A DNA stretch of 64,000 bases from Heterodontus francisci. Taxonomy: Eukaryota. The stretch covers positions 74,154,146 through 74,218,145 of the forward strand of contig NC_090394.1 of the NCBI RefSeq assembly GCF_036365525.1. Reading direction: 5' to 3'. The stretch's first letter is position 1. Every line of letters begins with the position of its first letter. A program made the position numbers and the translations under genes. This document shows positions 1-64,000 of this stretch, in pieces. Below the pieces are notes generated by a model. It was not told the origin of the DNA, made no database searches, and saw only the letters and a program-made list of their open reading frames with translations.

Positions 1-162
1 CTGACATTTCTCACCTTGATGAGGAAATTCAGCAACTTAATTTGTATTATAAAATAAATACTAGTGTATCTTCAGTGGCATTAGTCAGGGTGAGTTGAAC
101 GATATGGTGTTTGACAAGGACAGCAGCATTACATTAAAGAACACTCAACATATTATTCTGCT

Positions 163-425
163 GTTAAGGCCGTACTGTGTGAGATATTGAACTGAGGCCC
201 CTTGTGTCTGCAGTTTAGTTGTCACTATTTTGAAGAAAAGTAGAGAGTTCTCCTGATGTCCAGGCCAACATTCCTCCCTCAATCAGTGCCATCAAAATAG
301 GTTAACTGGCCATTCATTTCATTTCTGTCAACAAGATCTTACACTGTATAAAATGGCTATGTAATGGCCAGCACTTCAAAGAGATTTATTATCTGTGAAA
401 GAGCGTTATACAAATGCAACTGTTT
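163..425 (+). mobile_element. Degenerate Deu-domain SINE
   Basis: tgagatattgaactgaggcccc...ggccaacattcctccctcaatca...gcgttatacaaatgcaa. Confidence 0.6.
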
Positions 426-1084
426 TTTTTATATATTTAAACCAGTACTTAAATCAGCAGCTCAGTGTTCACAAAAGTAAACTATCATGCAAGATGAGAA
501 AGTCCACCTGAGCTCACCCATCCAGAAATAACCCACAGTTCCCTCATGTAGCAGCCATGTGTTCCTTAAATACTTCCAGGGTTTTTGTCTCTCCTACCTT
601 ATTTTTTTTCCACATCAATTCTAAATTAACCTTTTGTTATTTTGAGTTGTGCCCCTCTGTCCGACTGCCATTGTTTCATTTGAAGTACCTTTCCTTTTCT
701 ATCCTGTTGACTACGTTGTATGCATCTATATGAACCCCTTTCTTGAAAATCTCTAATATTTCCACATAATTCAGTTCTTCAATACTCGGGATCCACCTTA
801 CGTCTCGTCTGCAGTATCTGCAGGGCTTGAGGTGTCTTTGTGACCAAAACAGGAGCTGGTATTCAAGGTGCAGTGTAACCATAGCCTATACAGTTTTAGC
901 ATGCACTCAAGTGATTTAGTCCCTTCCCATCACGACATAATCCTCACAACAGACCCCTGTTGCTTCCTGCCCATCAGCCTGTGTTTCTTATCCATTTCTC
1001 AGTGTTTTCATGCAAAGCTATCGAGTGAGCAACCTCTCAGAGTAACTGGTTACCTTGACTGTCCATTGCTTTAAACTTAGCTAT

Positions 1085-1440
1085 CAGTCATAGAATCATA
1101 CTACACAAAAGGAGGCCATTTGACCCAACATGCCTGTGATGGCATTTTGAAAGGCCTATCCCTTCTTCTCCCACAGCCTTATAAATTTTTCCTTTTGTTT
1201 GTATATATCCAATTCCCTTTTCAAATCAATTCCCTTTACTATTGAATCTGCTTCCACCACCCTTTCAGGCAGTGGAATCCAGCTCATAAAAACTTGCTGC
1301 ATAAAAATGAATTCTACACATCCCCCGGCCCCGGCTCGTTTGGCAATTAGTTTTAGCCTGTGTCTTCTGGTTACTGACGCTTCTGCCAATGGAGACAGTT
1401 TCTCCTTATTTACTTTATCAAAACTCCCTCATAATTTTGT
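1085..1440 (-). mobile_element. CR1 LINE 3' end fragment
   Basis: LPERVVEADSI..KRELD remnant plus CR1 3' UTR with (TTCTATGA) tail. Confidence 0.7.
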
Positions 1441-1530
1441 GCATGAATGAATCTTTTCATTCAAGTTTTTCGAGCAATGCAATCTTTCTTAAAGAGTAAT
1501 TGGCTGGCTGGAAAGGCTATTTTCTGACTA

Positions 1531-21089
<19,559 letters not shown>

Positions 21090-21095
21090 CTTGGT

Positions 21096-21151
21096 GTCGC
21101 CCCGAGCAACGCGGCCCCGCGGTTACCAGGGCAACTCCGCCGCGCGTGCGC
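21096..21151. promoter_or_regulatory. RSPH10B proximal promoter/5' leader: two RFX X-box-like sites and an NRF1-like site
   Basis: GTCGCC-CCG-AGCAAC (21096-21110), GTTACC-AG-GGCAAC (21122-21135), GCGCGTGCGC (21142-21151), just upstream of the ATG of a motile-cilium gene. Confidence 0.65.
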
Positions 21152-21379
21152 ACTCAAGAACTGCGGGTCGCTGCAAGGCTCAAAAATAAACGCACCAACA
21201 TGCGCTTTAGAATTCAAAATAGGCAACCCGTTGTACATCCTGCAGATCACAATTATTTGATGCACAAACGTCCTGTTCGCATGTTTTCTTTTCCAGCTCT
21301 TAACGGATCTGCAATCTTTTTCATTATACGTGCAGGCGAATATCCAACTTTCTCCTCCACAGATGCTGATTCTGGCTAG

Positions 21380-21652
21380 GGTTTATATAGCGCCTTTCAG
21401 TCCTCAGGACGTCCCAAAGCTCCTTACAGCAAAGTAAGTACTTTTGAAGCGTAGTCACCATTGTAGTGTAGGAAATACCACAGTTAATTCCCACAAACAA
21501 CAATGTGATAATGACCAGATAATCTGTTTTAGTGATGGTGATTGAGGGATAAATATTGGTCAGATCAAAGGTGGTGACTCTCCTGCTCTTCGATCCATGG
21601 GATCTCCTATGCTCACCTGAGGAAGCAGATGGAACCTTGGTTTAATGTCTCA
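21380..21652 (-). mobile_element. Deu-domain SINE fragment
   Basis: tttatatagcgcctttc...aatgaccagataatctgtttt...gagggataaatattgg...ggtttaatgtctcat. Confidence 0.7.
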
Positions 21653-22386
21653 TGATTCTACTGGTACCAGTACTACATATACATTACCCAATCTATACAC
21701 ACACTTTGTGTGTACGATTCTGGACATTGATAAGGACAGTAGGTTTCCTTTCTTAAAGGGTATTACTGAACAACTGGGTGATTTTTTCTTAGATGACAAC
21801 CCAACAGCTTCATGAGCACTTTTACTTACATTGGCTCATTTTATAGATTAAAAAAATGAATTCAAATTCTCATCCCACATGGTGATATTGGTACTCATGT
21901 TCTCTCGATCACTGGTCTATCCTAATCACCACACTATCATTCCGCCTACTGATTGGCTATTAAGCTGTAGGTTAGGGCTCAAACTGTAGATAATGCTGGA
22001 ATTGCTCTTTGGGAAGGGTTGGTGATTCCAAAAAATATGTTTCCATGAATCAATTTTGGTGGGTTTGCAATCCAAGCACAGCAACATGTCCCATTGTGGT
22101 GGTTCTCTTGGTCTCAGTCACTGCAGTATTGTCAGGTCAGGTGTGGTCCTCTAATCAAAATCCAGTTATCTGTTTACTATTCATTGAATGATTCAGATTA
22201 GGGGGATATAAAGCATGTTTTCTATCATGTACAGCGCTGCTGCCCTATGTGCTCCTACAATTTAAATTCCTCATTCTCATTGCTAATTCTGTTGGATATG
22301 AAATACAAATCCAGTGGCTTCTTTTGAATTTTGTACCAATGTGTTAGAAACCACCCCCCCCCCCCCCCTCAAATTTCTCTTTATAA

Positions 22387-23052
22387 CTTCTTTTGGGCCT
22401 CCTTATCTCGAGAGACAATGGATACGCGCCTGGAGATGGTCAGTGGTTTGTGAGGCAGCGCCTGGAGTGGCTATAAAGGCCAATTCTAGAGTGACAGGCT
22501 CTTCCACAGGTGCTGCAGAGAAATTTGTTTGTCGGGGCTGTTGCACAGTTGGCTCTCCCCTTGCGCTTCTGTCTTTTTTCCTGCCAACTACTAAGTGTCT
22601 TCGACTCGCCACATTTTAGCCCCGTCTTTATGGCTGCCCGCCAGCTCTGGCGAACGCTGGCAACTGACTCCCACGACTTGTGATCAATGTCACAGGATTT
22701 CATGTCGCGTTTGCAGACGTCTTTAAAGCGGAGACATGGACGGCCGGTGGGTCTGATACCAGTGGCGAGCTCGCTGTACAATGTGTCTTTGGGGATCCTG
22801 CCATCTTCCATGCGGCTCACATGGCCAAGCCATCTCAAGTGCCGCTGACTCAGTAGTGTGTACAAGCTGGGGATGTTGGCCGCCTCGAGGACTTCTGTGT
22901 TGGAGATACGGTCCTGCCACCTGATGCCAAGTATTCTCCGGAGGCAGCGAAGATGGAATGAATTGAGACGTCGCTCTTGGCTGACATACGTTGTCCAGGC
23001 CTCGCTGCCATGGAGCAAGGTACTGAGGACACAGGCCTGATACACTTGGACT
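22387..23052 (-). mobile_element. RTE-clade LINE 3' fragment (AviRTE/BovB-related type)
   Basis: Open frame YQACVLSTLLHGSEAW..FHLRCLRRILGIRWQD..RWLGHVSRM..GRP..RFKD, C-terminal CSTCGRACHSRIGLYSH zinc finger, short 3' UTR and GAA-type tail. Confidence 0.9.
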
Positions 23053-23683
23053 AGGTTCAGCAAAGGAGTCATTCAACTCAAGGTCAGTCAGTGCAAGAAG
23101 CAAGGTTGAATGACCGCTGTCAAGATGAGATAATGTAATGAGTCCAAGGCTGAGTGAGCTCCCAAACTGCCGACTCCTCACACACCTTCTACTGGCTCCG
23201 CTCACCAAGTCAATGCTTATGGCCACTGTCCATTGACCCTGTTGGAATGTTATGAAAATATGGGACCAGTCTTGGCAGTGATTAATCAACTCAAATACCT
23301 AGTTTCTAACATTAAGCAGACTGGAACACATCTTTGTGATTAGGTTTTGGCAGTTGATCTTGTTCCAGCAATGCAGGTTTTTGAGGAATCAAGGAACATA
23401 GAATTTTGTGGCATGCTTTTGTCACATTCCCTGCCAAGAATTTAGTAAACAGAGGTAGACAGCAGTGGAAAATATATATTTTTTTAATGGAAATGAAAAA
23501 AATTAGTAGTTTCCAATATTGATTAAAATTGCAGTTAAGCTTGTACAGAATTCCAGAAAGAGGGCAATTCACTGCTAGTACAACATAATCAGGTTTGATG
23601 ATTAACTTTTAAAATGAAAACTATTCACGTAGTATAACATTCTATGATTAACAGTTTAATATACACGGGCTGAACACAGCCAT

Positions 23684-23827
23684 TCATTCCACGGATATCA
23701 TGTCCAAGTTCGCTAAATGTCTCATGGTTGGACGTCCATGTGGGCAGTTCCAGGGATGCTCTATCTCACCCATGTGCATAACCAACTTCTTCATCTCACT
23801 GATACAAAGTGCAGTCCCAATCATCAC
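23684..23827 (-). CDS. PMS2: PMS2 exon 15 (terminal)
   Basis: VMIGTAL...[27 protein letters not shown]; possible ATTAAA at 23655-23660. Confidence 0.96.
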
Positions 23828-26800
23828 CTGTCAAAGAAAGAGTTGCACAATATAAAACACAATGATACTGCCTTCCACCTCCTTACTTCAGATGTTGTTT
23901 ACACCAGTGGCCCCTTCAACAGCTTGTCCTACTGCCCATTCCTGACGGGAAACCCAGGGCAATAAGTAATGATGGGACAATTATGCAGCAGAGGACACTG
24001 CAGTTTAGACTGATCCTGTCCTCCTCACCCACACACTTTCCAGCAGAAAATCATTAGATAACAATCAGAAGCAGGAACCTAGCTTGATTTCTCCTCCCCC
24101 CACTCCCCCCCAGCAAAGGGTGTTTAAGACAATTGTAGCACATTAACTGACTCAACACAGATCAAAGCTGAGTTTTTTTTTATTGCACATGGGACATCCA
24201 CTCACTAATCCATTGGGGGAGCTGGGTGCACATTTAAGTGGAAAGCCAGCAGCCACATGCAGCTATACAAGCCATCGGTGGAGGAAAGCAAAGCCCAATG
24301 CACACAGAACTCAATTTCTGAATACTGGGGAGAATCTAATGGGATAAATTGCTCTTTTAACAATTCAAAACTTGAATCAAGAGGGCACCCTTTATCAAAG
24401 TTTGGACTTAGAAAATTGGTGGCATGTAGTTTGCAGTTATGCTGCAGCTGATCCACGATGCATCAAAGTATTATTTGGTGAGCTCGTTTCAGGCTCCTTG
24501 ATAATGACAGCATTATTCAGCAGGCTGGGCCTCAATGCAGGGCAAAAGATTCTGTTGAACTAACAGCAAGCATGCTGTTTAACAAGGGCATAAAAATATG
24601 ATGCCCTTCTCTCAGAGTCTCAGCTTATCGTAAGATTTACAGTGCAATACATTGGTCTTTAGGGATCGTGCAATGCATTAGTGATGATCATTAAGTGCAC
24701 TTTCTGGTTAGAAACGCTTCAAGGAGCACTTACCGACTTTCTACAAGCTCTGGAAGCAAACATCTGCCTGACTCTGGATGGCCGACACATAACTCCAGGG
24801 CTGTCACTCAGCATGAAAATCAGCTCCTCAATATCCTGCGGACCAAACGTCCAGTTCTTGCTCATTGGCAAGGAAACCAGCTTCACTCTGTCATTGGGAG
24901 GGGCTGTATGGAAAAGCACCAAGGACAAAAAAAAAAGGCTTTCTATAAGCTTTATAGGCTTTAGCTCAAAGTTTCAGATATTTCCCAAATAACTCCTCTC
25001 CTGTCAACAAGATACCAATGTTTGGAGAAGTGGTTCTCCAGATATTTAATATATAATGAAAGTAAAAGAATAGATCCTTGAACAAAGAGAAGTTCTGTCC
25101 TGCGTTTTAAATACAAGGAGACAAACCAACCTTGCTCATTTATAATAAAATCAAAACCATTCTTTCCGAAAATGTCCATGTTTTCCATCAGTACTGTTTC
25201 ATTCACTGCAGTTAAATGAAGATTCTGGGGCCTGGAAGTTGAAAACAATATTTAACTATATGAATGGAGAAGAATATTCTCTTGAAAAAAAAAAGCAAGA
25301 TCACATCTAACTTCCATTGTACTTTTGAATCACCTATCACAGAGGATGACAGGAATATTTATAGATTGTGTATAACAAAATAGAGTTACTGACAGTTAAC
25401 CCCACAGACCAAATTTCAATATATGTACTCAATTATTCTATGCATTTTGAAGCAATACAATTGGAGTACATTAACTTCAACACTGAAAACCTGATGCACT
25501 TGACATTCCATTACTAGGGAGGGGTGGTGTACATCGATAAAACGGATAGGTCTCCCATCAAGGATCAGTCATTTTTCAAAGATTAGAAAAATAGGAGCAG
25601 GAGGGGATCACTCAGCTTCTCAAGCCTGCTCCACCATTCAATGAGATCATGGCTGATTTGTATTTTAACTCCATCCACCACCTTAGCTCCATATCCTAGC
25701 AAAAAAGTATTGTTCTCAATCTTGAGGGCTCCAATTGTCCCAGCATCCATTACCTTTTGGGGAGAAAATTCCAACATTTTCTATTAAGACTATAAGGTTT
25801 AGTGAAAAGTGCATTACAGGAAATAATCAATAATTCCTTTCAGACAACAGTGTGACAAACAACAAAGAGAAAACCTTACGCTATAAGCTTTTGACTTTGA
25901 AGAACCGTGTGTTGCTGCAGCATTTCAAAGTTGTACTTCTCATCAGTAGCATGCTGGTCCACAATGAACAGGTCCGAGTCCAACTTGGTGATGATAAACC
26001 CCAGATTAAACTGGCCAATGATCTCCATGCTGGCAAAGCTGTCTTTGCTGCAAACAGGAGAGGATAAGGTCACTCAGTATACGAGGCTAGTGCAATTCAC
26101 TTCAAAGAAAAAAAATGCTCCATTATTCCAATCACTAAATAAGATTTAATTTGAGATATAGCAGAGTTATAATATAGGTCCAACAACAGATGGTTTGGGA
26201 TCGGTTAAAAATGCCTACACGGTCCCAAGATGGGATTTCTTTTCCTCCACAATAAAACAATCAACAAAGGATCAAATTTTTATTTAAACTTTGTTTTGAA
26301 GAGACATATTGACAGCTTAGCTCAGTTGGTAGCACTTTACTCTAGACTAGCTCTACCGAGGGAACACTACTTTATTTACAGTGCTGCACTTCAGGTGAGA
26401 TGTTAAACTGAGGTCCCATCTGCTTGTTCAAACAGACTATAAAAATGATGGTGGGGTGATATTCAGGAACAACGATCCACGGTTGAAAGCACTTTCTTCA
26501 TCATAGTGTTACAAAAGGTTTTATTTTTGTACTAAAATCTTAGACTGGTGTGTGTTCTAAAAAACTGAAAAGAAGGATTTTCAGTAGGCCTGGACACCTG
26601 CAAATAGCTGGAATTTTGGGGATGTTGACTTTATATGCAAGAATAGGAGAAGCAAGCAGTTTCAAGGAAACAACAAGGGGTTTTGATCTCCTAAGAGCAA
26701 AACCTTAAATGACAGAGGAGAGACTCTGTCTGGTCATGTGATTGGTTCACTTCGGACACTTTAAAAAAAAATCAGAGAGTTGGACAAAAAGCAGGCTTTT

Positions 26801-29800
26801 TGAAACTTAGACCTGACCTGCCTGGAGACTGGAGAAAAAGACTTCTCTCTGTAAAGGAGACTTGCATCTCTTGAAAAGAAATCCTGCATTTGAAAAGTGG
26901 CATATTCCTATTGCCTCCTGTCTCTGAAGGATTCCTGCATCCAGAGTGGTTCCTGTTGCCTCCTGTGTTTTGGGAAATCCTGGAACCTGAACAAAGCTTC
27001 TATTGCTGTGTTGCTGCTGTGAGTCCTGAGCAGACCAGTTGCGACACCCTTGCTGAAAGACCAATGTGAAGCCTGCTACAGACAAATTGCCTTAACGCCT
27101 ACCCATCACAGAGTGTTCATCAAACATGCGTGGAGAGACTTTGAGTGGCATCTGACTATTTGACTCTGGGACACCTTATTGTGCCCAAAACATCCTAACA
27201 GAATGTGATAAACTCAATCATTTCATTTTTTCCTTTTTATTCCTAAGAAACAGCTGTAAACAAAAAATCCTTTTTCCTCTGTTAACTGGTTTTTGAATGT
27301 ATGTATGATTGCATGAGGGCGAGGAAGAATAAGGAGTGTTAAAAAATATTTTCATATATAGATTTATCGCATTATTCTTTAAGACTTCTTATTTCTTTTC
27401 TAATAAATAGTTAATATTGTTATTGTTTAAAGAAACCTGGTTTGGTGTGCTTTATTCTGAGGGACAAATAGAATGTCTAAATTGGCTATTCTTCGGTAAG
27501 GAGAAACTTTCTCGATATGCTGTGACCTGTGGAGTAGTGGGACTGAATTAACAGTGCATTACTCCCGTCTTGATCGTAACAACAGCATATTTATTATATA
27601 GTGTGGCCTTAAGTTGAAACAACATTAACGGCATTTTAAAATTACCACTGAAATTGCATTAAGTGAAACCTAGGAACGCTGTAGTGGATCTGTGCATCAA
27701 ATGCTCAGCCAGAGCAGTTATGGGTGAAACAGTTCGCTTCTTTCAAAAGGAGCTGGTTAAGTAACTGGTTGTGGGGATCAGTACAGTCGGAGATAATCAA
27801 TTATCTAAAATCAATGGTTCCTGTGCTGTTGAGGCTGGGGAAGGGGGCAAATGGGTTGCATGTGGAAGCAGTCGGTTAGGGTTGAATAGTGAAAATATGA
27901 GGGTGGATGACTGGAGCTTTACTGGATTAATTGTAAAGATCAAGGAGTATTTATAATAAACTTTATCTCAGCAAAGTTCACGCGAGATGACACATGGTCT
28001 ACAGAAGTAGCAAACTTGAAGGAACAAATAACCTTTTCTCATTCTATGCTTTTTCATGATTATATATTTAAAAACACAACTTATTTCTGATGAAATTACT
28101 GTGCATAAATTTTTACCAGCCAGCGTAAGGTTTTGGTTAGCTCCTAAATTTGCTCCCAATTCTTCAGCTGTTATCAATAGCTGGGAAAACTTTGTAAATG
28201 CACTGAGCCCTTAGCTTTGATTACTGCAATAGAATAATTCATAGTTATATCTTGTAGAGCATTACAGACCATGCATTACATAGTCTTTTCAATCAGGTAA
28301 ATAAGTGGTAATTTATAATGTATAAACCTATTCAAAAGCAAATATAAATACATCATACAAACTAACATATGTAGCATAGTGGTGATATTGCTGGACTAAT
28401 GATCCAGAGACATGAGTTCAAATCCCACCATGGCAGCTGGAGAATTTAAATTTAAACCACCAAATTGTCATAAAAAAACAATCTGATGTCCTTTAGGGAA
28501 GGAAATCTGCTGTCCATACCTGGTCTGACATACATGTGATTCCAGACCCACAGCAATGTGGTTGACTCTTACCTTGAAGTGACCTAGCAAGCCATTCAGT
28601 TGTAATCAAGGCAGCGGCTCACCACCACCTTCTCAAGGGCAAAAGGGATGGGCAATAAATGTTGGACTTGACAGCGACGCTCACATTCTGTGAATGAATA
28701 AAAAATGCTGACAATTACCTAATCTCTTTTCTGAGTTCAGCTTCTGCTGCTTGATTGTCTCCGGGACTAATCTGGGCTCGAAATCGCCTGCATCTCTGCG
28801 CCTCTTTCTGTTGTGCTTGCTGCTTATTGACCATCTTCATCCTTTCAGCAAGAAGGCTCATACAGAAAGGGAACTTCACAATCTTTTTATTCATTTCTAC
28901 CAGTACATCGATTTCTGAAGTCTGAAACGGTCCGAGACCTAAAGACAAGCCATCATCCAAACACAAGCTGCCAACCTTCACGCGTTTTGCGCCCTGGGTG
29001 ACAGGATCGTGCAAGCAAGAACTTGTTGAACCAGCCTTCTCTGTTAGCACAGCAATGCTAGGTACCGAAATGTCACAGCCAGTCTTTTCAGTTTTCAGTT
29101 CTATATCTCCTTTCTCAGCTTCTGAAAAATTCAGTCGTACATTGGGCGAGCTAACTGCACTGTCAGAGCCATCAGTAGATTTGGACCAAGTATTGTCCTC
29201 TGGTGTGTTGCAGCCAAGTACTGAGCATGGTGTTGTGCTGCCTTTTCCAGAATCTGTATCACTTTCAGAGTTCCTGGAATCCTGCTCCATTTGTTTGGGA
29301 TTTCCAGATGCTGGACAATCAGGCTGAGGGCTCCTCAGTTTACAACTGGTCAAAAATGTATGTAGTTTTCTTTGCACTGGTAAGTCCTGTTGTTTGTTAG
29401 ACTTGGGCCCACATAATGATGATTGGCGTAGGGAGTATGCCTCACGTAACCTGGAAATGCTTATACTCTTCTCTTTCTCTGAATACGATTGCACAACAGG
29501 TGATTCCTGCTTGGTTGAAACAGAGGACTCTGGACCGACTGTCTGTGGAACTTTTTCAGAGATTCCTAAAACTGGGAACAAAGCTTAACATTTAGAATCA
29601 CAAAATGACCTGTCCAATATTGCACTATATGCTACTTGGACCTTTATCGTTCAGTCAGTAGAATGGCACACTTATCTGGTCAATTTCCAACATATTGGTA
29701 ACAAAAGTTTTTTTAAAACATTTTCCTGGGTTATGGGTAAAAGTCAACGTAATCTGGGACTACAGTCATGCGAAAGGCAAAGTAGGTTGGCCGGGGTCGG

Positions 29801-32800
29801 GGGGGGGGGGCGGGGGTAGGTTCCCTTCCCTGAAGGACATTAATGAAGCACTTTTTTTCTAAAGCAACAATTTGGCAACTTTTCATGATGGTTTTTTTGG
29901 TGCCAGCCAACAAATTACCAAATTTACTGAATTCTATTTCATTGCTTGCCATCATGGGATTTGAACGCATGACCTCTGGATTGCTAACCCAGTGACAAAA
30001 CCACAGTGCTACATGCCCAAGAATTATTGCAATAAGATTTTTGGTTGATGGGAAGAGAAACTAAAACTGGTGCATTTTTGAAACTGAAAAGGTCGAGCAA
30101 TGAAAGTGTTATAAATTTCAGCTTTCACAGGTGCACTTAAGTTAATAATTCTGTCATGCAGGCCTCCACCTGCCAAGAATGAGACACATATTTCACCACA
30201 TGAACATTAAAACTTAAAATTGTTGCTGGGAAGAAAAGAGGGCCTATCACAAGGAATTGCCAGGCCCCTCGCTGGAAAGATGTTTTTTGCATACTAGCAA
30301 ACAGTGTTGGAACAAAGGAACCAGTCACTGCCCCAATACACAAACAGACGCGGTCAGACCAGTTTAGTCACATGACTAGTCACATGAATTTGAACTTGCC
30401 ACAAAGGATTTGAAGACAGAAAGCTCTTTGCTCCTAGACTGAAAAGACCTCTCTCCTGTCTGCTCCCATTTCTCTCCCACAGAACTGAAGACCCATTGAA
30501 GACACATGAACCCCAAGAGAGAAAAGTCTCCTGCAGTTAACAAGGTTTAAAAAGAATACTGGGCCCCAATGAAAAGCAAGACTCCCTACAAAAGAACTGC
30601 AGTGAGCTCGAAGCACAGTAACAAGAAACTTTACTGATATTGCCTCAAAACTCTCTACCTTATTTTTTCTTCTGCTCTTTTCTGTCTCTATTTGTTTGTA
30701 TCGTGTATGCATGCTAGTATGGGGCATGGCATGTATCCGTAGGCGTTAACTGAATGAGAGACTAAGTTTAAGTTTAATAGAAATTTCACTTTTCTTCTTT
30801 AAACCTGAGAAAACCTGGTGTGCTGGTTTCTTTGCCTTATAATTGGAAAGCGGTGAACAGGGATTCACCAAAGGAGAGTTTAAAACATAAACCCTGTTAC
30901 AATAAGACCAGGTGAAGGCTAAAAAGGACCTCTAGACACCTTTCTCATCTGGTCGTAACAATTTCTCAACTTTGAATCAAAATTCTATATACAGTGACAT
31001 TTGTGAACAGTCAGCAACGGCTATAGTCCATGCATACATGCCAGAGACGGACAAGTAGCATTGTCTCTGAAATAATTTATCTGTAATTAGGTGCAATTTA
31101 AAACTCTCAAAACGATAGTGCCCTTCACAAAGTGTAATGTACTTTCAAGTACTACAGCAGTATTTTACTTGTATCTTTCCATCTTTAACTCTTAAGGTAC
31201 CAATTACACAACTAAAATAAAAACTTTTTTTTAAAAAACCATTCAATACAGAACACATAAAGCCTAAAAACTACTGTTTGTGATATTATCGTATGAACAC
31301 TGTCACCTTCCAATACCATTGCTGGGTCACACTATCTTAAGTGAGGTATTGTTGAAATTGCAGCATACATTGCTGATCCTTCATCGTCACTGGGTCAAAA
31401 TTCTGGAACTCGCTACCGAGCAGTGCGGTGGGAGTATTTTTACCACACTGACCTCAGCGGTTCAAGAAGGTGACTCATCATCATCTTCTCGAGCACAATT
31501 AGGGATGGGCAATAAATGCTGGGTTTGCCAGTGAGGCCTACATCCCAGGAACAAATGAAAGAAGACAGAATTTGATACAAGGACATTAACTGGCCATTTG
31601 CTGCCAACATAAATAAAACTTTCACAGGGTTCTGCGGTGAAGTGCTTATATTAGAATGACTTGATTGAACTACAGCTCACGTTTAGCCATATATTAATCT
31701 ATAATGTTCTTGTAACTCACTGACTAACATTAATCTACAGTACTTACAGTTCACTGAGAGTCATATATTAAATAACAGCTACACTACAGGTTTTTACTTT
31801 TGATAGACTTTCATGGAATATTTGTCTCTCTATAGTTGGTTAAACCTATAATACACTGTATGCTGGAACTAAAAGACAGAAATTGTTGAATATTTTATGT
31901 TCAGTTTTCTCACACACCAAAACCTTTTTTGGTTGAGAAGGACTGTAGCTGTGTTCTGTACCTGGCATCTGAAGAAACTTCTGATTAACGCTGAGCTTGT
32001 TAACATTAGAATTGTACATCTGAATAAGGGATGTCTTCAGGATTGCAAGAAGCAGCTTTTCCTCCTGAAGAAGAATCTGTCTCTTGTCTGGTGTAACATT
32101 GAGGTCCACACATTCTAAAGATGGCAAAGCACATCTAGTAAATGAAGATGGCTGAATTTATTAGGAGAATACATCATACCATGGCTGTATAAGTCAGCAC
32201 AGAATAGATGTCTATTACTACAATTAATATGCAATTTTCTTTATTTTCTTATTTAAAATAAAACTGTTTAGTGCATTAGTTCACAATGTTTTTCAGCCAA
32301 TTTATTCACAAATAAAAACTTCTAAAATATATGCTTAACTGTCACTTACCAGAGTCAACACAGATATTAAGGGCAACAAATGGATACTGGTGCCTGTTGT
32401 ACGTGTGATATACTTCATTTACAAGTTTGGAAACCTAAAGATAAAGTTAAAGCATTTTAGTCGTCATCAAATAAACAAACACAATGATCGTCACTAGATG
32501 GATCTAGTTAGACTTTTCATTAAATTATTTCTCCATTCTTGCCAACATGTTGATTGTTTCAATTTTTTAATGTCTCTTGAAATGCATAACTGTTCTTGGC
32601 TGAGGTCAGGCAGCCAGTCAGTATGATAATGGTGTAGGCTGACTCAACCTCACAATTTTTCATTTATTTCCTGTGACAAGGTTCATCGCCTCTCAACGGT
32701 CTGAACAAGATCACAAACTGACCACAAAGAACCACGGGCACTGACCAGATCAGGAACTGACCACAAGGAACCACGGGCACAGACCAGATCAGGAACTGAC

Positions 32801-35800
32801 CCCAAGGAATCACGGGCACAATCTATAATCAGGGACTGGACACATTTAGTGACAACAGTATTGTGAACAGTGGTTGTTAACCATAACCTCTAAATTGCAC
32901 AGGGCCAACAGCAGGATGCAAGACCATTTATAGCCATTGCGTGTCGACAGCGTTATCAATAGTCACTCCGATTCAATAACTCACAAATTTGTACTGTTAC
33001 TGCTGCTTACCTTTGCTGGGTCACATGGTCGCTGATTGATAAAGAAAAACTGTCGATCGGTTGAACTCCTGCCAACACCGTGATCGCTGCGAGACACAAA
33101 CCCTGTGATTCTTCAAGGTACCACAGAAAGGAAAGTTACTGTTATTGCACACAAAATATTATTCGTTAGTATGAGCTGCCAGGTCAGCAGAATAGCTGTG
33201 ACTCTCTCTTGCCTCTCTGCTGCGGTTTACTATGAAACTACTCCAGGATCAGGGAGATACTCCCCATCGCTGATGTTTAGTTGCCTAGTAGCAATGCAGA
33301 TCTAACCAAAGGATCGCATTGACAATTAAGTGTACCCATATACAGAATGGAAGGGTGTGTACTTTGAACAAGCAATACCTTGCTAATCAACGATGTGAGG
33401 GCATCATTCCTATCCTCATGCAAGGCTGACACATGCTCACTTCTACGAGAGGTCACTGGATAGCAATCAAGAGGATGCCTCCATCTCTCTATTCCCCTTT
33501 TCACCTAGTAGCACTGGAGTTAATTGCCGGTCTTCCTGAGACTCGTACCTGGGATCTTCCCAGTCTGTGTGACCTACTCACTAACTTCACTTAGTCATGG
33601 GGGTTGGTAGAGCTGCAGGCATCTGACTTATCTGAACTGCAGGATAGAAGGATATGCAGAAAGGATGAGATGGAGTACAGTGGGAGGAGACTGGTGTGGA
33701 GCATAAACACTGGCACAGGCCAGCTGGATCGAAGGACCTATTTCTGTGCTGTAAAGTTTGTGTGTACGTCACCTTACACAAAATTTTCCTTCCTCTTCAG
33801 CTATATGAATATAGTCCCATTTTTATATACAAAGTGGGGAATTTAGAGTCAGAGTTATACAGCACAGAAACAGCCCATCGTGTCTGTGCCAGCCATCAAG
33901 CACCAAACTATTCGAATCCCATTTTCCAGCACTTGGCCTGTAGCCTTGTATGCTATGGCATTTCAAGTGCTCATCTAAATACTTCTTAAAAGTTGCGAGG
34001 GTTCCTGCCTCTACCACCTCTTCAGGTAGTGTGTTCCAGATTCCAACCACCCTCTGAGTGAAAAAATATTTCCTCAAATCCCCTCTAAACTTCCCTGCCC
34101 CCTTACCTTAAATCTATGCCCCCTAGTTATTTATCCCTCCGCTAAGGGAAAAAGTTTCTTCCTATCTAAGCTATCAATGCCCCTCATAATTTTGTATACC
34201 TCAATCATGTCCCCCCTCAGCCTTCAAGATAGTCATAGAGTTTTACAGCACAGAAACAGGCCCTTCGGCCCAACGCGCCTGCACTGACCATTAAGCACCC
34301 TTCCAAACCTAATCCCACTTCCCCATAGTTGGCCTGTAGCCTTGTATGTTATGGCATTTCAAGTGCATTTCTGAATACTTCTTAAATGTCGTGAGTGCTC
34401 CTGTCTCTACCATCTCTTCAGGCAGTGTGTTCCAGATTCCAACCACCCTCTGGGTGAAAGTTTTTTCTTAACTCCCCTCTAAACCTCCTGCCCCTTACCT
34501 TAAAACTATGCACCTTAGTTATTGACCTCTCCACTATGGGAAAAAGTTTCTTCCTATCTATCCTATCAATGCCCCTCATAATTTTGTATACCTCAATCAG
34601 GTCCCCCCTCAGCCTTCTCCACTCCAAGGAAAATAACCCCAACCTATCCAGTCTCTCTTCATAACTGAAATGCTCCAGCCCAGGCAACATCCTGGTGAAT
34701 CTCCTCTGCACCCTCTCCAGTGCAATCACATTCTTCCTATAGTGTGGTGACCAGAACTGTACATAGTACTCCAGCTGTGGCCTAACGAGCATTTTATACA
34801 GCTCCATCATAACCTCCCTGATCTTATATTCTATGCCTCGGCTAATAAAGGCAAGTATCCCATATGCCTTCCTAACCACCTTATCTACCTGTGCTGCTGC
34901 CTTCAGTGATTTATGGACAAGCACCCCAAGGTCCCTCTGTACTCCCTATGGTCCTACCATCCATTGCATATCCCCTTACCTTGTTAGACCTTCCAAAGTA
35001 CATCACCTCACACTTCTCAGGATTAAACTCCATTTGCCACAACTCTGCCCATCTTACCAGCCTATCTATATTGTCCTGTAATCTAAGGCCTTCCTCCTCA
35101 CTATTTAAGACACCACTGCGAACTCATCTCCTATATTCACGTCTAAATCATTAATGTACACTATAAACAGTAAGGGTCCCAGCACCGACCCCTGCGGTAC
35201 CCCACTGGTCACAGGCCTCCATTCGCAAAAACAACCCTTTACCATCACCCTCTGCCTCCTGCCACTAAGCCAATTTTGAATCCAATTTGCCAAATTACCC
35301 TGGATCCCATGGGCTCTTACTTTGTTAACCAATCTCCCCTGCGGAACCTTTTCAAAAGCCTTACTGAAATCCATGTAGACGACATCAACTACTTTACCCT
35401 CATCTACACCTCTAATCACCTCCTCAAAAAATTCAATCAAACTGTTAGACACGATCTCCCCTTGACAAAGCCATGCTGACTATCCCTGATCAATCCCTGC
35501 CTCTCCAAGTGGAGATTAATCCTGTCTCTTAGAAGTTGTTCCAATAATTTCCCTACTACTGACGCTAGACTCACAGGTCTATAATTACCTGGTTTATCCC
35601 TGCTACCCTTCTTGAATAATGGTTTCACAGATGAAAAACCTCACCTGTGTCCTCCGGCTCGACACACAGATTGCCTCTTGGATCCCTAATGGGCCCCACC
35701 TCTTCCCTGGTTATCCTCTTGCCCCTTACATTCTTACATAACGCCTTGGAATTTTCCTTTATCTTGTCTGTCAGTGATTTTTCATGCCCCCTCTTCGCTC

Positions 35801-38800
35801 TCCTAATTACTTTTTTAAGTACACCCTTACACTTTCTATACTCCTCTCAGGCCTCCGCTGTTTTCAGAACCCTGAGTCTGCCTTAAGCCTCCTTTTCTTT
35901 TCTTATCTAATCCTCTGTATCCCTTGACATCCAGGGTTCCCGGGACTTATTGGTCCTACTCTTCACCTTACAGGAACATGCTGGACCTGAACCCTCGCAA
36001 TTTCCTTTTTGAATGACTCCCACTGGTCTGATGTAGACTTTCCTATAAGAAGCTGCTCCCAGTTCACTTTGGCCAGATCCTATTTTATCATATTGAAATC
36101 TGCCTTCCCCTAATTCAGTACTCTTATTTCTGGTCCCTTTATGTCCTTTTCCATAATAAGCTTATGGTCACTATCCCCGAAATGCTCCCCCACTGCCACT
36201 TCTACCACTTGTCCAGCTTCATTCCCTAGGATTAAGTCCAGTACCGCTCCCCCTCTTGTAGGGCTCTCTACGTACTGGCTCAAAAAACTCTCCTGAATGC
36301 ACTTGAAGAATCCCACCCCCTTTCAGATTTTTGCACTAATACTATCCCCTATGATATAGGGGAAGTTGAAATCCCCTACTATTATTACCCTATTATTTTT
36401 GCACCTCTGAGATTTGCCTACATATCTGCTCCTGTATCACTGCCTGACTGTATGGAGGCATGTAGTACACTCCCAGCCAAGTGATAGCTGCCTTTTTGTT
36501 TTTAGGTTCTACCCATATGGCCTCATTAGAGGAACCTTCTAAGATATCATCCCTCCTTACTGCAGTAATCAACAGTGCAACGTCACCTCCTCTTTTACCC
36601 CCTCCCCTATCATGTCTGAAGATTCTATACCCTGGGATATTAAGCTGCCAGTCCTGCCCTTCCATCAACCATGTCTCAGTGACAGCAATAATATCATATT
36701 TCCATGTGTTAATCAACGCCCTCAATTCATCTGCCTTACTAGTAAGACTCCTTGCATTAAAATAGATACAAATCAGCCTTGCATTATTTGCTTAAGCCTT
36801 AACAGGTCTACATTTACTCTGCCCTCCAGACTGACATAGCTTCTCATTTATATTTGATTGTACAACACCCCGAACTGTGCTTCCACTCTGTATCCCATCC
36901 CCCTGCCAAATTAGTTTAAACCCCCCCAACAGCACTAGGAGATACTTTTGAAAGTCTTTGGAAACAATGATCAGTAAATGAACCATCTGAAAGCACTAGG
37001 GGTTGCAGTACACATCAATAGCCGCTAGAAGGTGTACAGTTCACACTGGAAATGATTGTTCACTGGGGCTGATATGAACAATTATTGATAATTACACAGC
37101 AAGTAAATAAAATGCTGAGCATTTGAAGTATTGTAATTTATTAATATACTGCTTCTTTTTAATAAAGTGGGATATCTAGATTCTTTGATTTCATTGCTCT
37201 AGTCCTCATTTCCTGCCATCCCCCAAGGAATAGCATCATTTAGGAAGTTCAAAACTGCATCAACTCCAGAGGTTTAAAAGCTGGATAACCTTTTCTGATG
37301 AGAAAATCAGAATAAAGTATGCCTGTCATGCAGACCCCCACCTGCCAAGAATGAGGTATAATAATTTTGTCACATGAACATTGATTTTAAACTGTTGCTG
37401 GAGTGAAGAAATGACTTGTTAAAGAGATCACCAGACCTCTGACTGGAGGACATTTGCATACTAAGAGACGTTGCTTGTGGACACAAAGGAACTACTCCCT
37501 GATCCAATTAACCCAAATGGATTTTGATCACCAGACACTGAAGCTGTAAGGAACTCACCTTCCCAGGGACTGCTAAGATGCTACAATCTACGAAGACAAG
37601 ACTGGTTAAACCAGCTGGTCACATGATTAACCGGCTGGTCCAGGTTTTGAATGAGACACAGGACAGTTTGAATTCAGACTAGAGTTTTCAACTGAAGTTG
37701 GAACAAGGAAGCCTCTCTCCTGGCTGACTCTCTCTCACTTTCTCCCAAGCCACCGGACCCACGGAAGACACATAAACCTCAAGCAGAGAAAAGACTCCCA
37801 CATCGAAACAAGTTGAAGCGTGAACTGAGCCCCAAGGAACTGCAGGATTTACTGTCAACCAAGGACTCCACATTGAACTCAAAGGACTGTAATTATAATC
37901 CTGATATTGCCTCAAACTTTTCCCCATTACTCTTTTCTACTTTTTCTGTCTGTATCTGCGTGTGTTTATCGCGTATGCATGCTAGTGTGGTGGTGCCGCA
38001 TATTCGTAGTCGTTAATCAGATTAGAGTTTACGATTAATAAACTTCCACCTTTCTTGTTAAAATCTAAGGAAACCTGTCTGATTTCTTTGCCTTACAATT
38101 GGAGCAGTGAACAAGGATTCACTGAGGGGGGAGCTAAAAACATGGTGTTTCAAAAATTAAACCCTGTTACGGTTAAACCAGACAAAAGCTGAGAGGGAAC
38201 CTCTAGACCCCTTCTCACCTGGTTGTAACCATGACCCAAAAACATTTTTCCTTTAGCCACTTTAGCATTTCTTACTTATGTTTGTTAGCATGATGAAATT
38301 ATTCTACCCTAGGATTGTTTTTACCTACACTCTGGTATATGGAGAGCTACCATCATATTTTATTTAGAAATGTTCTCGGGATGTAGACATCGCTGGCAAT
38401 GCCTCATTTATTACCCATCCTTGGTTGCATTGAGGTGAAGCCTTCTGTGCTTCATTTATACAAATGTGTGGCTTTCTGGAAAGAAAGACTGGCTTGCATT
38501 CCTATAGCGTCTTTCACAACCTCAGGATGTCTCAAAGCCAACTCTTTTCCAAGTGTAGTCACTGTTGCAATGTAGGAAACGAGACAGTTAGTTTTGTGCA
38601 CAGCAAGCTCCCACAAACAGCAATATGATAATGACTAGATAATCTGCTTTTTAGGGATGTTGTTGAGAGATAAATATTGAACAGGACATCGGGGAGAACT
38701 CCCCTGTTCATTATCAAATAGTGCCATAGGATCTTTCACGCCCTCCTAAAAAGGCAGATGAGACCATGACTCTATGACTTGCGTTTAATGTCTTATCTGA

Positions 38801-41800
38801 AGGATGGCACCTTCAACAGTGCAGCACTCCTTCAGTACTGCACTGGGAGTGTCAGCCTAGATTATGGGATCTGGTCTCTGGAATGGGACTTGAAACTACA
38901 ACCTTCTGACTCAGACAAGAAGGATACCCACTGAGCCACGAATAACTCTTGTCAGACTGCTTCAGGCAGCATAAGAGTCATATAGTGTGGATTAGTGTTA
39001 TCCTGTATAGGCCAGGCCGGGTAGGGGCTGCATGTTTATCTCCGAGGCACATTACTGAACCTTCTGTGTTAATTTTATTCTAGTGATAGGCATCAAATTG
39101 CCAAGTTAATTGAAATCAATTTCACAACATTTAATTTTACAGTGTACACTATCTAAATGATACTCTTCAGCAATTTGTCAAGGCTTCTTTGGCAGAACCT
39201 CCCAAACCCATGACTTCCACAACCTAGAAGGACAAGGGCAGCAGGTGCATGGGAACACCACCATCTCCAAGTCATTTGTCATCTCGACTTGGAACTATAT
39301 CACCGTTCCTTCATTGTCGCTGGGACAAAATCCTGAAACTCCCTCCCCAACAGCATTGTATGAAAATCCACACCACATAGCCTGCAGTGGTTCAAGGCAG
39401 CAGCTCATCACCCCCTTCTCAAGGGCAACTAGGGGTGGGCAATAAATGCTAACCTTACCAGTGATGCCCACATCCCGAGAATGAATGAAAAAAATCTTGT
39501 TCAATTTCTGTCTACTACTAAAACAAATGTTAAAATCAGATATATTTTGTAAGACCGTAGCCCCTCGAGCCTGTTCCATTATTCAATATCATGGCTGATC
39601 TACAGCCTAACTCCATATATTAACTATTGAACTTCACTCACCTGTAGAGCTTTTCATGAATGTCATCAGGATTAATTCCATAATCTTCACAAATAGCCTC
39701 ACTAGGGTGCAATTGAACAAAAGGGACAAGATTCTGTAACTGGAAAATACAAAAAACATATGATACTACATAGAATCATATAGAACAGAAAGAGGTTATT
39801 TGTCTCTTCATGCCTCTTTGAAAGAGTATCCAATTAGTCCCACTTCCCTGTCGTTTTCCCATAGCTCTACAAAATTTTTCCGCTTCAATTATTTTATTCA
39901 ATTCCCTTTTGAAAGTGGTTACTGAATCTGCTTCCACTGCCCTTTTAGGTAGTGCATTCCAAATCACAGCAACTCGTATCTCTATTTCAATGCTGGTTGT
40001 ACAACACTGACTGGAAAGCTCTCAATTTGGCAAGAAGCTCTGGCTTAAGTTTAACCTGCATATACAATGGCGACATTAGGCTTTCACAAGAGTAGGTTAG
40101 TACCACAGAAATACAAATAACATTTATACAACACCTGATCACACTGTCAACTTTACTTTTAAGGATGGAATGGTTACTTCACAAGCAAACATGGGAGCTA
40201 TTCTAGCACTAGCACTATCCCCAATGCAACTATGAAATGATTGGCCAGTTACTCTGTTCCTTAGTGGTGTTGGTTGAGGGAACAGTGTTAGCCAATACAC
40301 TGGGAAAACTCCCTACTCTTTGAATAGTGCCTTGGGATCCTTAAATGTCCAACCGAGCAAGCACATGAAACTTTCGTTTAAATGTCTCATCTGAGGGCAG
40401 GAAGAAACACTCACTCGGCACAGCATTGGGTGTCAGCCTAGACTATCAACTCAAGCCCTGGTGTCAGATTCTTAATAAGGAAAATATAAATTAATGCTAC
40501 ACGACAGACAATTTCTTCGGTGTGGGTAACATGTATGAAAGCATTCGGTGTTTAATGAATTTTTGTACTACTCAATGCTGTAGAACACAGAACTTCCCAG
40601 TGTCAGCATTAAGCACTCCCATCAAGGCCCCTACTACTGTGCTCCAACCTCCACACCCCTTTGTTACTTGTTTGTGGCATCTCTAATTCTCAAACCATTA
40701 AAGCACTGACACAGAATGCATATGAAACGATGATACTGCCAGCCCTGCCTGCCCCATGGGAAACTCCTTGCTTTCCCTCACTCAGTCGATCACATTGTAC
40801 AAATACATCAACGACACAGAAGCTAACAACTTGGCCTGCTTTCCATTGGGAGCTAAAAAGAGTCTGCCTGCATGGGGTGAATGGGAGAGTGTGAAAGAAG
40901 CTAAAAGAGTGACCATCTCAGCTTGCAAATATGCTGAGTATGTTAACCTGGCTGTACTGAGAGGACTCTCCATACTAATAGACCCAGGACAAGGAGTCTT
41001 CCCAGTGCAACAAACAGACTGTGCCTGCCTCCTGCAAGTAGCTGTAACAGTGGAATATATCAGGTATCCGAAATACCTCAAGATTTCCCTGACAGAGGAG
41101 GCAGCATCAGGATCATTTTGGACATGACTGAAGTGGAACACAGGGCGGAGGTTACTAGTGTAGCTGAAGGACTTCTGTCCCAAGCAGATGCACTATAAAT
41201 ATTTTACCTGCTTTGATCCAAATACTGCGCTGATGTTTTCCTTCAATGCGGTGCATCCACTGGTGCAAAAAACAGGGTTTCTTTTTCCTTGTCCAACCTG
41301 ATTTGTGCAATTTATCCGTATACCTGTAGAAATGATGCAATAGGCCTGCAGCACCTGCGCCATTTTACCGTATTCCTTTTTTAAATAAAACAAATTAAAA
41401 GCTTCAGATTTATAATATTGCAGCTTGAACATTAAAATTTTCTAAACACAGGATGAATATATTGCCATCAGACTTGTTGGAGAACCAAGCACCCAAACTT
41501 ATACTATGAAAATGCATTTAAGGTGAAGCTAGATAAACACACGAGGGAGAAAGGAATAGAAGGGTTATTCTGATAAAGTTAGATGAAGTAAGATGGGTGG
41601 ATGCTTGCGTGGGCCGTAAACACTGGCACAGATCCACTGGGCTGAATGGTTTGTTTCTATGCTGTACATTCTACGTAAAAAAATCTGCAAATGCTTGAAA
41701 CTGAAATAAAAGCAAAAAATGCAGGAGATGTACTGCAGGTCTATCAGTATTTGTAAATGAAAAGATGGGTTCTTTCATGGAGTTCACACCCAAAATTTTC

Positions 41801-44800
41801 AGGTGCTGCGTGTTTCCAGTGTTTTCTGTTTTTGTTAGTGTACAAATTCTAACTACAATACAATTACTGGCTGTGAGTCAATGGAGAGCAGCATAGGTAA
41901 TAGGAAACTCAATTTCCTGAGCTACCTCACCTTCCCAATTGTATTAGAGATAGGTACCTACATTAGACCTAGGGAGGGGTTGAGTGAATTAAACATTCAA
42001 ATGTTTTCTGTTGCTATTTTTAAGTTTTCATGAAAACCATTTGAAACACAGAAAACTCACCTTTTTAATATTTCGCTGAAACTCTTTGTGCCTCACTGGA
42101 AGTGTGCAAAACAACTGCTTAACACTAACCGTCGTCCCTTGCTGTCGAGGATGTGGCACCTTTTCGCTGATGTGCCCGTTATGGTCAAAAACTAGGCGGG
42201 TTCCGACCTTGGCGGTTTTGTGACATGTCACGACACTAAGGTCACTGGTAAGAACAAAAGGACAACTTTAAGAGCACATTTCCAGGGCTGCCTGATCCCT
42301 TCCCTGCAGCTGAAAACAGAGCAAAACCGGTAGACTTAAATATGTATTTGTCAACTCCAGACTAGATTACTCTCATTGTTTTCTTGCTGCACTCTCATAC
42401 TCTGAAAATACCTGTCCTTCTTGCTCACTAAACAGGCTGTTGGTCTCCCAATAAAAAAGAAAAAGACTTGCACTTATAGAGCACCTGTCACAACCTCAGA
42501 ATGTCCCAAAGCGCTTTACAGCCAATGAAGTACTTCTGAAGTGCAGTCACTGTTGTAATGTAGGAAATAAATTGAATTCAGAACCCTCGTTCTCATCTAT
42601 AAATCCTTCCATGGAATTGCCCCTCTCCATATCTAAAACCACCATCAAATCTTCCTTGACTTTCTATTTTTTATATTCCCTCCCAAATATTGTGTGCCTA
42701 TGATTCTGGCCTTCTATGTTACGAGGCAGACCTTTCAGCTGCATTGGACTAGCCCTTTGAAACTCCCCCTCTAAAACTCTGCATCACTCTGTCCTTCCTT
42801 AAAATTCAGTTCATAACACATTTCTTTGACTAAGCTCTCAATCACCTCTACTACCAACTCACTTCCTGTCTTGGTAACCATTCTTTTAACCCTAGTTAGG
42901 AAACTCCTTGGTACAATGCTTGTGTTAAAAGCACTATATAAACACAATCTGTTTAAAAATCAACAGTGTGATGCCTACTGCATACTCATGTCCGGTGGGT
43001 GAGTGTGGTTACCTCTCCCATTATATGGGTTGCAGCAGCCCATAAAATTCCTCCCCCCACATAGGGTAAACCTGCCTGACGGCTGGTATAAAGATGGTTA
43101 TGGCCATTGGAGCAGCATTCACATCAGAGCTTGTCAAACTGTTAATCACTCAGCCTGCAAATCCCTCCACTCTTCACACTGTTCTCCAAGGGAATAGTCT
43201 GTAAATACAATCTATGACTTCAAAAACAACACTGCCTAACACAGCAGATTATATGTACAGTACAGTGTAACTGTTGATACTGAAGGTGCTATCACAATAC
43301 CTCAGTGCACACAAGGAACTCAGAGCTTCACCTCTAAATCCGAAGGTCTCCACATGTAAGAGGTCAGAGAAATCTTGCAACTTGGAAGTGTAATGCTTCA
43401 GTGCTTTCAAATGAATAAATATAAATTTGTGATATGCAAAAATATTAATTTGTTACACAAATGTGACTACAGTAACTTCTAATTTAGATTCACAATTACG
43501 ATTAAATTTCACGTTTCACTAACAATCAGAAACTACTAAAGTTTTCAATCTTATAGATATTAATCCAACAGCTTTAAATCTATATTTTGAGTTAATTTGA
43601 ACTTCAATCAAGATGAGGGCTGTTGGTGCTTCTTCTTGCTGGGCCAGTATAAAGTGCTCTTAGTTCGGGTACTATACTTAGACACAGAGTAAAGCTTCCC
43701 AAAACAAGAAGAGCACACCCTCCAGTGGCTCATGGTCAACTTTTAAACTTATTAAATTTATCCAGGATCAAACTTTGGGCAATTCTGTCCTGTGCTTACT
43801 TAGAACGGAGTTCAGATTGCCCAAACTCTCATCATTGAGGCTCCTTATAGCCAGTAGATACAAGATTTTTAATATTGGTCCAGGCTGGTTGAACATTTGG
43901 GGGAAACAAAGAACTTGCAAAAAGGAGACCGCTGATGCAAGCTGCCCATAATTTACAGGTTTCACTGTACACAGAATATCTGAATACCAACAAAGCGAGC
44001 AATCTGTTGACTATATGAACAAGGAGGAGGCCTTCGAGGCTGTTTCATCATTCAATTAGGTCATGGTTGACGTGTATTTTAATTCCATCTACCCTCACAG
44101 GTTCCATATCACTGAATACCCTTGCCCAACAAAAACCTATCAATCCCTGTTTTTCCATTTTCAATTGACCCCAAGTGCCAACAGCTCTTTGGGGGGAAAA
44201 GCTTCTGTAGCAGCCTACCAACTGCTACACTAAATAGACTGGGAGTTGTACTCCAATGCCAACTGAGATCTTCACTCAATTTCATGGTGGATTGGAATTC
44301 ATCAGATTTGGCTGGGACATTTGATAAAAGGAAGTCAAAATGCCATTGGAAGGATCCTTTCCTACACATTTTAATCACCAGCACCAAACTCAAAATATAG
44401 AAACGAACAGGAAATTATAATATTTGAAATATAAAAGACTAAGTTGCCTCTCCATTTCGCACCTGAAATTGTCACTATTTTTATAATTATTCTCCTACTA
44501 AAAACTTACTTAGTCCTTCAAAGTTTTTTTCTTCCACGCCATCTCCGTTGTCTGATACTTCAATCAAATCCGCTCCAAATTCTTTCAACTTAATATCTGA
44601 AAAACATGCAGCACAAGAGATAGGAATAAAAATTAAAATGTTAGATATTTCTTGGAGGAAGTTGGTCACTCTGGATGTAGTCAAAGGTTTAACTGCAATA
44701 GCTAGAATGGCTTTCCAATGTGGCTGTACCATAGCTGTACTGGAAAACAGCTGCCCTTTATAGAAAGCAAATATAGTCTCCAGCGCCTAAACCACCCGTG

Positions 44801-47800
44801 TTTAAATTGGGCAAATACTGAAAACCATTTGCCATTAGTATTACCATCAATTACACTGGCACCCTTTATATTGTGTTAAGCATGCTAGCTACTTGGGCAG
44901 AACCAGGTGTTCAGTGAGCAGCCTGCAACTCAGATGCAATTACCATGTATACTTTATCACCATGTGATGTGCTGTTCGTTAATATTGAGGGCATTACAAG
45001 AAATCGTGAACACCAGCAATTGACAAGGGGCAGCTTTCAAGCCTCAGGTTGATTTTTTTAAAATCAGGTGCTAATAAGAGGATTTCAGATGCTCAAGTGA
45101 TGTCTGAAAGCCATGTTCACTTTCAGTACTTTACAAAAAAAGCCTCAAGACATCAGCTATCGGCACTCTACAATTCCCTTCCTAAAATTCTCTGCCTTAT
45201 CACATCTCCTATCACTTTCAACAGCCTCCACAAAACCTACCTTTGGCTGCACCTACAATCGCAGAATTTTTACAGCGCAGGAGGCGGCTATTTGGTCCAT
45301 CGTGTTGGCAACAGCTCTCCAAATGAGCAATTCACCTAATGCCATTCCCCCACTTTCTCCCCACAACCCTGTACATTCTTCCCTCCCAGATAACAGTCCA
45401 ATTCTCCTTTGAATGCCCCAACTGAATCTGCCTCCACACATACAAGTGTGACGATGAAAAATTACAGACTAAAACTGAAGAGTTATAAAAATTGCCTTTG
45501 TCTTTTAAATAAAGTGAACAACGTGCTCCAAAATAGCCACCGAAGGTAAAAAAAAAACTTGGCCTTTGCATATTCAAACTGTCTGACAGGGATAAAGGAA
45601 TACCTTCAAAGCCAAGAGGTAACAATTGCACCCATCCTACACCCATCCAGAAACATTCCCAAATTGAATGGGTTCTTCTGAAACAAAGGTATAAAGTAGC
45701 CGTATCCTAGGCCATTGTCAGTCACTACAGGAAGAAAATACCTGTCTCCTATCAGAGGGAAGATGTAACAATTTTTTTTTTTTACCTTAAAAGGCAGCCC
45801 TAGACTGAGAGAGACATCCAGAAAGAAGCATCAAAGAAGCTTTTCCAACTAAAATGGCTGGGAGAATTTCAGCAAGCCAGAAGGGACGTGCCCTGCTGCA
45901 GAATTCTGCATCTACACTTATACAGCAGTGAATTGGAAATGATCCACTGTCTTCAACTGAACCTTCAAGCAAGAGAGAAACCTACAAACACCTCAGGCCT
46001 GGAACCAACAAAAACTTGACTTCCAAGAGAATTCAACAGGTTTACTGTGACTCCAGAAACCTACCCCCACTTACCATCGCTTTCCCCTTTTCCTGCCTAC
46101 TTGTCTATTCTTGTGTGTGTGCATGTGCACACGCGTGCGAATGAGTGAATGGATGCGGTTGTGACAATTTCAGGTTAAGGTGTATTGATCAATAAATTAT
46201 TGATTTTCCGTTTAAAACCTACAATAAAAGCTGTTGCTGTCTGTTTATTTGAAAAATAAAATACAAAGGGATTAAACCCTAACAACAAAAAATGCTTGCT
46301 GTGGTCAGGTGGGAGTGGAACAGTGGGAACCACCCAAACCCCTCACCACGTGACCGTAACACTTCCCATATACCTCCTCCCAAGCTTGTTTCTCTTTATA
46401 AAGTGCCTCGGGAAATTTCACTGCTTTAAAGTTGCTAAGTGCAAGCTGTTGTTGTCATTTGCTACCAGCTGTTAATTGACGTATAATTAATGTCCCAGGA
46501 GGGTCTCTTCAAAACAGCTGTCTGAAATACCTGAAAGTACAACAACTTCCTTTATCATAGAATGAACAGCACAGAAGGCCAGTCAGCCCATCATGCCCAC
46601 GCTAGCTCTTTGAAAGAGTTCCTTCCTGCTCAGTATATAAATACAAACTGTTGAAAAGTAATGTAGATTTGGATTAGTCATATTTTGTCCTCACCAATGT
46701 TAGTAGCTCCAGCATCTAGACTGTTTTCCACCAACTCTTTTACAGCAGTGCTGAGGCTTAACACAACTTGCCCTGAACAAATCTGGTGCACTGACTGTCG
46801 GTCAATTGGCTTGATCACTCTTGCAGGCGCTGAGCTAAATCAACAGAAAATAGAACACTATTGAAACAAGACCACACTAAGCACATAAAAGATAATTAGG
46901 TCAGTCATATTAACAAACCCACAAAAAAACTCACATACACACTATGCCAATCATTGTGGTTTAATACTGGGTAATTTGATTTTTTTTTTTACAGGCTGCT
47001 TGGAAATTTTAAAAAATGCACACTACTTTTTTTTATTAACCTGACAGCTTACTTCTGTCTTCTATTACTGGTCTCATACCAAATAAATTGTCACTGGAAC
47101 TTTACACTATGAGAGAGTTTTCAATACTGCAATGCAAGAGAGGGTTAACGTTTAAAAACGAATTCAAAGGCCTCCCTTATCCATGTTGATCTCGCCATCC
47201 CACTTCTGATTTGACAGTCTAGTTTTCAGCAAAATATAGAAGTCACAGGATGTAAGAAAGGAAAGTTTGCATTTATAGAACACCTTTCACGTCCTCAAGA
47301 CATCCCAAAGCACTTCACAGCCAACACAAACCTTTTGATGGATCACTGACATTGCTGTCAGCAAATACAGCAGTGAGATCACTGACTAGTAAAACTGTTC
47401 TTAATCATGTTGGAAGAGTGATAATTGTTGGCCAGGACACTGAGAATTCCCCTACTCTTTTTCCAAATACCCACAGAGGATCTTTGACATCTACCTCAGA
47501 GGGAAGATAAGATCTGGGTTTAACATTTCTTCGAAAAGCTGGTAGCCTTGACAATGCAGCACTCCCTTCAGTACTAGATTATGTATTCAGGTCCCTACAA
47601 CAACAACCTGCATTTATATAGTACCTTTAACATAGAAAAACATCCTAAGGCACTTGAAAACAGCATAATCAGACAAAAATTGAGACCGAGCCAAAGAAAG
47701 ATATAGGTGCACAAAATCTTGGTCAAAGAGGTAGAGTTTAAGGAAGATTTTAATAGAAGAGAGGTGGAGAGGTTTAGGGAGGGAATTCTAGAGCTTAGGG

Positions 47801-49053
47801 CCACAACAGCTGAAGGCACCAATGGCGGAGTGATGAAAATTGGGATGCATTATGCCATAAATGGAGGAGCGCAGAGATCTTGAATAGTTGTAGGGCTGGA
47901 GATGGTTCCAGAAATAGGGAGGAGGGCAAGGCCACAGAGGGATGTGAAAACAAGAATGCAAATTTTAAAATCAAGACATTGCCAGACTGACAGCCAGTGT
48001 AGGTCAGCGAGCACAGAGATGCTGGGTGAACTGAACTTGATGCGAGTTAGGACACGGGTAGCAGAGTTTTGGATGAGCTCAAATTTATGGTGGAAAAAGA
48101 CTTGCATTTAAAAAGCACTTTTGACAACCACAAAAGGTCCCAAAGTGCTTTACAGCCAATGAAGTACTTTTGAAGTCATAGAATTATACAGCACAGAAAC
48201 AGGCCCTTCATGTCTGTCCCGGCCATCAAGCACCTAATTATTCTAATCTCATTTTCCAGCACTTGGCCTGTAACCTTGTATGCTATGGCGTTTCAAGTGC
48301 ACATCTAAATACTTCTTAAATGTTGTGAGGGTTCCTGCCTCTACCACCCCTTCAGGTCATGTGTTCCAGATTCCAACCACCCTCTGGGTGAAATTTTTTT
48401 TCCTCAAATCCCCCTGCCCTATATCTTAAATCTACAGGCCCTGGTTATTGACCATTCTGCTAAGGGAAAAAGTTTCTTCCTATCTAACCTATCAATGTCC
48501 CTCATAATTTTGTATACCTCAATCATGTCCCCCCTCAGCCTTCTCTACTCTAAGGAAAACAACCCTAGCCTATCCAGTCTCTCTTCATAGCTGAAATGTT
48601 CCAGCCCAGGCAACATCCTGGTGAATCTCCTCTGCACCCTCTCCAGTGCAATCACATCCAAACTATGTGTGATGCCGTGATGCCCAGAACTGTACACAGT
48701 ACCCCAGCTGTAAAGTAGGAAGTGCAGCAGCCAGTTTGTGCACAGCAAGCTCCCATAAAGAGAAATATGATCCTGATTGAGGGATATTGACTAAGGAGAC
48801 ACCAGAGAAAAACCCCCCTGTTCCTGTTTGAAATAGTCTCAATGGGATTGTTTACATCCACCTGAGAGGACAGACCACGTCTCTTTAACCTCTCATCTGA
48901 AAGACGGCATCGCCGACAATGCAGCGCTCCCTCAGTACTGCATTGGAGTGCCAGGGGAGTCTGAAGGGAAATGAAGTGACTCCAAGTCCAAGCCACGCGA
49001 GCACAACCCTGGACAGACGTGCTTCCATTCTCTGGGACTCACCAGACTTCCAT
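23684..49053 (-). CDS. PMS2: Mismatch repair endonuclease PMS2 (MutL-alpha subunit), complete, 15 coding exons, 852 aa (854 with the alternative exon 11 acceptor)
   Basis: Exons 49053-49043, 46834-46695, 44596-44510, 43403-43301, 42244-42061, 41375-41208, 39739-39642, 33110-33011, 32434-32350, 32114-31962, 29565(or 29571)-28719, 26047-25880, 25231-25131, 24903-24734, 23827-23684; sum 2559 nt, open throughout. GHKL ATPase motifs ([24 protein letters not shown]), endonuclease [29 protein letters not shown]. Confidence 0.97.
24734..24903 (-). CDS. PMS2: PMS2 exon 14
   Basis: [33 protein letters not shown]...FASRACRKS; cag|...|gtaagt. Confidence 0.96.
25131..25231 (-). CDS. PMS2: PMS2 exon 13
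   Basis: [33 protein letters not shown]; cag|...|gttggt. Confidence 0.93.
25880..26047 (-). CDS. PMS2: PMS2 exon 12
   Basis: [41 protein letters not shown]...QKLIA; cag|...|gtaagg. Confidence 0.96.
26446..27581 (+). mobile_element. Solo-LTR-like element
   Basis: TG...CGTAACA ends; internal AATAAA followed by the aaagaaacctgg block shared with the other LTR-like copies; no clear TSD. Confidence 0.55.
28376..28705 (+). mobile_element. tRNA-derived SINE whose 3' tail is shared with the LINE at 50252-50893
   Basis: A-box-like tagtggtgat, B-box gagttcaaatccc; tail gggcaataaatg..gg.c...cagcgacg..cacat....tgaatgaat; related copies near 21715-21935, 29815-30010 and 38960-39130. Confidence 0.7.
28719..29565 (-). 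CDS. PMS2: PMS2 exon 11 (Ser-rich linker)
   Basis: Long open exon with [10 protein letters not shown] and [23 protein letters not shown]; donor AG|gtaatt; in-frame alternative acceptor at 29571. Confidence 0.9.
30152..30960 (+). mobile_element. Solo LTR
   Basis: TGTCATGCAG...GGTCGTAACA; flanks aattc/atttc (4/5 TSD); colinear with 37324-38230. Confidence 0.75.
31962..32114 (-). CDS. PMS2: PMS2 exon 10
   Basis: [29 protein letters not shown]; tag|...|gtacag. Confidence 0.93.
32350..32434 (-). CDS. PMS2: PMS2 exon 9
   Basis: [28 protein letters not shown]; tag|...|gtaagt. Confidence 0.95.
32716..32835. repeat. 39-bp minisatellite, 3 copies
   Basis: AACTGACCACAAGGAACCACGGGCACAGACCAGATCAGG starting at 32716, 32755 and 32794. 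Confidence 0.9.
33011..33110 (-). CDS. PMS2: PMS2 exon 8
   Basis: [33 protein letters not shown]; aag|...|gtaagc. Confidence 0.95.
33843..36938 (-). mobile_element. Degenerate CR1 LINE spanning the ORF1 end to the 3' tail (34232-36938), plus a tandem second 3' fragment (33843-34226)
   Basis: APE ([27 protein letters not shown]) and RT remnants with frameshifts and an internal deletion; two consecutive 3' UTRs. Confidence 0.92.
37324..38230 (+). mobile_element. Solo LTR (same family as 30152-30960)
   Basis: TGTCATGCAGACCCCCACCTGCCAAGAATGAG...GGTTGTAAC; flanks atgcc/atgac (4/5); AATAAA near 38037. Confidence 0.75.
38487..38938 (-). mobile_element. Deu-domain SINE, near full length
   Basis: tRNA-like head gtggctcagtgggta...ggttgtagtttcaagtccc, Deu core, L2-like tail. 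Confidence 0.8.
39170..39495 (+). mobile_element. 3' fragment of the CR1/L2-group LINE family seen at 50252-50893
   Basis: cttggaactatatcaccgttccttcattgtcgctggg..aaaatcc..aactccctcccc...gggcaataaatgct. Confidence 0.75.
39642..39739 (-). CDS. PMS2: PMS2 exon 7
   Basis: [32 protein letters not shown]; cag|...|gtgagt. Confidence 0.92.
41208..41375 (-). CDS. PMS2: PMS2 exon 6
   Basis: [26 protein letters not shown]...VFGSKQ; aag|...|gtaaaa. Confidence 0.93.
42061..42244 (-). CDS. PMS2: PMS2 exon 5
   Basis: DLSVVTCHK...[26 protein letters not shown]; cag|...|gtgagt. Confidence 0.95.
43301..43403 (-). CDS. PMS2: PMS2 exon 4
   Basis: [33 protein letters not shown]; aag|...|gtattg. Confidence 0.95.
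44510..44596 (-). CDS. PMS2: PMS2 exon 3
   Basis: [28 protein letters not shown]; cag|...|gtaagt. Confidence 0.95.
45447..46361 (+). mobile_element. Solo-LTR-like element
   Basis: TGTGACG...CGTAACA inverted ends (6/7); AATAAA near 46191; TG-rich tract like the other copies; no clear TSD. Confidence 0.55.
46695..46834 (-). CDS. PMS2: PMS2 exon 2
   Basis: [46 protein letters not shown]; tag|...|gtgagg. Confidence 0.95.
47595..48095 (-). mobile_element. L2-clade LINE 3' fragment
   Basis: [28 protein letters not shown]; tail gtactatataaatgcaggttgttgttg. Confidence 0.82.
48175..48710 (-). mobile_element. CR1 LINE 3' fragment nested in a Deu-SINE (about 48100-48952)
   Basis: [37 protein letters not shown]; SINE sequence resumes on both sides. 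Confidence 0.82.
49043..49053 (-). CDS. PMS2: PMS2 coding exon 1
   Basis: ATG GAA GTC TG|GTGAGT; phase 2 matches exon 2. Confidence 0.75.
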
Positions 49054-49603
49054 TACCCCCACAAAGAGGACACAAATGCGTGACAAAAGCCGCAATCCTC
49101 ACTTGACGAACCGACACCAACTAAAAGCCGCACACCACCGTCGGCGCCACAAACGACCAATCAGCGGCTCGATTGAGCCTGGGTGCCGCGGCCCAGCGCG
49201 GCGAAATGCCCTCTGGGAAATGTAGTCCGAACGGGGCCCCTACCCATGCCAATTCTGCGTTCTAAACTACAACACCCATATTGCCAAGCGCCCCGCGGAA
49301 CCAGTCAACTATTACTTGTTATTCTTTAAAAGTAAAACGTTTTGATGCTAACTTTCGAATTTAATACTAAAGAGAAGAGTTAAATTTTATACTAAATTAT
49401 TTGAATCAAACTATTGTATTTTTATTTGATTGACGTCTCCGCTATCCAAACAGAAACCAGAAGGGGACGGAGGTGTGACCAATGAAATGAAGGAATGGGA
49501 TACGTGGGCGTTGCGGCCGCGGCGGTTGATGGTAGGTATCCGGTTTCCATGGTGCGTTGCTACGGGCGGTTGGTAAGGTGCAGCTGGGCCGGGTCTGTCT
49601 ACC
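49054..49603. promoter_or_regulatory. PMS2/AIMP2 bidirectional CpG-rich promoter
   Basis: 550 bp between divergent ATGs. ZNF143-type motifs at 49207-49228 (minus) and 49264-49285 (plus), CCAAT at 49157 and 49479, CRE-like TGACGTC at 49431, AT-rich central spacer. Confidence 0.8.
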
Positions 49604-49711
49604 ATGCAGATGTATAAGGTAAAGCCGTATCTACTGGCTGAGCAGACTGTGGAGTTGCCCACCTGCATGTACAAGCTGCCGAACATTCACCGAAGCACTG
49701 CGGACGTTCAG
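49604..49711 (+). CDS. AIMP2: AIMP2 exon 1
   Basis: accATG; [36 protein letters not shown]|gtacga. Confidence 0.93.
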
Positions 49712-52700
49712 GTACGAAATGTTCGGCGGGGGGTGGTGTGGTTGGGTTGGAGAGGCCTGCACTTCCCACAGGCCGCCTGGAGCCTCAAGCCGCGTATTCC
49801 GCGCTGACTTGCCTCCACCTTTTACGGTTCAACTCTACGGGCTGATTGTGTTTCACTGCCACTTATTTATTTTGAAGGTGGCAGGATGAGAATGTATTTA
49901 CATTGTGCAGCACTGGCCTAACCAATGTGCTCTACAAATGTAACCTGTTAAAGAGTCATTATTGGAAGGAAGACTTGCATTTCCATAGCGTCTTTGACAT
50001 TCTCAGGGTGAATGAGATGTTTTACAGCCAATTATACAAAACATTGTGAACTGTGATGAGGATGGTGTAGAAATTCAAAAGGACATAGGCGAGTTGGGTG
50101 AATGAGCGGACAAGTGGCAGATGAAATTCAATGTGGAGAAATGTGAAGTGATTTATTTTGGTGGGAAGAATGTAAAGAGACAATATAACAAAGGGTACAA
50201 CTCTAAAGGGGATTCCAGAGCAGAAGGATCTGGGTGTATATGTGCATAAGTTTTTTTTAAAAATTAATTCATGGGATGTGGGTGTCGCTGGCCAGGCCAG
50301 CATTTATTGCTCATCCCTAATTGCCCTGGAGAAGGTGGTGGTGAGCTGCCTTCTTGAACCGCTGCAGTCCATTTGGGGTAGGTACACCCACAGTGCTGTT
50401 AGGAAGGGAGTTCCAGGATTTTGACCCAGCGACAGTGAAGGAACGGCGATATAGTTCCAAGTCAGGATGGTGTGTGACTTGGAGGGGAACTTGCAGGTGG
50501 TGGTGTTCCCATGCATTTGCTGCCCTTGTCCTTCTGGTTGGTAGAGGTCGTGCGTTTGGAAGGTGCTGTCTAAGGAGCCTTGGTGCATTGCTGCAGTGCA
50601 TCTTGTAGATGGTACACACTGCTGCCACTGTGTTGATGGTGGAGGGAGTGAATGTTTGTAGATGGGGTGCCAATCAAGTGGGCTGCTTTGTCCTGGATGG
50701 TGTCAAGCTTCTTGAGTGTTGTTGGAGCTGCACCCATCCAGGCAAGTGGAGAGTATTCCATCACACTCCTGACTTGCGCCTTGTAGATGGTGGACAGGCT
50801 TTGGGGAGTCAGGAGGTGAGTTACTCGCCTCAGGATTCCTAGCCTCTGACCTGCTGTTGTAGCCACGGTATTTATATGGGTACTCCAGTTCAGTAAGTCA
50901 TTAAAGGTGGCAGGACTGGTTGAGAGAGCAGTTAATAAAACATACAGTATCCTAGACTTTAATAGTGGCATGGTGTACAAGAGCAGGGAGGTTATGTTGA
51001 ACTTGTATAAGACACTAGTTCGACCTCAGTTGGAGTATTGCGTCCAGTTCTGGGCGCTGCACTTTCGGAAAGATGTGAAGGCATTGGAGAGAGTACAGAA
51101 GAGATTCACGAGAATAGTTCCAGGGATGAGGAATTTCAGTTACGAAGATAGATTGGGACTGTTTTCCTTGGAGAAGTGAAGGCTGAGAGGAGATTTGATA
51201 GCGGTATTCAAAATCATGAGGGGTTTGGAGCGAGTGGATAGGAAAAAACCGTTTCCACTTGTGAAAGGATAGAGAATGAGAGGGCACAGATTTAAAGTGA
51301 TTGGCAAAAGCGACATGAGGAAAAACTTCATGCAGCAAGTGGTTAGGATCTGGAATGCACTGCCTGTAAGTGGTGGAGGCAGGTTCAATCGAGACATTCA
51401 AAGGGGAATTAGACTCTTGTCTGAACTGGAATAATGTGCAGGGATATGGGGAGAAGGTGGGGGAATGGCATTAGGTGAATTGCCCATTTGGTGCAGACAT
51501 GATGGGCCGAATGGCTGCCTCCTGCTCTGTAACAATTCTGTGAAATGTGTTCTTTGGGATGTTGATTGAGAGAAATATTGGTCAGGACACCAAAGATAAC
51601 TTCCCTGCTCCTCAAAATTGTGCTGTGGGATTTTTTACGCCCACCTGAGGGCAGATGGTGCCTTGGTTAAATGTCTCATCCGAAAGGAGGTGCATCTTGT
51701 TTTGTTTAACAATCGTGAAATCGTTTTCTTGTGAAGTGGATGTTTCAAACTTCATTTCTGAGGGTTGTAAGTGGGCTGTAAATTGTATTAGGAATCAAGC
51801 ACTTCTGTTTTCCATTCAAAGGGGAAAATCACACTGTTAAACATCTGTGCTTTTCAATTCCATCCCTCTAGAAATTAACCCTGCTTTTTTTTTAACAGGC
51901 TTATTAACCTGTGTCACTACTTTTAATTTGTGTATCTGTATCCCTAGATCCCTTTGGCTCCTCTGTCTACCCCATTTAAACATTTAGTTTCCAAGGTGTA
52001 TGTGGGCCCCTTTTCTTCCTACCAAATGCACCACCTCTATATTGAAATTAATTTGCCAATTACATCTCCATTCTGTTTATTAATGAGGACTGAGACAAAA
52101 TACAAGATGTTATTAGTTATATCCTCCAGTACTGGGCACCATTCTGGTCTCCATATTATAGAAAGGATATAGAGGCACTGGAGAAAGTGTAAAAAAAATT
52201 GACAAGAATGATAGATATAACCTCTCAGTCTGGTTATCAAGAAGACTGAACAGGCTGGACTCTTTTTTTTCTCTTGGTTTGATAGGGTAGACACAGAGTA
52301 TTTCCACTTGTGAGGGAGACCAGAACTAGGGGCTATAAAGATAAAATAGTCAGTGATAAATAAAGAGTTCAGGAAAAACTTCTTTACCCAGAGAGTGATG
52401 AGTGTGGAACTTGCTACCACAGGGAGTAGTTGTAGTGAATAGCATCAATGTATTTAAGGGAAAGCTAGATAAATACATGAAGGAGAAACAAATAGGAGGA
52501 AATGTTGATAGGGTTGGATTTAAGAGGAGTGGGATGAGGGTCATGTGCAGCATTAACACCATCATAGACCAGTTGGCTGACTAGCATGTTTCTGTGCTGT
52601 AAATTCTATGTAATTTGTATTTTAATGCACTTTTATTTTGAAGGTGGCAGGTTCAAGTTGATAAAGCTGTTTATTTAATGCATATGGGATCCTGGGCTTT

Positions 52701-55700
52701 ATAAATCGAAAGAGCACAAAAAACAAGGGAAGTGATGCTAAATAAACCTTTATAGATTACTGGTGAGGCCTCAGCTGGGGTATTGTATCCAATTATGGGC
52801 ACCACACCAGGAATGATGCAGAAGTAGTTCACCAGAATGGTACCAGGGATGAGGGACTTCACTTTTGTGGGAGAACTAGAGAAGCTGGGATTGTTCTGCT
52901 GAGAGCAGGAAAGGTTAAGGAAAGATTTAATAAGCGATGTTCAAAATTATGAAGCGTTTTGATAGAATAGATAAGGAGAAACTGTTTCCTCTGATGAGTA
53001 ACCAGAGGGCACTCTCAAGGTAACTGGTAAATAAATAAATAAGTAGTTCAATGTGCAAATTTTCCTCATTCATAAAATGAATAGAGAAAACAACTTTCAT
53101 TTATTTAGCCTTTCATGGCCTTAGGACATCACAATGCACTTCAAAGACAACTTTTAAATCCTAGTAACCGTTGAAATAGAGGGAAATATGGCAGCCAATT
53201 GGCACACATCATGGTCCCACAAACAACAGCACGACAAATGACTACTTAATCCATTGGTTGGTTTTTCAGGATGCAGATGAGTGTCCAGCACTCCAGAACT
53301 TGGAATCAAGGCAAACCGAAATCCTGAAACGTTTGTACGAGTTGAAGGCAGTTGTTGATGGGCTGTCAAAGACTGTTCTTACACCAGATGCTGACCTTGA
53401 TGTTGCAGAAATTAACCACGCCTGTCTTGTACCGACAATCCATACTGTAGCTAATTTAGATTCCGTACTGGGAAAGGTAAGTTTGAATCTCGACTCATAT
53501 CTCGTTAAATGAGCAACTGCTTTAAGGGTGAATTTAATGGAGTGGGGGGGGGAGGGGAGGGAGAGACCTGCATTTATATAGCAGCTTTCATGACCACAGG
53601 ACACCCCAAAACGCTTTGCAGCTAATGAATGCTACTCTTGAATGTAGCCACTGTTGCACTGTAGGAAACGCAGCAGCCAAATTGTGCACAGCAAGCTCCC
53701 ACAAACAGCAATCCGATAATGACCAGATAATCTGTTTTTGCAATGTTGATTGAGGGATAAATATTGGCCAGTTCACCAGGGAGAACTCTGCTACTCTTCA
53801 AAATAGTGCCATGGGATCTTTTATATCCACCTGAGAGCAGATGGGGCCTCGGTTTAATGTCTCATCTGAAAGACAGCATCTCTGACAGTGCAGCACTCCC
53901 TCGCTACTGTACTGGGCCATCGGCCTAGATTGTTGTGCTCAAGCCCTGGACTGGAACTTGAACCTGCAACCTGTTGATTCAGAAGCGGGAGTGGTATCCA
54001 CTGAATAACACAGTAGCTCTTTTTTGCTCAGTGAGCTACAGACATTTCTGCTGGTCTCTTTAGAGCTCTTGGTACATGCTGGGTGATGTGCCCTTTTCTC
54101 AGTCCAGCTCTAATACATCACCCTCCCTGCTTTCAAAATCTACCTAAAGACATTTCTCCTTAACTGCACTTTCATCACCAATCCATTTCTCCCCTTACAC
54201 CTTCTGGCCCTGGTATGCCAAAGGTAAAATGTATAATTTATGCAAAAAGTCACTGAAATTTGCAACATCTTAATTTATTTTAACTTTGAATGTAACTTGA
54301 CCTCCCCAAATACATTGCAGATATTGGTAGTGCACAACTGCTGTTAAATGTTTACATAAGGAGCAGTTTTAACTAAGACTTGTATAGAAAAACTTTTATT
54401 GTAGTTAATAAGAGTGAGCCATGTGTTAAACAGATTAAAAAGTGGGAATGTGGCAGCTCCTAACATATCTACATTACATAAGTCTCCCTGTGCAATTCTG
54501 ATATTAATGCTGTTGTCCTAGATCTATCAGTGGAACCTGCATGTTAATCTGCAGAAATGCAGGAGGGTTATGATAAAAGCAGCCTTATATCAGTATAACA
54601 GTTCTAAAATTACTGCCTGACACCCTATGTTCACATAATTGAAGGCTCCATATGTGTAGCTATGAAGAACATACTCAACATGTTGCTATACATGTCTGTT
54701 CATATAATGGTGTCCTTGGCATGAGTAAAATCGGTGTTTTTCCACTTTTGGTCAGTTGCTGCGTCAATTAACTTTTCAAGACTAAGATTTTTTTTTTAGA
54801 TAAGGGTACAGATCAACCATGATCTGATTGAATGGGAGAAATAGGCTTGAGGGGTTGAATGGCCTCCTCCTGTTCCTATGTTGTCAGTTTGTACTGTTTG
54901 TGTTGCAATTGCAATTCTCTTTTAATTTAATTACGCTTCACTTTAGAGTTCTGGTGTCCTCCGAGACATTGTCATCAATGCCAGCCCTTCTGAGGTGCCA
55001 CTGTCCCTATTAGTCCTGCACGGTTTGCTGTGTGAACAATACAAGGTGCTGTCTTCAGTGCATGTGCACTCCTCCGTGCAAAATGTTCCCTCAAAACTCT
55101 GGAACTGTCTAGGTGAAGGAAACTGCTGTCGTTCACGGCGGGAATATCAACTTGGCTTCACTCTCGTCTGGAAGGATGGTGAGAAAAAAATATATTGGAG
55201 TGTAATTGGAACTTTCCTGAAAACAAAGTGAATTGTTGGAGTTTTCAGTTTGCAGTTTAGTAATTTTGCAAAACAAATTGAGCTCTTCATGGTGTACCAA
55301 CAGAAATTTTAGACTCTGCTGTAAAGACACTTTACTGAAATAAACAAGTGACAAATTTTGTTAAATGATCAGTTTGAAGCCCAGGTTTGCTCATTGTAAT
55401 TAGATTGTGCTCAGTCATTTAAAAGGAAATCTATAAATCCGTACTCGGGCAAATTTATACTGAAACAGGCCGTTTTTATAAATGGCTGAGGACAGAATAT
55501 TTGCTATGGTGTCTGGTGCAAAAGTGGATGCAATGGCCAATGATAACCAATGTGCAATAATACAGACAGACCTGGGCAAACTAGATTGGTGACCAAAGAG
55601 TTAAGTGCAAAGTCTTGAGATTTGACAGAAAAAGCAAGAATTTAAGTTGTGCTATGAGTTTTGCTGAGCTGTTCATTCTCATTTTGAGGGATATTGCCAG

Positions 55701-56485
55701 ATACTTTGAATTGGTGCAGGAAGGTAATCTTCTAATAATTGAGGAAGTGTCAGAAGCCTAGACAATTGCTGCTGATTCTGGCATAAGCTTTGACAGTACT
55801 CGACGACTGGGTCATTACAAGTTTCTTCCAGCAACATGGTTATTGATTTTCAAAAAATATTATAACGGACCTTCATGGCAGCGCGTGTATTGGAGCAGCT
55901 GTTTGCTCATCGGTTTTCATTGACCTAGGTCCCAGGACGACTGAGTACTGACCCTGCCTATCACGCACAGGGAGTGCTAGTTGTTGGCATGGCCATTAAG
56001 TAACTAAGTAGAAATTCTGAATGATGCAAGTCTTAAAGTTTGCTCATGTCTTTAAGATGGACTTGCCATGCGTGACAGTTTTTGTTTTCCTCCTTTTGCC
56101 AGTGTGTAAAACTCAGATGAAGTTTAGCATCCAAAGTATGTGCTGCATCGAAGGTGAGGGAAATGTCGCCCGTTTCCTCTTTGCGTTACTTGGCCGCGAA
56201 TATGATGCAGTGACCTCAACACAGATCGACAACTGGGTGGATGTCGCCATCTTCCAGCTGAAAAAGGGCAGCAACAAGGAGAAGGCGGCCGTGCTGCGTT
56301 CCTTAAACTCAGCCCTCGGCGAGAGCCCCTGGGTCGTGGGAGTTGATCTGACGTTGGCTGACATTGTGCTGTACTGTGCCTTGAAGCAAGCGGAGATTGC
56401 CGGTATTCCAGCCAATGTGCAAAGATGGGTGAAATCCTGTGAGAATCTAGCATGCTTTCATCTAGCACTAAAGCTGCTGAAGTGA
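49604..56485 (+). CDS. AIMP2: Aminoacyl-tRNA synthetase complex-interacting multifunctional protein 2 (p38/JTV1), complete, 309 aa
   Basis: Exons 49604-49711, 53270-53476, 54947-55178, 56103-56485 (930 nt). [18 protein letters not shown], leucine zipper [19 protein letters not shown]-like C-terminus ending ALKLLK; AATAAA at 56588. Confidence 0.96.
50038..51545 (+). mobile_element. CR1 LINE 3' fragment in AIMP2 intron 1, interrupted by another LINE
   Basis: [12 protein letters not shown]..., [17 protein letters not shown], 3' UTR. Confidence 0.85.
50252..50893 (-). mobile_element. Nested CR1/L2-group LINE 3' fragment (different family)
   Basis: [41 protein letters not shown]; 5-bp duplication TAAGT at 50247-50251 and 50894-50898. 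Confidence 0.85.
53270..53476 (+). CDS. AIMP2: AIMP2 exon 2
   Basis: cag|[26 protein letters not shown]...DSVLGK|gtaagt; 207 nt, phase 0-0. Confidence 0.95.
53563..54003 (-). mobile_element. Deu-domain SINE, near full length
   Basis: Same head, core and tail as 38487-38938. Confidence 0.8.
54947..55178 (+). CDS. AIMP2: AIMP2 exon 3
   Basis: tag|[25 protein letters not shown]...[12 protein letters not shown]|gtgaga. Confidence 0.94.
56103..56485 (+). CDS. AIMP2: AIMP2 exon 4 (terminal)
   Basis: cag|..[25 protein letters not shown]...ALKLLK-TGA. Confidence 0.95.
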
Positions 56486-57211
56486 ATCATTGTTATGGTG
56501 AAAATCTACTTTTAGCCCTGTGCAGCTAACACCTGTGCATTTAAATCTCAATGTTTGCATATGAGGAAGTACCTATTCAAACAACTTAATAAATATCTTT
56601 TTAAAGGCATTCTTTAAACTGAAACCATTTTTTAAATTAAAGTTGTGCATTTTAGTTCATCTAAATTTTAAAAATTAGGGTTTTTTTCTGCCTGTGCACC
56701 ATCAGCCAGGCATGCGACTGACACAAGCAGCAACATAAGATGGGCCAGTATTTGCATTGTCTTCACTTGTAGGTTCAGTGATCCGAAAAGCTGAGTGAGT
56801 GGCTCTGCCATGCTATCAAACTATAAGCAAGTGGAAATTTTTGGGGAAGATAGCTACTTGGAGACTATCCATAAAAGTAAATCAAAAATCAGAATTTTCT
56901 TTAACTCCCACCCTGCCAATCCTCCTTTTCATACACACTCAGTCTCGAGAGCTCCTTTTGCTCTTTTCTTGGAAAGTTGCATCTCAAATAAAATTGAACA
57001 CAGTTTTAATAGTATAAGGATTAAAATATCACGTGTACTTTTGGGGAGTTAAGTATACCAAGCTTGTAAACAATGCTTTATCTGAGACCCACCTGTTACC
57101 AGTTCCTCTTGTAGTATGGACTATCATTGAGGAGCAGTAATTCCTACAGTGCTGTCCTTTATGATGAATACCCTGTGGATTGGTGCCTGAAACAGGTTGA
57201 TCACAACTGTT

Positions 57212-58925
57212 GCTGAACAAGAGTAGGCCATTCAGCCCATCAAACTGCCCCACCATTCAATACGATCATGGCTGATCATCCACTTCAATGCCTTTTATCC
57301 CCGCATTATCCCCATATCCCTTTGTCATTGGTATTTAGAAATCTGTCGATCTCTGCTTTAAACATACTCAATGACTGAGCTTCCACAGCCCTCTGGGTTA
57401 CAGAATTCCAAAGATTTACAACCCTCTGAGTTAAGAAATTAGCCTTAATTGCTTGCTGCACCTGCATGTTAGCTTTCAGTGACTTATTGATGAGGACACC
57501 CTGGTCCCTTTGTACATCTTACCATTTAAGAAATACTCTGCACATCTATTCCTCCTATCTTACATTTTTCCACATTATATTCCATCTGCCACGTTCTTGC
57601 CCACTCATTAAGTCTGTCCAAATCCCCTTGAAGCTGCTTTGCATCTTCCTCGCAACACACATTCCCACCGTTCTGATGAAAGGTCACTGACCTGAAACAT
57701 TAACTCTGCTTCTCTCTCCACAGATGCTGCCAGATCTGCTGAGTATTTCCAGTATTTCTTGTTTTTATTACACATTCCCACCTAGATTTGTGTCATCTGT
57801 GAACTTGGAAATATTACATTTGGTCCCCACATCCAAGTCATTGATATATTGCGGACAGCAGGGGCCCAAGCACTAATCCCTGCGGTACCCCACTAGTCAC
57901 AGCCTACCAACATGAGAATTACCCATTTATTCCTACTCTGCCTGTTAACCAATCCTTAATCCATGCCAGTATATTACCTCCTATCCCATGTGCTTTAATT
58001 TTGCGAACCAACCTCCAGTGGGGAACATCAAAAGCCTTCTGAAAATCCAAGTATGCCACGCCCACTGACTCAGCTTTATAAATTCTGTAACATTCTCAAA
58101 AAACTCCCAACAGGATCGTCAAACATGATTTCGCATTCATAAATCCATGTTGGCTATACCCAATCAGATCATTATTACCCAAGTGTCTATTTATCACATC
58201 CTTTAGAATAGATTCTAGCATTTTCCCAACGACTGATGTAAGGTTAATAGGTTTGTAATTCCCTGTTTTCTTTTTCTCTCACTCCCTTCTTAAATAGTGG
58301 GGTGACATTTGCTGCCTTCCAATCTGCAGGAACTGCTCCAGAATTTTGGAAGATGATCAATGCATCCACTATCTCCATAGCTACCTCTTTCAACATCCTG
58401 GGATAGCAGGTCCTGGAGACTTATCAACCATCAGCCCATTAATTCCTCCAATATAAAACTTGCTAACACTAATTTCCTTCAATTCCTCATTCTCCCTAGT
58501 CCCTTGGATCTCTAATTCTGGGAGATTTCTTGTATCTCCCTCAGTGAAGACAGACACAAAGTAATCATTTAGCTTCTCTGCCATTTTTGTATTCCCATTT
58601 TAAATTCTCCTGACTCAGCCTGTAATGGACCCACATTTGCCGTAGCCAACGTTTCCTTTTTCCATACCTATAGAAGCTTTTGCAGTCCGTTTTTATATTT
58701 TTTGCTAGCTTACTATTCTATTCTCCCTTTCTTTATCAGTTTCTTCGTCCTGCTTTGCTGTATTCTAAAATCCTCCCAATCCTCAAGTTTACTACTATTT
58801 CTGGCAACTTTATAGACCTTTTCTTTTAATCTTATACAATCCTTAACTTCCTTTGTTATCCACGGTTGACTGCATTTACTTTTGGGGTTTTTGTGCCTTG
58901 AAGGAATGTATAGTTGCTGTAAACT
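57212..58925 (-). mobile_element. Degenerate CR1 LINE between AIMP2 and EIF2AK1
   Basis: MAEKLNDYFVSVFT, DKSPGP, YLDFQKAFD, SGVPQGLVLGP remnants with deletions. Confidence 0.82.
57670..57769 (+). mobile_element. 100-bp Penelope-like solo repeat carrying a minimal type I hammerhead ribozyme fold
   Basis: 13-bp perfect TSD ACACATTCCCACC (57657-57669, 57770-57782); GTT-CTGATGA-A-AGGTC-ACT-GACCT-GAAA-CATT-AAC. Confidence 0.75.
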
Positions 58926-59504
58926 ATGTAATAATTCTTTAAAGAGCTAACGTTCACAGCTGATGTTTGTGAATTGCCGAGCAGTCAAGAAGCATTGAAA
59001 TATATTTTACATCAGATAATGTAGCTTTTACCAGTTAGAATGTCACAGTACATACATCCAAACATGAGAGACAGCTTTAGCATCATAGAGGACTAAACAC
59101 GAGCAGATTTGTGCTCAAGGCCTTAATACCATTGCTATGCACTTCAGACTACTTTTATTCATTCTCAATGTGGGCATTGCTGGCAAGGGCAGCATTATTT
59201 GCCCTCGAAGGTGATGGTGAGCAGCCTTCTTAAAGCTGCAGTCAGTTTGGTGAAGGTATGTACACCCCTTTGCTTTCCTACACATCTCTTTGACCAGTAC
59301 ATTTAATTGAGGAAACGTGCAGGAAATCCATTCTTAAAATGGACTTGCACTTATATTTCAAAGTGCATCTGAAATGCAGGCACATGTGGAGGAACCACAG
59401 CAACTATAGTTGCATGTAGTAAGATTCTACAAACAGTAATGAGATGAATGGCCAGTTAATGTATCTTTGGTCAGGCCACAGCTACCTCCTATTTATAGAG
59501 AGAA

Positions 59505-59910
59505 AGACTTGCATTTATATAGTGCCTCAGGATGTCTCAGCACTTCATAGCCAATGAAGTACTTTTGTAGTATAGTCATTATAATGTTGGAAACACAGAA
59601 AATTTTAGATTAGATTTTTTTTAGTAAAGTTAAGAAGTTTAGTTAATTGAGGGATAGAAAACGCCAGGACATCACGGAGAACTCCCCTAATCTTCGATTA
59701 GTGTCATGAACTCTTTTATGTCCACCTCAAAGTGCAGATGGAGCCTTGATTTAACATCTTATACGGAAGACAGCATTTCCGACATCCTCCCTCAGTACTG
59801 CACTGGGAGTGTCAGCCTAGATTTTTATGCTCGAGGCGTGAGTGGGACTTGAACCTATGACTTTCTGACTCAGGTGAGTGCTACACACTGAGCCCTACAC
59901 ACTGAGCCCC
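59505..59910 (-). mobile_element. Deu-domain SINE downstream of the EIF2AK1 stop
   Basis: Deu core ccctcagtactgcactgggagtgtcagcctag and tRNA-like head; 14-bp internal duplication ctacacactgagcc. Confidence 0.75.
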
Positions 59911-60059
59911 AGCGCTTCCATGAATGAAAATGAATGCAAACCTTGCACAACCAACTCATTAAACATGTACATTCACAAAACACGCTCTCGTCACATGAGG
60001 TATTCAAAATGAACTTGGGCGGAAAAGACTGGGAGAAATTTTCTCCAGGAAACCATGAA

Positions 60060-60212
60060 CTAGCTGGGTTCCCCCTCCCCAGTCAGTAATTTGATTTTCT
60101 CTTTGAGGTTTCTGATTTCATCTTCCTGATCAATCACTTTCTGTTGTAGGCTCTTAATTTTGTGTTCCTGGATCACGACTTTCTGTTCCAGGTCGTCCTG
60201 TGGTGTAGTAGC
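60060..60212 (-). CDS. EIF2AK1: EIF2AK1 terminal coding exon (C-terminal coiled coil)
   Basis: tag|ATTPQDDLEQKVVIQEHKIKSLQQKVIDQEDEIRNLKEKIKLLTGEGEPS-TAG; phase 0; resembles the recalled HRI tail LQMKIIEQEKEI. Confidence 0.82.
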   Translation of the reverse strand, partial: ATTPQDDLEQKVVIQEHKIKSLQQKVIDQEDEIRNLKEKIKLLTGEGEPS

Positions 60213-60477
60213 CTATGTGTGAAATATCAGCCATTATCAGGGAGAAGTAAAAGAAAAATTGCTGAAGCACAAAACAGCACAGGAGGTAGTTATCTAGCCC
60301 ATCAGCTCTTTACATGAGCAATCCAAAACTAATCCTGCTATAGCCCCAGATTATATTTAAATTATATTTTCCCCTCCATTTTCTAAGGAGGCTAAATCTT
60401 CACCGAAGGCCAAAGTTGACCTAGATGAATGAGATTAAATCCCTCCTCCGATTCTCCCTCCCCCTCCCACCAACAAG

Positions 60478-60893
60478 GAAGATTTACATTTTTATTGTGC
60501 CTTTTGTGATCTTAGGACAAAGCACTTTCCAGCCAATTAGGTACTTTAAGTGTAGTCACTGCTGTAATGTAGGAAATGCAGCAGCCAATTTGCACACAGC
60601 AAGATCCCACAAATGAAATAAATGACCAGATAGTATATTTGAGATGTCGGTTGAAGGATAAATATTGACCAGGACACCAGGGAGAACTCTCCTGCTCTTC
60701 AAGTAGTGGCTGTGGGATCTTTTACATCCACTTGAGGGGGCAGATGGGGCCTTGGTTTAAAGTCTCATCTGAAAGACACCATCACCGACAGTGTAGGACT
60801 CTCGGTACTGCATTGGGAGTGTTGTCCTGGAGTGTGGCTTGAACCCACAACCTTCTGATTCAGAGGAGAGGGAGCTACCCACTAAGTCATGGC
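60478..60893 (-). mobile_element. Deu-domain SINE in the last EIF2AK1 intron
   Basis: Same family as 38487-38938. Confidence 0.78.
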
Positions 60894-61137
60894 TGATTAA
60901 ATGCAAGAGGCAAAGTTAAATTCCTTAGGGTGAGAAACAGGGCAATACCCAATTTTCTTTACAATCAACTAACGGCTTGCTAACAAAACTGCATTCTCAG
61001 AAATCACCGTTTTTCCAAATCTCTTATTTGTCAATGGGTGCTTACAGAGAAAAGCAGGAATTCTGATGGGTTTTGAACGAGGAACTTCTGCCCTTACTCC
61101 CTAAATCAATTTTCAGGAACAAAGCTTTTCACCCTAC

Positions 61138-61371
61138 CTCAAGTGAACTATGGAAAAGTTCAGTGGCCAACATCTCATCTGCACTCAGTCTGCAGGAAGC
61201 GATTCTGCTGGTTAGCATCTTAACATATTTAGCATGTACAGGCCACCGGTGTGTAAAGTCCTCTGGGATGTGGCATTCTCGAATCGCTGTGAGTGTCTTT
61301 ATCCTTTCCATCATGGTTCCAAAGGGCTGGAAGAGCTCCAGTAGGATGATACCTACACTGTACATATCTGA
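61138..61371 (-). CDS. EIF2AK1: eIF2-alpha kinase 1 (HRI), penultimate coding exon, kinase subdomains IX-XI
   Basis: tag|SDMYSVGIILLELFQPFGTMMERIKTL...RLSADEML...SSLE|gtaggg; tail-to-tail with AIMP2 as in human. Confidence 0.92.
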
Positions 61372-61449
61372 CTAAAAGTGGAGATTGAAACACAGATGTT
61401 ACAGCATGGAAACAGTCCATTCACCCCAACCAATCCCTGTCGGAGTTTA

Positions 61450-61789
61450 GTTTAGTTTAGAGATACAGCACTGAAACAGGCCCTTCGGCCCACCGAGTCT
61501 GTGCCGACCATCAACCACCCATTTATACTAATCCTACACTAATCCCATATTCCTACCACATCCCCAGCTGTCCCTATATTTCCCTACCACCTACCAATAC
61601 TAGGGGCAATTTATAATGGCCAATTTACCTCCCAACCTGCAAGTCTTTTGGCTTGTGGGAGGAAACCGGAGCATCCGGAGAAAACCCACGCAGACACAGG
61701 GAGAACTTGCAAACTCCACACAGGCAGTACCCAGAATTGAACCCGGGTCGCTGGAGCTGAGGCTGCGGTGCTAACCACTGCGCCGCCCT
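61450..61789 (-). mobile_element. V-SINE (HE1-like), full length, young
   Basis: tRNA head ggcgcagtggttagc...gggttcaattc, V-domain gtgtggagtttgca.gttctccc.gtgtctgcgtgggttt.ctccgg.tgctccggtttcctccca, CR1-type 3' end, (CTAAA)n tail, TSD AGTTTA at 61444-61449 and 61790-61795. Confidence 0.88.
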
Positions 61790-62171
61790 AGTTTACCTCC
61801 ACCTGAGGAAGTGGATCCAATCATGTTTACCCATCCTCTTCCCATATCCTTCATCCTTTTAACCACCCATCTAATCTAATCAAGAATGTTTCAACCACAG
61901 AGTTTAGGGCCCAGGCAACTGATAGCACGGCTGACAATGATAGAGCGGTGGTAATCGAGGATGCTCAAGAATTGGAAGTTAATTCTGCAATCTCAATCTG
62001 TGTGAAGAAGTTACTCCTTCTGTCTGTTCTAAATTTCTTTCATTGAACCTTGTATGTATAGTTACAATTCAGTACAAGAAAGTGGTGTAAGCCAGTGGCT
62101 TTCAACCTTTGCTATATGGGATACTTCCTGCAAATGCTGATGCTGTCATAGGGGAATCTCTTGTGCTAACT

Positions 62172-62820
62172 TAGATCACTAAAGGCAACAGCACGGGTAG
62201 ATAAGGTGATTAGGAAGGCATATGGGATAGTTGCCTTTATTAGCCGAGGCGTAGAATATAAGAGCAGGGAGGTTATGATGGAGCTATATAAAACGCTAGT
62301 TAGGCCACAGCTGGAGTACTGTCTTTTCAGTTCTGGTCGCCACACTCTAGGAAGGATGTGATTGCACTGGAGAGGGTGCAGAGGAGATTCACCAGGATGT
62401 TGCCTGGGCTGGAGCATTTCAGCTATGAAGAGAGACTGGATCGGCTAGGGTTGTTTTCCTTACAGCAGAGAAGGCCGAGGGGGGACCTGACTGAGGTATA
62501 CAATAGATAGGGGCATAGATAGGAAGCAACTTTTTCCCTTAGAGGAGGTGTCAATAACCAGGGGGCATAGATTTAAGAGGGGATTTGAGGAAAAGAAAAT
62601 TTCACCCAGAGTGTGGTTGGAATCTGGAGCACACTGCCTGAAAGGGTGGTAGAAGCAGGAACCCTCGCAACATTTAAGAAGCATTTAGATGAACATTTGA
62701 AACGCCATAGCATACAAGGCTACGGGCCAAGTGCTAGAAAATGGGATTAGAATAGACAGGTGCTTGATGGCTGGCACAGACTCCGAAGGGCCTGTTTCTG
62801 TGCTGTATAACTCTATGACT
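62172..62820 (+). mobile_element. CR1 LINE 3' fragment
   Basis: Same subfamily as 9804-10464 and 34232-34900 (gagcatttcagctatgaagagagactgga...). Confidence 0.85.
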
Positions 62821-62924
62821 AACTGCAGAAGGTACATCAGGAAAACAGAGCCATCATTGCAATGGAAGTATATAAGTTTAACAAATACAAGGGGAAAATA
62901 GTGCAATATAGAACTCTTCAGATA

Positions 62925-63402
62925 TTTGTGTTGAGCTCAAAAAACTCTGTTGCCTGTGTCCTAACTTGCACAAAGACCGGTTCACCCACCACCCTTGTGT
63001 TCGCTGATCTAGACTGGCTCCCAGTCCAACAATATCCAGATTTTAAAATTTTCATCCTTGTTTTCAAATCTCTCCATATCTCTGTAATCTCCTCCAGCCC
63101 TACAACCCTCCGAGGTCCCTCCACTCCTCCAATTCAGGCCTCTTGAGCATCCCTGATTACCGTCACTCCAGCATTGGTGGCTGTGCCTTCAGTTGCCTGG
63201 GCCCTAAACTTGAATTCCCTCCCTAAACCTCTCTGCCTCTCTCCCCTCCTTTAAAACGCTCATTAAAACCTATCTCTTTGACTAAGCTTTTGGTCATCTG
63301 TCCTTACGCATGTCTCATTGTCAAATTTTGTTTTGATAAAACTCCTGTGAAGCACCTTGGGATTTCTTACTACGTTCAGGTGCTATATCAATACAAGTTG
63401 TT
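62925..63402 (+). mobile_element. L2-clade LINE 3' fragment
   Basis: KNSVACVLTCTK..SPTTLVFADLDWLPVQQ..DFKI; homologous to 47595-48095. Confidence 0.8.
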
Positions 63403-64000
63403 ACAGATTTGATTTCTAGTACATCACAGACTTAATGTCCATGATGTAAACCATTGCAAAAATGCTAATTAGAAGCCAGGATGGACAGTTGCAAAGTATG
63501 AGGTGGAGAAGATATAACCTGCAAATGTTCCTTCAATTTTACAAGAGCAACCTTATATTTATGCAGGTTGTATTGCGCAGTCATTTATACAAATTTAATA
63601 AATTAATAAACCATTTTGTTCCTCTATTTCCTGTGTATAAAATCTTATTTCCTGTTGTCACATTTTTGTTACACTTTTGTTAAATATTAAATTATAAATT
63701 CATATCTTCACATTTATAATAATCCCTGTCTATGTAAACTTGTCACACTGCAATTATCCCCTTCAGCCAATGGTGGCGCTGTTGTCTGTATTTATATTTC
63801 AGCTCCTCTGCCTGTACTGCAGAAACCTTCCAAACAACTCTGCTTCTCAAGTTCCTGTAAGTTTTGCTATTTACATATAATAATGTGACAATCAACATTT
63901 TATTGAAAAATAAGGTCTGAATTATAACCGATCACCCTGCTTCAATTATCCCATAACCTCTATCCCTGCCTCACAGAAGACAACACTTGACGTATAGTAC

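What the first reader, a model, noticed from the sequence alone, without database searches (positions are those of the whole stretch)
57657..57782. 100-nt mobile unit that is essentially a minimal hammerhead ribozyme, with a perfect 13-bp target duplication
Seen: exactly 100 bp (57670-57769) inserted into a CR1 relic between identical ACACATTCCCACC repeats. It begins at stem I: GTT / CTGATGA / A / AGGTC-ACT-GACCT (stem II) / GAAA / CATT / AAC (pairs with GTT). The sister copy near 19070 has GAAACGTT, i.e. a palindromic AACGUU stem III; here G>A looks like CpG decay. Known: Penelope-like elements and retrozymes carry minimal type I hammerheads with palindromic stem III that cleave as dimers. 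Inference: a very small non-autonomous ribozyme retroelement (solo pLTR or retrozyme-like) family, with at least 3 clear copies in 64 kb and so probably very abundant in this genome.
Basis: partly seen in the sequence, partly recalled or inferred. Interest (0 to 1): 0.7.

Follow-up and report, generated by a model that had tools for sequence, protein, structure and literature searches.

The report
Penelope retroelement stump carrying minimal hammerhead
This 100-base insert is the cut-short tail end of a very abundant 3.3-kb Penelope-type jumping gene in what is likely a shark genome, carrying that element's tiny hammerhead ribozyme motif (likely dead in this copy); the kind is known, but almost half of the sampled copies stop where the motif begins, which likely marks where the element's RNA starts.

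Summary
In detail: 100 bp between true 13-bp target duplications in a LINE relic, with a minimal type I hammerhead motif whose palindromic stem III is broken by CpG decay. It is not a separate mini-element. It is the 3' end (hammerhead plus 68 nt) of an autonomous 3,296-bp Penelope-like element with an intact RT + GIY-YIG frame elsewhere in the genome and a Neptune/Nematis-type linker. One 20-mer has 119,016 exact matches. Short and long copies intermix on a tree, so stumps arise repeatedly from full-size elements. The motif covaries in distant relatives (117 of 126 pairs, shuffles at most 87). Of 100 copies, 43 begin at -7..+9 of the motif; about 0.5% of young-type copies break exactly at the predicted cleavage site. 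Copies end at +100 or +135, the known tail. Best reading: reverse transcription starts inside uncleaved RNA and likely runs off an RNA 5' end at stem I. Against the simplest form of this, 0 of 10 long ORF-bearing copies start there. The youngest subfamily carries U4C. Cleavage and RNA ends could not be tested. This scan noted the same kind on other DNA (622 notes, at least 31 genomes). Known kind; modest interest.

The parts
57657..57669 (+). Left target-site duplication (13 bp, host LINE sequence)
   Evidence: single in paralogous LINE copies
57670..57769 (+). Insert: 3'-terminal 100 nt (+1..+100) of a Penelope-like element, older subfamily; three likely post-insertion changes (+30 G>A, +66 C>T, +84 C>T)
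   Evidence: 88% identical to the end of the intact 3,296-bp units; 94-98% to 29 genomic copies
57670..57672 (+). Hammerhead stem I, 5' strand; also the 5'-breakpoint hot spot of the family
   Evidence: breakpoints
57673..57680 (+). Core CUGAUGA plus the bulged A typical of PLE minimal hammerheads (CCGAAGA in the youngest subfamily)
   Evidence: PMC4209133
57681..57693 (+). Stem II, 5 bp with 3-nt loop; closing pair A-U here, G-C in young copies, G-U in between
   Evidence: pair probability 0.95-1.0
57694..57701 (+). GAAA and stem III remnant CATT (family CGTT, palindrome AACGUU); predicted cleavage between 57701 and 57702; G>A at 57699 removes the dimer helix
   Evidence: self-duplex -5.5 kcal/mol in intact copies, +2.6 here
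57702..57704 (+). Hammerhead stem I, 3' strand
57705..57769 (+). Rest of the pLTR up to the first of two family 3' ends (+100); in longer copies +52..+126 folds as a long hairpin and a 35-nt tail follows to +135
57770..57782 (+). Right target-site duplication
57440..58700 (-). Host: decayed LINE RT region (CR1-like, label recalled), interrupted just after the RT active-site motif; right limit is the end of the stretch tested
10899..11000 (-). Sister stump, about +5..+106
18999..19098 (-). Sister copy of another, older subfamily with intact GAAACGTT
19906..20036 (.). Degraded two-armed copy: + arm from +1 at 19953, short inverted arm 19906-19936
41680..41754 (-). Degraded copy, +51..+127, no hammerhead

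Best explanation
The insert is the last 100 bases of an autonomous 3.3-kb Penelope-like retroelement with a Neptune/Nematis-type linker, likely written into a staggered cut by the element's own enzyme starting inside an uncleaved RNA and likely stopping at the start of the hammerhead because that RNA begins there. Shown: identity with the element's end, intact parent frame, TSD, two 3' ends, 5' hot spot, covarying motif. Inferred from the Anolis PLE work (PMC11167929): GIY-YIG nicking and internal initiation at +100 or +135. Inferred here (about 55%): a transcript class starts at 0/+1 (an initiator-like TCAGTT lies there; consensus recalled), so priming at the 5'-proximal tail site yields 100- or 135-nt run-off products, while longer copies come from read-through or multimeric RNA primed at the downstream tail. 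The hammerhead would cut only as a dimer or with protein help, is not what defines the unit, and is likely dead in this copy.
For: Copies run 5' into GIY-YIG and RT coding sequence. A tandem array of 3,296-bp units, 0-1 differences between units, has a 904-codon open frame (RVT_1 E 2e-5, GIY-YIG E 2e-3, both under Pfam's cut-offs), DKG, YIDD, CX4CxxC linker and CxxC before YIG, ends at about +100 and has its own TSD. Nearest named protein: Chiloscyllium punctatum, 71%. 3' ends: 50 of 100 near +100, 50 near +135. Two-armed insertions: 14 of 16 classifiable events have one arm of each kind (p 0.002; 19 events, 3 unclassified). 5' ends: 43 of 100 in -7..+9, 27 in -2..+3, 2 in +32..+35. Genome-wide, 43% of +1..+18 matches keep the 7 upstream bases against 79% keeping the 7 downstream ones (38,986 and 72,192 of 90,896). 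About 18% have a foreign base just before +1 (12,189 x 4/3) against about 0.5% just before +33 (190 x 4/3 of 55,297; different subfamily mix). G precedes +1 in 49 of 100 against 37% expected (p 0.009), as copying a cap would give. Covariation: 22 cores found without asking for pairing in 80 related loci; stem I 62 of 66, stem II 82 of 88 paired.
Against: No RNA end, cap, splice or cleavage data: all runs were contigs. If +1 were the only start, full-length copies should begin there, but 0 of 10 copies that run at least 1.4 kb into the ORF side and reach +9 stop at -7..+9 (two are units of one array; p 0.002), and 2 of 16 overall; a second RNA class has to be assumed. The peak is at +1/+2, not at the initiator A at 0. 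The same spot reads as a 3' splice site. The G excess is modest and only some cases are clearly untemplated. One young haplotype is 8 short to 1 long. The breakpoint sample comes from the first 6.4 Mb of one contig and favours less diverged copies. Only 23 of 63 one-armed copies show an exact TSD of 8 bp or more. Clade not tested by phylogeny with named references.
Confidence: 0.8

Rival explanations
1. Same parent element, but the +1 hot spot is not a transcription start: it comes from RNA processing or sequence-guided joining (a 3' splice site at 0/+1 as in D. virilis, where the intron ends at helix I; annealing through the quasi-palindrome at +2..+10; or self-priming on an antisense template as proposed for rotifer PLEs). 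This differs from the best explanation in one step only.
For: Long ORF-bearing copies never stop at +1. AG preceded by a pyrimidine run sits at 0/+1; PMC4209133 reports intron end = helix I start. 13 of 43 short arms are in two-armed insertions. PMC3846280 favours self-priming for head-to-head junctions.
Against: None of 100 listed junctions carries the exon predicted from the nearest upstream donor-like site, and there is no shared upstream sequence (by eye); TSDs abut +1 with 0-8 extra bases; 30 of 43 short arms join host DNA directly; no splice-type joint among the 15 of 21 joints shown.
Confidence: 0.3
2. A separate non-autonomous 100/135-nt family (SINE-like solo pLTR) that is transcribed on its own and mobilised in trans by the PLE enzyme.
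For: Sharp, recurrent ends; tens of thousands of such units; one haplotype 8 short to 1 long; pLTR sequences can act in trans (PMC3846280); non-autonomous PLE derivatives exist (bioRxiv 10.64898/2026.07.22.740005, PMC8557442).
Against: No clustering of short copies on the tree or by nearest neighbour (p about 0.3 and 0.2), subfamily mix not different (chi-square p 0.24), shared identical haplotypes. The test has only 88 columns and 86 rows, so small short-only lineages are not excluded.
Confidence: 0.08
3. A retrozyme: tandem units are cut out by the hammerhead, circularised and re-inserted.
For: Minimal hammerhead with palindromic stem III; retrozymes are reported from one chondrichthyan and are related to pLTRs (bioRxiv paper).
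Against: Unit ends do not lie at the cleavage site (2 of 100, about 0.5% exact); the only tandem seen has a 3,296-bp period; ends are fixed, not permuted.
Confidence: 0.03
4. The hammerhead resemblance is chance.
For: No Rfam hit; loose pattern near background; stem I pair probability only 0.07-0.24 in monomer folds.
Against: Same core with different, still paired stems beside related ORFs, including both flanks of one element 3,066 bp apart; 11 sense hits against 0-2 in shuffles.
Confidence: 0.01

Closest known systems
5'-truncated / solo-pLTR insertions of EN+ Penelope-like elements, Neptune or Nematis type (PMC8557442, PMC3846280; passages read)
   Same: RT + C-terminal GIY-YIG, CX2-5CxxC linker, partial tandems, inverted 5' arm, 30-40 bp tail on one end, variable TSD, heavy 5' truncation
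   Different: A sharp truncation hot spot at the first base of the hammerhead that holds nearly half of sampled copies was not found in the passages read; copy number above 100,000
Minimal hammerheads of metazoan PLEs (Cervera and De la Pena 2014, PMC4209133; first half of text read)
   Same: Core, bulged base before stem II, no loop 3 with palindromic 15.2-16.2, mostly single dispersed motifs 'probably related to truncated PLEs'
   Different: Stem I 3-4 bp; this subfamily closes stem II with A-U; the youngest subfamily has U4C and U7A; sharks were not seen among the examples in the parts read
PAc, Poseidon of Anolis carolinensis (Frangieh 2024, PMC11167929; first half read)
   Same: Two internal RT start sites that define the tail; uncleaved RNA as template; no ends at the cleavage site
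   Different: Other clade; there the ORF starts inside the hammerhead and the tail lies in the ORF, here the first ATG is about 170 nt after +1 and the tail is untranslated
Non-LTR retrozymes (PMC7229834 passages; bioRxiv 10.64898/2026.07.22.740005 parts 1 and 3 of 5)
   Same: Small, non-coding, type I hammerhead, PLE-related, large TSD
   Different: Not in short tandem arrays, ends not set by cleavage, no own lineage seen

Membership tests
EN+ Penelope-like element (parent) | Single ORF, RT followed by C-terminal GIY-YIG | tested here: met
   904-codon frame; RVT_1 and GIY-YIG hits, both below Pfam cut-off
EN+ Penelope-like element (parent) | DKG motif; two cysteines between GIY and YIG (CCHH) | tested here: met
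   DKG at aa 328, CxxC at 830-833 before YIG, candidate histidines downstream; definitions from PMC8557442
EN+ Penelope-like element (parent) | Partial tandems forming pLTRs; inverted 5' arm | tested here: met
EN+ Penelope-like element (parent) | 30-40 bp tail, usually on one end | tested here: met
   ends at +100 and +135; 14 of 16 two-armed events mixed
EN+ Penelope-like element (parent) | RT groups with PLE references in a phylogeny | not tested
   no named reference set was available; homologues are mostly unnamed
Neptune/Nematis clades | CX2-5CxxC linker between RT and EN (absent in Penelope/Poseidon) | tested here: met
   CX4CxxC at aa 790; does not separate Neptune from Nematis
Minimal type I hammerhead of PLEs | Core CUGANGA ... 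GAAA ... UH with stems I and II | tested here: met
Minimal type I hammerhead of PLEs | Covariation in stems I and II | tested here: met
   117 of 126 pairs in 21 distinct motifs, partner shuffles mean 70, max 87 of 5,000; related rows not down-weighted
Minimal type I hammerhead of PLEs | G10.1-C11.1 closing pair | tested here: not met
   A-U in this copy and subfamily; G-C in young copies and 18 of 21 motifs
Minimal type I hammerhead of PLEs | Palindromic 15.2-16.2 for dimer stem III | tested here: not met
   broken in this copy (duplex +2.6 kcal/mol); intact in 44 of 100 subfamily copies
Minimal type I hammerhead of PLEs | Self-cleavage as dimer or with protein | not testable with these tools
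   needs assay; no raw reads
Non-LTR retrozyme | Short tandem repeats with a hammerhead in each unit | tested here: not met
   none in flanks of 100 sampled copies or 400 kb random DNA; no genome-wide tandem scan, so rare arrays are possible
Non-LTR retrozyme | Unit delimited by cleavage sites; circular RNA | tested here: not met
   ends not at +32/33; circles themselves not testable
Non-autonomous (SINE-like) PLE derivative | Own lineage distinct from autonomous copies | tested here: not met
   low resolution

The most novel reading that the evidence does not exclude
This PLE makes two kinds of RNA: a capped message starting at the first base of the hammerhead, on which the enzyme primes only 100-135 nt from the cap and so sheds tens of thousands of ribozyme stumps, and rarer read-through or multimeric RNA that alone yields new full-length elements. 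The genome would then be an in vivo record that uncleaved RNA is the template, and the youngest active subfamily, with a U4C core that recurs in distant relatives, shows that efficient cleavage is dispensable or is restored by the element's protein.
Probability: 0.4. Interest if true: 0.5.

Novelty: new member of a known kind. Interest (0 to 1): 0.25.

Why it matters
The copy itself is debris. The family is useful as a very large fossil record of a poorly understood transposition cycle: it maps both RT start sites, shows the one-tail rule of two-armed insertions, points to an RNA 5' end at the ribozyme, and shows almost no products ending at the cleavage site. A near-identical tandem array with an open frame gives a Neptune-type system to set beside the Poseidon one already reconstituted. 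The family covers about 3% of 400 kb of random DNA, so it also matters for repeat annotation.

Tried and rejected
Rfam scan: no hammerhead model hit. Single-strand folds of the unit are no better than shuffles (z -0.5 to -1.3); expected for a dimer-type motif and not used. PDB sequence search of the parent protein: nothing. Pfam on eight fragments of decayed copies: one weak GIY-YIG hit only. The 30 best BLAST loci were biased toward the query's own flank letters, so they were not used for breakpoint statistics. RNA evidence: 22 runs listed, those laid all contigs, RNA status mostly guessed; depth is highest over +1..+135 but cannot show expression, ends or splicing. A shared short first exon was looked for and not seen. 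Simple 'one start site at +1' model: tested and failed on long copies. A weak cluster of 5' ends at +40..+50 (6 of 30, 5 of 100 at +42..+52) may be trimmed cleavage products or CT-tract microhomology; unresolved. Literature: searches for hammerhead+Penelope+shark, Penelope+Neptune+shark, Penelope+shark genome+repeat landscape and Penelope-like+twin priming gave no paper that by title or abstract describes this family; Repbase and Dfam could not be searched, so it may be catalogued. The supplementary figure of PMC11167929 on insertion ends is a picture and gave no text; bioRxiv supplements were not seen and may list this family. Look-up of earlier findings by sequence found nothing.

Full report
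Numbering: +1 is the first base of the insert (window 57670).

Observation. The insert is 100 bp between identical 13-mers. Removing it and one repeat restores a site that aligns across the junction to other copies of a LINE RT region in 40 alignments, some from overlapping loci; three of four flank pieces hit RVT_1 weakly on the minus strand. So the repeat is a true TSD. The first 35 nt parse as a minimal type I hammerhead. Rfam does not detect it and the loose core pattern is near background. Four further copies or remnants lie in the window. The genome is 6.0 Gb; the nearest named protein to the parent is from a bamboo shark at 71%, so the host is likely a shark (inference).

The parent. 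Many genomic copies continue upstream into GIY-YIG and RT coding sequence. A search with the ORF's front part found three hits 3,296 bp apart. That array has units differing by 0-1 bases, a 904-codon open frame, a 5'-truncated first unit, an end near +100 and its own TSD. The protein has RVT_1 and GIY-YIG hits below Pfam cut-offs, DKG, YIDD, a CX4CxxC linker and CxxC before YIG, which fits Neptune or Nematis as defined in PMC8557442 (passages). The window insert is 88% identical to the end of these units and 94-98% to 29 other copies. Exact matches: 119,016 for one 20-mer, 134,726 for a 21-mer. The family covers 3.2% of 400 kb drawn from 40 places, with 34 arms.

Ends. I took the first 100 matches of a pattern at +52..+72 (first 6.4 Mb of contig 1; all 100 fetched). 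3' ends fall in two groups, 50 near +100 and 50 near +135: the 35-nt tail. Among 19 two-armed events, 16 could be classified and 14 have one arm of each kind (p 0.002). This matches the one-sided tail in PMC8557442 and PMC3846280 (passages) and the two internal RT start sites shown for the Anolis element (PMC11167929, parts 1-2 of 4). 5' ends: 43 at -7..+9, 43 beyond -20, 2 between, 12 after +9, of which 2 at +32..+35. Genome-wide counts agree: of 90,896 matches to +1..+18, 38,986 keep 7 upstream bases and 72,192 keep 7 downstream bases. A foreign base precedes +1 in about 18% (scaled by 4/3; about 8 of the 100 listed are point mutants) but precedes +33, the predicted cleavage product, in about 0.5% of 55,297 young-type matches. 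Exact TSDs of 8-16 bp were found in 23 of 63 one-armed copies.

Is the stump its own family? All four 3' subfamily signatures occur in both classes (chi-square p 0.24). A tree of +10..+97 for 43 short and 43 long copies needs 20 label changes against 21.6 shuffled; nearest-neighbour agreement is 0.52 against 0.49 (p 0.2); three haplotypes are shared; one of them is 8 short to 1 long. Resolution is low, but the result favours repeated shedding from autonomous sources.

The ribozyme motif. In 80 metagenome loci with related ORFs (best 80 of 367), a search for the core alone found 22 sites; stem I is paired in 62 of 66 and stem II in 82 of 88 cells, with four Watson-Crick types in stem I; 117 of 126 against at most 87 in 5,000 partner shuffles (relatedness not corrected). 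One locus has the motif on both sides of its ORF, 3,066 bp apart. Within the genome the stem II closing pair moves between A-U, G-U and G-C. In the window's subfamily CUGAUGA is ancestral (CTGA 92, CCGA 3, CCAA 3, CTAA 2 of 100) and stem III shows symmetric CpG decay (counted by eye). The intact array and most young copies read CCGAAGA, and U4C recurs in 4 of the 22 related sites; PMC3088659 (passages) says U4C lowers activity in vitro yet supports a viroid. This copy cannot form the dimer helix (+2.6 against -5.5 kcal/mol), so it is likely inactive. PMC4209133 (parts 1-2 of 4) describes these motifs, their dispersal as single copies, and low activity even as dimers.

Mechanism. Shown: the unit is the pLTR end of an autonomous PLE. 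Inferred from the Anolis work: nicking, internal priming at +100, uncleaved template. Inferred here: the stop at +1 is an RNA end. For: sharp peak, an initiator-like TCAGTT at -2..+3 (consensus recalled; D. virilis Penelope has an internal promoter, PMC2377424 passages), short extra bases at junctions, G excess (49 of 100 against 37%, p 0.009). Against: among 30 copies that run past the tail into the ORF side (first 30 of 2,123), 16 reach +9 and only 2 stop at -7..+9; of the 10 that run at least 1.4 kb none does; every long copy that included +1 also continued upstream. So a single start site does not explain everything; two RNA classes, or a processing or joining cause, are needed. No raw reads were available to decide.

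Comparison and verdict. It works like, and is, a 5'-truncated PLE insertion; it fails the tests for a retrozyme and for a separate non-autonomous lineage. Four literature searches found no description of this shark family, but repeat databases were not searchable. Earlier notes of this scan, consulted after the analysis, report the same kind and similar readings in other genomes; they are not independent support. Other papers seen: PMC6155905 and PMC7229834 (passages), bioRxiv 10.64898/2026.07.22.740005 (parts 1 and 3 of 5 and passages). Score 0.25: real, well explained, known kind, with a testable detail.

Noticed in passing
window 11092-11259 (-): Coding exon with MORN repeats (Pfam E 5e-10) followed by a donor site; resembles RSPH10B (recalled). 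The sister copy at 10899-11000 lies about 90 bp into the next intron, in sense.
   Followed up: partly
window 28369-28431 (+): tRNA-like match under threshold (27 bits); probably the head of a tRNA-derived SINE.
   Followed up: no
G000:C1:104.034-104.046 Mb (L055, L056): Partial-tandem array of 3,296-bp PLE units, 0-1 differences, 904-codon open frame; very young; another tandem pair at C1:23.22 Mb (L260, L261).
   Followed up: yes
element +54, +104, +168 and 0/+1 (L056): Four pyrimidine-run-plus-AG sites that read as 3' splice sites, the last just before the first ATG; PLEs often have a 5' UTR intron. No splice joint seen in contigs.
   Followed up: partly
L253-L282: 14 of 30 copies that pass the tail end at +200..+590 inside the ORF front; possibly further RT start sites, or interruptions; not examined.
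   Followed up: no
L284, L295, L349, L352: Related PLEs from marine metagenomes also carry the U4C core (CCGACGA); L284, L295, L298 and L300 have inverted hammerhead arms at the 5' end.
   Followed up: partly
L253-L282 and one search set: Minor cluster of 5' ends at +40..+52, 8-19 nt after the predicted cleavage site, within a CT run; unexplained.
   Followed up: partly
window, many places (e.g. 4993-6585, 13453-14890, 33851-35622, 47602-48711, 62172-63402): Several dispersed LINE-like and shorter repeat families from self-comparison; not annotated.
   Followed up: no
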